Source of the DNA: Macrostomum lignano
Taxonomy: Eukaryota
Assembly: GCA_002269645.1 (NCBI GenBank)
Contig: NIVC01001036.1
Location: 1 to 64,000, forward strand
Reading direction: 5' to 3'
DNA length: 64,000 nucleotides
The stretch's first letter is position 1. Each line of letters starts with the position of its first letter. Below the pieces are notes generated by a model. It ran no database searches, had not been told where the DNA came from, and worked only from the letters and a program-made list of their open reading frames with translations. This document shows, one piece after another, positions 1-64,000 of this stretch. A program made the position numbers and the translations under genes.

Positions 1-575
1 ATACCTCTGAGACTCTCATCTCTGACACTCTCACCTCTGACACTCTCACTCTGACACTCTCACCACATCTGACACTCTCACCTCTGACACTCACCACATC
101 TGACACTCTCACCTCTGACACTCTCACCACATCTGACATTCTCACCTCTGACACTCTCACCACCTCTGACACTCTCACCTCTGACACTCTCACCTCTGAC
201 ACTCTCACCACATCTGACACTCTCACCACATCTGACACTCTCACCTCTGACACTCTCACCTCTGACACTCTCACCACATCTGACACTCTCACCACATCTG
301 ACACTCTCACCTCTGACACTCTCACCTCTGACACTCTCACCACCTCTGACACTCTCACCACATCTGACACTCTCACCACATCTGACACTCTCACCTCTGA
401 CACTCTCACCACATCTGACACTCTCACCTCTGACACTCTCACCTCTGACACTCTCACCACCTCTGACACTCTCACCACATCTGACCCTCTCACCTCTGAC
501 ACTCTCACATCTGACACTCTCACCTGACACTCTCACCTCTGACACTCTCACCTGTGACACTCTCCCTCTGACACA
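1..575. repeat. Minisatellite, 15-bp core CACCTCTGACACTCT with 18-bp variants
   Basis: Tandem units read directly; source of the spurious ORF 78..560; probably inside the intron upstream of the SGPL1-like exon. Confidence 0.95.
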
Positions 576-741
576 TTCTCACTCTCACTGTAAACTCCCT
601 ATATTTTCGAGCTCTCCTAATTTTTTAATTGGCCTCATCAAATAGATTCTTTTAAATATCTAATGTTGACTTCTAGATACTACTAACTAGCAGAATTTCA
701 GTAGCAAGCAGGACATTTTCCTCGCTAAAAACTCACCGCAG

Positions 742-858
742 ACGGAGAAAATCAAGCCCAAGGGCATGGCCGCTGTGTACGGCATGGTGGCCCGGGTGCC
801 GGCCAAGGAGCTCATTGACGAGTTCCTGCTGGAGTTCTTCAATCAGATCTACTCATAA
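742..858 (+). CDS. SGPL1: Terminal coding exon of a sphingosine-1-phosphate lyase-like gene (5' exons outside the window)
   Basis: Acceptor CCGCAG at 736-741, then TEKIKPKGMAAVYGMVARVPAKELIDEFLLEFFNQIYS-stop. This matches the remembered SPL C-terminus pattern (GM(G/A)AIYGMA...F.D.LYS). GC3-rich codons; AATAAA at about 953. Not in the ORF track. Confidence 0.75.
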   Translation, partial: TEKIKPKGMAAVYGMVARVPAKELIDEFLLEFFNQIYS

Positions 859-1152
859 ACTGCCGACTCCCGTCAGTAACAACCAAATGTAGCTAGTTAG
901 TGTCAATTCTATTCAATCACCTGATCTGCTCGCTTCAATGATTACTAAATCAAATAAAAAATCAATCTAATTCGACAACCAACTCAACTGAGAATAATTT
1001 CACTTGTCGAATGGCGTGTCTTACCTTTGTGACAGGGACGTACAGGGACGTCTGGAGAACCCTGGACTGGAAACGGCCAACGTTTTTAACGTTCGGCCTT
1101 TCCTTCGCTTTTCTATTAATCTTACTAGTGCTTGTGTTAGTAACAAACAAAT

Positions 1153-1615
<463 letters not shown>

Positions 1616-1775
1616 GCTAGGCACCCAGTTTTTGGCTTTAGATTACCGGCTAGCAACCAGTCCAGAGGAGCTTCCAGAGATCCATGCTTCAATCCAGCAC
1701 CCCTAGACCCAACCTGTAGCCTCAGCTGCAGGTTCACTGCTCAACTCACAAAGATTATGCTCCTATCGTCATCCA

Positions 1776-2525
1776 TCAGGGCAGGCAATGAAATGGCCTG
1801 TCGGGATTCTCATTTTGCTGCTCCCATGCACCCAGCCACCTCGCCTCCCGGATCCCCTGCTTGATTCCGCTCGGTTGCGGATTATCAAGCCAGGTGCGCT
1901 CGCCCGCTCGCTTCTCCTTGAGCTCGGCGGCCTCATCAATCAGACCCGATCTGTAAGACAGTTGAGGATAGAAGATCTCGGCCAGAAGAAGTCAGTCAGG
2001 CCAGTCAGGGGGAGAAGAAGATATAAAAGACGCTTGGAGCGAGCTTGTTCCGCTGCAAGCATCTCAGCAGCTTCTATCCTCTTCTCCGCTAGCTAAACCC
2101 CGTCTTTCCTGCCTGCAAGCGGGGAGCTGGGCTCATATTTAGGATAGAGCCGACAAGAGGGTAGCGGGCCGCCCGCTGCCTGCGGGGGAGCATTGGTGAT
2201 TTATGGGAAAGTGAGAAAATGGGATCTACATAAGGGGGGTTGGTGGCAGCTGCTCATCGCTTGCCCTTGGCTGTTTCCTCTGGCAGGAGAAGCTTGGCTG
2301 AGGCGGGGGGGGCAAAGTTAATAAACAATTCCGAGTGGAGCAGGGCTTGTGTGGGGGCAGATGAGGACAGACCACCCAATGTTGCGGCAATGATGAGGTG
2401 AGCAGAAGTGTTGAGTACAGGCTGGTGAAGTTGCTGAGTGGAAATCGATGCACGTTATCTGGTCGAAAGTGGTCGAAATATACTTTTCCCATGATGATAA
2501 ACTGTTTCATATGGCGGAGCAATGC
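1776..2525 (-). other. Possible coding remnant or exons of an unidentified gene
   Basis: Protein-like open segments at 2525-2365 (ALLRHMKQFIIMGKVYFDHFRPDN...) and 2092-1776 (LAEKRIEAAEML...TDR/GLIDEAAELKEKR...FHCLP-stop). The second needs either an acceptor at 1951 or one extra G at the 1945-1947 run. No family recognised. Confidence 0.25.
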
Positions 2526-2588
2526 CTGATATAAATTATTCAGAACAGTAAAATTAGATAGGCCAGTTGGTGGTTACGAAATTGCTCA

Positions 2589-3130
2589 GACGATTGATGA
2601 ATGTTTCAGATGTTTGATGAATGCTTCAGATGATTGATGAATGTTTCAGATGATTGATAAATGTTTCAGGTGATTGATTAATGTTTCAGGTGATTGATGA
2701 ACGCTTCAGATGATTGATGAATGTTTCAGATGATTGATGACTGTTTCAGATGATTGATTAATGTTTCAGATGATTGATGAATGCTTCAGATGATTGATGA
2801 CTGTTTCAGATGATTAATAAATGTTTCAGGTGATTGATGAATGCTTCAGATGATTGATAAATGTTTCAGATGATTAATAAATGTTTCAGGTGATTGATGA
2901 ATGCTTCAGATGATTGATAAATGTTTCAGATGGTTAATAAATGTTTCAGGTGATTGATGAATGCTTCAGATGATTGATAAATGTTTCAGATGATTAATAA
3001 ATGTTTCAGATAATTGATGAATGCTTCAGATGATTGATTAATGTTTCAGATGATTGATGACTGTTTCAGGTGATTGATGAATGTTTCAGATGATTAATAA
3101 ATGTTTCAGGTGATTGATGAATGTTTCAGG
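2589..3130. repeat. 20-bp minisatellite TGATTGATGAATGTTTCAGA
   Basis: About 27 degenerate tandem units. Confidence 0.95.
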
Positions 3131-3159
3131 TGGCTGTTGTGTGTTTGAGATGATTGGTG

Positions 3160-3517
3160 AATGCTTCAGGTTATTGGCAAATGCTTCAGGTTATTGGCAA
3201 ATGCTTCAGGTTATTGGCAAATGCTTCAGTCAGGATATTGGCAAATGCTTCAGGTTATTGGCAAATGCTTCAGTCAGGATATTGGCAAATGCTTCAGGTT
3301 ATTGGCAAATGCTTCAGGTTATTGGCAAATGCTTCAGGTTATTGGCAAATGCTTCAGGTTATTGGCAAATGCTTCAGGTTATTAGCAAATGCTTCAGGTT
3401 ATTGGCAAATGCTTCAGGTTATTGGCAAATGCTTCAGGTTATTGGCAAATGCTTCAGGTTATTGGCAAATGCTTCAGGTTATTGGCAAATGCTTCAGGTT
3501 ATTGGCAAATGCTTCAG
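3160..3517. repeat. 20-bp minisatellite TTATTGGCAAATGCTTCAGG
   Basis: Tandem units; related to the adjacent 2589-3130 unit. Confidence 0.95.
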
Positions 3518-4239
3518 ATTGGTGTCACAGTCGTTTCCATACTAAAATTTCACAGGTCATATAAGTAAATAACTCTTTGCCTAACGGTGAGTTCACGGTT
3601 TAGTTTTGCACATTCGTCAGCAGTGAAGAAGTTGTACAGAGAAAAAATGCAGCATAGAAGTCATTCCATTGAATTAGAGGAAAGAATTCCTATTCTCTAA
3701 CTTTCCCACTGTCGCGGAAACTGGGAGGCGGGGAGCAGTTGAGGCCGTATATTGTGGGCATGTGTGAGGGGAAACAGAGAGAATAAGGTGAATTTTATTG
3801 ACACAGAACTTGGACCCGCCAGCTTGCATTTCTAATTGTTGGTCTAAATGACGGAAATTCACACCAAAGCGAACAAAGACTTGCTAAGGCATTTCCCAAA
3901 CCACTATTTTGTCATTAGGCAAGCATTAGATCTCTACAAAGATTCAAAGATTCCCATGGTTGGCAACTGGCCTAATCAGTCCATGATCAAATGCGATCAA
4001 GTCTTTATTGTCCCATCTGGCGCGTGACCTGACCTCGGACAGCCAACGGCCCAGCTGGGGGGGGCTCTTTGGCGTGACCTTCTTTGTAATTTTGACGTTT
4101 CTACAAAGCAAAACTGACTGGGGTTGGAGTTTGCCCAAGGAGATTATTTTAAAGCAAAATCTGGAGTGACGAAATCTTTAAAGCTTGTTTTTTATCTATT
4201 TTTACGACTTATGAGTGGTTAAACTGATCAGAGAGGGCC

Positions 4240-5080
4240 AGGGCCAAAATGAAAGCCAGGGGTGCCAAAATGAGAGCCAAGGCGCCAAAATGAGAGCCAA
4301 GGCGCCAAAATGAGAGCCAAGGCGCCATAATGAGAGCCAGGGCCCCAAAATGAGAGCCAAGGCGCCAAAATGAGAGCCAGGGCCCCAAAATGAGAGCTAT
4401 TGCCCCAAAATGAGAGCCAAGGCGCCCAAAATGAGAGCCAAGGCCCCAAAATGAGAGTTAAGGCGCCAAAATGAGAGCCAAGGCGCCAAAATGAGAGCCA
4501 AGGCACCAAAATGAGAGCCAGGGCGCCAAAATGAGAGCCAGGGCGCCAAAATGAGAGCCAGGGCGCCAAAATGAGAGCCAAGGCGCCAAAATGAGAGCCA
4601 GGGCGCCAAAATGAGGGCCAGGGCGCCAAAATGAGAGCCAGGGCGCCAAAATGAGAGCCAAGGCCCCAAAATGAAAGCCAGGGCGCCAAAATGAAAGCCA
4701 GGGCCCCAAAATGAAAGCCAGGGCCCCAAAATGAAAGCCAGGGTGCCAAAATGAGAGCCAAGGCCCCAAAATGAGAGCCAAGGCGCCAAATAAGAGCCAA
4801 GGCCCCAAAATGAAAGCCAGGGCCCCAAAATGAGAGTTAAGGCGCCAAAATGAGAGCCAAGGCCCCAAAATGAGAGCCAAGGCGCCAAAATAAGAGCCAA
4901 GGCCCCAAAATGAAAGCCAGGGCCCCAAAATGAGAGTTAAGGCGCCAAAATGAGAGCCAAGGCGCCAAAATGAGAGTCAGGGTGCCAAAATGAGAGCCAC
5001 GGTGCCAAAATGAAAGCCAGGACGCTAAAATGAGAACCAGAGATGCCAAAATGAGAGTCAGGGATATGCCAAAATGAAAG
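4240..5080. repeat. 20-bp minisatellite GGCGCCAAAATGAGAGCCAA
   Basis: About 40 units; source of ORFs 4228..5049. Confidence 0.95.
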
Positions 5081-5418
5081 CCTTCCTGAGCCTAACACTG
5101 AGACCCCAGATTAGCCAGTCCAAACTCTACTTTAAGGCCTCCTTGGCCTGAATAAGCTTGTCAGCTACAAACTGCAGCATCGGCCCACCTGCTGTGCAAA
5201 GTTTAAAAGCCAGTCAACAGCGGTGTATAACAAACAATTCTGACGGGTTTTAACCGCACGGTTTTTGTTAACAAAGAGCCGTCACCAACTTTAAAGCAAA
5301 GTTTTGTGAAAAAAATTGGTCTACACTCTGTAAATGATTTTTCAGCATTTTTTCGAGTTTTCTACGAAATGAAAGATCTGGTTTGTCGGGTTTCCTAGTT
5401 TATGAAGTGAGACATTGT

Positions 5419-5700
5419 CAGGGGTAGGCAAACTACGGCCCGCGAGTCAACATGCAGCCCTCAAAACCTCTCTATACGGCCCCATCGGGTCCTTTGAAAC
5501 TTCACAATGTCAATCCAGCCCGCTCAAGATTTGTCTCTTCTCAGCTCTGTTCGATCTCTAATCTCCTCTCTTTTTTCTTCTCTCCTCTCATCTCCTTTCC
5601 TCTCCTCCCTTCTTGTCTCCCTCCTCTCCTCTCTAATCGTAAGGCATGTACACTGTCTGTGCCTTGGAAACTGGTCCTAATTCATGGCTGTGAATCACGC
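5419..5700 (+). mobile_element. hAT (Charlie-like) non-autonomous element, left-end fragment
   Basis: Begins CAGGGGTAGGCAAACTACGGCCCGCG, typical of Charlie/MER5-type termini. The next ~100 bp match 27515-27646 (-), and 5633-5700 matches 41957-42022. No right TIR found. Confidence 0.6.
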
Positions 5701-7011
5701 TGCCCGCTAAGCTACTAGCATGGCAAAGGATTTTGGTGCCGCTAAAACTATCAAAGCCGGAGCTGCAAAGACACGAGACTCCGTCATGCGTGACTTGACC
5801 CACCCACCCCTTCCCATCACCTTCATCCCTTCAGCTTCGAAATCAATTTCCCCATAGCGCGGAAGCCTGTGCGGGGCAACTCCGGCATCCTCCAGTTTCT
5901 TCCTGACACTCAAAAAGCAGAATGCTTCGATGCTTCAAGTGGAGTTAGGACTGAGTGGGAGATCTGCTCAAGTTGAGGCGAAGAGAGGCTGTTTTGGGGG
6001 GGGGCCTGAGCAGTCAGCCGAGTTGAGACCCGAGAGAGTCAGCCCAGCACAACACGCCACAAACAACAGCAGCGGCGACCTTCTCCATATGCCGCCGTGC
6101 TTCACTCGCTCGCTCTCACTTTTGCCTTGAAGAACTGAGAAAAGATGAAGGGTGAAATGGATGGAGGAGATATGGCTCTAGCGGGATCATAAACCAGCCA
6201 TCATCCCGGCCCCTCCTTCCCCGCCTCCCCAGAGTCCCTAACGCCTCGCAGCTTCTTCTCCTTGCTTTGCCTGGTTCAGCCTCTTCCGCTTGCCTGCTTA
6301 AACTTAGTTTACAGGCAACTCAGACCCGTGTCGTGAGGAGGAGATGGATGAGCTCCACCCTCGGGCCTATAGTGAACTTCTTTTATCCAGTTTCCTTCAT
6401 CCGACTTCATTCAAAGCAGATGTCCGCCGATGCGTGCTGTTGGCCAGCCGGCCCAAGCTTTCAGTGTTTTAGTTGTGGGGCATCAATTTTTTATGAGAAA
6501 CCAGCAATAAAATGTCGATGGCCAGAGCAGACGCAGATGGTGGCAAGATCAAGTGAAGAAATTGAAAAGCAGAGTCTGCAGCCAACTGGGCGGCAGATTG
6601 TGGATTAAGCGGCAGCTCAAGTCTGCGCTCGGCGGCAAGTTTGTGGGGAAAACCTGTTACGATCGCGAATTAATCCCATTTCCCCAATCGCCTTAATTTC
6701 CTCGCATAGATATAACTAGATTTTCCATATCTAAATCTTTCCATTCCTGGAAATCTAATGCTCAGAATGCGTCAGAAATGAGGAGGGCGAGGGGATATTT
6801 TTGGCGGTGACATTTCCAGCTCTTCCCAATTATCGCTGAACTGTCTGTTGGGACTGTGGAGAGAGGATGGGACGGATTCGTATCTGATAGTGAGAGACGG
6901 CCCGGTCCCCCGGTCATGGAGTTCCTAGATCAGCAATCCAGAGTGGAAACTCTCGGCCCAGAACTCTCATTAGTATATTTTTCTAACACAAGATGCGGAT
7001 GTTACAGAAGC

Positions 7012-7360
7012 GGGGGCCGTAGTGCAGTGATCTGGAGCGGCGCTCTGATGTGCCAGCGGCCCAGGCTCGATTCCAAGTGCAGTCGCATTAATTTTTGGGG
7101 CTAAATTGGAATCTCGGCTTGGCTCTGCTCGTGCAATTAACGGCCTTGACGGCTAACCCCAAGGCACAGTGAAGTGTACATGCCTAACGATAAATAAAGT
7201 TAGGGCCGCTGTACACTCCTATGTGAGTGAGTGCCTGTGCGTATGACTGCGTACGTATCCGCGCGCTTGTGTGCCTGCTCAGGGGAGTCGGCGGAATGGG
7301 CAGTAATGCCTCTCGCCGGTTGTGTGACAATGTCGCTTAAAGTGCGCCAGGGTTGCACAC
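7012..7360 (+). mobile_element. tRNA-derived SINE, family A, copy 1
   Basis: A-box-like TAGTGCAGTGA and B-box-like GGCTCGATTCC; body highly similar to 23753-24080. Confidence 0.8.
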
Positions 7361-7381
7361 AGCCTCCTCTCTAATGAAGAA

Positions 7382-7530
7382 ATGCTACCGAAGCAGATAC
7401 GAACAGTGTTAGGTCGTCGGCGACTCCAGCTGCCGGGACACTTCATCAGCGCCGAGTCGCACAGCCCACAACCGGTGCAGGAGGCGCTGCTGCTGACGCT
7501 GACAGACGCGCACTCGGCGTCTCATCGGAT
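7382..7530 (+). mobile_element. Decayed non-LTR retrotransposon ORF2 C-terminal fragment
   Basis: RRRLQLPGHFISAESHSPQPVQEALLLTL resembles the RRL..AGH..R motif at the end of RTE-like LINE ORF2 proteins (from memory). Confidence 0.45.
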
Positions 7531-8236
7531 TTGGACGGCGGAGCGGCTTACATTCGCGCTCAGGTCCCTGAGTCGGTTTCCAATCCAGATGAGCCTATTT
7601 TTAGAGCTCCCCGGCACCAAACTGAAGCGGGTCGCAGCTGCTGTCACTTATCCTTGTTTTTGATGCGCCTCGATCACAGCATCTCCTCCCATCTCAATCG
7701 AACGGGTCCGGCTATAACAGCCAGCTAGCCCTACTCACACTTGAGCAGCTTGTGTGCCATTTACACCCATGGACCGCGAGCACTTCAAAACCAGACGATG
7801 TAGAGACTGCTCTTCTTCCGCGAGAGAAGCGGCGTGAGAGGTGACGCAACCTCCGGGAGCACAGGACCCGCAGGCCCCAGCTGTCACAGAGGGTAAACAC
7901 ACTCTGCAGAACCGATAGGGGCAAAGCTGCATGGAGAGGCTGTGAAAAACAAATACACAGCCTGGTAACCATCGGGTATTAGCAACTCTCTGCCGCTTTT
8001 CGCCTCACTTTTTGTTTGTTTTCTTCTTCTTTGGAACTAAATTTGTCAGGCATCAACTATGGAAGAAACACGTGCGCCTCTCTCAAGTGACGGCATCGGC
8101 TCCCCCTGTAGAGTTTCGGTGTAAACTAATAATGGGGTTGGATGAAATTAATAGCAGCTACAAATGGGAACTGTGTCTTTGTCGCCTCTTTCTAGCAAGT
8201 CCGAGGTCTTTGTCTATGAGACTTATTGGGGTGGGT

Positions 8237-8493
8237 TTCACAAACGCGAAATTTCACAACCGCTAAAATCACTTGCTTTCATGAAGGTGAAACTTCACAA
8301 ACGCGAAACTTCACAACCGCTAATTTTTTTGCAGTCACTTTTACAAACGCGAAACTTCACAACCGCGAAACTTCACAACCGCTAAAATTTTTGCACTTAC
8401 TTTCATATACAAGTCTTTTTAGTGGTTATGAAGTTTCGCGGTTGTGAAAGTAGATGACATTTAGCGGTTGTGAAGTTTCGCGGTTGTGAAAGC
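8237..8493. repeat. Fold-back cluster of ACAAACGCGAAACTTCACAACCGCTAA units
   Basis: Direct copies at 8237-8388 followed by reverse-complement copies (TTAGCGGTTGTGAAGTTTCGCGG) at 8428-8493. Confidence 0.85.
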
Positions 8494-9194
8494 AACCCAT
8501 GCAATTATCAATGCATATCGGCCTAATGCCTGCATGTACCCAGCGAGACACGGAAGCGACTCCCTTTAAAAAGGCCAGTTCCTTTCCAAGAAACAACTTG
8601 GCGAGATAGGCGGAGAAACCCTTACTGTCTGCACAAAATTTTCGATAATTTCGGTATAGCAAAACCGATTTTAACAAACTTGGTCTCGTTTTAAAGCTGA
8701 ATAAATTCTTTTACAACTGGCACGAGTTTCACAAAAAAATCACTAAAATATTTATTCGGCAGGAAATTTCAAAGACCCGATTTTTTCGACTAACATCTTC
8801 CAAACTAGAAATTTTTTGAAGATTTCAAACGGTCGAACGGTTGGTTCATTAAAACAAGGCAGGAGAGCCAAACTGGGGGGGACTGAATTTTAACAGACTG
8901 AGTTGTCTGCTCTAATTTGGTGAAGGAGGAGGCTCAATAGGACCCTCGGACCTCTCTTAACCTAGAACCTTAACAGCATAGGACACTTGAGTATTAGCGA
9001 TCCTGGCCTGTAGTGGCGACAGTAATGATGCTACAGCAAGCCTTCCTAGTCCCCTCGGGTTGCGTCACCCCCGTGAGGGAAGGAAGGCTGGAAGAGATTC
9101 TCTGTGCCAAATTTGATAAGAACCACCGCTGCATATGAATGAATTTTACATGTTCGGCAGGTTATTTGTGAGGCCTGCATGTTTGTTTGACACT

Positions 9195-9512
9195 CATTGC
9201 ACCAATTTGGATACAAATTGCACCAAAATTTGCAATTAATTTAGGCACAAATTTTAGTATATAGGATTGCACCAATTTAGATACTTGATGCACCAATTTA
9301 GATACTCATTGCACCAATTTCGATACTCATTGCACCAATTTAGATACTAATTGCACCAATTTAGATACTAACTGCACCAATTTAGATACTAACTGCACCA
9401 ATTTAGATACTAACTGCACCAATTTAGATACTAACTGCACCAATTTAGATACTAACTGCACCAATTTAGATACTTGATGCACCAATTTAGTCACTAATTG
9501 CACCAATTTAGA
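9195..9512. repeat. 21-bp minisatellite GCACCAATTTAGATACTAACT
   Basis: Tandem units, more degenerate at the left end. Confidence 0.9.
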
Positions 9513-10975
9513 CACGTTAGTTTCAAAGCATTATTAATGTGTCATTTACAATTCGCCCATATTTGCATCGGGTTAAAAAACCGACATTTTTATCCCGCCT
9601 GTCAATCCAAGCCAAGTGACGCGAGGTGCTGCATCGCTATAAGTTAGAAAAAAGCTATCAGTGACAATGAACTCACGGACGGCAAACATGGCCTGCTCCC
9701 AACCCTCAGTTGATATAAATATAACCCTGTTTGCTCAAATATTAGTCAGTTGATGGCGTGAGTTGAGAGGAGGCTGCATTTAGCTCTCCCAAATCCTATT
9801 CTATCATTAATCTGTAGGTAACTCCACGCAGGCGGGGGCACATTGTTACCTAATACTAAGTATTTAAACCGATATGGTCATTCGCACAGCTCTCCAAATC
9901 GATGCACCAGCTTCTATCAAATTCATAATCGATATATGAGAGGAGACGACTCAAAAAGAGACCCATGAAAACCAGCATCATTTCGCCCCCCCCCCCCTCG
10001 GGGTGCGTGTGTCAGCCCGCTTCTCAGCAGAACAAACGGTTTCATATTGAGATCCATACAGAAATTTCTCACACATTTCTAACAAACTTCAACCTCTGAA
10101 CCTTCCCACCCCGGCGTGACAGCTGACGTAACAGCGATTCGGATACAAAATTATGAAGTGCCAAGGCCGCATATGAGTCGCATCAAGCCCGTGTCAAACT
10201 TTGTCAAGACCGTCATCATTCGCAATGATTGACACTAGCAGCTATTCAAGTTGCTGTTGGTAAGGTGAAAATGAGGTTAGGTAATATAGCTTCTTCGCAC
10301 CTTTCTCTCTCCCTATACCGACAATTAAAACTAGCCCGGCTCATAAGAGCTGTCGCTCTTCCTCGGGCCAGTGAGGAGTTTTGGCAATAGAAAACTCACT
10401 ACTGTATATGGAACGACATAGACATTTTGTTCTCCCATTTTCTTTTTCTTGAGACCGCGGTGGCTTCTAAAGAGGGATTTGGAAGGTAATATAAGAATTA
10501 AAAGGAAGCGGTGGAACTTCCGCGGAGCCTAATTCACTTTCGCTATTCTGTGTGTGGGCCCCTCCCCTCTCCCGTCCCAAACCTCACTCTAAACTGCAGC
10601 TGCAACCTTGGGCAGAGTCTCTCCGCTCCAGTCGACTTGGCAAGGAGGCGGTTTTCAGTTACGTAACTTCATAATACAACAGACTGTCGCTGACTGCTGA
10701 CTATTGAGCAACTATTCTCTTAGAGATCGGCGCTGAGCTGCGTCTCTGTGCGGCCGAGAGCGAATAAATGCAGCCCGTCCGTGACGCTTGATAAGCGCTG
10801 AGTGGATGAACCTGAGCCAGCAGTCCATAACAGGTGCTTCCTGACCGAGCCCCGAGTGCGCGAACTCGCTGCGTTTTGTTCAGCTGAAAATTCATTTATT
10901 AGCTTTTATTGACTCTTTCTGAGCATGCCGGGCGGCCGTTTCTGCTCGGTGGTTGCTGATGGACTCGATTGCTAC

Positions 10976-12120
10976 ATTCTCAATCTCTATGCATCCTCAA
11001 TCTCTATGCATCCTCAATCTCTATGCATCCTCAATCTCTGTGCATCCTCGATCTCTGTGCATCCTCAATCTCTATGCATCCTCAATCTCTATGCATCCTC
11101 AATCTCTGTGCATCCTCAATCTCTGTGCATCCTCAATCTCTCTATGCATCCTCAATCTCTGTGCATCCTCAATCTCTCTATGCATCCTCAATCTCTATGC
11201 ATCCTCAATCTCTCTATGCATCCACAATCTCTGTGCATCCTCAATCTCTCTATGCATCCTCAATCTCTGTGCATCCTCAATCTCTCTATGCATCCTCAAT
11301 CTCTGTGCATCCTCAATCTCTCTATGCATCCTCAATCTCTCTATGCATCCTCAATCTCTATGCATCCTCAATCTCTGTGCATCCTCAATCTCTCTATGCA
11401 TCCTCAATCTCTGTGCATCCTCAATCTCTCTATGCATCCTCAATCTCTGTGCATCCTCAATCTCTGTGCATCCTCAATCTCTATGCATCCTCAATCTCTG
11501 TGCATCCTCAATCTCTATGCATCCTCAATCTCTGTGCATCCTCAATCTCTGTGCATCCTCAATCTCTGTGCATCCTCAATCTCTGTGCATCCTCAATCTC
11601 TGTGCATCCTCAATCTCTATGCATCCTCAATCTCTATGCATCCTCAATATCTATGCATCCTCAATCTCTATGCATCCTCAATATCTACACCCTCAATGTC
11701 TACATCCTTAATATCTACATATTCAATATCTACATCTTCAATATTTACATCCTCAATATCTGAATCCTCAATATCTACATCCTCAACATCTACATCCTCA
11801 ATATCTACACCCTCAATATCTAAATCCTCAATATCTACATCCTCAAAATCTACATCCTTAGTATCTACACACCCTCAATATCTAAATCCTCAATATCTAC
11901 ACCCTCAATATCTAAATCCTCAATATCTACAACCTCAATATTTACATCCTTAATATCTACATCCTCAATATCTACATCTTCAATATCTACATCCTCAATA
12001 TCTACGAGCACAACCTCAAAATATCTACAACCTCAATATCTACATCCTCAAAATATCTACAACCTCAATATCTACATCCTCAAAATATCTACAACCTCAA
12101 TATCTACATCCTCAATCTCA
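10976..12120. repeat. 17/19-bp minisatellite CATCCTCAATCTCT(A/G)TG grading into a 15-bp CATCCTCAATATCTA unit
   Basis: Tandem units; source of ORFs 10925..11953. Confidence 0.95.
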
Positions 12121-12405
12121 ATGTATATCCAAACCCTCCATCTATAATTCCTACATTTGTGTATCCAGTCCAAGTCTTCTAATCCAATTCCTCATGCTTT
12201 CATTCTATAAATGGTTCAAAAATCGTTGCATTATTTAATTTTCGCGACTTTAGACAATTCAAGCGCTTTACAACATCAACAGTAAATTGTTTGTTCATAG
12301 AATGGCGCAATCACTTGTCTCTTAAATATGTGCATTTTGCCGACACATTCGTCCAATTTGAGCACTGACAAATAGACAGAAAAATGGCCAATCTCTTCCC
12401 CATCA

Positions 12406-12595
12406 ATGCGTCCCTATTGCAGCCAACTGTGCAGCTTCCCTTATCAAATTTGGCCTCAGCATCATCATCATCATTATTATCATAATCATCAAATTCCTGG
12501 ACCCGGCTTCCCGGTTGGTCAGTCAGTCAGCTCATACCTGGCTGAACAGGGCGGCGGCTTGCAGGATTCCGGCAAAGCTGCCGAGAGTAAAATAG
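12406..12595 (+). CDS. Possible orphan first exon, His-rich
   Basis: ATG-MRPYCSQLCSFPYQIWPQHHHHHYYHNHQIPG...ESKI-G followed by a good donor GTGAGC at 12596. No compatible downstream exon identified. Confidence 0.2.
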
Positions 12596-14199
12596 GTGAG
12601 CTACTACTCCTCCGGTTTTTTCCGCCTCATCCTTGGCAGAGGGAGGCTGGTCCGGTATGTGAGGTTACGTAAGCACTGCATTTCCATGCAGATTAGTTCA
12701 TTTCCCTCAAGCCGCCCCCCCTCATCTCTGCAGCCTCACCTATCTGGGACTTTGGGATTGATGGGGCTTGGCTCCAGACTCCTCCCGTTTCTTCATCTCA
12801 TCTTCTTCTTCATCATTGATGTCGTGGCCATTTCTTTCTTTTTCTTCTCAAATCATCGGTTCATTCATTCGACTCCCCCTCACCTCAATTCAGCCCCTGT
12901 TCCCTGTTTGATCCTCAGTTTGCCGCCCTGAGGGAGGGGGTGAGAGGGGAAGGGGTGGGCAGGAGGCCGGCAACCATCAAAAACTCGATCCTCCCCGGCA
13001 AGCAGATTTTAATGAGCTGCCTAAATCGCCTTTACATGGAAATGGCTATTCATATTTTTGCTTCATTTTTTCTCTTTTCTCTGCACGAAGCCCCAGTCAA
13101 AGGCATTGTGTTAAGCAACCCAATTTTAACTTAGATTTAATTTTTTAATCTATAGGTAGGACACTAAACACTTCGTTCATGCTCACCCACTGACAGAATC
13201 GCTCACCCCACTGACATAATCAGTCACTTAATGACAGAACCCAAACCAAGCCCATGTGGTGACTTTCAAACCTTCAATCGAATATTAAATCCATGCTTTC
13301 GCAAGTATTTCCCTTCTGAAAAATGTCTACACACCCCCAAGAATCTTCTCAAAGATTAATGACCGAATGGCACGAAATCGACTGACTTGTGCCGATGATT
13401 TTCCAAATGGAGACTGAGCAGATGGAGCTGCGCTTTCTTCGCAGTTATAATTCTTGGTGTGGGCACGTTTTTTGGCTTAAAGACACGATCGACAGGGGGG
13501 AATGAGTTGAGTCGAAGACAGAATAGGAAGGGGCTGAATAGGAAGGAAGCTGACTGATATCCCCTCACTGAAGGGAGATTTTCGCTTAAGACTCTTCTTT
13601 TGGCCAACTGTATACAGTGAAGTTGGGATATCGCTTCCATCTCCGTCAGCTATATTCATAACTTTTTTGCATAATGAGCCACTTCCTTCTAATCTCCCGA
13701 GGGGTGGGGGGAGCGCAACGGTAGACACATTCATCCATTTTTTCATTCAGCTTTTTCATACGCCGGGATATCGCAGACTGGTTGAGAGGGTCAAAGTTCA
13801 AAGACGCCTCCGTCAGACACTCCCTGAGGGCAATTTGAGCCAGTCATTGCTCTGCAGTTGCTCACTCACTCAACTAACGGTGATTCTGACTGCTCAATTC
13901 ACAGGCTGAGGCGAGTCAAAGTCAACGTCTTTGTCTCCATTGTTTCTTTTGTTTCTAGCGCTGGAACCTTGCGCCTGGACTCAGCATTTATAGCTCATAC
14001 ATGTGCTTGGTGTGAATGCTTTTACAGTTTTTGAAATATGCAATTTCAAATGTTTTTCTTTCCGGTTCGATGCTTTTAAGTAGCTCAACAAGTTTTAGTC
14101 TCTATGGCCAAGTTTGGGGTGGGGCAGAGCAGATCAGCGACCGATTCTCGCGCAAAAGTGAACCGGATTCCATTCCGTGCAAGACAACATTTATATCTG

Positions 14200-14600
14200 C
14201 CTTGTGTCTATGGCCAATCCTATCTTTACTTTATTTGTGTCTATACTGTCTATGGCCAAGCCTATCTGTACTTTATTTGTGTCTATACTGTCTATGGCCA
14301 AGCCTATCTGTACTTTATTTGTGTCTATACTATCTATGGTCAAGCCTATCTGTACTTTATTTGTGTCAATACTGTCTATGGCCATACCTAAATGTACTCT
14401 ATTTGTGCCTGTACTATATATGGCCAAGCCTATCTGTACTTTATTTGTGTCTATACTATCTATGGTCAAGCCTATCTGTACTTTATTTGTGTCAATACTG
14501 TCTATGGCCAAGCCTATCTGTACTTTATTTGTGTATATACTATCTATGTCCAAGCCTATCTGTACTCTATTTGTGCATACGGTATGAATGGCCAAGCCTA
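14200..14600. repeat. 42-bp minisatellite CTATGGCCAAGCCTATCTGTACTTTATTTGTGTCTATACTGT
   Basis: About 9 units. Confidence 0.93.
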
Positions 14601-15757
14601 ACTGTACACAGGCTCTGCCAGTAGGTTTTATAGCCTATTTCGAGTCTGTAATGTCTATGGCCAAGTCTGACTGCACTTCACATGTATTTCTACCTATATA
14701 CGCTCGTAAATGTAGGTATCCATGGCGCAACTGAACATGCCAATCTATCTTTCATTTTCTAATTTCCTTTTCGGGACATTAAAATTTGAACCCGATCAAA
14801 TTTGGTTCCCTGCTGCGACGCGGTAGGTTTCCCCCACCCACCCCCTGCCTCTCCCATAACCGGATTGTTAAGTTATTAATGCGACACAGCAAAGGCCCCA
14901 AGTCCACTGGGATCTCTGCTCTCCTCCCTCGCTTCTCCCAATTTCCCACGGACTGCGCAACTGCATGACCCCTTCAAAGCGCGCCTCTTATTGCTGAGTG
15001 GGCGATTAAAGCCAGCACCAACTCAGCAGGCAGCGCTAGCTGGACTCCAGACACCAGGGGGGGGGGGGCTTGCTAGGCCCCTTCCTTCGTCATACTCTTC
15101 GGGCCCAACGAAGAGTCACGTGCAACCCCTCGCCCCCTTCTTCCAAGACGGGGCGCCAAGGAGGGGACCCCAGACGCCCGGGGTTAGATCCCGGATGCCG
15201 TCCGCAAAATCCCTTATATCCCCCTTTAAGTCGCCACTTACGTAACTCTTTCTCATTCTATGCCTTTGCTGGCCTACAGACTATCGACCCTCCTCTAGTC
15301 CCACTCTGGCGCTGGGATCCTGAGAGTTTGGGGGGAGAGGAAAAAGGGGTGCCAACTTCAGAATCGCCTCTTGTTCATTCACTTTTTTCAACACATACAG
15401 ACAGGCACACAGGCATGTTGGGGAAACACGGGCCCAAGTAAATATTGTTGAGCTATTATGAAACAAGGCCAGAATTGAGGTGAAATGGAGAAAAAAAGCA
15501 ACAATAAAAATCGAGGCCTGTCAAACCGGCTCAGAGCTCCCAGGGCTATTTAGAAACTCTGTCAATACTGGATGACTCTGTGATACTCTGTCAGCCAATA
15601 GCAGGCCGCCCCTGCCATCTCTCCCCACCTCTCTCTCTCCATACACCAGCTAAATAGCCGCCACTGCAGCACTACAGGGCCCCTGGCGCCCCACACTCAA
15701 TTCGATTTCGATCTCTTTCTGCTCCTCTCGCTCGCAGTCCAAGCCTCGCAGTCGGAG

Positions 15758-16713
15758 ATGCTAAAGCGTCAGCTCATCCCCGCGGTGCTGTTGCTATTCA
15801 GCATCGCCGCCTCAGCCTCCGCGGCGCCGTTCCAGTGCAGCATCAGCGGCAGCAACGGATCCCGTCTAGAAACTGAAGTGCTGGGAGGTCGGCGAATCCA
15901 GCAGTCAGTCAGGCTGGCCGCGACCGCGATGCACAGCTGCCAGTGGGTGCTCAACTCCAGCACCTACACTGATTACGTAATCGAACGGAACCGGAGCGAC
16001 GCTGCGAGCTCCTGCCAGCGAGTCCGTGTCATCGGCGGACCCCTCGGCGGCTCCTGGACTGTCACAGCTCCGTCTGAGCCCGATCTCGACCCCCGCCTGG
16101 TTGGCAAGTGTCGCCACAGGCTGGGCGCGGACTGCCGCTACCACCTCACCGACTACCAGGCCGCCGACCAGCCCTGCCGCTACGAAAATGGCGGCCCGGT
16201 CTGCCAGGAGGCGCCCCGACAGTTCAGCGGCGTTCTGGGTGGCCGCAGCTTCAATGCCACCTGGATCCAGCTGGACCTCATCCCGGGAAACTCGAGCAGC
16301 TGCGCCTGGGTGCTGCTGGGCAGCTCCGCCAGCCTGTGGACTCACTCCGCCCAGGCTGCCGGCGGCCGCGCCTGCCTGACCTGCTCGCGTCATGCCGGAT
16401 CGGGCAAGGTCGCCTGCTCGCCTCCAGCGGCAGCCGCCGCTCCGCCAGGCACCGACTGCGAGCACCGGCTGGGACCGACTGCCGGCCGTACATGGTGGAC
16501 TTCGCCAACTCCGAGCTGCCCTGCCGGGAGACCCGCCGAAGCAGCGGCAGCGGTGGCGGCAGCGGCAGCAGCTCCCGTCAGGCCTCGTCGGATGCCAGCT
16601 ACCGGATGCTGATGTCGGACGACGGCGGCAGCAAGTCGGGCGTCCCAGTCGCCTCCTCGCTGATGCCGCTGCTGCTGCTGGCTGCAGGTGCCGCTGCCTC
16701 TCTGAGAAGGTAA
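15758..16713 (+). CDS. Secreted, probably GPI-anchored Cys-rich protein with two internal repeats (about 318 aa); one frameshift at 16471-16473
   Basis: Signal peptide MLKRQLIPAVLLLFSIAASASA. Repeat 1: VLGGRRI..SCQWVL..KCRHRLGADCRYHLTDY..PC. Repeat 2: VLGGRSF..SCAWVL..DCEHRLG[T]DCRPYMVDF..PC. One extra G joins ORF 15758..16612 to ORF 16108..16713, which ends in a Ser/Gly spacer and hydrophobic tail SSLMPLLLLAAGAAASLRR. Confidence 0.8.
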
Positions 16714-16789
16714 CAGACTGGAGTTGCGCCACCGGCTCCATGTGTGTCTACGGCACGAATCTGAAACTGATTGTACTAATGTTCCTTGA

Positions 16790-17000
16790 TCGGAAGAATC
16801 GCCCACGCCCCCATCGGAAGAATCGCCCATGCCCCCATCGGAAGAATCGCCCATCCCCATCGGAAGAATCGCCCATGCCCCCATCGGAAGAATCGCCATC
16901 CCCATCGGAAAAATCGCCCATGCCCCCATTGGAAGAATCGCCCATGCCCCCATCGGAAGAATCGCCCATGCCTCATCGCAAGAATCGCCCATGCCCTCAT
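16790..17000. repeat. 24-bp minisatellite CCATCGGAAGAATCGCCCATGCCC
   Basis: About 8 units just downstream of the stop codon. Confidence 0.9.
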
Positions 17001-17799
17001 CGGAAGGACCAGGCCCCATTGTTCTAAAAGAAATAATATATTGGACAAGCGTCCTACTTTGCAAGAAATAAAAGAAGTTGTATAAAAGCAAAACAAAAGA
17101 AACACAGAAGCAATGCAAAAACAATGTCTTGTTCAAATATTACTAATCAATTGAACTTCAAGATTTCTTACCTCTCTGCAATTTGATTACGCAATCTTTC
17201 TGAACTGAATGCTAACCAAATTTTATTTCAAAGCAAATTTGTACCATTTCTGAACTATTCCCGTCAGTGGTAAAATGCGGAACTCGAATCACCACTAAAG
17301 TACACTTTCTGCTCGAGAAACTGAATCACCAAAATTAATTATTCCCGTTGCTTTGTCGGGCAATGTTTAATAACTTTTTTATCTGTGCACATCATTTTCT
17401 ACTCATTTATTTTAAATGCTCACTGGTTGCACAGTTGCTTGCTTCTTCTAGTAGACAAAGTGGCACGTTTTTCTTCTTGCAGAAACATTGCTTGACCCGA
17501 TTCGATTGTCCCGTGTGCGTGCTTTGCAGCTGTTTGCTTTTTTGTGAACAATTACGTTTTTACCAATGTATGTGTTTGTTAGCTTTGTCAGCTTTTTTAC
17601 GAACGATTTTAGTATAATAAAAAATATTATAATGCTTACATACCCCTTACACACAGTGTGGGCAACACGAGTAATATATTGACACTTCGAATCCCAGCTA
17701 TGAAATACAAACAATGAAAAACTTGTCATAAATATTTTATCTGCGTTAGAAAATTTCATTTTTTTGATAGAATGTCATTGGAAAAGGTGGAGGTAGATG

Positions 17800-18255
17800 C
17801 GCCATCCCGTGAAGGGAGGGGCGGAAGGCGAAAGGCCATCCCGTAAAGGGAGAGGCGGAAGGAGAGGCGCCATCTCATGAAGGGGCGAAAGGAGAGGCGC
17901 CATCCTGTGAAGTGAGGGGCGGAAGGAGAGGCGCCATCCTGTGAAGGGAGGGGCGGAAGGAGAGGCGCCATCCCGTGAAAGGGCGGAAGGAGAGGCGCCA
18001 TCCTGTGAAGGGAGGGGCGGAAGGAGAGGCGCCATCCTGTGAAGGGAGGGGCGGAAGGAGAGGCGCCATCCCGTGAAAGGGCGGAAGGAGAGGCACCACC
18101 TCATGAAGGGGCGGAAGGAGAGGCACCACCTCATGAAGGGGCAGAAGGAGAGGCGCCATCTCATGAAGGGGCGGAAGGAGAGGCACCACCTCATGAAGGG
18201 GCAGAAGGAGAGGCGCCATCTCATGAAGGGGCGGAAGGAGAGGCGCCATCCCATG
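17800..18255. repeat. About 30-bp GA/GC-rich minisatellite GAAGGAGAGGCGCCATCYCRTGAAGGGGCG
   Basis: Tandem units with 28-34-bp variants. Confidence 0.9.
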
Positions 18256-18879
18256 GGGAGTCGCCATTCACCTGGCGCTATCCCACCAGGGGCGAGAAGA
18301 AGCTGAAAAAAAGCTCTTGACGTCTCTATTACAGATCCTGTGATGCTTAACTACAGGGGGAACTTTCTGTCCTGATGCAATTACAGAACCCAGGAATCGA
18401 AACTGGCTCTCAGCACCAACAGCGGTGCTAAAAAGCCCGTTTGCAACAGAGGCGGCTGCAATGTTAGGGTGCTAGCCGCCTACCGATGACGGGTGGGCAA
18501 GAAGCGGGCGAGGACAGTCAATCCGAGATCCAATTGTCTCAAATCTGGGTCTGTTGAGACTTAGCAGACAGAATTTAAGGTTCCCACCGAATATGCGGTT
18601 TGCTAATCAGCTTCTTGCTGGCTTACTGTCGGCTTTTACCTGACTCACTTGTTCGTTAGGCAGTCAACGGTGGGAAAGCGTTGAAGAAAACTCGGAGAAC
18701 CCAACGCGCTGCGCGAGATTGTAGCGCGCTGTAAAAAAATTCAATTTTCGTAAATCCAAAAAATCAGAGCTTCTTCTACAGTATTGCGAAGCTTTTTGAC
18801 ATTTTGAATTTAATTTGGGCTAATTTTAATTGCAAGTAGCAGCTAATGGCTGCGAAATTCTGTTTTTAGAATTGAAATC

Positions 18880-20880
18880 TGTAAGGGTGTGAATACTTCA
18901 GGGTGTAAATAGATCCTGGTGTGAATACTTCAGGGTGTGAATGGATCCTGGTGTGAATACTTCAGGGTGTGAATAGATCCTGGTGTGAATACTTCAGGGT
19001 GTGAATAGATCCTGGTGTGAACACTTCAGGGTGTGAATAGATCCTGGTCTGAATACTTCAGGGTGTGAATAGATCCTGGTGTGAAACCTCAGGGTGTGAA
19101 TAGATCCTGGTGTGAATACTTCAGGGTGTGAATAGATCCTGGTGTGAATACTTCAAAGCGTGAATAGATCCTGGTGTGAAACCTCAGGGTGTGAATAGAT
19201 CCTGGTGTGAATACTTCAGGGTGTGAATAGATCCTGGTCTGAATACTTCAAAGCGTGAATAGATCCTGGTGTGAAACCTCAGGGTGTGAATAGATCCTGG
19301 TGTGAATACTTCAGGGTGTGAATAGATCCTGGTGTGAATACTTCAGGGTGTGAATAGATCCCGGTGTGAATACTTCAAAGCGTGAATAGATCCTGGTGTG
19401 AATACTTCAGGGTGTGAATAGATCCTGATGTGAATACTTTAGGGTGTGAATACTTCAGGGTGTGAATAGATCCTGGTGTGAATACTTCAGGGTGTGAATA
19501 GATCCTGGTGTGAATACTTCAGGGTGTGAATAGATCCTGGTGTGAATACTTCAGGGTGTGAATAGATCCCGGTGTGAATACTTCAGGGTGTGAATAGATC
19601 CTGGTGTGAATACTTCAGGGTGTGAATAGATCCCGGTGTGAATACTTCAGGGTGTGAATAGATCCTGGTGTGAATACTTTAGGGTGTGAATAGATCCTGG
19701 TGTGAATACTTCAAAGCGTGAATAGATCCTGGTGTGAATACTTCAGGGTGTGAATAGATCCTGGTGTGAATACTTCAGGGTGTGAATAGATCCTGGTGTG
19801 AATACTTCAGGGTGTGAATAGATCCTGGTGTGAATACTTCAGGGTGTGAATAGATCCTGGTGTGAATACTTCAGGGTGTGAATAGATCCTGGTGTGAATA
19901 CTTCAGGGTGTGAATAGATCCTGGTGTGAATACTTCAGGGTGTGAATAGATCCTGGTGTGAATACTTCAGGGTGTGAATAGATCCTGGTGTGAAACCTCA
20001 GGGTGTGAATAGATCCTGGTGTGAATACTTCAGGGTGTGAATAGATCCTGGTGTGAATACTTCAAAGCGTGAATAGATCCTGGTGTGAATACTTCAGGGT
20101 GTGAATAGATCCTGGTGTGAATACTTCAGGGTGTGAATAGATCCTGGTGTGAATACTTCAGGGTGTGAATAGATCCTGGTGTGAATACTTCAGGGTGTGA
20201 ATAGATCCTGGTGTGAATACTTCAGGGTGTGAATAGATCCTGGTGTGAATACTTCAGGGTGTGAATAGATCCTGGTGTGAATACTTCAGGGTGTGAATAG
20301 ATCCTGGTGTGAATACTTCAGGGTGCGAATAGATCCTGGTGTGAATACTTCAGGGTGCGAATAGATCCTGGTCTGAATACTTCAGGGTGTGAATAGATCT
20401 TGGTGTGAATACTTCAGGGTGTGAATAGATCCTGGTGTGAATACTTCAGGGTGTGAAAAGATCCTGGTGTGAATACTTCAGGGTGTGAATAGATCCTGGT
20501 GTGAATACTTCATGGTGTGAATAGATCCTGGTGTGAATACTTCAGGGTGTGAATAGATCCTGGTGTGAATACTTCAGGGTGTGAATAGATCCTGGTGTGA
20601 ATACTTCAGGGTGTGAATAGATCCTGGTGTGAATACTTCAAAGCGTGAATAGATCCTGGTGTGAATACTTCAGGGTGTGAATAGATCCTGGTGTGAATAC
20701 TTCAGGGTGTGAATAGATCCTGGTGTGAATACTTCAGGGTGTGAATAGATCCTGGTGTGAATACTTCAGGGTGTGAATAGATCCCGGTGTGAATACTTCA
20801 AAGCGTGAATAGATCCTGGTGTGAATACTTCAGGGTGTGAATAGATCCTGGTGTGAATATATTAGGGTGTGAATATTTTA
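18880..20880. repeat. 32-bp satellite GTGTGAATACTTCAGG-GTGTGAATAGATCCTG (two 16-bp halves)
   Basis: About 60 highly homogeneous units. Confidence 0.98.
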
Positions 20881-22044
20881 TGATGTGAATTTTAAGTACG
20901 CGAATGCTCAAGATGAGGAAGATTTTTAATCCCCAGGAAAATAAAGCTACGGGATTAGGCATCTGTTGAAGGGAAAAGCTCTCCTCCGCGAGTTAATCTC
21001 TATCTGGGCTGCATCAGTTTGAGGCCGTGACCCAAAACCACCGTACAGAGCAGACACTGCTCAAGCTTACTGGACTGAATGGTTTCTTATTTAGCTTGTC
21101 ATTTTTGCCTATCAGATCAGATCGTGTTCAATCATTCGCTTCCACAGCCTGTCCACCACGGTTGACCCGGCGGCGTGTGCAATCAACAGCCGATCTCGGC
21201 TGAGGCTTGTGAGTTTTTGTTTCTAATCAAAATCGCCAGGCGGCAGATATGCCGGAGAGAAATTCCGGAATGGCTACTGGGGCAGCTTGTCGTATCTGAG
21301 GGGGGATTCGAGGGAGCTTCAGAATTTCGGAATTCGAATCTTCGCTCGACACTGTTGCTAGGGGATCTCTTCCCTCTCGCTCTCTGTTCTGTCTCTCACG
21401 CAGCCCCCCCCCCAGCTTCAAGACGTCGAGAACTGCGAAATGCCCCAACATGGCCGTCTACGCACCCCCCCCCCTCCTTCGACAGGCTGGGAAGCCCCTT
21501 GCGCGCTGGTTCTCGGGTGACTCACGGACAGCCAGAGAGGGCCAAGCCAGCTGCAGCAGCAGCAGCAACAGTAGCTTTTCTTATCAAGAAATTGTGAAAG
21601 AAAATCCTTATATATATCTAGAAGGCAAAAAACACTCGCCCAGATCCGCTAAAATCCAAATCCAGAAACAGGAGAAGCCCAATTGCATTCGAAAGGGGAT
21701 CAACGCTGATGGGGATAGAGGGAAATGAGGAATTTCTTAGAAAACCAGCGGAGCCAGAGGAAGCCTTGCTGGGCTACGAGAGCAGTAATTGGTGCGATGC
21801 GTGTTTGGAATGTCAAGACGCGGTCGGGGGCCAACAGCCGTTATCAGAGGCTGTGGTAAAAAGGTAGACAGAGGGTTGTCTGGGGGGTTTGTCTTGTTTG
21901 GGAAACACAAATCCAGACGGATCACCCAGAATTTCCACCGAATTTGAAACTGGTTGAAGCTGCTGTCAGGGTGACCCGGTGGCTTTATTAGAACTAGCGT
22001 CTTAGTGTAGGCTAGTCTATGCGATGATCAATGCTCAACTCATG

Positions 22045-22850
22045 ACCAGATGAGCAGTCAATGATCAATCAGCAGTACCAGATGAGCAATCAGTGATCAA
22101 TCAGCACTACCAGATGAGCAATCAGTGATCAATCAGCAGTACCAGATGAGCAATCAGTGATCAATCAGCAGTACCAGATGAGCAATCAGTGATCAATCAG
22201 CAGTACCAGATGAGCAATCAGTGATCAATCAGCAGTACCAGATGAGCAATCAGTGATCAATCAGCAGTACCAGATGAGCCATCAATGATCAATCAGCAGT
22301 ACCAGATGAGCAATCAATGATCAATCAGCAGTACCAGATGAGCAATCAGTGATCAATCAGCAGTACCAGATGAGCAATCAGTGATCAATCAGCAGTACCA
22401 GATGAGCCATCAATGATCAATCAGCAGTACCAGATGAGCAATCAATGATCAATCAGCAGTACCAGATGAGCAATCAGTGATCAATCAGCAGTACCAGATG
22501 AGCCATCAATGATCAATCGGCAGTACCAGATGAGCAATCAATGATCAATCAGCAGTACCAGATGAGCAATCAATGATCAATCGGCAGTACCAGATGAGCA
22601 ATCAGTGATCAATCAGCAGTACCAGATGAGCAATCAATGATCAATCGGCAGTACCAGATGAGCAATCAGTGATCAATCGGCAGTACCAGATGAGCAATCA
22701 ATGATCAATCAGCAGTACCAGATGAGCAATCAGTGATCAATCAGCAGTACCAGATGAGCAATCAGTGATCAATCATCAGTACCAGATGAGCAATCAGTGA
22801 TCAATCAGCAGTACCAGATGAGCAATCAGTGATCAATCATCAGTACCAGA
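22045..22850. repeat. 32-bp minisatellite CAGTACCAGATGAGCAATCAGTGATCAATCAG
   Basis: About 25 units. Confidence 0.97.
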
Positions 22851-23349
22851 TACATACAAAGGCTACCTATGTAATGTCACATATTTTCAGATTGACTGTA
22901 TAAATTTAAGATAGTTTGCTCATCCAGCCATGAGCTCTAAAAAAATTCCCAATCGCTAGCTAGCCTTGAGATATTCGTGAAGATATGCATTATTAAGGCT
23001 CGGCATTCACTCAGAGCTCCATCTAGTGAGCTGATAAAGAAATCCCATATCCAACAATGCCACAAGTTGCCTTTTTTGATTTCGTGAGCAGTTTGACTCA
23101 TACCGTACAGAGCTTCCGTTTTAGCGGGATATTCTACTCTTATCTTAGATGTTTGCCATCTAGGGGATTTTTTGAATGGGAAATGAAAGCTGAGAAGCCA
23201 TCAGATTCTATGATATAGTGTGTGTTTTTTGCTTTGCTAGTGGCTTTTTGAGGTTTTGGTTATCCGATTGCATGAGCGGGGTGTTAATTTGCATTCATTC
23301 CGTGAGTCATACAGGCTAGGGGTTAGCCTGACTGTTACTGGCTCCATGT

Positions 23350-23655
23350 CTAACAGGTGATACCTATGCATAACAGGTGATACCTATGCATAGCAGGTGA
23401 TACCTATGCATAACAGGTGATACCTATGCATAACAGGTGATACCTATGCATAACAGGTGATACCTATGCATAACAGGTGATACCTATGCATAACAGGTGA
23501 TACCTATGCATAACAGGTGATACCTATGCATAACAGGTGATACCTATGCATAACAGGTGATACCTATGCATAACAGGTGATACCTATGCATAACAGGTGA
23601 TACCTATGCATAACAGGTGATACCTATGCATAACAGGTGATGCTTATGCTTAACA
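23350..23655. repeat. 20-bp minisatellite TAACAGGTGATACCTATGCA
   Basis: About 15 near-perfect units. Confidence 0.97.
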
Positions 23656-23752
23656 GAGAGGATTGGGTCAAGCAAATATCTAACATGACCCATTCCCTTC
23701 ACATTCTATTACTTAGAGGTATATCAAGGTTTTAGCCCAGGTTCAAGGTTCA

Positions 23753-24080
23753 AGCCGTAGCCCAGTGGTTGAGCGCCGCGCTCTGATGTTTCAACGGCCC
23801 AGGCTCGATTCGAAATGCAATCCCACTAATTTGGGGCTAAATTGGAATCTCAGCTTGGCTCTGCTCGTGCAATGATGGCCAACCCCCAAGACACATTGAA
23901 GTGTACACGCCTTCCCGTGTGAGTGTGTGCCTTTGAGTATGACTGCGTACGTAGCCGCGCGCTTGTGTGCCTGCTCAGGGGAGTCGGCGGAATGGGCAGC
24001 AATGCCTCTCGCCGGTTGTGTGACAATGCTGTTTAAATTGCGCCAGGGTGCACACAGTCCCTGCCTCTACTCGTAATAAA
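23753..24080 (+). mobile_element. tRNA-derived SINE, family A, copy 2
   Basis: Head GCCGTAGCCCAGTGGTTGAGCG...GGCTCGATTCGA; body colinear with 7012-7360 (e.g. GCTCAGGGGAGTCGGCGGAATGGGCAG); A-rich end. Confidence 0.8.
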
Positions 24081-24255
24081 AAGAGAAAACCGGTAAAGCA
24101 ATTCACAATACTATTTACTGTCAAAGAAATAAAAAATATTAGTGACAGAATTCTTGTCTTTCGCGTGCAGTCTGACACCATTAGTTTCGTTCTCAAGACA
24201 ATTGTTTCCATAGACGACTGGCTAACAGCCGCATATATGGGAATTAGCAATAAAA

Positions 24256-27200
24256 CTACAGGAAGGCGTCAAACTCCTGGTTGAAGTTATTCTTCTGATT
24301 CAGACTCTGCCTAGTTGAGTCTCCGGATGCCTCATCAAATTCATTAGCGGCCGTCCTCGCCGCCCCCGCAAAGTCCACAGATTCGAAATCTTCGAAGAGT
24401 CCGTCGAAATCGAAGCCGGCGTTGGAGCGGCCGGGCGGCCCATCGTCGTCTTCGCCGGGCCACCGGCCGGCGGCGCGGGCCGGACTGTCGGGCCGGCGCT
24501 CGGCCAGCTCGCGTTGCCGCCTTTGCTCAGCAACAATCTGCTCGATCTCCGCCGCGCTCAGGTAGAAATCGCCGTCGTCAGCAACCGGCACAGTCTCCGC
24601 TCCGACATCGTCGCCTTCCAGACTCTCCGCCCCAGCTGACGGAGTCGTCCGACCGGAATCGGCGCCCGCTCGGCAAGTCTGGGGCGTCGGCGGCGACAGC
24701 GGCGGCGACTGGTCGCTTCCTGAGCTGACAATGACCGCGTCGATGTAGAAACTGTTGTCGAATTGCTGCGGCATCACCAGGTCGGCGCCGACAGACGCTG
24801 GCCAAGGATCGTCGCTGTTGCTGTCATCGTCGACATCCTCCGGCAGGGTGTGCAGCGGCGGCGGCACCCGGGCCCGGACGATCTCGCCGGCGCTGATGGG
24901 GAAGGCCGGCCAGCAGCTCTCCAGTTCCGCATCGTCGGCCCCGGCGTCGGTGCAGCAGTCCGCCTGGTCGTCCGGATCGTCGCCATAATTATTCGACGTC
25001 GTTGTAGCGACGGAAGCCGTGCCAGCGGCGGCGGCGGCCTCTTTGATGTTGAGCGACAGAGCCCGGCCGGGGTTTGATGAGAAGACCGGAGCGGCTCGAA
25101 TGCGTTGGATCTGCTGCTGCTGCTGCTGCTCCGAGCCGGGGCCTTCGGCTATCGAAGCCGCCGTGGAGGCCGCCGCTGCCGCCGCTGCAGTAGAGGCGGC
25201 CGTTGACGAAGCAGAACGCTGGCCGCGGTAGACGGAGCCCATGAGGGTGCAGCGCTTCTGGAACTGTTGCATCGCGCAGTACACGTCTGCGGGGCGGACG
25301 TGAGGAAGTGCTGTTGGAGTTTGAGCAGTAATTTGGTCACTGACTGGCGCTAATCTAGGCCAGGAAACCTTTACGAGTCTTGGTAGTCGTGAATCAACAA
25401 GCAGCAGGCCAACAGATTAGTAAGAAGCAATCTGGCCCAGACAGATCATGACCCAGGAGAGAAGGCCATAAGCCACAACAGGAATTAACCAAGAAAATAG
25501 GCATAAGGCAAATTAACATACGCTCGTAACATTCGTTCGCTAAAGTGGCCTGTTTGGATAAGCCCTGTTCCTTCACAGGTCGCAGCAGCCGAGGTCAGGA
25601 ATCGCCAGGTGCGTGGCTGGGATTACACTGCTTTTTTGAGGAAAAAACACACTTAGACTGATGGGAAGAGCCCGACTCCCCCTCCCCCCGCGGGGCAGTT
25701 CGCGATCCCGTGATTCCGGCTCTAATATGATTATGCCTCATAGAGGAGCCTGAGGGTTGGGAAGACGGAGAGCCCCCCCCCCCCGATTTACCTGTGCGCA
25801 TTTGCCTAATTGGGGGCGAGTGCCTGACAAGAAAGAATTACAAGAAAGAGTCGCAGAATTATTATTAGGGGAAATCACGAGCAGGAGAGGCTGGGCTGAG
25901 GCAGCAGCGAAGCGAACAAGATCTGTTCGCTGTTTGCTCAAGTCAAAGAGAAATTTGTCCGCAAGCAAAGCTGGGGTGATGGTGGGCATGAGGTAAAAAA
26001 GGGGGCTGCACTGCACTCAAGAAAATTAAGATCTTGATGGGTGTGATAAGAAATTCTATCTTCAAAATTATGTTTATGAGGTTCCTCATTGCTATGGGGA
26101 ATGTGAAGGCTTTTTATATTCCTAGTGGTCAGAGCTTCGGACTCACGACTTGAAGGTCGGGGGTTCGATTCCCGATCCCACTGGAACGATTTGTGTCCTT
26201 GAGCAAGACGCTTAACTCTTGCATTGCTTCAGTTCACCCAGCTGTAAAATGGGTGCCAGCATTGGTTAGGGTAATTGAGGGTGTGTGGCGACCCCCCAGT
26301 CCTTGGACTGAACAGCCGTACGCAGCCTTCAGATGCGCCGCGCAATAGCTGCGGCTGAGCTGTCAGTTGCACATCTGGGCCTATTGGGGAAGGTGCAATC
26401 AATTTTATTATTTTTTATTGTTACATTCCTAGAATACAGCATTTACTTTAATCCTATTCCGTGGAAAATGCCTAGATGGTAAATTCAGTTTGATAGTCGG
26501 TCATACAGTGAGATCCCACCCTATGACCAAGATGGGAAATTCAGCTTGATAGTCGGTCATGCAGTGAGATCCCACCCTATGACCACGATGGGGAATTCAG
26601 CTTGATAGTCGGTTATGCAGTGAGACCCCACCCTATGACCAAGATCAGAAATTCAGCTTGATAATCGGTCATGCAGTGAGATCCCACCCTATGACCAAGA
26701 TCGGAAATTCAGCTTGATAGTCGGTCATGCATAGCCATTTTATAGCCAAGCAAGCTACTCAACCAACCATCAGCTCGACTATTTCGTCTGGAGTAGGCGC
26801 CGATCACGTGACGATATCTGACGGCCACCGCCCAGAGCGAGTTGGGCAGCACGATGGTCTCCAGCAGCAGCAGGATGATGTACTCTGAGCCGCTCCGGCT
26901 GGGCCATGCCACCAGCGCTGAGAAGTCCAGAATCTGTTGATGTTGTTTACGTGAATCTTTCTTAGAATCCGTGATAATGGACAGAATTAGAAGGCAGCGT
27001 TTCTTGAAAATCTTTTAAAGACTCAAAAACTTTTGTAGCATCAAAAAATAGGTCGCTACCGTTTCTTAGAGAAGGGAAGAGGAGAGGAGAGGAGAGGAGA
27101 GGAGAGGAGAGGAGAGAGGAGAGGAGAGGAGAGGAGAGGAGAGGAGAGGAGAGGAGAGGAGAGAGGAGAGGAGAGGAGAGGAGAGGAGAGGAGAGGAGAG

Positions 27201-30200
27201 GAGAGGAGAGGAGAGGAGAGGAGAGGAGAGGATGGGATAGTAGAGGAGAGGAGAAGAGAGGAGAGGAGGGGAGAGGAGAGGAGAGGAGAAGAGAGGAGAG
27301 GAGAGGAGAGGAGAGGAGAGGAGAGGAGAGGAGAGGAGAGGAGAGGAGAGGACAGGAGAGGAGAAGAGAGGAGAGGAGAGGAGAGGAGAGGAGAGGAGAA
27401 GAGAGGAGAAGAGAGGAGAGGAGAGGAGGGGAGAGGAGAGGATGGGATAGTAGAGGAGAGGAGAGAAGAGGAGAGGAGAGAAGAAGAGAGGAGAGAAGAG
27501 GAGAGAGGAGAACTGAAAATAAACACAAACATTGAGCGGGCCGGATTGCTATTATGAAGTTCAAAGGTCCCGAGGTCCAGATACAGAGGCTTATACGCTC
27601 GTAGCGGGCCGCACGGGGACCGCAGGCCGGAGTCTGCCGACCCCAGTTCTACGAGGTCTACCCTGATTGGCAAATTATCCCGGGAATCGAGCTCGGGTCC
27701 TCAGCCACAAACCTCCGGCAAAATGGCATGGATTTGCATTGGAGCTCCAACCTCAGCTGCGTCAATTGATGCGGTCAGTGAAAGCTTTTTCTAAGAAAAC
27801 AAAATTTGCAGGCCGTGAAACGCAAGGCTGCATGGGAACGCAGGCCGCTGGTCACTTTGACCCGCAATGACCCCCGTCGATGTTTACACTCGCCGCTCGG
27901 ATCGAATTCCGTCGTCGTGCCCTCCACCCCCACCCACAATTTTTCTCTGAACCACCTTGTTTGGGGAGGCTGGCGCTGGCGACAAAGGGAGAAAAAAGCT
28001 ATATTTTTTAAAAATGAGGGGCGCTGCTGCGAGAAGATAGGCGACTGGAGACCATGCAGGCAAAAGAGAGGGTGAGAGAGATCGATCGACATCACCCCCC
28101 CCGTTGTCCCCCTGTCATCGCCCCAATGGCCAACATAGTGTCCAATGTTGATGGTGCTGAAGGGTCCAAGCCACCCCAGTTCAACTGCATGAAGCCAAGG
28201 AGATCCACAGCCAGAACTTAATTCTTGCCCAACCTTACTTTTCAAACAACTGTCTTAAATTTTGGCTTAATAAATTTTTCATAAAATAACTTTGTATAGC
28301 TTCATTTTTTAAAGCTCAATACAATCTTCACATTATCCGGTAGAGCAATACCCGGTATTCTGGTCAGGAGCTTTTAAAATACTATTTTTGCATTAAATCG
28401 GCCTAGTTGTCTGACAAAGAGTTGGCGACTCCAGACTCCTGGGGTCTGGGTCTCCTTGTCCCGGCGCATAGCACACTTCAGCCTTTTGTTGTTTAAATAA
28501 GCGGCACTGAAACAAGACCAGTTTACCGCACAGGAAATGAAGAGAAAGTTGAATTGCTTTGCCACTTCGGTTTTGGCGGCTTGTTTATTGACTGTGGACC
28601 GAGTGACTGACATGAGTAAAAAAAGAAAGTGTTGCATATCTGACCGTTTCTAAATTTCTGTTGACATTGACAACACAACTTATACTGTAAGGTGGAAAAC
28701 CAGTGAGGCGTCACCCATGGAAACTGGCTGCCCATTAATGCCGATCACGGGTCACCGGTTTCTCATCTGATTATGCAACTTGCAGCTCCTCTCTTTGGCC
28801 GCCAGGTTAACCCGGTTTTTCCTATGATGGGGCCAGGCGGAGGCTGGAAAATTGATAAGAGAATGTCCTGCGCGCCAGATTCAGTTTGGTCTCAAATATT
28901 GGGCACAGGGTTTCGATTGAATTTGCGGGAGACTCCGCCCCAGGAGTTGATTACATTATGCTTACAGATTCCTGAAATTCGAGTAATACCAATATTTCCT
29001 TGACTCTACTAACTCTAAGTAGTGTTTAAAGAAAATAAAAAACTATTTTGTTTCTTGTTTCTTCTGCAACGTACTTATTTCTTAGAATCAGTAGCATTTT
29101 ATGGTCCTTTTGACGTTTTCATCCTTTAAATATAAGACATTTTTGTTCCTCAATTAGGCTAACAATTATGAAAATTTAGTAATGTTGAATTTGAAATGCA
29201 TCAATACTTTAACAAGCATCAGTTAAAGGACAATTTTTTTTATAAAATTGTTATTGAAGTTTCAACTTCCAAATTCCATATTCCATATTCAAAATCCATA
29301 TTCCATATTCCATATTTCATATTCCATATTCCATATTCCATATTCCATATTCCATATTCCATATTCCATACTCCATATTCCACATTCCATATTCCATATT
29401 TCATACTCCATATTCCACATTCCATATTCCATATTTCATACTCCATATTCCACATTCCATATTCCATATTCCACATTCCATATTCCATATTTCATACTCC
29501 ATATTCCGTTTCCCACACCCCGCACACCGGCTCACCAGCATGGGCAGGTGGTTAAAGAAGAACGCGATGGCGTTGGCCAGGCTGGTCACCCGCCAGGCCT
29601 CCCAGGCGTGCTTGCGCGCGTCGAACTCCGCCGAGAGGCGCAGCTGCTGGCCGGGCTTCGTCGATACGGCACTACCGCCGCCACCGTCGTCTGAGCCGCC
29701 GCCGCTGCCACCGGCGCTGCTACCAACAATGCGAGTGACCATCTCCTGAGCTGGATGGCGAGCTCGTCGCAGGTGCAAGAAGCTGTCCAGACTGCAGGCT
29801 GCGCAGATGAAGCCGGAGGCTGCGTTGCAAGCGCCGATGATCATCGAGTAGGTGAAGTCCAGCTGGCTGGGCAGAAACCGGCAGCGCAGGCTGGCGTCTC
29901 TGGATCGGTTGAAACTCGAACCCAGAGGTTGACGGGCACAAGGCCTGTGAATTCGGAAGAGGGGGAGGGGGTTAAATGCCTTTTTAAATTAATTCCATTG
30001 GAAATAAGCACTTTTAAGAATTTTAGAACTTAGAGTTCTAAAAATAGCAGCCAATTAAATCGATGACCGCTGCTTCACTATCTAAAAATAGCAGCCAATT
30101 AAATCGATGACCGCTGCTTCACTATCTAAAAACAGCAGCCAATTAAATCGATGACCGCTGCTTCACCATCTAAAAATAGCAACCAATTAAATTGATGACC

Positions 30201-31297
30201 GCTGCTTCACCATCTAAAAATAGCAGCCAATTAAATCGATGACCGCTGCTTCACCATCTAAAAATAGCAGCCAATTAAATCGATGACCGCTGCTTCACCA
30301 TCTAAAAATAGCAGCCAATTAAATCGATGACTGCTGCTTCACCATCTAAAAATAGCAGCCAATTATAATTCATCCTTCATTAGGCTAATTATTAGTTTCT
30401 AATTATCGATTACATTTCGATAAATGTAATTTAGTGATGTAGTGAACTTCTCCGAAAGTCCATGTGTACATAATGATCCGTCATGCGATTGATCATAATT
30501 ATCGTTTATCGTGTCCTACAGCGATTAAGGAAAATTTAATAATAAGGGACAACTCAACCTCATGCATTGTACTGTATTCTGTGTATTCTGTGGTTTTGAC
30601 TGTGGGCTGTAGGCATTGTCGAAAGAGTCACCAAATGTTATTGATGTTGCATTTAAAGGTTAGACCTTCAGGAACAAAAAATGGTCACCCGTTAGTTCTC
30701 TGTCCTACTCTTTTCGAATATTACTTTTCACAATATGATGGCGTGATTGCGACGACCTTGGGGAATCCCCAAAGGTCAGCGCCCACCTCACTCTCACTGG
30801 CGCGATAGGTGGGCAGTTGGAGACACTTTCTAAAAATAGCAACCAATCAGATCTCCAGGGCAGCCTGAAGAAGCCTTCTCACCAGTGACAAAAGCGGCGC
30901 ACGACCAGACGCTAACGATGAGCAGCGGCTTCACCTTGTTTGTCACCCAGCCGTTGTAGACCGGGCCGCCTTCCTTTCGCAGCAGGAACAGCCGATCAAC
31001 GGCAAAGAATGCCGTGCCCAGCAGCGACACCAGCAGAGACGAGTGCAAGCTGAACACGAACAGGCGGCAGGTGACCGCCGACCACGGGATTCCCCCAAGC
31101 ACCACGCTGATGAGCAGCGGCGCAGCTAGCAAGGTGTACAGCGCGTTCCTCAGCATCAGGCCGGCCAGGCAGATGTCCAGGCTTCTGAGCAGGCCTCGGA
31201 AGTGCAGCAGCAGCAGGCAAAAGAGACCCAGCGATGGCACCGCCAGAACTAACAGGGAGAGCCAGGCTATGGCCTCCTGTCTGTAGAACTGTGCCAT
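24256..31297 (-). CDS. Orphan class A (rhodopsin-like) GPCR, GPR153/GPR162-like, about 673 aa; 4 exons: 31297-30883, 29944-29536, 26933-26768, 25286-24256
   Basis: Exon 1 holds TM1-4 (WSAVTCRLFVF...AVDRLF). Exon 2: GLVPVNLW[G]...LRCRFLPSQLDFTYSMII...FFFNHLPML, needing one extra G at 29921-29923. Exon 3: ILDFSALVAW...LLETIVLPNSLWAVAVRYRH. Exon 4 is a long acidic low-complexity tail. All introns are GT-AG with phases 1,0,1. The CRF.., LP.L, SFS.L and L.P..LWA..RYR features recall GPR153/162. Confidence 0.85.
26120..26420 (+). mobile_element. tRNA-derived SINE, family B (CORE-like), copy 1, in GPCR intron 3
   Basis: A box CCTAGTGGTCAGAGC and B box GGTTCGATTCCC, then TGTGTCCTTGAGCAAGACGCTTAACTCTTGCATTGCTTCAGTTCACCCAGCTGTAAAATGGG, similar to the MIR CORE consensus. 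TTATT-type tail; second copy at 44190-44455. Confidence 0.85.
26480..26726. repeat. 56-bp minisatellite, about 4.5 units
   Basis: AATTCAGCTTGATAGTCGGTCATGCAGTGAGATCCCACCCTATGACC... recurs at 26538, 26594 and 26650; no spacers. Confidence 0.92.
27078..27512. repeat. (GGAGA)n microsatellite
   Basis: Pentanucleotide run in GPCR intron 2. Confidence 0.97.
27515..27646 (-). mobile_element. hAT-like non-autonomous element, left-end fragment, copy 2
   Basis: Minus strand begins CTGGGGTCGGCAGACTCCGGCC and continues GGACCTTTGAACTTCATAATAGCAATCCGGCCCGCTCAATGTTTGT, matching 5490-5535. Confidence 0.6.
29270..29505. repeat. 7-bp repeat (TATTCCA)n
   Basis: Tandem run ending about 30 nt from the GPCR exon 2 donor. 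Confidence 0.95.
30038..30362. repeat. 44-bp minisatellite, 8 units, each starting with a MEF2-consensus site CTAAAAATAG followed by CCAAT
   Basis: CTAAAAATAG at 30038, 30082, 30170, 30214, 30258, 30302 and 30346; the unit at 30126 has CTAAAAACAG. Confidence 0.93.
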
Positions 31298-31849
31298 GCT
31301 CTGTCTACTGCTTCTATTTCTTGCGGAGTTTCTCTCTGTATTTTTGCTGCTTTTAGCAACTGTAGCTACAGAAGGAAGGCTTTCTCCTTTTCCATAGGGT
31401 GGAGTCAAGAGCATTCAAGAGCCGAAATGATTTTTTTCTCGCCTTGGTCCTTTTGCCCCCCCCCCCTGTTTCTCGCTTTCTCAATTTCTGCGCTATGCTA
31501 GCAGAACTCCAGTTTGAGCACAAATTCAGCTTAAGCGAGTAATCCGTACTGAACCAAATCGATAAGTTTTTAGCGGGGGTTAGAGAGAGAGAGAGAGCAA
31601 AGCCACCGCAAAGCTGCTCAGCGAGGCATGATGTAAGAACAGTTTATTAGGTTTACAATCTCAAGCTGATTTGGTTTCAACATGCATTAATAAATGCGAG
31701 TGCGTGCGTTTTTGACGTACCTTCATAAAATTTGCAGACACTGCATGAATTCCCAACTGAGGATAAGACGACGCCCAGGGTCTCAGAGGTCTCAGAATTT
31801 GCCGTTAGACCCCTTGTGTTGCGAAATCTGAACTAGAACAAGAGCGAAT

Positions 31850-32345
31850 ATCGGAAGCAGAACCAGACAAAACAACCAGAAATAGAACAATAACAGGAAT
31901 AAAAATAAAAAAACAACACAGAAAAGTGACAAAAAAGAACAAGAACAATAACAATATAGCGAGAGCAAGAACAAGAACCTAAACCAGAACCAGAAAAAGA
32001 ACAAGAGCCAGAACCAGAACAAGAACCAGAACAAGAGCCAGAACCAGAAAAAAAGGCAGAACCAGAACCAGAACAAGAACCAGAACAAAAGGCAGAACCA
32101 GAACAAGAACCTGAACCAGAACCAGAAAAAGAGCAAGAGCAAGAGTCAGAACCACAATTAGAACCAGAACAAAACACGAACCAGTACAAGAACCAGAACC
32201 AGAACACGAACCAGAACAAGAACAAGAACCAGAACAAGAAAAAGAACAAGAACAAGAAACTAGAATAAGAGCCAGAACCAGAACAAGAATCAAAACCAGA
32301 ACCAGAACAAGAACCAGAAAAAGAACCGGAACCGGAGCAAGAACA
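31850..32345. repeat. Degenerate 6-bp repeat (AGAACC/AGAACA)n
   Basis: Purine-rich run between the GPCR and troponin T starts. Confidence 0.9.
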
Positions 32346-33372
32346 CGAGAGCTGAAGGGCAATTTCCTTCGATCACGTGTGACCTGATTCGTGAATTAAT
32401 TGAAATTCAAACTAAATGTCCTCATGATTAAGACATGATTAAGACATGATGAAATGATTAAAATTTCGGAGCCACGCAAACGGAAACTTTCCCTAAGACA
32501 GCAAATAATCACTGACAAAGGTTCTGACTATCGCCAGCTTAGCTCGTACGAACCGCGATTCAAACTTTCAAAGTACGCACTATTCAAGCGGACAACAAAT
32601 TCACTGTTTGGAAAAAGCAAGTCGCTATTTTGCTATGCTGAATGAATTCCGCTAAGGCCTGCTTTGCCGTTGACATTTCGCTGCTCCGCAGGCATCCCTT
32701 CACTTTTCCTCGCTCTCCCCAATGCCCCAAAATCCCTTCGGTTTCGAAAAGGTTTTCATAAAAAGCAACAGGCGCGCGCGCGCGCACGAAGCGACGTTCA
32801 AATGCCAGAGAGGCTTGACGTCCGACCCAGCGAGGCTCTGTGTACAAAACAGGACCAACCCCGGAGCCAACGCTGCCATTGATTTCATTGCTTCAAGCCA
32901 GACAGAGCCGGCCGTCGGCATTTTCTTTGCTTCTAGTAGGAGCGCAGGAAATGCAAGTGTTCGTTGCCAGTATCGATCGACTTGCCGACTGTGCGGTGCG
33001 TGGCATGAAGCACAGAGAGAGAAGGTTAGCCTTAGCATCCCTCAAGGCCACTACAGTTTCCCTTGCATACAGAATATGCCCCTCCAGCATAAGGGGGGGC
33101 TACCAGTGGCGCAATTTCTGCAACGCGAAGATGCAATTCGAAGTCCACCACCACCACGCCCCCGCGCCTTCCCCGCGGACCCTCCTCCCCAGCTCCACAG
33201 GGGGGATGTCAGGAATGGGGATAAATGCGCAGACACTTACTGGCCCGGCCATCCCGCCCGCTTTTTCCGACGCTTTCCGCCCAGCCGAGCCGAGCAAAAA
33301 ATTTCTCGAATATCAACTTTCTCTCTATAGCTTTCTGTTTCTCGGCAGAGCCCAGTTGTTAACAGCGAGTCC

Positions 33373-36300
33373 ATGGCCGACGAGGAGAACCAGTGAGTCC
33401 TTTGAGGGGCTGTGAAATATGCAGTATCCGTATTAACCAACTATTTTACAGTTTAACTATGATCTAGTAATTGAATCTCAGTAGGAGGCTTTCGATATTG
33501 CGGTAATACTCCTCTGAGCATTTCTCAGTGGCTTAAGGAAGCAACGCCTGAGCTACAGGACCAGCTGAGCTAATGATTAATAATGCTTTGGACTGGAGTA
33601 AAAGCTCTGGGGGGGGACATGCCAATGCATTGTCCCCCCCACCCCAACTTGTGAATCGTTGTGATAATCAATAATTTTTCTTCAGGGCGCCAAAATATAG
33701 CGCCTTCAGCGCTAAAATGAGTGCCTTCGGCGCTAAAATGAGTGCCTTCGGCGCTAAAATGAGTGCCTTCGGCGCTAAAATGAGTGCCTTCGGCGCTAAA
33801 ATGAGTGCCTTCGGCGCTAAAATGAGTGCCTTCGGCGCTAAAATGAGTGCCTGCGGCGCTAAAATGAGTGCCTGCGGCGCTAAAATGAGTGCCTGCGGCG
33901 CTAAAATGAGTGCCTTCGGCGCTAAAATGAGTGCCTTCGGCGCTAAAATGAGTGCCTGCGGCGCTAAAATGAGTGCCTGCGGCGCTAAAATGAGTGCCTG
34001 CGGCGCTAAAATGAGTGCCTGCGGCGCTAAAATGAGTGCCTGCGGCGCTAAAATGAGTGCCTGCGGCGCTAAAATGAGTGCCTGCGGCGCTAAAATGAGT
34101 GCCTTCGGCGCTTTGTCACCCCCACCATAAAATCCATGACGACGCCCCTGCTGGGCAATCAATTTCGGACAAGTTCGGGCGATAACGGAAGAGAACTCCA
34201 ACAACTCCAACGTTTAACAATGCACGCCGACTCTACTATTAGTAGCTTGTAGGCGTATAAATTTCAAATCCGAAATGACACGGCAGCAATGCCCTAAAAC
34301 ACACAATGACCGCGCAGAGAGCCGACAGTCGAGGAGGAGGCTGCGGCCCCTCCGGCCCAGCAGGAGGAGGAGGCCGAGGCAGCGCCGCCTCCGCCGCCTC
34401 CACCGCCGGCTGAGAAGCCGAAGCAGCTGCACCAGGGTGCCAGCTTTGCTGAGTAAGCCCCCCCCCTCGGCCCAGCATCCCCGAGTATCCCTCATCCGCT
34501 GTGCAGAGTTGCTGCTTTCCTCTTGATTCTACGATATGAATAACAAACACAAATCAAATACATTTCATAATTGCTTTCAGCTTTGGTTGCTTGCCTTGCG
34601 CTTCTAGTAGCTGGTAGTAATTGTTAGCTTCTGCAGCGTCAGCCATGGTAGCAGTAGTATTCAGTAGTATATCTGATTGTGCATGCTGGCGGTCGGTGAA
34701 TGGGAGGTAGGAGCTCTGCGTATTCGGACTGCATGCCAAGCCAGCCACGAGGAGTCTGTATTGCCGCACCTGATGAAGCGTTCTGTAATCATCACTGAAC
34801 GGCACTTTATTTCCAGAGACGAAAGCGGTCGTAACGAGGCGCAGATTCGGATGGAGGTGAGCAGATTTGGTTGCCAGGACAATGTTGGCCTTAGCGACTT
34901 TGTTTATTCTAATGAATTTATTACCTTATTGCCTTATTCCCCATCATTGCGCAGGAGGAGAAGAAGAAGCGCATGGCCAAGATGGAGGAGGAGATGAAAG
35001 AGTACGAGGAGATGCGCAAAGAGGAGCGGGAGAAGCTGGCACAGGAGATCTCGGAGCTCAGGTCCAAGCGGGTGAGTTGTTGCAGCCTTCTGACACACAG
35101 TCACTCTGGTGCGCTTGTCATCTTGTCACCAAGGACAACTGAAGTTACGTTATATTCAGTTGTCCTTGCTTGTCACTCTGGTATGTTGTTATATTGTCAC
35201 TCTAATGTACTGATTATTATCTTGTTACTCTGGTGTGCTGTTATCTTGTCACTCTGATGTGCTGTTATCTTGTCACTCTAATGTACTGTAATGTACTCTG
35301 GTGTGCTATTATCTCTGGTGCTCTGGTCTCTGGTCTCTGGTGCTCTGGTCTCTGGTCTCTGGTGCTCTGGTCTCTGGTGCTCTGGTCTCTGGTCTCTGGT
35401 GCTCTGGTCTCTGGTGCTCTGGTCTCTGGTCTCTGGTGCTCTGGTCTCTGGTCTCTGGTGCTCTGGTCTCTGGTCTCTGGTGCTCTGGTCTCTGGTCTCT
35501 GGTGCTCTGGTCTCTGGTCTCTGGTGCTCTGGTCTCTGGTCTCTGGTGCTCTTGTATGCTGTTAACTCGTCACTCTGGTGTGCTATTATCTCATCACTCT
35601 GGTGTGCTATTATCTTGTCACTCTGGTGTGCTATTATCTCATCACTCTGGTGTGCTATTATCTCATCACTCTGGTGTGCTATTATCTTGTCACTCTGGTG
35701 TGCTATTATCTCATCACTCTGGTGTGCTATTATCTCATCACTCTGGTGTGCTATTATCTCATCACTCTGGTGTGCCATTATCTCATCACTCTGGTGTGCT
35801 ATTATCTCATCACTCTGGTGTGCTATTATCTCATCACTCTGGTGTGCTATTATCTCATCACTCTGGTGTGCTATTATCTTGTCACTCTGGTGTGCTATTA
35901 TCTTGTCACTCTAATGTATTGTCTCACAGGCACTCTGGTGTACTGTCACACTCAGTGCCCCGAGCGTATGCCACTATTTTACTCTCTTAGCACTACGCTC
36001 GTATAACTAACAAACTGGCCATTAACCTGTCACCGAAACCGCCACCGCGGCCTTCCGGTTTCCAGGAGCAGAGGAAGCAGGAGCGGGCCGAGGAGGAGAA
36101 GCGGCTGGCTGAGCTGCGCGCCGTCGAAGAGCAGAAGCGACGCGCCGAAGAGGTTTGGAATTGCCATTATTTAAACATTTGAGTTCCCATTATACTACTG
36201 ATTGTCGCCTAGATTAGTAGCCTGCTAAGTATATGAGCTCTCTTTGTCGATAATTTTCGAACGCAATTTTTCTGCCGCTGTCTCTGCAGGAGGAGCGACA

Positions 36301-39300
36301 GCGCCGCAAGCGCGAGGAGGAGGCCAAACGAAAGGAGGAGCGGGAGAAGAAGAAGAAGGAGGCTGAGGAGCGGATGAAGAGTCAGAGCCAGCGCAATTTC
36401 ACAATCAGCAAGAAGTCTGGCGGCGAGGTGAGCGGAGGTCATCTCGGTACAGCTGATTGCTTAAACTTGCACTCCGTGACCCTGGTCAGCGATGTCCCGT
36501 TTTAGAGCAGCTTCTCACGCAATTCGATTTAGAATATGTTTCTTGGAAAATTTTAAAAGACAGGTTTCACCAAAAAACGTACAATCGTACATGCCCTGTG
36601 CCTAAAATCATAAAAATGGCAAAAACATTCTCGACTTATTGGTTTTATGAATCTATTTTATCAATTTTTGTTTAAATGACTGTGAAACAATATGTGTAAC
36701 AGAATGATAAAATAGTTTCATAGAGCCAATAAGTCGAGAGTTGTTGCCATTCTTATGATTGTTAGGCACAGGACATGTACGGAGGATATAAAATTAACAC
36801 AGAATTCTATTTTTTTAATGAGAAGCTTTATGAACATCAATAGAGCTATAAGAAAGGCAAGACACAGCAAAAGAAGAACATTGGGTCTGCCTTCTATCAG
36901 AAGCAATAACAACAGAGCCAGAAGCTGAAAACATGAAAACCTCCTATCTCGGCATTGTTTTTCAAGAGGTTTTCCAAGAAACGTTGTTTCCCATCTTTCT
37001 ACTTGAGCAGTCCTTGCTAATTGCATTAAAATTAGTAGTAGTTTTTGTAATTGACCACCTGTACACCAAAAGCCATCATTCAAAGCCTGTTCACTATGTT
37101 GAATTCATATGAAAAAGTCGAATTCATAAAAGACCAAACACATTCTTAATTACCAAATTGTAGGCTGACGCCAAGAAGCAGGTAAAAATTAACGAGATAG
37201 CAAATCGATTCCCGGTGGAAATTTGACCCTCCTCTAGGAGCCAAGAGTTTCAAATGCGTTAGTCAAGGGTGCACGCTCCGTACTAAGCCATCAATGTATA
37301 AAATGCACGATCGCGGGAGGTGGCACTAACGAACTGTTTCCCAAGTTGTTAAACACGGACCGGGCATTCGCCAGTTATTACTATAAGTAGAAGCCTTAGC
37401 AACTATTCGGTAACAAGTTGGCCGCATCTTTAGTCGAAATTTATTGCGCATCGAAAACCAACTATTCACCTTGCATTTGCTCTCAGTCCTTGACCTGAAT
37501 TGAATGACCACGCAAACCCAATATTGGATCATTTTTAATGCGTACATCTGGGCGATGCATGTATTTTTTAATACCAGTGGAATTCATAGAAATTATCGAT
37601 CGATAGAGACTGTATGCTGGCCTTGGCTAGGCGGAGTGAGGTGGCTGCATGGTCAGGGAAAGGGGTAGAGTAAATAAGGGTAGAATGCCACTGTACAATG
37701 GAAGGCGCAATGTACATTTACAAGAGCTCAACCAATCAGAATCGCCTTTTGTTAATTTTTTAATTAACCGCAGGCTGGAGCCTCCGGCGCGGACGAAGCC
37801 AAGCAGGGCAAGTCCAAGGAGCAGCTGGAGGCCGAGAAGAAGGCCGCTCTGGAGCAGCGGGTTCAGCCGCTGAATATTGACGGATTCAGCGAGTCTCAGC
37901 TGCAGGAGAAGGCCAAGGAGCTGTTCTCTAAGATCTACTCGCTCGAGGGAGACAAATATGATCTTGAGCAGCGGTTCAAGGGGCAGAATATGGAGGTGCG
38001 GTTTTATATGCGTGTTTTTGACTTATATAGTTTGAACAGTTTCCAGTTTGAGTAGTTTGCAGTTAGAGTAGTTTGCAGTTCGAGTAGTTTGCAGTTCGAG
38101 TAGTTTCCAGGTCGAGTAGTTTCCAGGTCGAGTAGTTTCCAGTTCGAGTAGTTTGCAGTTCAAGTAGTTTGCAGTTCGAGTAGTTTGCAGTTCGAGTAGT
38201 TTACAGTTTGAACAGTTCGTAGTTCAAGTACTCGAAGTTTCTCATCAAAGTTGCAAATACGATTCGAATTTCAGATGGTCGAGCTCACAGAGCGCGCTCG
38301 TCAGATGCAGAAGGGGTGCGTGTGCATTGTTTTGAAGGATTTCTATCAGGAAGTCGTTAACAAAACAGCTTTGTAATAAAAATCGATTAAAACACTCAAA
38401 TCTTCCTTTTAAATTCTCAGAGGCCAGAAGGGATCCAGCAGCAAGGTTCAGACTGCTCCGTAAGTCGAAACTGCCGCTAATATTTCGTAAAAAAACAACA
38501 GAGTAAAGATAAACCCAATAAATTATCTTTGTTTTGCATTGTCATTTTTAGTGACCCGCTGTCCGAGAAACTTGGCAGCATCCCGGTAAGCAAAGCATTA
38601 AACTGGCTCCGACTTTTAATTATCTGTTCCATTCGGCCACTCCCCGTGCTCTTCCGCTTCTTTCTGTTCCGCTTCTTTCTGTTCCGCTTCTTTCTGTTCC
38701 GCTTCTTTCTGTTCCGCTTCTTTCTGTTCCGCTTCTTTCTTTTTCGCTTCTTTCTGTTCCGCTTCTTTCTGTTCCATTCCGCTTCTTTCTTTTTCGCTTC
38801 TTTCTGTTCCACTTCTTTCTGTTCCGCTTCTTTCTGTTCCGTTCCGCTTCTTTCTTTTTCGCTTCTTTCTGTTCCGCTTCTTTCTGTTCCGCTTCTTTCT
38901 GTTCCGCTTCTTTCTGTTCCGCTTCTTTCTGTTCCGCTTCTTTCTGTTCCGCTTCTTTCTGTTCCGCTTCTTTCTGTTCCATTCCGCTTCTTTTTTTCGC
39001 TTCTTTCTGTTCCGCTTCTTTTTTTCGCTTCTTTCTGTTCCGCTTCTTTCTGTTCCGTTCCGCTTCTTTCTGTTCCGCTTCTTTCTGTTCCGCTTCGTTC
39101 CGCTTCGTTCCGCTTCGTTCCGCTTCGTTCCGCTTCGTTCCGCTTCGTTCCGCTTCGTTCCGCTTCGTTCCGCTTCGTTCCGTTCTCCATGAGAAGCTCC
39201 GCGCCGCCCGCAGCCGAAGATCGTGATGTACAGCCAGTACGAGCGAGTCAAAGACCACCGCGGCTTCGGCGAGCGTCAGGATCTGTTCAAAGGCCCGATC

Positions 39301-39429
39301 TACGGCATCGAGTACGAGCGGATCAAGCCCAGCTCGAAGGTCATCCTGACTGAGAGCGGGCCGAGGGCCGTCGAGATCACCGAGAACGGTGACGAGCCAG
39401 CGCCAGCCGCCGTTGAGGCAGCCGAGTGA
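33373..39429 (+). CDS. TNNT: Troponin T, invertebrate type, about 368 aa; exons 33373-33392, 34318-34452, 34817-34856, 34955-35071, 36066-36152, 36290-36427, 37164-37181, 37774-37995, 38275-38315, 38421-38459, 38552-38585, 39214-39429
   Basis: All 11 introns are GT-AG and phase-consistent, giving 1107 nt (369 codons). Motifs: EEEMKEYEEMRKEEREKLAQEISELRSKR..RKQERAEEEKRLAE; KSKEQLEAEKKAALEQRVQPLNIDG..QLQEKAKEL..IYSLEGDKYDLEQRFKGQNMEM.ELTERARQM; IPPKIVMYSQYERVKDHRGFGERQDLF. AATAAA at about 39935. Confidence 0.93.
33690..34112. repeat. 21-bp minisatellite GGCGCTAAAATGAGTGCCT(T/G)C in troponin T intron 1
   Basis: About 19 units; core related to the 4240-5080 array. Confidence 0.95.
35160..35935. 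repeat. Composite array: 24-bp CTCTGGTGTGCTATTATCTCATCA interrupted by (CTCTGGT/CTCTGGTG)n
   Basis: Fills troponin T intron 4. Confidence 0.93.
37164..37181 (+). CDS. TNNT: 18-nt microexon of troponin T (ADAKKQ)
   Basis: TTGTAG|GCTGACGCCAAGAAGCAG|GTAAAA; phase 0/0; peptide style matches the flanking exons. Confidence 0.6.
38035..38235. repeat. 20-bp minisatellite AGTAGTTTGCAGTTCG-type
   Basis: About 9 degenerate units in a troponin T intron. Confidence 0.85.
38648..39183. repeat. 15-bp CCGCTTCTTTCTGTT array grading into 10-bp CCGCTTCGTT
   Basis: Fills the last troponin T intron. Confidence 0.95.
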
Positions 39430-40524
39430 AGCTGAAAGCAACGGCAGACTTTAATAATTTTGTTAATCCCCATCTCTAATCGCCTCTAAACGGACTGGAG
39501 GCTCATTTTTTCGCTAAATGTTCAGTCCTTCTTCTTCATTGGCCTCCGCCACCCCCCCCCTTCAAGCCCGCCGTCGGCCTTCGATTTCGTTGTGTGTGTG
39601 TTTTTTATGCTAGAAACATTTTCAATCACTCGAGCCATCTAGCCAGAACCGGGCATCTTTGAAATTATTCAGCCAACTCTCCGCTTAAGTCTGCGAGTAG
39701 CAATGTCCAACTCTTCACTTTTAAATCGGAAAAGTGAGCATCGTTAGCAACTATGTTATTAAAGTAGCATTCTTACTGCTTATTTAACCTTCTATTCAAA
39801 CGATATTTCTCAAGCCTTGGCAACTGTGCTAGTAGCAGCTTCATCAGCGCATTAAATCTATAACTAATAATTATAACAAATTTCCCGCTTGTGCCTCCCC
39901 GCTTTTCTCTCGCACCGCTTTTTTTAACATAATTAATAAAAGTCATAAATTTTTTGACTGTCTGTTTCTTTCTACCACTGGAAATGTACTCAGAAGAATG
40001 TCAGTCAAAAATGCACCAGCCGCCTCAGTATTAAAGTGTTCAAATAATTCATATCTGCTTATGTACTCGTATATTCGTACATGTCAATTTTGCACCATTC
40101 ACCCGATCACAATTTCAACCCCTTTGGAATACGACAGAAACTCATTAGCGCTTCCAAAAGCAATAAAAAAGCACACAGTTTTTCTTAGCCAACTGTCCCA
40201 AGTCTCCGACTGAGAAAAATACATTTTTTATTAGAATCTGGAGTACAAAAAGCACTCCTTTGACCAATAAAAATCGTTAAAGTTTTATGCAAACTGAAAT
40301 TGTTAGTTTATTTTGAATTTCCTAATATAGTCAGCTTTAAAGTTGTTACAGAATTGTATTGCGTTATGATTAACATTGTGCCGAAAAGCGAACATGGCTG
40401 TACAGAAATCAATGCCAAACTTCGGTACACACTACTGCAAGTAGGAAGGGGAAAGTGTGTAAGTCTTGTGGCCGTGGGAGACTTTGGTGCAACAGAAATC
40501 TGCTGCATGAGTTGCTGAAGAGCG

Positions 40525-40918
40525 TCTAGCTGAGTATCTAGCTGAGTGTGTAGCTGAGTGTGTAGCTGAGTGTGTAGCTGAGTGTGTAGCTGAGTGTGTA
40601 GCTGAGTGTGTAGCTGAGTGTGTAGCTGAGTGTGTAGCTGAGTGTGTAGCTGAGTGTGTAGCTGAGTGTGTAGCTGAGTGTGTAGCTGAGTGTGTAGCTG
40701 AGTGTGTAGCTGAGTGTGTAGCTGAGTGTGTAGCTGAGTGTGTAGCTGAGTGTGTAGCTGAGTATCTAGCTGAGTGTGTAGCTGAGTGTGTAGCTGAGTG
40801 TGTAGCTGAGTGTGTAGCTGAGTGTGTAGCTGAGTATCTAGCTGAGTGTGTAGCTGAGTGTGTAGCTGAGTGTGTAGCTGAGTGTGTAGCTGAGTGTGTA
40901 GCTGAGTGTCTAGCTGAG
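40525..40918. repeat. 12-bp minisatellite AGCTGAGTGTGT
   Basis: About 32 units between the converging 3' ends of troponin T and the kinase gene. Confidence 0.97.
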
Positions 40919-41075
40919 GTCATAACACGCTGTAGCTGGGTGTGGGAGTTTCTCCCTCAAATCTATCTGACGCTTAAATCAAGCTGATTAGGAAAATGGT
41001 CATAACAATTTATGGAAATGTTAGCGTGCTGCAGAAGGGTGTGGGGCCAAGTGTAATAAATACTGAGCCGAGAAC

Positions 41076-41673
41076 TTAAGCATCCGAATGCGGTCTGAGC
41101 TGCTGCTGCAGCTGCTGCCGGTGCTCTTGAAAAAACTGTCTGTACTGAAGAGGCTGTTGCTGCTGATGAGGTGCTGATGAGGTAGTTGTCGGCGGTGGCG
41201 GCGGTGCAAACCTAACGGGCCTGGGCGGCCTCAGCTGCTGCTGCTGCTGCGGCAAACTCGAAGCCACTGCCGTGTGCCCGGCGCCCCACCGGGCCAAGCT
41301 GAATCCGCTCTCAGACTGTCCCAGGCCGATGCCGCTGTCGTGCGAACCAATTGGCTCGGCCTGCTGTTGCTGCTGCTGCTGCGGAGGCGGCGGCGGAGGC
41401 AGCGGCAGAGGAAGCTGCTGATGCGGCTGCTGGACAAGCAGCTGTTCGAAGTTCGCTCGCGCCGTCGCCAGCTGCTCAGCTGATTCCGTCGCTTGGCGCC
41501 GACGCAGCGCCGCCTCCTGGCGCCAGCGGCGCGCCTCAGCCTCAGCGTCGGCCAGGCGGAGCTCGCAGGCCTCCAGGCGGAGCCGCAGCTGCTGACCGGC
41601 CAGCCGCTCGGACTGATAGCGGGCCCGCAGCTGACGAGCCTGGCTGAGGAGCCGCTCGTACCGCCCGTCTCCG

Positions 41674-41704
<31 letters not shown>

Positions 41705-44700
41705 AGAAGTCGCCATAGTCGTCATCGAAGCCGTTGCTGCCGGTGAGCTGCGAGTTCATCGAGGTCATAGAATCTGCGCCGGGGATGTACTCCAGAACCT
41801 GCGTGCAGAGGAAGACAGGCATTGATCCCTCTCCCCTCAGATGGGTAAATAAATATTCGCAGAAGGGCTGCGGGCATCCTGGAGCAACCCTTTCAACGAC
41901 ATCGTATGCATACCACAGCCAGCGCTGAAGGCAACTCTGAAGACAGCCCTGACTTTCTAATCGTCAGGCATGTACACTCTCTGTGATTTTGAGGTTGGCG
42001 CCCTGATGGCTGTGAATCACAAGAAAACCCCCAGGCCAAGTTTAGTGCAAAAGCTATAAGATTAGATGCGTCCGCGCACGGATTCGAACCCTTGGCTCCC
42101 CGCGGAGATTGAGTTATTGCCTTGAAAAGCTAAGGATCCCTGAGAATGCATGTAAGATTCAATAAATCCAACGAAAAAATAAAAAACTGAGTTCTTGAAA
42201 ACCGCGATCTCCAGGTTCCGTTACCCGGATAGAACGTCGCAAAAGCAAAAAACAAATTACTTGGCATCTGGCTAAAATTCGAACCCCCACCTGGCCCAGT
42301 CGACCCGTTCGCCCGTACGACAATCCGGGCGAAGTCAGCCGGGCGGGCAGCTGGGCGCCGACAATTTCGTGGTCGCTCTGCGATCTCGGCATCATTGACA
42401 TTCCGCCCGCCACCGCTGATGCAGCCGCAGGCGCCGCCGCCGATGCCACTGGCGACATTCCGGCAGTCGGCGTCGGAGTCGCTGACGGAGACAGAGTTGC
42501 GGAGGCTTCGACGTTGCCCGCGCCGCTGCTGCCGCCGCTGCCGCCGCCGCCGCCGCCGCCGCTGCGAGAGCCTCGCCAGAACAGATGCCGCAAGCCACTG
42601 CCGCCGCGTCGCTTCGATGTCTCCGACGTCGACGCTGCTGGGTTAGTTGACGACGCTGACGCTGCCGACTCGCTTTGATGTCCGGCAACGGCGTCGGCTG
42701 TCTGCGAGCGCGGCAGGTTGGTCGATTTCCATTTCTTGGAGCGGAAAAACAGACGCCGCTTTTTGTCCTTCGGCTTGGCCGCCTCGCCCGCCGAGGCTGC
42801 GCCTGCGGCTGCCGACGCCGAGAGCCCCGCCGATGCGTTGCGGCTGCCGATGCTGTCCGCTGAGGAGCAGGTCGGCAGCTGGTTCGACGACGGACTGGGC
42901 GACGGCAGGCCGGAGCTGCTGAATGGCGCGCCAAGACTGCTGTAGGTTGTTGCCGGGCCTGAAGGTGAGGGAGAGCACCGGGTGTGTCTGTCCCGATGTG
43001 TCTGTCCCGATGTGTCTGTCCCGATGTGTCTGTCCCGATGTGTCTGTCCCGATGTGTCTGTCCCGATGTGTCTGTCCCGATGTGTCTGTCCCGATGTGTC
43101 TGTCCCGATGTGTCTGTCCCGATGTGTCTGTCCCGATGTGTCTGTCCCGGTGTGTCTTTTTTTAATGTGTCTAACTGTCTGTTCCAGTTCGTCCGCCCTG
43201 ATGTGTCTTTTTGTTGTGTCTGACCCAATGTGTCTGTCCTGATGTGTTAGTGAATTAGTGATATATTTCAATTCCTCATCTTGTTTATTTGCAACACTTG
43301 CTACTCACATCCAGTGTGGTCAGTAGTACAAATCAGCTGCTAGGTAGCCAAACTGACTCACCATATTTGTCTCCGTAGAGGCGGCTGCGCAGGTCCATCA
43401 GGCTGCGCAGCTGCTTGCACAGCTCGCTGGCCGAGATGCGCAGCTGGGGCACCTGAAGTTTGGGGGAACAAAAATAGAATGGTTATCTTCACTAGGCCCC
43501 AGATCGAATGCAATCATTGATTTTGTGATTTAAAGGGGACTTTTCTTATCTCAGCAGTGTATTTTTTTCAGGAAATTCGCCCCCTAAGAACTACACTATC
43601 CTTGAGTTTTGCGACCTGTTATGCTACAGTGGTCCTTGGTCCCACTGTTTCCTTAAATGTTCTCCCCCTTAGTGGCATTTTAAGTGAGTCTCCAGTCCAG
43701 ATGCTTTACTGAGCTAGTAGTCCCTGGCTTGGGGATAACTGCTCTAGCTACTCAACACTAATTATGAGCCTCACCTCGTACAGGCAGGACCGCACCAGGT
43801 GTTCCAGCGAGCCGGCCAGCTCCCTGGGCAGCAGGCCGCAGCCCAGGCTGAGACCTTCCTCAGCCAGCAGGTCCCGGCGCCGCTGCCTGCCGCCGCTGCC
43901 GCCGCCGCCGATGGTGAAGGCCGACCAGAGCAGCAGGCCGAACGCCCAGATGTCGGCCGCGGAAGTCGCCACCGAGGCCGACGCCGCGTCGGCCGCCGCC
44001 GACTCCGGGCAGGCCGGACTCACCCGGCAGCAGCGGCGCCACAGCAACTGCACCTGAGGCGGCGGCTCGGAGGACTCAAATCTGGCGAATAACAGGCCGC
44101 CCAGCTTCACTGTGAACCGGTCTGTGCGCTCCATCAGGCAGTTCTCTAGCGTCTGGGAGGAAGGTAAAATACTCTAGCGAGATTTTTTTAATACACCTTC
44201 CCCAATGGCCAGATGTGCAACCGACAGCTCAGCCGCAGCTATTGCGCGGCGCATCTGAAGGCTGCGTACGGCTGTTCAGTCCAAGGACTGGGGGGAGGGG
44301 GGGTCGCCACACACCCTCAGTTACCCCAGCTATTGCTGGCACCCATTTTACAGCTGGGTGAACTGAAGCAATGCAGAGAGTTAAGTGTCTTGCTTAAGGA
44401 CACAAATTGTTCCGAGTGGGTCGGGAATCGAACCCATGACCTTTCAGTAACCAAGGCACAGAGAGTGCATGTGCTCAGGACTCAGGAGGGAATGGCCAGA
44501 ATTGCCGTTGTGGCAGGATGCCAGGCTCTGGCCAGGCCACTCACCAAGTCGCAGTGCAGGACGCCCTTCCTGTGCAGGTAGGCCAGCCCGGCCGCCGCCT
44601 GATGCGCCAGGCTCACCAGGATCTCCCAATCGTGCAGGAGGCGGTCGCCTTGCCGCAGCAAAAACTGTCGCAGGTTGCCGCAGTTGACGTGCTCAACCAC

Positions 44701-47700
44701 CAGGGTGTAGCGGCTCTGGCTGGGCAAGTACAGGCCCAGAAGGCGGAGCACGTTTGCATGGTCCAGGCGCCTGGGATGATAGGGGATTTTCGGAGGGAAA
44801 TTTATAAGAGTTTGCCAGTTTTTTGGGTCTAATCCTGAATTCTAATGGCTGGCTAATCTGTACATTTAATTTCTGTCTAATCTATGGATCTAATGGCTGT
44901 CTAATCTTTATATCTAATGGCTGTCTAATCTATAGACCTAATAGCTGTCTAATCTATAGATCTAATGGCTGTCTAATCTATGGATCTATTGGCTGTCTAA
45001 TCTATAGATCTAATAGCTGTCTAATCTATATAGCTAATAGCTGTCTAATCTATATATCTAATGGCTGTCTAATCTATAGACCTAATAGCTGTCTAATCTA
45101 TAGATCTAATGGCTGTCTAATCTATAGATCTAATGGCTGGCTAATCTATAGACCTAATAGCTGTCTAATCTATATATCTAATGGCTGTCTAATCTATAGA
45201 TTTAATGGCTGTCTAATCTATAGATCTAATGGCTGTCTAATCTATAGATCTAATGGCTGGCTAATCTATAGACCTAATGGCTGTCTAATCTATGATCTAA
45301 TAGCTGTCTAACCTATAGATCTAATGGCTGTCTAATCTATAGACCTAATGGCTGTCTAATCTATAGACCTAATGGCTGTCTAATCTATATAATTTTGTTA
45401 TGTAATTCCAATCCAATCTCATAATGAAGTGAGAATCTTGAAGCATGATAGTCTCTAAGCATGAGAATCGAAGCATGAGAATCTAAGCATAATTATCCAA
45501 GCATGATAGGTGATATCCGGATACCCATTTGTCTAAAAATATTTAAAATATTTTTTCACTTACATAAGAATGAACGCCTCATTCCTCAAGCAGGCGGTAA
45601 TGTCGCTGGAGTTGTGCCTCCGGGTCACCGCAGTCACAGCCTCCGATCCGTAGCGACCTTGATGAAACGTCTGAAAAAATGGCGGAAGACTTTTGACTTA
45701 GAAAATTCTTTCTTAGGAAAAATAAGAAGTCCGTTTTTTGCCCACGGATGACACACGCAAGAACCCGTGGGATTCTTGTTCTTGGGATTCTTCCATGCAT
45801 GTAACCTTGCGTGTTTCTAGATTTCAACCGGCCCCCCAGACGCGGGCGCGCCATCTGCTGGAGACCGCGGCTTCGGCAATGTTCTTTTCTATTTTTTCTC
45901 TGTTTGAAAGCAGCCGTTCGAGTGATTGATTGGGGCAGGTGCCACTGGGCGCGTCTACTTGTGCCTCATCGTGTGGGATACTAATGACTTTACAAAATAG
46001 TTGGCTGTTTGGTTTCAACTGGCATGGCCATGACTGGTCTCTCCATGTGCAGGCTTGATGTCGGCTTGGGTGAGATTTGAATGGCCAGTGTCCTCTTGTA
46101 CAGCTGTGTAGATGCGTGGGTTCTATTGTACAGCTGTGTAGATGCGTGGGTTCTATTGTACAGCTGTGTAAATGCGTGGGTTCTATTGTACAGCTGTGTA
46201 GATGCGTGGGTTCTATTGTACAGCTGTGTAGATGCGTGAATTCTATTGTACAGCTGTGTAGATGCGTGGGTTCTATTGTACAGCTGTGTAGATGCGTGGA
46301 TTCTATTGTACAGCTGTCTAGATGCGTGGATTCTATTGTACAGCTGTGTAGATCGGTGGGTTCGATTGTACAGCTGTGTAGATCGATGGATTCGATTGTA
46401 CAGCTGTGTAGATCGGTGGGTTCTATTGTACAGCTGTGTAGATCGGTGGGTTCTATTGTACAGCTGTGTAGATCGGTGGGTTCTATTGTACAGCTGTGTA
46501 GATCCGCTATGCTAAATATTGTAAGCAAAGTTGTAAACTGGATGGAAAACCTCAGTAAGCGCTGCTGCTTACTAGCCAAGGTCCGGCGATAAAATTTATA
46601 ATTAATTAGATTCCTCATAAAACAAAGTCCTATAAATGTTTCTCCCCGTTGGCGTACGCTCGTAGAGACAATTCTATTAAATGTATTTCATTTTCTAGTG
46701 TGGCTGGCCATCTGGCCATCAGTTGTTTACTTTGACGTTTGAATAATATGTGCTGAGCTGCTAGGGTTTTGAGAATGATATTATTGAATTTGATATTATT
46801 ACTGGACTCAACTGACTGATAGGAACTTATAGACCGGAAGTGAGCATATAAGACCCGATTGATAGACCGGAAGCGAGTGTATTAAACCCGATTGATAGAC
46901 CGGAATTAAGCGTATTAAACCCGATTGATAGACCGAAAGTGAGCGCATTAGACCCGATTTATAGACCGGAAGTGGGTGTATTAAACCCGATTGATAGACC
47001 GGAAGTGAGCGCATTAGGCCCGATTTATTGACCGGAAGTGAGTGTATTAAACCCGATTGATAGACCGGAAGTGAGCGCATTAGACCCGATTGATAGACCG
47101 GAAGTGAGTGTATTAAACCCGATTGATAGACCGGAAGTGAGTGTATTAAACCCGATTGATAGACCGGAAGTGAGCGTATTGAACCCGATTGATAGACCGG
47201 AAGTGAGCGTATTAAACCCGATTGATAGACCGGAAGAGCGCATTAGACCCGATTGATAGACCGGAAGTGAGTGTATTAAACCTGATTGAAAGACCGGAAG
47301 AGTGTATTAGACCCGATTGATAGACCGGAAGTGAGCGCATTACACTGAATCGACCGATTGGAAATGCAAACATGAGGCCCCGTGGACAGAAACAACGTCT
47401 CACCGTCAGCTGCGACTCTGTGCCGTCGGTGCACTCGGAGCCCAACTCGATGTCGTCCACTGGCAGCCGCAGGAAAGCTTCAACGTCTGCGGAGCCGGGG
47501 TGTCCCGCCAACAGCTGCCCGAGACTGCGGCAGGCTCGGTACCTGTCAATCATTTGTCGGACGCTAGCGAATTTCTCGTGCCGAAGCACGTAGCACTGGC
47601 CGTCGTCATCGCGGTGAATCCACAGGTGCTTCACGGTTGAGTCGCTTCTGCAGAAGTGAAGGAGAAGGAGGCTTTTTGAAGAGGTCCAGTCTCAAAAGCA

Positions 47701-49400
47701 TTTTGAAGAGGTCCAGTCTCAAAAGCATTTTGAAGAGGTCCAGTCTCAAAAGCATTTTGAAGAGGTCCAGTCTCAAAAGCATTTTGAAGAGGTCCAGTCT
47801 CAAAAGCATTTTGAAGAGGTCCAGTCTCAAAAGCATTTTGAAGAGGTCCAGTCTCAAAAGCATTTTGAAGAGGTCCAGTCTCAAAAGCATTTTGAAGAGG
47901 TCCAGTCTCAAAAGCATTTTGAAGAGGTCCAGTCTCAAAAGCATTTTGAAGAGGTCCAGTTCGAGCACATTTTAAAATTATAACCGCCATCCTGTTTTGT
48001 AAGCTCGGTTCTGGGACGCATCAGCTACCGATAGGAAAGAAAGCGAGATTCTGCATCATTTTCCCACTTGGTCATTTTTCCTGCCAATTTTAGCGAATTC
48101 TAAAGTGGCTGCCGCAATGGCGGTCAGTTTGGGTAGAGGAGCACCGGCACACTGTGTACCTGCTTTTGCTGACCAACCTCTCTTCATTGCAGGACACGGA
48201 AGTTCGGGGCATCCCAGCGGGTGGTGCGACATGAAGACAGTAGCCTCTTTAGCCAACCGGTGCCTGTGGTTTCCCGTCAACTGTGGTTTAGCTTAGGAAA
48301 AGCGGGACACTGGTAGCTAGCTAATTAGCATAATTAATGCGAATTCCAGGCCCACATGTACAGGCCGCCGAGCTGTCAGTCAGGCGGTAGCTGCATTTGG
48401 TGCAATAAATTGGCGATGTTGCACAACATATACAAGGTTCAAGTCGCTACAGATGATGAGGACCCGCTGAAGTTTCCTGTAACTGAATGCACAGTTTTAT
48501 GCTAAATCCCCTCGTTAAATAATCTCCTAGCTAGATAATTCCCTAGCTAGATAATCCCCTAGCTAGATAACCCCCAAGCTGGATAATCCTCTAGACAATC
48601 CTCTAGCTAGATAATCCCCAAGCTAGATAATCCCCAAGCTAGATAATCCCCAAGCTAGATAATCCCAAGCTAGATAATCCTCAAGCTAGATAATCCCCTA
48701 GCTAGAAAATCCCCAAGCTAGATAATCCCCTAGCTGAAAAAATCCCCAAGCTAGACAATCACTAGCTAGATAACCCTTTCGATAGATAATCCCCAAGCTA
48801 GATAATCCTTTAGATAGATAATCCCCAAGCTATATAATCCCCAAGCAATATAATCCCCAAGCTAGATAATCTCCAAGCTAGATAATCCCCAAGCTAGATA
48901 ATCCCCTAGCTAGATAATCCCCTAGCTAGATAATCCCCTAGCTAGTAATCCCCTAGCTAGATAATCCACTAGCTAGATAATCCTTTCGATAGATAATCCC
49001 CAAACTAGATAATCCGATAGCTAGACAATTCCCTATGTAGATAATCCCCAAGCTAGATAATCCCCTAGCTAGATAATCCCCTAGCTAGATAATCCCCTAG
49101 CTAGATAATCCCCTAGCTAGATAATCCCCTAGCTAGATAATCCTTTGGATAGACAATCCCCTATCTAGCTAATCCATAGCTAGACAATCCCATACATTAT
49201 TCGAACTGCAGCCAAATCCCCGGATCAGCAGCCGCCGCACTCACACAAAGGACAGGGCCAGCCTGCGCTTGAAGCTGCGCACCAGGAAGCTGCCCTCCGG
49301 CATCGGGCCCAGCACCGCCGTGGCCAGCAGTGGCGCCATTTCCTGAAAGAACCAGGCCTCCTCCCGGATGTCCGGCATTCGAAATTTGGCTGGATCGTAT
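41076..49400 (-). CDS. SH2 plus tyrosine-kinase-fold pseudokinase with Ser/Ala-rich and coiled-coil tail; exons 49400-49245, 47647-47404, 45670-45564, 44770-44545, 44152-43775, 43452-43362, 42958-42291, 41798-41076
   Basis: All junctions are GT-AG and phase-consistent. SH2: [46 protein letters not shown]. Kinase fold: [94 protein letters not shown]. Confidence 0.9.
41957..42022 (+). repeat. Short dispersed repeat shared with 5633-5700
   Basis: CTAATCGT(C/A)AGGCATGTACACT...ATGGCTGTGAATCAC occurs at both sites. Confidence 0.7.
42982..43150. repeat. 14-bp minisatellite GTGTCTGTCCCGAT
   Basis: About 12 units in a kinase-gene intron. Confidence 0.95.
44190..44455 (-). mobile_element. CORE-like SINE, family B, copy 2, inside the 392-nt kinase intron 44153-44544
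   Basis: Reverse complement is colinear with 26150-26400 from GAAGGTC..GGGTTCGATTCCC to TTGCACATCTGG..TTGGGGAAGGTG. Confidence 0.88.
44830..45390. repeat. 24-bp minisatellite CTAATCTATAGATCTAATGGCTGT
   Basis: About 23 units. Confidence 0.95.
46095..46505. repeat. 30-bp minisatellite TTGTACAGCTGTGTAGATGCGTGGGTTCTA, one CAGCTG E-box per unit
   Basis: About 14 units. Confidence 0.95.
46825..47340. repeat. 33-bp minisatellite GATTGATAGACCGGAAGTGAGTGTATTAAACCC, one ETS motif per unit
   Basis: About 16 units, most containing ACCGGAAGTG. Confidence 0.95.
47675..47960. repeat. 27-bp minisatellite GAAGAGGTCCAGTCTCAAAAGCATTTT
   Basis: About 10 perfect units ending about 27 nt from the acceptor at 47648. 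Confidence 0.97.
48525..49190. repeat. 17-bp minisatellite CTAGCTAGATAATCCCC
   Basis: About 38 degenerate units. Confidence 0.93.
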
Positions 49401-49689
49401 CTTTCAAAGTGAACAAAACAGAGATAGCGAAGAAGGGCGCCGGGTGATGAGGGAGAATCAGTTAGATTAGTTGCTAGGTGGCGCTGTCTCCTGGCGCATT
49501 GTTCCCGAGTTTGCTGCTGTCAACTGCGCTCCGGTGATGGCCACGAATTGGCTGTCCCTGGATTGGAATGAGAGATTGGTGATTAGTAGTGTCACGGTAT
49601 GATAAAACTTGTGTATCGATAATTGTTGATAAATTATGCATCATGAAACCAAAAAATTGGATGGAAAAAGCTGCATTAGCAAATGATTC

Positions 49690-49847
49690 AGTAAGTCAGT
49701 CAGTTAATCAATCAATCAATCAGTCAATCAAACAATCATTCAATCGATCGATCAATCAATCGATATTTGGTGATCAATCAATCAATCAATCAATCATTCA
49801 ATCATTCAATCAATCAACCAATCAATCAATCAATTAATCAACCATTT

Positions 49848-49945
<98 letters not shown>

Positions 49946-50192
49946 CCAATCAATCAATCAACCAATTAATAAATCATTCAATCAATCAATCAATCAATTA
50001 ATCAATCATTCAACCAATCAATCAATCATTCAATCAATCATTCAATCAATCATTCAATCAATCATTCAATCAACCAATCAATCAATCAATTAATTAATTA
50101 ATTAATTAATTAATCAATCAATCAATCAACCAATCTATAAACCAATCAATCAATCAAACAATCAATCAATCAAACAATCAATCAATCAAACA

Positions 50193-50223
<31 letters not shown>

Positions 50224-50340
50224 TAATTAATCAATCAATCAATCAATCAATCAACCAATCTATAAACCAATCAATCAATCAAACAATCAATCAATCAATC
50301 AAACAAATCAATCAATCAATCAATCAACCAACCAACCAAC
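49690..50340. repeat. (AATC)n microsatellite
   Basis: Degenerate tetranucleotide run. Confidence 0.97.
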
Positions 50341-51034
50341 AGGGATACTCAATTCTCAACTTTCTCCCACTATGCTGGCCCCTCTCTAACATCCCAAAAT
50401 CTCAGTTAAACTGCAGTTTGCAGCTGAGCGCCGCACCACCATCGCAACACACAATGGCATGACTGAAGTTCCTCTCCCAACTCAAACTGACCCCATCGAT
50501 CAAGGGTCTAACAGCCAAAAAATGAACCGAAATTAGCCCCAAAGCCTCAGCCCTCCTGCGGTCAGATACTGACAGACATGCTCGAACTTTTGGTTTGACA
50601 CAGGCCCCCCCAGGCTGGCCGCCACCCGCTGGTCGAGTAAATATTTATCGGCGGTCGCTAAGCCCCGCCTCGTGCGCGAAAAAAACCGCACAAGGTCGCA
50701 CAAGTGGCCGCTATTTGGCCCCTGAAAATAATTATCTTAAACCGGCACTTCAGTGGCTGGGGGCATATCAGGTCGAACTAGATGGCATTTTTAAAGATAT
50801 CTTAGGAATTCCCAGGCCACGCAGTGTATAGCTATGGATTGAAGCTGATTGACAAGGACAGGCGGGAGGTGTCAGTTTCGCACCTGCACTCTCTCTAGTT
50901 GAGCATTGGGCAATGGGGAATTGGTTGCTATGCGCAAAAACTATCCCCTTCTGGGGCATAATGATACTTTATACATTTCTAAGCTCTGCAGTCTTGGCCA
51001 CCTCTCTGCAATTTGAATCGGTCACCTCTCTCGT

Positions 51035-53345
51035 CTAGCACTCTCTCCCTCTCTCCCTCTCTCCCTCTCTCCCTTTCTCCCTCTCTTCCTCTCTCCCTCT
51101 CTCCCTCTCTCCCTCTCTCCCTCTCTCACTCTCTCCTCTCTCCCTCTCCTCTCTCCCTTTCTCCCTCTCTCCCTCTCTCCCTCTCTCCCTCTCTCCCTCT
51201 CTCCCTCTCTCACTCTCTCCCTCTCTCTCTCTCTCCCTCTCTCCCTCTCTCCCTCTCTCCCTCTCTCCCTCTCTCACTCTCTCCCTCTCTCTCTCTCACT
51301 CTCTCCCTCTCTCGATCTCTCCCTCTCTCCCTCTCTCCCTCTCTCACTCTCTCCCTCTCTATCTCTCCCTCTCTCATTCTCTCCCCCTCTCTCTCATTCT
51401 CTCCCTCTCTCACTCTCTCCCTCTCTCCCTCTCTTCCTCTTTCCCTCTCCCCCCTCTCTCTCATTCTCTCCCCCTCTCTCTCATTCTCTCCCTCTCTCCC
51501 TGTCTCCCTTTCTCCCCCTCTCCTCTCTCCTCTCTCCTCTATCCCTATCACCCTCTCTCCCTCTCTCGATCTCTCCCTCTCTCCCTCTCTCACTCTCTCT
51601 CTCTCTCTCTCTCACTCTCTCCCTCTCTCCCTCTCTTCCTCTTTCCCTCTCCCCCCTCTCTCTCATTCTCTCCCCCTCTCTCTCATTCTCTCCCTCTCTC
51701 CCTGTCTCCCTTTCTCCCCCTCTCCTCTCTCCTCTCTCCTCTATCCCTATCTCCCTCTCTCCCTGTCTCTCTTTCTCCCTCTCTCACTCTCTTCCTCTCA
51801 ACCTCTCTCACTCTCTCCCTCTCTCTCTCTCTCACTCTCTCTCTCTCTCACTCTCTCCCTCTCTCCCTCTCTCCCTCTCTCCCTTTCTCCCTCTCTTCCT
51901 CTCTCCCTCTCTCCCTCTCTCCCTCTCTCACTCTCTCACTCTCTCCCTCTCTCCCTCTCTCCCTCTCTCCCTCTCTCACTCTCTCCCTCTCTCTCTCACT
52001 CTCTCCCTCTCTCCCTCTCTTCCTCTTTCCCTCTCCCCCCTCTCTCTCATTCTCTCCCCCTCTCTCTCATTCTCTCCCTCTCTCCCTGTCTCCCTTTCTC
52101 CCCTCTCCTCTCTCCTCTCTCCTCTATCCCTATCTCCCTCTCTCCCTGTCTCTCTTTCTCCCTCTCTCACTCTCTTCCTCTCAACCTCTCTCACTCTGTC
52201 CCTCTCTCTCTCTCTCTCACTCTCTCTCTCTCTCTCACTCTCTCCCTCTCTCCCTCTCTCCCTCTCTCCCTTTCTCCCTCTCTTCCTCTCTCCCTCTCTC
52301 CCTCTCTCCCTCTCTCCCTGTCTCTCTTTCTCCCTCTCTCACTCTCTTCCTCTCAACCTCTCTCACTCTCTCCCTCTCTCCCTCTCTCCCTCTCTCCCTT
52401 TCTCCCTCTCTTCCTCTCTCCCTCTCTCCCTCTCTCACTCTCTCCCTCTCTATCTCTCCCTCTCTCATTCTCTCCCCCTCTCTCTCATTCTCTCCCTCTC
52501 TCCCTCTCTCCCTTTCTCCCTCTCTTCCTCTCTCCCTCTCTCCCTCTCTCACTCTCTCCCTCTCTCCCTCTCTCCCTCTCTCCCTCTCTCACTCTCTCCC
52601 TCTCTCTCTCACTCTCTCCCTCTCTCCCTCTCTTCCTCTTTCCCTCTCCCCCCTCTCTCTCATTCTCTCCCCCTCTCTCTCATTCTCTCCCTCTCTCCCT
52701 GTCTCCCTTTCTCCCCCTCTCCTCTCTCCTCTCTCCTCTATCCCTATCTCCCTCTCTCCCTGTCTCTCTTTCTCCCTCTCTCACTCTCTTCCTCTCAACC
52801 TCTCTCACTCTCTCCCTCTCTCTCTCTCTCTCACTCTCTCTCTCTCTCACTCTCTCCCTCTCTCCCTCTCTCCCTCTCTTCCTTTCTCCCTCTCTTCCTC
52901 TCTCCCTCTCTCCCTCTCTCCCTCTCTCCCTCTCTCACTCTCTCCCTCTCTCCCTCTCTCCCTCTCTCCCTCTCTCACTCTCTCCCTCTCTCCCTCTCTC
53001 TCCTCTCTCCCTCTCTCCCTCTCTTCCTCTCTCCCTCTCTCCCTCTCTCACTCTCTCCCTCTCTATCTCTCCCTCTCTCATTCTCTCCCCCTCTCTCTCA
53101 TTCTCTCCCTCTCTCACTCTCTCCCTCTCTCTCTCACTCTCTCCCTCTCTTCCTCTTTCCCTCTCCCCCCTCTCTCTCATTCTCTCCCCCTCTCTCTCAT
53201 TCTTTCCCTCTCTCCCTGTCTCCCTTTCTCCCCCTCTCCCTCTCTCCTCTCTCCTCTCTCCTCTATCCCTATCTCCCTCTCTCCCTGTCTCTCTTTCTCT
53301 CTCTCTCCCTCTCTTCCTCTCAACCTCTCAACCTCTCGCCCTCTC
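51035..53345. repeat. CT-rich polypyrimidine array with higher-order block duplications
   Basis: About 2.3 kb almost purely C/T on the + strand; a block containing CTCTATCCCTATC recurs several times; source of the 821-aa S/L/P ORF. Confidence 0.97.
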
Positions 53346-53628
53346 TCCAGCCCCTTCTTTTCTATTCTCTCTCCTCCATCACTTGCTCTTTTTCTTTATC
53401 CTTCATCTTTATCTACTCACATTTTGCAGTCAGCTTGAGTCTATCAATGAAACAGTAACAGTTAGTCATCAAGAATAAAAGCACCGAAAAGTCTTGCTCT
53501 GCAGACACACTAGACTGTATGCTCAGTCTCAGATCTGGCACGAACCGTCGCGCAATATGAGCTATAGACCCCCCCCCCCGAATAAGTAAGTAAATTAATT
53601 CAAGTTTTACTGCTCGATTTTACCGCAC

Positions 53629-53703
53629 CCACGCGCTGAATGCTGATGCCGATCTTCCAAGACATCATTCGCAAGCAAAACCGGATGACGAATAAAAACA
53701 TTT
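53629..53703 (-). CDS. Candidate upstream exon of the pseudokinase gene: C-terminal half of a degenerate SH3
   Basis: ACTTAG|A AAT GTT...CGT GG|GTGCGG; 75 nt, phase 2/2. It encodes NVFIRHPVLLANDVLEDRHQHSARG and joins YDPAKF in the 49400 exon to give GYDPAKF (SH3 G.IP.NY equivalent). Confidence 0.6.
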
Positions 53704-54289
53704 CTAAGTTCAAAATATGATATAGCTGAATATAGTTGCTATGCGATTAAAATCTGGGTAGCCGGAGGCCAAATTCAAGCAGTCCTTGAGAAAGAATCTG
53801 GAGCGGTCAGGTCCACTGATCAAATAAATGAGCTGCTCCTTTGCAATCCTTTCTGTCAAATGAAACTCTATATCCAGTTGTCTAGCTTCAGACGTCCTTG
53901 GCCGATTCCTGATCGGATCCCTAAGCCAGATCTGTCCGTCCCAGTTTTGTTGAAGAACAAAAAATTTTTTTTCGAGGTGCGGGTCGGCCCCGGCTGAACC
54001 AATAAAACTGCATTTTTTTCTCTCTTTCTGGACAACCCGGCGGAGATCGTAAAACTTCAGGAGGTCAACGGGGCTTATCTGATCTCGGCGCCCGTCGTGG
54101 AGACAGCAAAGACTCGCCCCGCCTCCACCCTCCAAAGCGGAGATTTTTTAAACAAGATTTGCAACAATATTTATGCCATCTGTATAGTCCGGCTGTAGTC
54201 TGACTCACACTGTTGCGGTGCCTGCAGCTCCTGGACACCGGTTTCAGAGGGCCTGACAATAACCGCTCTGTTGTTTCTGACAGGCACTG

Positions 54290-54925
54290 AATGGTCACTG
54301 ACAACCACTGTTGTCATTGGTATATTGTTACTGGCAACCACTATGTTGTCACTGGTATATTGTCACTGGCAACCACTATATTGTCACTGGCAACCACTAT
54401 ATTGTCACTGGCAACCACTATATTGTCACTGGTATATTGTCACTGGCAAACACTATATTGTCACTGGTATATTGTCACTGGCAAACACTATATTGTCACT
54501 GACAACCACTATATTGTCACTGACAACCACTATATTGTCACTGGTATATTGTCGCTGGCAACCACTATATTGTCACTGGCAACCACTATATTGTCACTGG
54601 CAACCACTATATTGTCACTGGCAACCACTATATTGTCACTGGCAACCACTATATTGTCACTGGCAACCACTATATTGTCACTGGCAACCACTATATTGTC
54701 ACTGACAACCACTATATTGTCACTGGCAACCACTATATTGTCACTGACAACCACTATATTGTCACTGGTATATTGTCGCTGGCAACCACTATATTGTCAC
54801 TGGCAACCACTATATTGTCACTGGCAACCACTATATTGTCACTGACAACCACTATATTGTCACTGGCAACCACTATATTGTCACTGGTATATTGTCGCTG
54901 GCAACCACTATATTGTCACTGACAA
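54290..54925. repeat. 21-bp minisatellite ACCACTATATTGTCACTGGCA
   Basis: About 30 units. Confidence 0.96.
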
Positions 54926-55749
54926 CTATTAAATAGTCCCTGACGAGTACCCTGACTGCCTTGACAACTACAACAGTGTCCTTAGCAACCTGCCGCCCCT
55001 GCTAACTGGCAAAATTTTAATTTCCACTATTTAATATTTTACACCTCTCAGCTCATAATTCTTCCCATAGAGAAACTTGGCCAAAAATATTGCATAAGTG
55101 TGACGCAACCCGCTCTACATCAACGCCCAGTCTCCCAGTGATGTGGGAGGTTGAACAACATATATTTCTCCGCATTAGTCAACAAACGAAACGTGCCATT
55201 TCGAGCTAGAGTCATCATAAAATCTTCACATGTAGGCTATATATGATAAATGTATAATATCTACATGCTCAATGAATATAGATCCTGAGAACTCCGTAGA
55301 GTATTCAAATGTGCGAAATTGCCTTTGTTGTCCTTGGGACCACCGCCAACCCCAGCGCAGTTAGTTGCCAAGCGCAAGAAGTATAGAATATTTGCGGACA
55401 CGCTAAAACAAACCTTCGCACTGCTCAGACCCTCTCGCCTACAGCACAGCCACTCCATCCAATTAAAACTATGTCTTTCTAAGCTTTCTAAGCTTGTCAA
55501 TTCATTATCGCACAGGGACCGCGACATGGAGTACTGGAATTTCTATCTAGCTAGATTGAGTCGATATTTTGATGCGAAAAGTATAGAATTCTCATACCGT
55601 TTTCAACAGTAGGAATCTTTTCCTTCTCCTACAGATTGCCTTTTTAAGATTCCAATCGCGCTTGGAGCTAAATTGGAAGTCAGTTTTGAGGACAGAGCAG
55701 CTCCATGGTTAACGCATCCGACTCTCCGCGGGTTTGATTTGGTAACCTC

Positions 55750-58340
55750 ACTGCCTCTCTAGTTCTCTCTCTCCTCTCCCTGCCTCTCTAGTTCTCCTCT
55801 CCTCTCCCTGCCTCTCTAGTTCTCCTCTCCTCTCCCTGCGTCTCTAGTTCTCTCTCTCCTCTCCCTGCCTCTCTAGTTCTCCTCTCCTCTCCCTGCCTCT
55901 CTAGTTCTCCTCTCCTCTCCCTGCCTCTCTAGTTCTCCTCTCCTCTCCCTGCCTCTCTAGTTCTCTCTCTCCTCTCCCTGCCTCTCTAGTTCTCCTCTCC
56001 TCTCCCTGCCTCTCTGGTTCTCCTCTCCTCTCCCTGCCTCTCTAGTTCTCCTCTCCTCTCCCTGCCTCTCTAGTTTTCCTCTCCTCTCCCTGCCTCTCTA
56101 GTTCTCTCTCTCCTCTCCCTGCCTCTCTAGTTCTCCTCTCCTCTCTCTGCCTCTCTAGTTCTCCTCTCCTCTCCCTGCCTCTCTAGTTCTCTCTCTCCTC
56201 TCCCTGCCTCTCTAGTTCTCCTCTCCTCTCCCTGCCTCTCTAGTTCTCCTCTCCTCTCCCTGCCTCTCTAGTTCTCCTCTCCTCTCCCTGCCTCTCTAGT
56301 TCTCCTCTCCTCTCCCTGCCTCTCTAGTTCTCCTCTCCTCTCCCTGCCTCTCTAGTTCTCCTCTCCTCTCCCTGCCTCTCTAGTTCTCCTCTCCTCTCCC
56401 TGCCTCTCTAGTTCTCTCTCTCCTCTCTCTGCCTCTCTAGTTCTCCTCTCCTCTCCCTGCCTCTCTAGTTCTCCTCTCCTCTCCCTGCCTCTCTAGTTCT
56501 CCTCTCCTCTCCCTGCCTCTCTAGTTTTCCTCTCCCTGCCTCTCTAGTTCTCCTCTCCTCTCCCTGCCTCTCTAGTTCTCTCTCTCCTCTCTCTGCCTCT
56601 CTAGTTCTCCTCTCCTCTCCCTGCCTCTCTAGTTCTCCTCTCCTCTCCCTGCCTCTCTAGTTCTCCTCTCCTCTCCCTGCCTCTCTAGTTTTCCTCTCCC
56701 TGCCTCTCTAGTTCTCCTCTCCCTGCCTCTCTAGTTCTCCTCTCCCTGCCTCTCTAGTTCTCCTCTCCTCTCCCTGCCTCTCTAGTTCTCCTCTCCTCTC
56801 CCTGCCTCTCTAGTTCTCCTCTCCTCTCCCTGCCTCTCTGGTTCTCCTCTCCTCTCCCTGCCTCTCTAGTTCTCTCTCTCCTCTCCCTGCCTCTCTAGTT
56901 CTCCTCTCCTCTCCCTGCCTCTCTAGTTCTCCTCTCCTCTCCCTGCCTCTCTAGTTCTCTCTCTCCTCTCCCTGCCTCTCTAGTTCTCCTCTCCTCTCCC
57001 TGCCTCTCTAGTTCTCCTCTCCTCTCCCTGCGTCTCTAGTTCTCTCTCTCCTCTCCCTGCCTCTCTAGTTCTCCTCTCCCTGCCTCTCTAGTTCTCCTCT
57101 CCCTGCCTCTCTAGTTCTCCTCTCCTCTCCCTGCCTCTCTAGTTCTCCTCTCCTCTCCCTGCCTCTCTAGTTCTCCTCTCCTCTCTCTGCCTCTCTGGTT
57201 CTCCTCTCCTCTCCCTGCCTCTCTAGTTCTCTCTCTCCTCTCCCTGCCTCTCTAGTTCTCCTCTCCTCTCCCTGCCTCTCTAGTTCTCCTCTCCTCTCCC
57301 TGCCTCTAGTTCTCCTCTCCTCTCCCTGCCTCTCTGGTTCTCCTCTCCTCTCCCTGCCTCTCTAGTTCTCCTCTTCTCTCTCTGCCTCTCTAGTTCTCCT
57401 CTCCTCTCCCTGCCTCTCTAGTTCTCCTCTCCTCTCCCTGCCTCCCTAGTTCTCCTCTCCTCTCCCTGCCTCTCTAGTTCTCCTCTCCTCTCCCTGCCTC
57501 CCTAGTTCTCCTCTCCTCTCCCTGCCTCCCTAGTTCTCCTCTCCTCTCCCTGTCTCTCTAGTTCTCCTCTCCCTGCCTCTCTAGTTCTCCTCTCCTCTCC
57601 CTGCCTCTCTAGTTTTCCTCTCCCTGCCTCTCTAGTTCTCCTCTCCCTGCCTCTCTAGTTCTCCTCTCCTCTCTCTGCCTCTCTAGTTCTCCTCTCCTCT
57701 CCCTGCCTCTCTAGTTCTCCTCTCCTCTCCCTGCCTCCCTAGTTCTCCTCTCCTCTCCCTGCCTCCCTAGTTCTCCTCTCCTCTCCCTGCCTCTCTAGTT
57801 CTCCTCTTCTCTCTCTGCCTCTCTAGTTCTCCTCTCCTCTCCCTGCCTCTCTAGTTCTCCTCTCCTCTCCCTGCCTCCCTAGTTCTCCTCTCCTCTCCCT
57901 GCCTCTCTAGTTCTCCTCTCCTCTCCCTGCCTCCCTAGTTCTCCTCTCCTCTCCCTGCCTCCCTAGTTCTCCTCTCCTCTCCCTGTCTCTCTAGTTCTCC
58001 TCTCCCTGCCTCTCTAGTTCTCCTCTCCTCTCCCTGCCTCTCTAGTTTTCCTCTCCCTGCCTCTCTAGTTCTCCTCTCCCTGCCTCTCTAGTTCTCCTCT
58101 CCTCTCTCTGCCTCTCTAGTTCTCCTCTCCTCTCCCTGCCTCTCTAGTTCTCCTCTCCTCTCCCTGCCTCCCTAGTTCTCCTCTCCTCTCCCTGCCTCCC
58201 TAGTTCTCCTCTCCTCTCCCTGCCTCCCTAGTTCTCCTCTCCTCTCCCTGTCTCTCTAGTTCTCCTCTCCCTGTCTCTCTAGTTCTCTTTCTCCCTCTCT
58301 CACTGCCTCTCTCACTCTCTAGTTCTTTATCTCCCTCTCT
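55750..58340. repeat. 28-bp pyrimidine-rich satellite CTCTCCTCTCCCTGCCTCTCTAGTTCTC
   Basis: About 90 units with 23-bp deletion variants. Confidence 0.98.
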
Positions 58341-59099
58341 CACTGCCTCTCAAGTTCTCTCTCCCATCTCCCACTCTTCCTCTCTCCCTATCTCTAGCTT
58401 GGAGTCAACCCATGGGCCAACCCCCACGGCACAGAGGGTGTGCATGCCTCTGACATCGAGAAAGCCAGGGCCGCTGAAAGCCACCGGGAACATCTTGTGT
58501 GAGCGCGCGTTCAGGGTTCAGAGGAATGGGCACGACTGCTTGCTTCCCGGTGGCTGCGGGTCGACTTGTCGCCTTGATTTGCGGCAGCACCCAAATTGCC
58601 CCCTGCAAAAAAGTCTAAATAGTCAGTTTCCCTATCCAGATACTTTATTTAGCACTCCCCGGCCGCAGACAATTGCCAGCAGCGCTTGCGAGACAATAAA
58701 AATGCATGTCCAATCTGCCCCCCAGCTGAGCCGCCACCCAGCGGGACCCCCCATCTGCCCTTCTCATTGCAATCTGCAAATTGGCTACTCAAACTCAAAT
58801 TTGGACAAGCAAAACTTAAAAGCATTGTAAAACTTGTACGCACAATATGGTCCCAAGATTTATGCACCCCTTGGATAGAGATGATATGGTGGGGGGGGGC
58901 GGTGGGGTTGGTGAGACAGTTCTCAGAACTTGTCAAATCTAATGTTTAGCTGTCTACTTACTTCAAGGGCTTTACCTCTGTAGCAGCAACAACGATTTTA
59001 TCGTTAGACAGGAAAAATTAATTAGCGGATATTAGTTTATTAGGTATAAACTTTCAGAATAATTAAGTTAGGTAATTGGAATAAATCACTTAGATTTCT

Positions 59100-59435
59100 C
59101 CTTCTATATCTCTCTTTATCTATCTAGATTTGTCTAGGTCTTCCTAGATCTCTCTAGATCTCTCTAGGTCTTCCTATATCTCTATAGATCTCTCTAGGTC
59201 TTTCTAGATCTCTATAGATCTCTCTAGGTCTTCCTAGATCTCTATAGATCTCTCTAGATCTTCCTAAATCTCTCTAGATCTCCCTAGATCTCTCTAGATT
59301 TCTCTAGATCTCTCTAGGTCTTCCTAAATCTTCCTAGATCCCCCCAGGTCTTTTTAGATCTTCCTAGATCTCTCTAGATTTCTCCAGATCTCTCCAGGTC
59401 TTTCTAGATCTCTCTAGATCTCCCTAGATCTCTCT
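59100..59435. repeat. 10-bp repeat TAGATCTCTC, palindrome-rich
   Basis: Degenerate tandem units. Confidence 0.9.
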
Positions 59436-60249
59436 CATGCCTCATCAGATTTTCTATTTCTAGGCCACACCCTAAATCTCTTAAATTCTTTTTTCTCCAT
59501 CTCTAGACGTCGCTAGATCTCATGCTAGGTTTTTAGACATTTCTCAATACATAAAATATTTACTCTTTAGATTTTCTATAGATGTTGGCTAAATAATTCA
59601 TTGGCCAACTACCATTCGAGAATATATTGATTTCAACTAAGTGTATTTTTAAGCCTCTTAGCGTGTGTGGCATCTACAGCAGAGAAGGCGTAAATTTACT
59701 TGGGAATTGAGACTCTTCAACCAATTTTCTCCATTTAGCCAAATAAAATCTCAGAGACACTTCATCGGGCACTTTTTGAGTGGTGAGAAAATTTTCAGCA
59801 AATTACTGCAACTCGACTCTGAAGGACTGACTAATGTCATTTGTTGGCTGAGGAAATTCACTCATCTAGTCTGGGACAGCGGGTCTGGGCAGCATTAGGT
59901 CACACTACTACATATAGATGATGTTCGAGAGGCACTTTGCCAAGGCTTAGGGATGTCACTAGCTACAGTATACCTCTAGCTGGCACAAATGGATACACAA
60001 ATCAGTCAGTCACTGGCCAGCTTTGGAAATTAGGGATTACGCAACGTTGCAGAATGGATTAGGCAATCTCGGCTAAGAAAGCAGTAACTAAGAGAGAGGG
60101 CAAATACTGTTGCTTTTCTGGTGGAATTTTCTGCAGGAAGATTGGCAGTCTGAGGGAAGGAGCAGCACTAATTGATTTGGCGGCAAACTTCCCGTCAGCA
60201 CCAGCAGGCTTTAGTTATACTGCAGTGCCGGTATTTCTGGATGTTTCAG

Positions 60250-60888
60250 TCAGCTCACTCAGCTCCGCAACCATTAGGATCCGCTCACTCAGCTCCGCAA
60301 CCATTAGGATCCGCTCACTCAGCTCCGCAACCATTAGGATCTTCACAGATCTTCTCACTCAGCTCCGCAACCATTAGGATCCGCTCACTCAGCTCCGCAA
60401 CCATTAGGACCCACTCACTCAGCTCCGCAACCATTATGACCCACTCACTCAGCTCCGCAACCATTAGGACCCACTCACTCAGCTCCGCAACCATTATGAC
60501 CCACTCACTCAGCTCCGCAACCATTAGGACCCGCCTCACTCAGCTCCGCAACCATCAGAATCGCCTCACTCAGCTTCGCAACCATCAGAATCGCCTCACT
60601 CAGCTCAACAACCATCAGAATCGCCTCACTCAGCTCAACAACCATCAGAATCGCCTCACTCAGCTCAACAACCATCAGAATCGCCTCACTCAGCTCAACA
60701 ACCATCAGAATTGCCTCACTCAGCTCAACAACCATCAGAATTGCCTCACTCAGCTCCGCAACAATCAGAATCGCCTCACTCAGCTCAACAACCATCAGAA
60801 TTGCCTCACTCAGCTCCGCAACCATCAGAATCGCCTCACTCAGCTCAACAACCATCAGAATCGCCTCACTCAGCTCAACAACCATTGG
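60250..60888. repeat. 30-bp minisatellite CACTCAGCTCCGCAACCATTAGGATCCGCT with a unit switch near 60540
   Basis: About 21 units ending about 45 nt from the donor at 60934. Confidence 0.95.
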
Positions 60889-60934
60889 GACTTAACCACA
60901 ATAGAGACATAAAAACAAAGCACTGATAACTTAC

Positions 60935-61010
60935 CGGCTTGAAAAAGTAAAGACGCCACCAGACGCAGAAAGATCTCGTAGACAAGAAGTCACAATGTTA
61001 GAATTGTAAA
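60935..61010 (-). CDS. Candidate upstream exon of the pseudokinase gene: N-terminal half of a degenerate SH3
   Basis: TCGACAG|TT TAC AAT...AGC CG|GTAAGT; 76 nt, phase 1/2; the only stop-free frame. YNSNIVTSCLRDLSASGGVFTFSSR aligns with Abl-type VALYDFVASGDNTLSITKG. Confidence 0.6.
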
Positions 61011-62019
61011 CTGTCGAAGCAGATTATTTTTAATAATCTTTTTCCTTCCCGCAGTTCTTACTCTGCTTTCTGGACGCTTAAAGGTGTAGCCTCTATAGAG
61101 AGAGAGATAGGGTGGAGAAGGACTGAATAGGTGAGAGTGGCTGTTGGGCGGAAAGGCAGCTTGAGCGAAGCAAAACTCAAATCTATGAGCCCCTTTAGTA
61201 TGTGTGTGTGTGTGTGGGCCCGCCTCTATTCAGGTCTGGATTGTTCTGCCGTCGGCAAGTCCACAGAGAGAATGACAGAATTAGCTACTATTTATGAACT
61301 ACTGCCAGAGTATTCAGCAGCTTACGGGTGCGCTGAGTGAGAGTTTTACAGAATTTGCCAACGCTTTTCTGGTTAGCGAGCGCTTCTTCTCTTCAACCTC
61401 CCCCCCGCTCTTATGATTGGACTCGGCCTGGAAGGCCAACCAAGCGAACCAGCGGAGTCCCGGTTCATGGGCTATTATAGACTGAATCTGGACAACTTTT
61501 GGCCACGGAAGGTGGACTTTCTGGTAGATCTAGCCCCCTCCCCTCGATGGTGCCCCCCCTGATGGAGCCCTTGAGCTTGCTTCATCACAACTTGCACACA
61601 ATCTAGCGTTGTAAATCTGGAAAATTTCATATACAGGCACTTTATAGAAATAGCTCCAGTCCAGACTTATAAGTTTGAGTAGTCCCTGGCCGTCTGTCAG
61701 CCACACCGACACCCAGATAGAACGAACTCGCTGGCGCAGTACCAATGACAGCATTGAATGTAAAAACAAATTCTTTTAGTTGTCTCTTGTCTCTTGTTTA
61801 TTCATTCAAACTAATTTATTATCTGAAAGTAGCTTTCACTTCTGCGGGGCCTCAAAGGCTCAGACACAATGGCAGGTAAGAAGACCTTGTAGTCAGTTTC
61901 CGCTCCAGTGGGTTAGCAGGATAAATTTTTGCGAGAATGTGCAACTAAAGTCATTTATATTGTTTGAGAATCCAGCCAGTATGCCTTTGACGACCTACCG
62001 GGTGTTTCGTGAGAACTTC

Positions 62020-63050
62020 GGCCAGGGGGTATCTTTCCGAGAATCTATGGGTATTGTAATAATAATCTAGGCCAGGGGGGATCTTTTCGAGAATCTATGG
62101 GTATTGTAATAAGAATCTAGGCCAGGGGGGATCTTTTCGAGAATCTATGGGTATTGTAATAATAATCTAGGCCGGGAGTATCTTTTCGAGAATCTATGGG
62201 TATTGTAATAATAATCTAGGCCAGGGGGGTATCTTTTCGAGAATCTATGGGTATTGTAATAATAATCTAGGCCGGGAGTATCTTTTCGAGAATCTATGGG
62301 TATTGTAATAATAATCTAGGCCAGGGGGTATCTTTTCGAGAATCTATGGGTATTGTAATAATAATCTAGGCTAGGGGTATCTTTTCGAGAATCTATGGGT
62401 ATTGTAACAAGAATCTAGGCCAGGGGGTATCTTTTCGAGAATCTATGGGTATTGTAATAAGAATCTAGGCCAGGGGGGATCTTTTCGAGAATCTATGGGT
62501 ATTGTAATAATAATCTAGGCTAGGGGGTATCTTTTCGAGAATCTATGGGTATTGTAATAATAATCTAGGCTAGGGGGTATCTTTTCGAGAATCTATGGGT
62601 ATTGTAATAATAATCTAGGCCAGGGGGTATCTTTTCCAGAATCTATGGGTATTGTAATAATAATCTAGGCCAGGGGGGATCTTTTCGAGAATCTATGGGT
62701 ATTGTAATAATAATCTAGGCCAGGGGGTATCTTTTCGAGAATCTATGGGTATTGTAATAATAATCTAGGCCAGGGGGGATCTTTTCGAGAATCTATGGGT
62801 ATTGTAATAATAATCTAGGCCAGGGGGTATCTTTTCGAGAATCTATGGGTATTGTAATAATAATCTAGGCTAGGGGGTATCTTTTCGAGAATCTATGGGT
62901 ATTGTAATAATAATCTAGGCTAGGGGGGTATCTTTTCGAGAATCTATAGGTATTGTAATAATAATCTAGGCTAGGGGGTATCTTTTCGAGAATCTATGGG
63001 TATTGTAATAAAAATCTAGGCCAGAGGGTATCTTTTCGAGAATCTATGGG
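62020..63050. repeat. 50-bp minisatellite TCTAGGCCAGGGGGTATCTTTTCGAGAATCTATGGGTATTGTAATAATAA
   Basis: About 20 units, no spacers. Confidence 0.97.
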
Positions 63051-63159
63051 TGTTTTGATGAGATCGATCGATATTTTCAAATATAGGTTATGGTAGGCAA
63101 AGTTTCTTAAATAATTTTAGCGAATTATCATGTCTCACTCTACCCTGGGTATTCTAACG

Positions 63160-63545
63160 AGTCAGGGAGGGTATTCTCCTAGGTCAGGGAGGGTATTCTA
63201 CTGGGTCAGGGAGGGTATTCTCCTGGGTCAGGGAGGGTATTCTACTGGGTCAGGGAGGGTATTCTCCTGGGTCAGGGAGGGTATTCTACTGGGTCAGGGA
63301 GGGTATTCTCCTGGGTCAGGGAGGGTATTCTCCTGGGTCAGGGAGGGTATTCTACTGGGTCAGGGAGGATATTCTCCTGGGTCAGGGAGGGTATTCTCCT
63401 GTGTCAGGGAGGGTATTCTACTGGGTCAGGGAGGGTATTCTCCTGTGTCAGGGAGGGTATTCTCCTGTGTCAGGGAGGGTATTCTACTGGGTCAGGGAGG
63501 GTATTCTCCTGGGTCAGGGAGGGTATTCTCCTGGGTCAGGGTCAG
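63160..63545. repeat. 22-bp minisatellite CTGGGTCAGGGAGGGTATTCT(A/C)
   Basis: About 17 units. Confidence 0.96.
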
Positions 63546-64000
63546 TAATTTTCATGAAACAGCTGGTTAAAAACAAACAGGTACAAAGCAACAACAAATA
63601 ACGGCATTAAGATTGCTAGTGTCTTGATCAAAATGAAATCGTGCAAAGGAAATTAATATAAGCTTATAGTTTTGTATATATTTATTTGAAAAAAAGTTTT
63701 TTTGGATAAACAAATAGCAGAAAGAAACAGAAGTAAAAAAGCAGATGAATCAACGCACTGAAGCAATCGCATAAGAAATTAACAATCAACAGTTGTAGCG
63801 CGAGTGAATGGGACAAGTTTTGAGGGAATTAAAGGGGATAACCGTATCGAAAATACCGGCTGAGTTCAAGTTCGCCAAACAAAGTTAATCGAATTCGCCA
63901 AACAAACACAAAATTTGGTTTGAATTTGCACTGTAAAGTAATGCAGTCTCAGTTCTATCTCTGGGATAAGAAAAGGAAAAGTAAAAAACTCAAATGATCA

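What the first reader, a model, noticed from the sequence alone, without database searches (positions are those of the whole stretch)
43362..49400. Src-module pseudokinase: intact SH2 coupled to a catalytically dead tyrosine-kinase fold
Seen: the Gly-rich loop is replaced by [11 protein letters not shown]; beta3 reads VTAVTRR with no VAVK Lys; HRD is HCD; DFG is GGL. The fold-maintaining elements (alphaC Glu, H.N...[19 protein letters not shown], subdomain XI Arg), the reading frame and 7 introns are intact, and the SH2 keeps the FLVR Arg. Known: loss of the Lys and the DFG Asp defines pseudokinases; the familiar cytoplasmic SH2-linked case is JAK JH2, which is followed by an active kinase. 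Inference: a maintained SH3-SH2-pseudokinase-coiled-coil protein could be an undescribed phosphotyrosine adaptor or decoy derived from Abl/Tec-like kinases.
Basis: partly seen in the sequence, partly recalled or inferred. Interest (0 to 1): 0.8.

Follow-up and report, generated by a model that had tools for sequence, protein, structure and literature searches.

The report
Ancient Tec-like SH2 pseudokinase gene
This flatworm gene encodes a phosphotyrosine-binding SH2 domain fused to a tyrosine-kinase fold that has lost its catalytic residues, and it belongs to an unnamed, apparently unstudied family shared with corals, sea anemones, ribbon worms and acorn worms that descends from Tec/Btk-type kinases.

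Summary
On the minus strand, 49400-43362 contains six GT-AG exons with one open frame encoding an SH2 domain (Pfam 6e-10) and a tyrosine-kinase fold (6.7e-27). The fold lacks the Gly-rich loop, the beta3 Lys, the HRD Arg and the DFG Asp. Two more exons (42958-42291, 41798-41076) add a disordered linker, an 80-residue coiled-coil helix and a P/Q-rich tail, giving about 856 aa and 7 introns. The organism is Macrostomum lignano. No alternative exon restores the catalytic motifs, and no SH3, PH or BTK exon is detectable in the window.

The main new result is that the degeneracy is not lineage-private. Nematostella, Acropora, Lineus and Ptychodera encode 1100-1330-aa proteins with the same SH2-pseudokinase-coiled-coil layout and the same losses (K lost, DFG Asp replaced by Gly, HRD reading H-N/G-E). 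These group with the window gene in 100% of bootstraps. Their N-termini carry PH, a BTK motif and a divergent SH3, which is the full Tec architecture.

The gene is therefore a flatworm member of an ancient Tec-derived pseudokinase family. All members are annotated "uncharacterized", and I found no description in the searchable literature. It most likely works as a non-catalytic, phosphotyrosine-dependent, oligomerising scaffold. This is a new variant of a known kind and of moderate-to-good interest.

The parts
49245..49400 (-). Exon A: possible start codon ATG at 49378-49376 (MPDIREEAW...) and the N-terminal half of the SH2 domain, including the FLVR Arg (49288-49277). The acceptor at 49400 could be a cis- or trans-splice site.
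   Evidence: UniRef model A0A1I8JQY8 (P0001) starts at this Met.
47404..47647 (-). Exon B: C-terminal half of the SH2 (VKHLWI, with betaD4 His), the SH2-kinase linker, and the degenerate Gly-loop [11 protein letters not shown] (47436-47404).
45564..45670 (-). Exon C: beta3 strand VTAVTRR (45637-45617; Lys replaced by Val) and the alphaC helix, which retains its Glu.
44545..44770 (-). Exon D: HANVLRLLG, hinge, alphaD-alphaE, LAYLH, and HCD in place of HRD (44556-44548).
   Evidence: (strongest kinase-profile hit, E 1.2e-15)
43775..44152 (-). Exon E: catalytic-loop LENC (Asn kept), KLGGLLFAR in place of K-x-DFG-x-x-R (44107-44081), a long Ala/Ser-rich activation segment, PE, and [10 protein letters not shown] (alphaF).
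43362..43452 (-). Exon F: subdomain XI (PQLRIS, Arg kept) and the end of the kinase fold.
42291..42958 (-). Exon G (outside the finding's interval): low-complexity Ser/Ala/Gly-rich linker. It carries the polybasic-aromatic motif [17 protein letters not shown] (42764-42714) and a weaker second copy, [12 protein letters not shown] (42596-42561). The donor at 42291 is the better of two in-phase candidates; the other is at 42261.
   Evidence: The F->G junction is corroborated by UniRef fragment P0004. The motif is shared with paralogue P0002.
41076..41798 (-). Exon H (outside the interval): an 80-residue heptad-patterned helix (41669-41430), a Pro/Gln-rich tail, and the TAA stop at 41078-41076.
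   Evidence: Heptad score is 0.9 versus 0.26+/-0.25 in shuffles, with 0 of 500 reaching it. AF2 gives a single helix over residues 44-123 of the exon with pLDDT 93-98.

Best explanation
The interval holds the SH2 and kinase-fold exons of an 8-exon Macrostomum lignano gene of about 856 aa counted from Met 49378. The gene is the flatworm member of an ancient, unnamed eumetazoan family. The ancestral layout of that family is PH - BTK motif - divergent SH3 - SH2 - pseudokinase - long disordered region - coiled coil. In other words it is a Tec-type cytoplasmic tyrosine kinase that lost catalysis, and gained a coiled-coil tail, before cnidarians and bilaterians split.

Shown:
- The gene is intact and has coding-type composition.
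- Every family member lacks the Gly-loop glycines, the beta3 Lys, the HRD Arg, the catalytic-loop Arg and the DFG Asp (always Gly).
- Every member keeps the SH2 phosphotyrosine-pocket residues (betaB5 Arg, betaD4 His) and the structural core of the C-lobe (HRD His, catalytic-loop Asn, APE, alphaF Asp/Trp, subdomain XI Arg).

Inferred mechanism: the protein does not phosphorylate. The SH2 docks it on phosphotyrosine sites. The rigid pseudokinase C-lobe serves as a protein-interaction surface. The coiled coil makes it dimeric or oligomeric, so that it clusters or bridges phosphotyrosine-marked partners. Membrane recruitment is ancestrally through PH/PIP3. In the Macrostomum copies, which show no PH/BTK/SH3 in the available sequence, it may instead go through the polybasic-aromatic motif [14 protein letters not shown] (speculative).
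For: Gene model and domains.

Species: 100% identity to M. lignano UniRef fragments.

Family: an exhaustive HMMER search of 1.84e9 representatives returns Lineus (E 4e-41), Nematostella (1.6e-31), Ptychodera (1.8e-23) and Acropora (3e-19) proteins. Each matches SH2 and kinase in one stretch.

Shared degenerate and retained residues.

Monophyly: 100% of 500 NJ bootstraps. The nearest neighbour is a Tec sequence in about 90% of replicates, against about 2% for Abl.

Tec architecture: Pfam PH + BTK + SH2 + PK_Tyr in Nematostella and Ptychodera. The segment between BTK and SH2 is an SH3 by hhalign (96.5%, E 7.5e-10). The family profile's best PDB hit is BTK SH3-SH2-KD at 199.8 bits, with ABL1 at 191.9.

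Coiled coil.

No alternative catalytic exons.

Constraint: the paralogue P0002/P0006 is 51-57% identical in SH2 and C-lobe but unalignable in the tail except for the basic motif. That is a domain-restricted conservation pattern.
Against: - No functional, expression or binding data exist here.
- The AF2 model of the N-lobe is unreliable (pLDDT <50 for residues 108-170), so occlusion of the ATP site is not shown.
- The Tec sister relationship is not robust: NJ only, 42-48% per bipartition, with possible long-branch attraction to a degenerate crayfish Btk. The BTK-over-ABL margin is small. The window protein on its own hits Fes best.
- The window copy lacks the PH/BTK/SH3 modules that define the Tec layout.
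- Its tail has no significant sequence similarity to the orthologues' tails.
- dN/dS could not be computed because no paralogue or orthologue DNA could be retrieved.
- The catalytic-loop Asn and an acidic residue at the HRD position are conserved, which leaves room for some nucleotide or cation binding.
Confidence: 0.6

Rival explanations
1. Decoy or dominant-negative regulator. The protein's main role is to compete with active Tec/Src-module kinases for the same phosphotyrosine (and, ancestrally, PIP3) docking sites, or to pair with an active kinase domain and modulate it allosterically as JAK JH2 does in cis. On this reading it does not assemble complexes of its own.
For: It has the same module set as active Tec kinases in the orthologues. 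The SH2 pocket residues are retained. The C-lobe surface is conserved.
Against: A long tail with a coiled coil is maintained in all phyla. The orthologues have PDZ-ligand-like C-termini. Both argue for assembly or localisation functions beyond simple competition. No partner is known.
Confidence: 0.2
2. Atypical but active enzyme. The domain still binds nucleotide and catalyses phosphotransfer or another reaction by a non-canonical mechanism, as in WNK (relocated Lys) or CASK (Mg-independent). These examples come from my own knowledge.
For: The catalytic-loop Asn is invariant, and the HRD position is always acidic (Asp in the window copy, Glu elsewhere). A basic pair follows beta3 in most members: RR, KK, LK.
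Against: The Gly-rich loop, the beta3 Lys, the DFG Asp and the catalytic-loop Arg are all missing in all six sequences across four phyla. No compensating Lys is visible in beta2. The alphaC Glu is not conserved in the family.
Confidence: 0.12
3. A Fes/Fer- or Abl-derived pseudokinase, not a Tec-derived one. On this reading the PH/BTK N-terminus of some orthologues was acquired by domain shuffling.
For: The window protein's best PDB sequence hit is the Fes SH2-kinase unit (E 9e-22). Fes lacks an SH3, like the window copy. ABL1 is only 8 bits behind BTK with the family profile. Ptychodera's copy is auto-annotated 'abl-1-like'.
Against: PH + BTK motif + SH3 + SH2 + kinase in that order is the Tec signature, and it is present in both a cnidarian and a deuterostome member. 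In the NJ analysis, family+Abl got 2% and family+Fes/Fer alone about 15%, against about 90% with a Tec neighbour. No F-BAR domain or F-actin-binding domain was detected.
Confidence: 0.06
4. A decaying pseudogene or a gene-model artefact in a repeat-rich, polyploid genome.
For: The public M. lignano models of this locus are fragmentary and mis-spliced (P0001, P0004). The introns are packed with minisatellites.
Against: There are 863 open codons across 8 exons with 7 canonical GT-AG introns. Exonic GC3 is strong (0.79 versus intron GC of about 0.45). The degenerate motifs are ancestral to the family, not recent lesions. A 51-57%-identical paralogue keeps the same domains.
Confidence: 0.02

Closest known systems
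Tec family cytoplasmic tyrosine kinases (BTK, ITK, TEC, BMX, TXK; Drosophila Btk29A)
   Same: The orthologues have the complete PH - BTK motif - SH3 - SH2 - kinase-fold order. BTK is the best PDB match of the family profile. Tec sequences are the nearest neighbours in most NJ replicates.
   Different: All catalytic residues are lost. A tail of 500-700 residues with a coiled coil is added. The SH3 has diverged below Pfam detection. The window copy shows no PH, BTK or SH3 at all.
JAK JH2 pseudokinase domain
   Same: It is a tyrosine-kinase-derived pseudokinase placed next to an SH2(-like) domain in a cytoplasmic signalling protein.
   Different: JAK JH2 is followed in cis by an active JH1 kinase and preceded by a FERM domain. 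JH2 also keeps the beta3 Lys and binds ATP (my own knowledge). Here there is no second kinase domain, no FERM, and the Lys is lost.
PEAK1 / PRAG1 (Pragmin) / PEAK3 pseudokinase scaffolds
   Same: This is the closest working analogy (my own knowledge). They are tyrosine-kinase-like pseudokinases that act as phosphotyrosine-signalling scaffolds and dimerise through helices flanking the pseudokinase domain.
   Different: They are not homologous in architecture. PEAKs have no SH2 of their own, being ligands for the SH2 and SH3 domains of other proteins. Their dimerisation helices pack on the pseudokinase domain. Here the SH2 is built in, and the coiled coil lies about 270 residues downstream of the kinase fold.
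Fes/Fer kinases
   Same: They have an SH2 immediately N-terminal to the kinase domain with no SH3, plus coiled-coil-forming regions elsewhere in the protein. Fes is the best single-sequence PDB hit for the window protein.
   Different: Fes/Fer are active kinases, and their F-BAR/coiled coil is N-terminal. The family-level evidence points to Tec instead.
KSR3 (a pseudokinase family restricted to non-chordate metazoans)
   Same: It is a precedent that a kinase-fold family absent from chordates can be an important, long-overlooked signalling component (PMC10322840, abstract seen).
   Different: It belongs to an unrelated kinase group (RAF/KSR) and has a different mechanism (constitutive ERK activation).

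Membership tests
Pseudokinase (protein-kinase fold lacking canonical catalytic residues) | A recognisable protein-kinase fold | tested here: met
   Pfam PK_Tyr_Ser-Thr at E 6.7e-27, covering profile positions 33-258. PDB TK hits. The AF2 C-lobe is confident.
Pseudokinase (protein-kinase fold lacking canonical catalytic residues) | Loss of at least one of the beta3 Lys, HRD Asp or DFG Asp | tested here: met
   Lys->Val and DFG Asp->Gly. The Gly-loop glycines, HRD Arg and catalytic-loop Arg are also lost. The HRD Asp is retained (HCD).
Pseudokinase (protein-kinase fold lacking canonical catalytic residues) | Lack of phosphotransfer activity and/or nucleotide binding | not testable with these tools
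   This needs recombinant protein. The AF2 N-lobe is too uncertain.
Unnamed PH-BTK-SH3-SH2-pseudokinase-coiled-coil family (Nematostella LOC5521937, Acropora LOC114959827/LOC141879006, Lineus LOC135490620, Ptychodera XP_070558935) | SH2 followed directly by a kinase fold with the family-specific substitutions: no Gly loop, no beta3 Lys, H-x-[DE]-L-x-x-[EDQ]-N, and K-[LVI]-[GS]-G-[FL] | tested here: met
   Motif table. One-stretch HMMER matches.
Unnamed PH-BTK-SH3-SH2-pseudokinase-coiled-coil family (Nematostella LOC5521937, Acropora LOC114959827/LOC141879006, Lineus LOC135490620, Ptychodera XP_070558935) | Phylogenetic grouping to the exclusion of active Tec, Abl, Src and Fes/Fer kinases | tested here: met
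   100% of 500 NJ bootstrap replicates. NJ only.
Unnamed PH-BTK-SH3-SH2-pseudokinase-coiled-coil family (Nematostella LOC5521937, Acropora LOC114959827/LOC141879006, Lineus LOC135490620, Ptychodera XP_070558935) | A long C-terminal tail containing a coiled coil | tested here: met
   An 80-residue heptad helix. The match is positional, not by sequence: the tail shows no significant similarity to the orthologues' tails.
Unnamed PH-BTK-SH3-SH2-pseudokinase-coiled-coil family (Nematostella LOC5521937, Acropora LOC114959827/LOC141879006, Lineus LOC135490620, Ptychodera XP_070558935) | N-terminal PH + BTK motif + divergent SH3 | tested here: not met
   None was detected in the 14.6 kb upstream or anywhere else in the window. 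One BTK-like string at 55521-55399 is probably chance. Lineus also lacks PH/BTK, so this feature varies within the family. Off-window exons cannot be excluded.
Tec family kinases | PH domain and BTK zinc motif | tested here: not met
   Absent from the window. Present in the Nematostella and Ptychodera orthologues.
Tec family kinases | SH3-SH2-kinase 'Src module' | tested here: inconclusive
   SH2-kinase is present, but there is no SH3 in the window. The orthologues have a divergent SH3.
Tec family kinases | A catalytically competent kinase domain | tested here: not met
Fes/Fer kinases | An N-terminal F-BAR/FCH domain and an active kinase | tested here: not met
   No such domain in the model or the orthologues. 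The catalytic residues are lost.
JAK family (JH2) | A pseudokinase followed in cis by an active JH1 kinase, with an N-terminal FERM domain | tested here: not met
   The only kinase-like ORF segments in the window are the model's own exons. Pfam on the full model gives SH2 + one PK_Tyr only.
Abl family | [quoted passage not shown] | tested here: not met
   No SH3. Catalytic residues are lost. Family+Abl has 2% support.

The most novel reading that the evidence does not exclude
A whole family of Tec-derived, SH2-bearing, coiled-coil pseudokinases has existed since before the cnidarian-bilaterian split and is retained in Cnidaria, Spiralia and Ambulacraria. It is apparently missing from vertebrates and from the standard ecdysozoan models, and it has never been named or studied. 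If so, it would be an ancestral, non-catalytic component of the animal phosphotyrosine/PI3K signalling toolkit. It could be tested directly in tractable models: RNAi in Macrostomum and knock-down or CRISPR in Nematostella.
Probability: 0.5. Interest if true: 0.7.

Novelty: new variant of a known kind. Interest (0 to 1): 0.58.

Why it matters
Pseudokinases are now recognised as allosteric regulators and scaffolds. The catalogue of tyrosine-kinase-derived ones, however, rests largely on vertebrate kinomes: JAK JH2, ErbB3, PTK7, EphA10/B6 and the PEAKs.

A stand-alone SH2-pseudokinase that keeps the Tec module order, lost catalysis more than 600 million years ago, and still conserves its SH2 pocket and C-lobe would add a new class. 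It would show that the 'reader plus dead writer' design arose very early in animal phosphotyrosine signalling. It would also give experimentalists an entry point in organisms with working genetics (Macrostomum, Nematostella).

For genome annotation, the current labels ('uncharacterized', 'abl-1-like', 'Src42A-like', 'BMX-like', 'Tyrosine-protein kinase') are inconsistent. They wrongly imply activity.

Tried and rejected
1. Genomic or transcript context of the Macrostomum copies: the look-up of encoding contigs has no record for P0001 or P0002. No paralogue DNA was available, so no dN/dS.
2. Taxonomic breadth and names through the word-indexed 5.8e9-protein search. The full-domain profile was swamped by generic kinases and returned only Macrostomum plus unrelated plant and metagenome kinases. 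The SH2/N-lobe-only profile returned only Macrostomum. Neither recovered the XP_ orthologues, so the distribution rests on the top-150 list and is a lower bound.
3. SH3, PH and BTK exons in the window: tblastn with canonical and family N-termini, a canonical SH3 HMM with positive controls, and family SH3 and PH/BTK HMMs. All were negative.
4. A BTK-motif-like 'W-L-C-C-x10-C' ORF at 55521-55399 on the correct strand (E 0.07; it is the only such pattern in about 100,000 six-frame residues). I rejected it as probable chance. Its GC3 of 0.51 is below every 41-codon window of the CDS, the His ligand is out of register, it contains a short direct repeat, and a BTK-only HMM does not rank it.
5. The multi-stretch top HMMER hits (P0003, P0005, P0008-P0023 and others) are tandem multi-kinase proteins that score by repetition. 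They are not family members.
6. AF2 of the SH2-pseudokinase unit, intended to inspect the ATP pocket: the N-lobe has pLDDT <50 with the 6-sequence alignment, so no conclusion is possible. Foldseek against the PDB gave only generic SH2-TK hits (Abl/Fes/Src, TM about 0.4).
7. Rfam and ARAGORN on the tRNA/SINE-looking piece of intron D/E: nothing significant.
8. Literature: no paper describing this architecture was found. The two most relevant surveys, Kwon et al. 2019 (pseudokinome) and Liu et al. 2011 (SH2 census), are not held. Prior classification in those papers or in KinBase cannot be excluded.

Full report
**1. What is in the sequence.**
The window is eukaryotic DNA with GC-rich exons and introns dominated by minisatellites. 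On the minus strand I built a splice model. Six exons lie between 49400 and 43362: A 49400-49245, B 47647-47404, C 45670-45564, D 44770-44545, E 44152-43775 and F 43452-43362. Each has a polypyrimidine-AG acceptor and a GTRAG-type donor, and together they give one open 400-codon frame. The outer limits coincide with the finding's coordinates.

Two further exons complete the gene. These are G 42958-42291 and H 41798-41076, with a TAA stop at 41078-41076. The total is 863 codons from the exon-A acceptor, or 856 from the first Met at 49378. The whole gene has seven GT-AG introns. Exon GC3 is 0.69-0.90 while intron GC is 0.33-0.55. This composition contrast supports a real coding gene independently of homology.

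**2. The observation.**
Pfam finds SH2 (E 6e-10) and PK_Tyr_Ser-Thr (E 6.7e-27). The best solved-structure match is the Fes SH2-kinase unit, aligned end to end. I aligned the protein against active Tec, Abl and Fes sequences and mapped the motifs to window coordinates:
- Gly-loop glycines replaced: [11 protein letters not shown], 47436-47404.
- beta3 Lys replaced by Val: VTAVTRR, 45637-45617.
- HRD reads HCD: 44556-44548.
- Catalytic-loop AAR-N reads TLE-N.
- K-x-DFG reads K-L-G-G-L-L: 44107-44081.

Retained residues are the alphaC Glu, the HRD His, the catalytic-loop Asn, [12 protein letters not shown], the subdomain XI Arg, and in the SH2 the FLVR Arg and the betaD4 His.

**3.
*Alternative exons.* I searched an HMM of active SH2-TK units, plus motif scans, over every stop-free segment of both strands. 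The only hits were the model's own exons. No GxGxxG, VAVK or DFG segment exists. Four 'HRDL' strings lie inside a tandem repeat at 19-20 kb.

*A following active kinase (the JAK case).* There is none.

*SH3.* None is found anywhere in the window. A canonical SH3 HMM gave a best E of 2, while half-domain controls scored about 1e-12. tblastn with canonical SH3s and with the family's own N-termini, and family-specific SH3 and PH/BTK profiles, were also negative.

**4. Organism and close copies.**
UniRef fragments from Macrostomum lignano match at 100% over correctly spliced stretches. P0001 covers the N-terminal part, with one mis-called splice. P0004 covers the C-terminal part and confirms the F->G junction.

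A paralogue is represented by P0006 (SH2 and N-lobe) and P0002 (C-lobe and tail). It is 51-57% identical in the domains and equally degenerate, with HNE and V-S-G-L-E. Its tail is unalignable except for a shared polybasic-aromatic motif: [15 protein letters not shown] in the window copy and [16 protein letters not shown] in the paralogue. Conservation confined to domains and one motif is the pattern expected under purifying selection. dN/dS itself could not be computed because no paralogue DNA was retrievable.

**5. The key result: an ancient family.**
An exhaustive HMMER search of 1.84 billion representative proteins returned four proteins of 1038-1200 aa from outside Macrostomum (1164-1331 aa in their longest isoforms). 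Each matches SH2 and kinase in a single stretch. They are:
- Lineus longissimus LOC135490620 (Nemertea).
- Nematostella vectensis LOC5521937 (Cnidaria).
- Acropora palmata, A. millepora, A. muricata and A. digitifera (Cnidaria).
- Ptychodera flava XP_070558935, labelled 'abl-1-like' (Hemichordata).

All others are 'uncharacterized'. Every one of them lacks the Gly-loop glycines, the beta3 Lys, the HRD Arg, the catalytic-loop Arg and the DFG Asp (always Gly). Every one keeps the SH2 Arg and His, the HRD His, the catalytic-loop Asn, APE, the alphaF Asp and Trp, and the subdomain XI Arg. The HRD Asp is Glu in all except the window copy.

With the window gene they form one clade in 100% of 500 NJ bootstraps. 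The catalytic death therefore predates the cnidarian-bilaterian split. The degenerate motifs here are ancestral characters of a conserved family, not signs of decay.

**6. Origin of the family.**
The long Nematostella isoform and the Ptychodera protein carry Pfam PH and BTK-motif domains N-terminal to the SH2. Acropora full-length isoforms show the same region. The segment between the BTK motif and the SH2 in Nematostella, Acropora and Lineus is a divergent SH3 by profile-profile comparison (96.5% probability, E 7.5e-10). PH-BTK-SH3-SH2-kinase in that order is the Tec-family signature.

The family profile's best PDB hit is the BTK SH3-SH2-KD construct at 199.8 bits. ABL1 scores 191.9, ITK kinase domains about 166 and SRC about 164. 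In the NJ analysis the nearest neighbour of the family includes a Tec sequence in about 90% of replicates, against about 2% for Abl. No single bipartition exceeds 48%, and attraction to a degenerate crayfish Btk is a caveat. I conclude that a Tec origin is the best-supported reading, mainly on architecture, but it is not proven.

**7. The tail.**
Exon H encodes an 80-residue, Pro-free, heptad-patterned stretch (model residues 667-746; 41669-41430). Its crude heptad score exceeds all 500 shuffles. AF2 from the single sequence predicts one continuous helix there with pLDDT 93-98. The orthologues also have long coiled-coil-like tails, weakly similar among themselves (Ptychodera versus Nematostella, E 2.7e-5) but not to the Macrostomum tail.

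**8. Structure.**
AF2 with the six-sequence family alignment gives mean pLDDT 62.7. The SH2 (about 80-90) and the C-lobe are confident. Residues 108-170 (linker and beta1-beta3) are below 50. Nothing can be concluded about the nucleotide pocket. Foldseek returns only generic SH2-TK structures.

**9. Mechanism (inference).**
The combination is an intact phosphotyrosine pocket, a conserved but catalytically stripped kinase C-lobe, an oligomerising helix and, ancestrally, a PH/BTK membrane-targeting unit. This fits a non-catalytic, phosphotyrosine-dependent scaffold that clusters or bridges partners at membranes.

In Macrostomum no PH is visible. The polybasic-aromatic motif about 60 residues after the kinase fold could substitute for it in membrane binding or calmodulin binding, but that is speculation.

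The rivals are a decoy or allosteric regulator of active Tec/Src kinases, an atypical enzyme, a Fes- or Abl-derived origin, and a pseudogene or artefact. Their evidence is set out in the Rival explanations section.

**10. Novelty.**
Full-text searches with several vocabularies found no description of a PH-BTK-SH3-SH2-pseudokinase-coiled-coil family. I also read the holozoan tyrosine-kinome classification, the Fasciola kinome paper and the Schistosoma TK review, and none describes it. The two most pertinent surveys are not in the held library, so earlier classification cannot be excluded.

Pseudokinases and SH2-adjacent pseudokinase domains are known kinds. A stand-alone, Tec-derived, coiled-coil-tailed one is a new variant. 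A recent precedent is KSR3, a non-chordate pseudokinase that turned out to be functionally important (PMC10322840, seen).

**11. Limits.**
- The taxonomic distribution is a lower bound, because only the top 150 hits were shown.
- Absence from vertebrates and ecdysozoans is an impression from that list, not a demonstrated loss.
- The 5' end of the Macrostomum gene is undefined.
- The exon G donor has an in-phase alternative at 42261.
- The phylogeny is NJ only.
- No expression or biochemical evidence is available.

Noticed in passing
window 42983-43157, 44841-45389, 46096-46503, 46829-47342, 47674-47960, 48505-49191; upstream 49706-50339 and 51041 to ~58300: Almost every intron of the gene is largely filled by its own private minisatellite, with periods of 14, 24, 30, 33, 27 and 16 bp. 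The 27-bp array is 100% identical across 10.6 copies. Upstream lie an (AATC)n array and several kb of CT/GA-rich repeats with extreme GC skew.
   Followed up: partly
window 55521-55399 (minus strand): An ORF reading RSLCDNELTSLESLERHSFNWMEWLCCRREGLSSAKVCFSV matches the PH-end/BTK-motif part of a family profile (E 0.07). It has the W-x-CC-x10-C zinc-motif spacing, which is unique in about 100,000 six-frame residues, and it lies on the right strand 6 kb upstream of the SH2 exon. Its GC3 (0.51) is below that of any CDS window, the His ligand is out of register, and a BTK-only HMM does not rank it. It is probably chance, but transcript data should check it.
   Followed up: yes
window 42764-42714 and 42596-42561 (minus strand): A polybasic-aromatic motif, [17 protein letters not shown], is conserved with the Macrostomum paralogue only. 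A weaker second copy reads [12 protein letters not shown]. It resembles membrane- or calmodulin-binding basic/aromatic clusters. It is absent from the orthologues under the same criteria.
   Followed up: partly
Orthologue proteins P0152 (Nematostella), P0163/P0164 (Acropora), P0151 (Lineus), P0155 (Ptychodera): Their extreme C-termini (-PQTTL, -PQTTL, -KVTLL, -TESNV) all fit the class I PDZ-ligand consensus S/T-x-hydrophobic-COOH. The window protein ends in -HSDA, which fits poorly.
   Followed up: no
window 37768-38052 (+ strand) and ~34916-35254 (+): Troponin-family coding exon(s) on the opposite strand, downstream of the gene's 3' end (Pfam Troponin, E 8.8e-12).
   Followed up: partly
window 31414-30833 (minus strand): A 194-aa multi-TM ORF with a weak rhodopsin-type GPCR match (7tm_1, E 1.1e-4, below the gathering score).
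   Followed up: partly
window 15602-16609 (+) and 25416-24259 (-): Two long ORFs of 336 and 386 aa with no Pfam match. The first begins with a signal-peptide-like segment and is Cys-rich. The second is acidic and low-complexity.
   Followed up: partly
window ~44290-44450 (intron D/E): A segment that looks like a tRNA-derived SINE, with a box-B-like GGTTCGATTCC on the minus strand. ARAGORN finds no tRNA, and Rfam gives only a chance-level snoRNA hit.
   Followed up: yes
P0054 (Procambarus clarkii XP_045581263, 'tyrosine-protein kinase Btk') and P0017 (Branchiostoma hybrid XP_078669492): The crayfish protein is a full PH-BTK-SH3-SH2-kinase Tec homologue with HRN and G-N-F in place of HRD and DFG, which is an apparently independent degenerate Tec. 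The amphioxus protein has two SH2-kinase units, and the first reads K-L-S-G-F-H-L-A-R at the DFG position like the family described here.
   Followed up: no
UniRef models P0001 (A0A1I8JQY8) and P0004: The public M. lignano gene models split this locus into fragments. P0001 reads the start of exon D in the wrong frame ([13 protein letters not shown]). P0004 shifts frame inside exon G. The paralogue-conserved basic motif supports the frame used here.
   Followed up: yes
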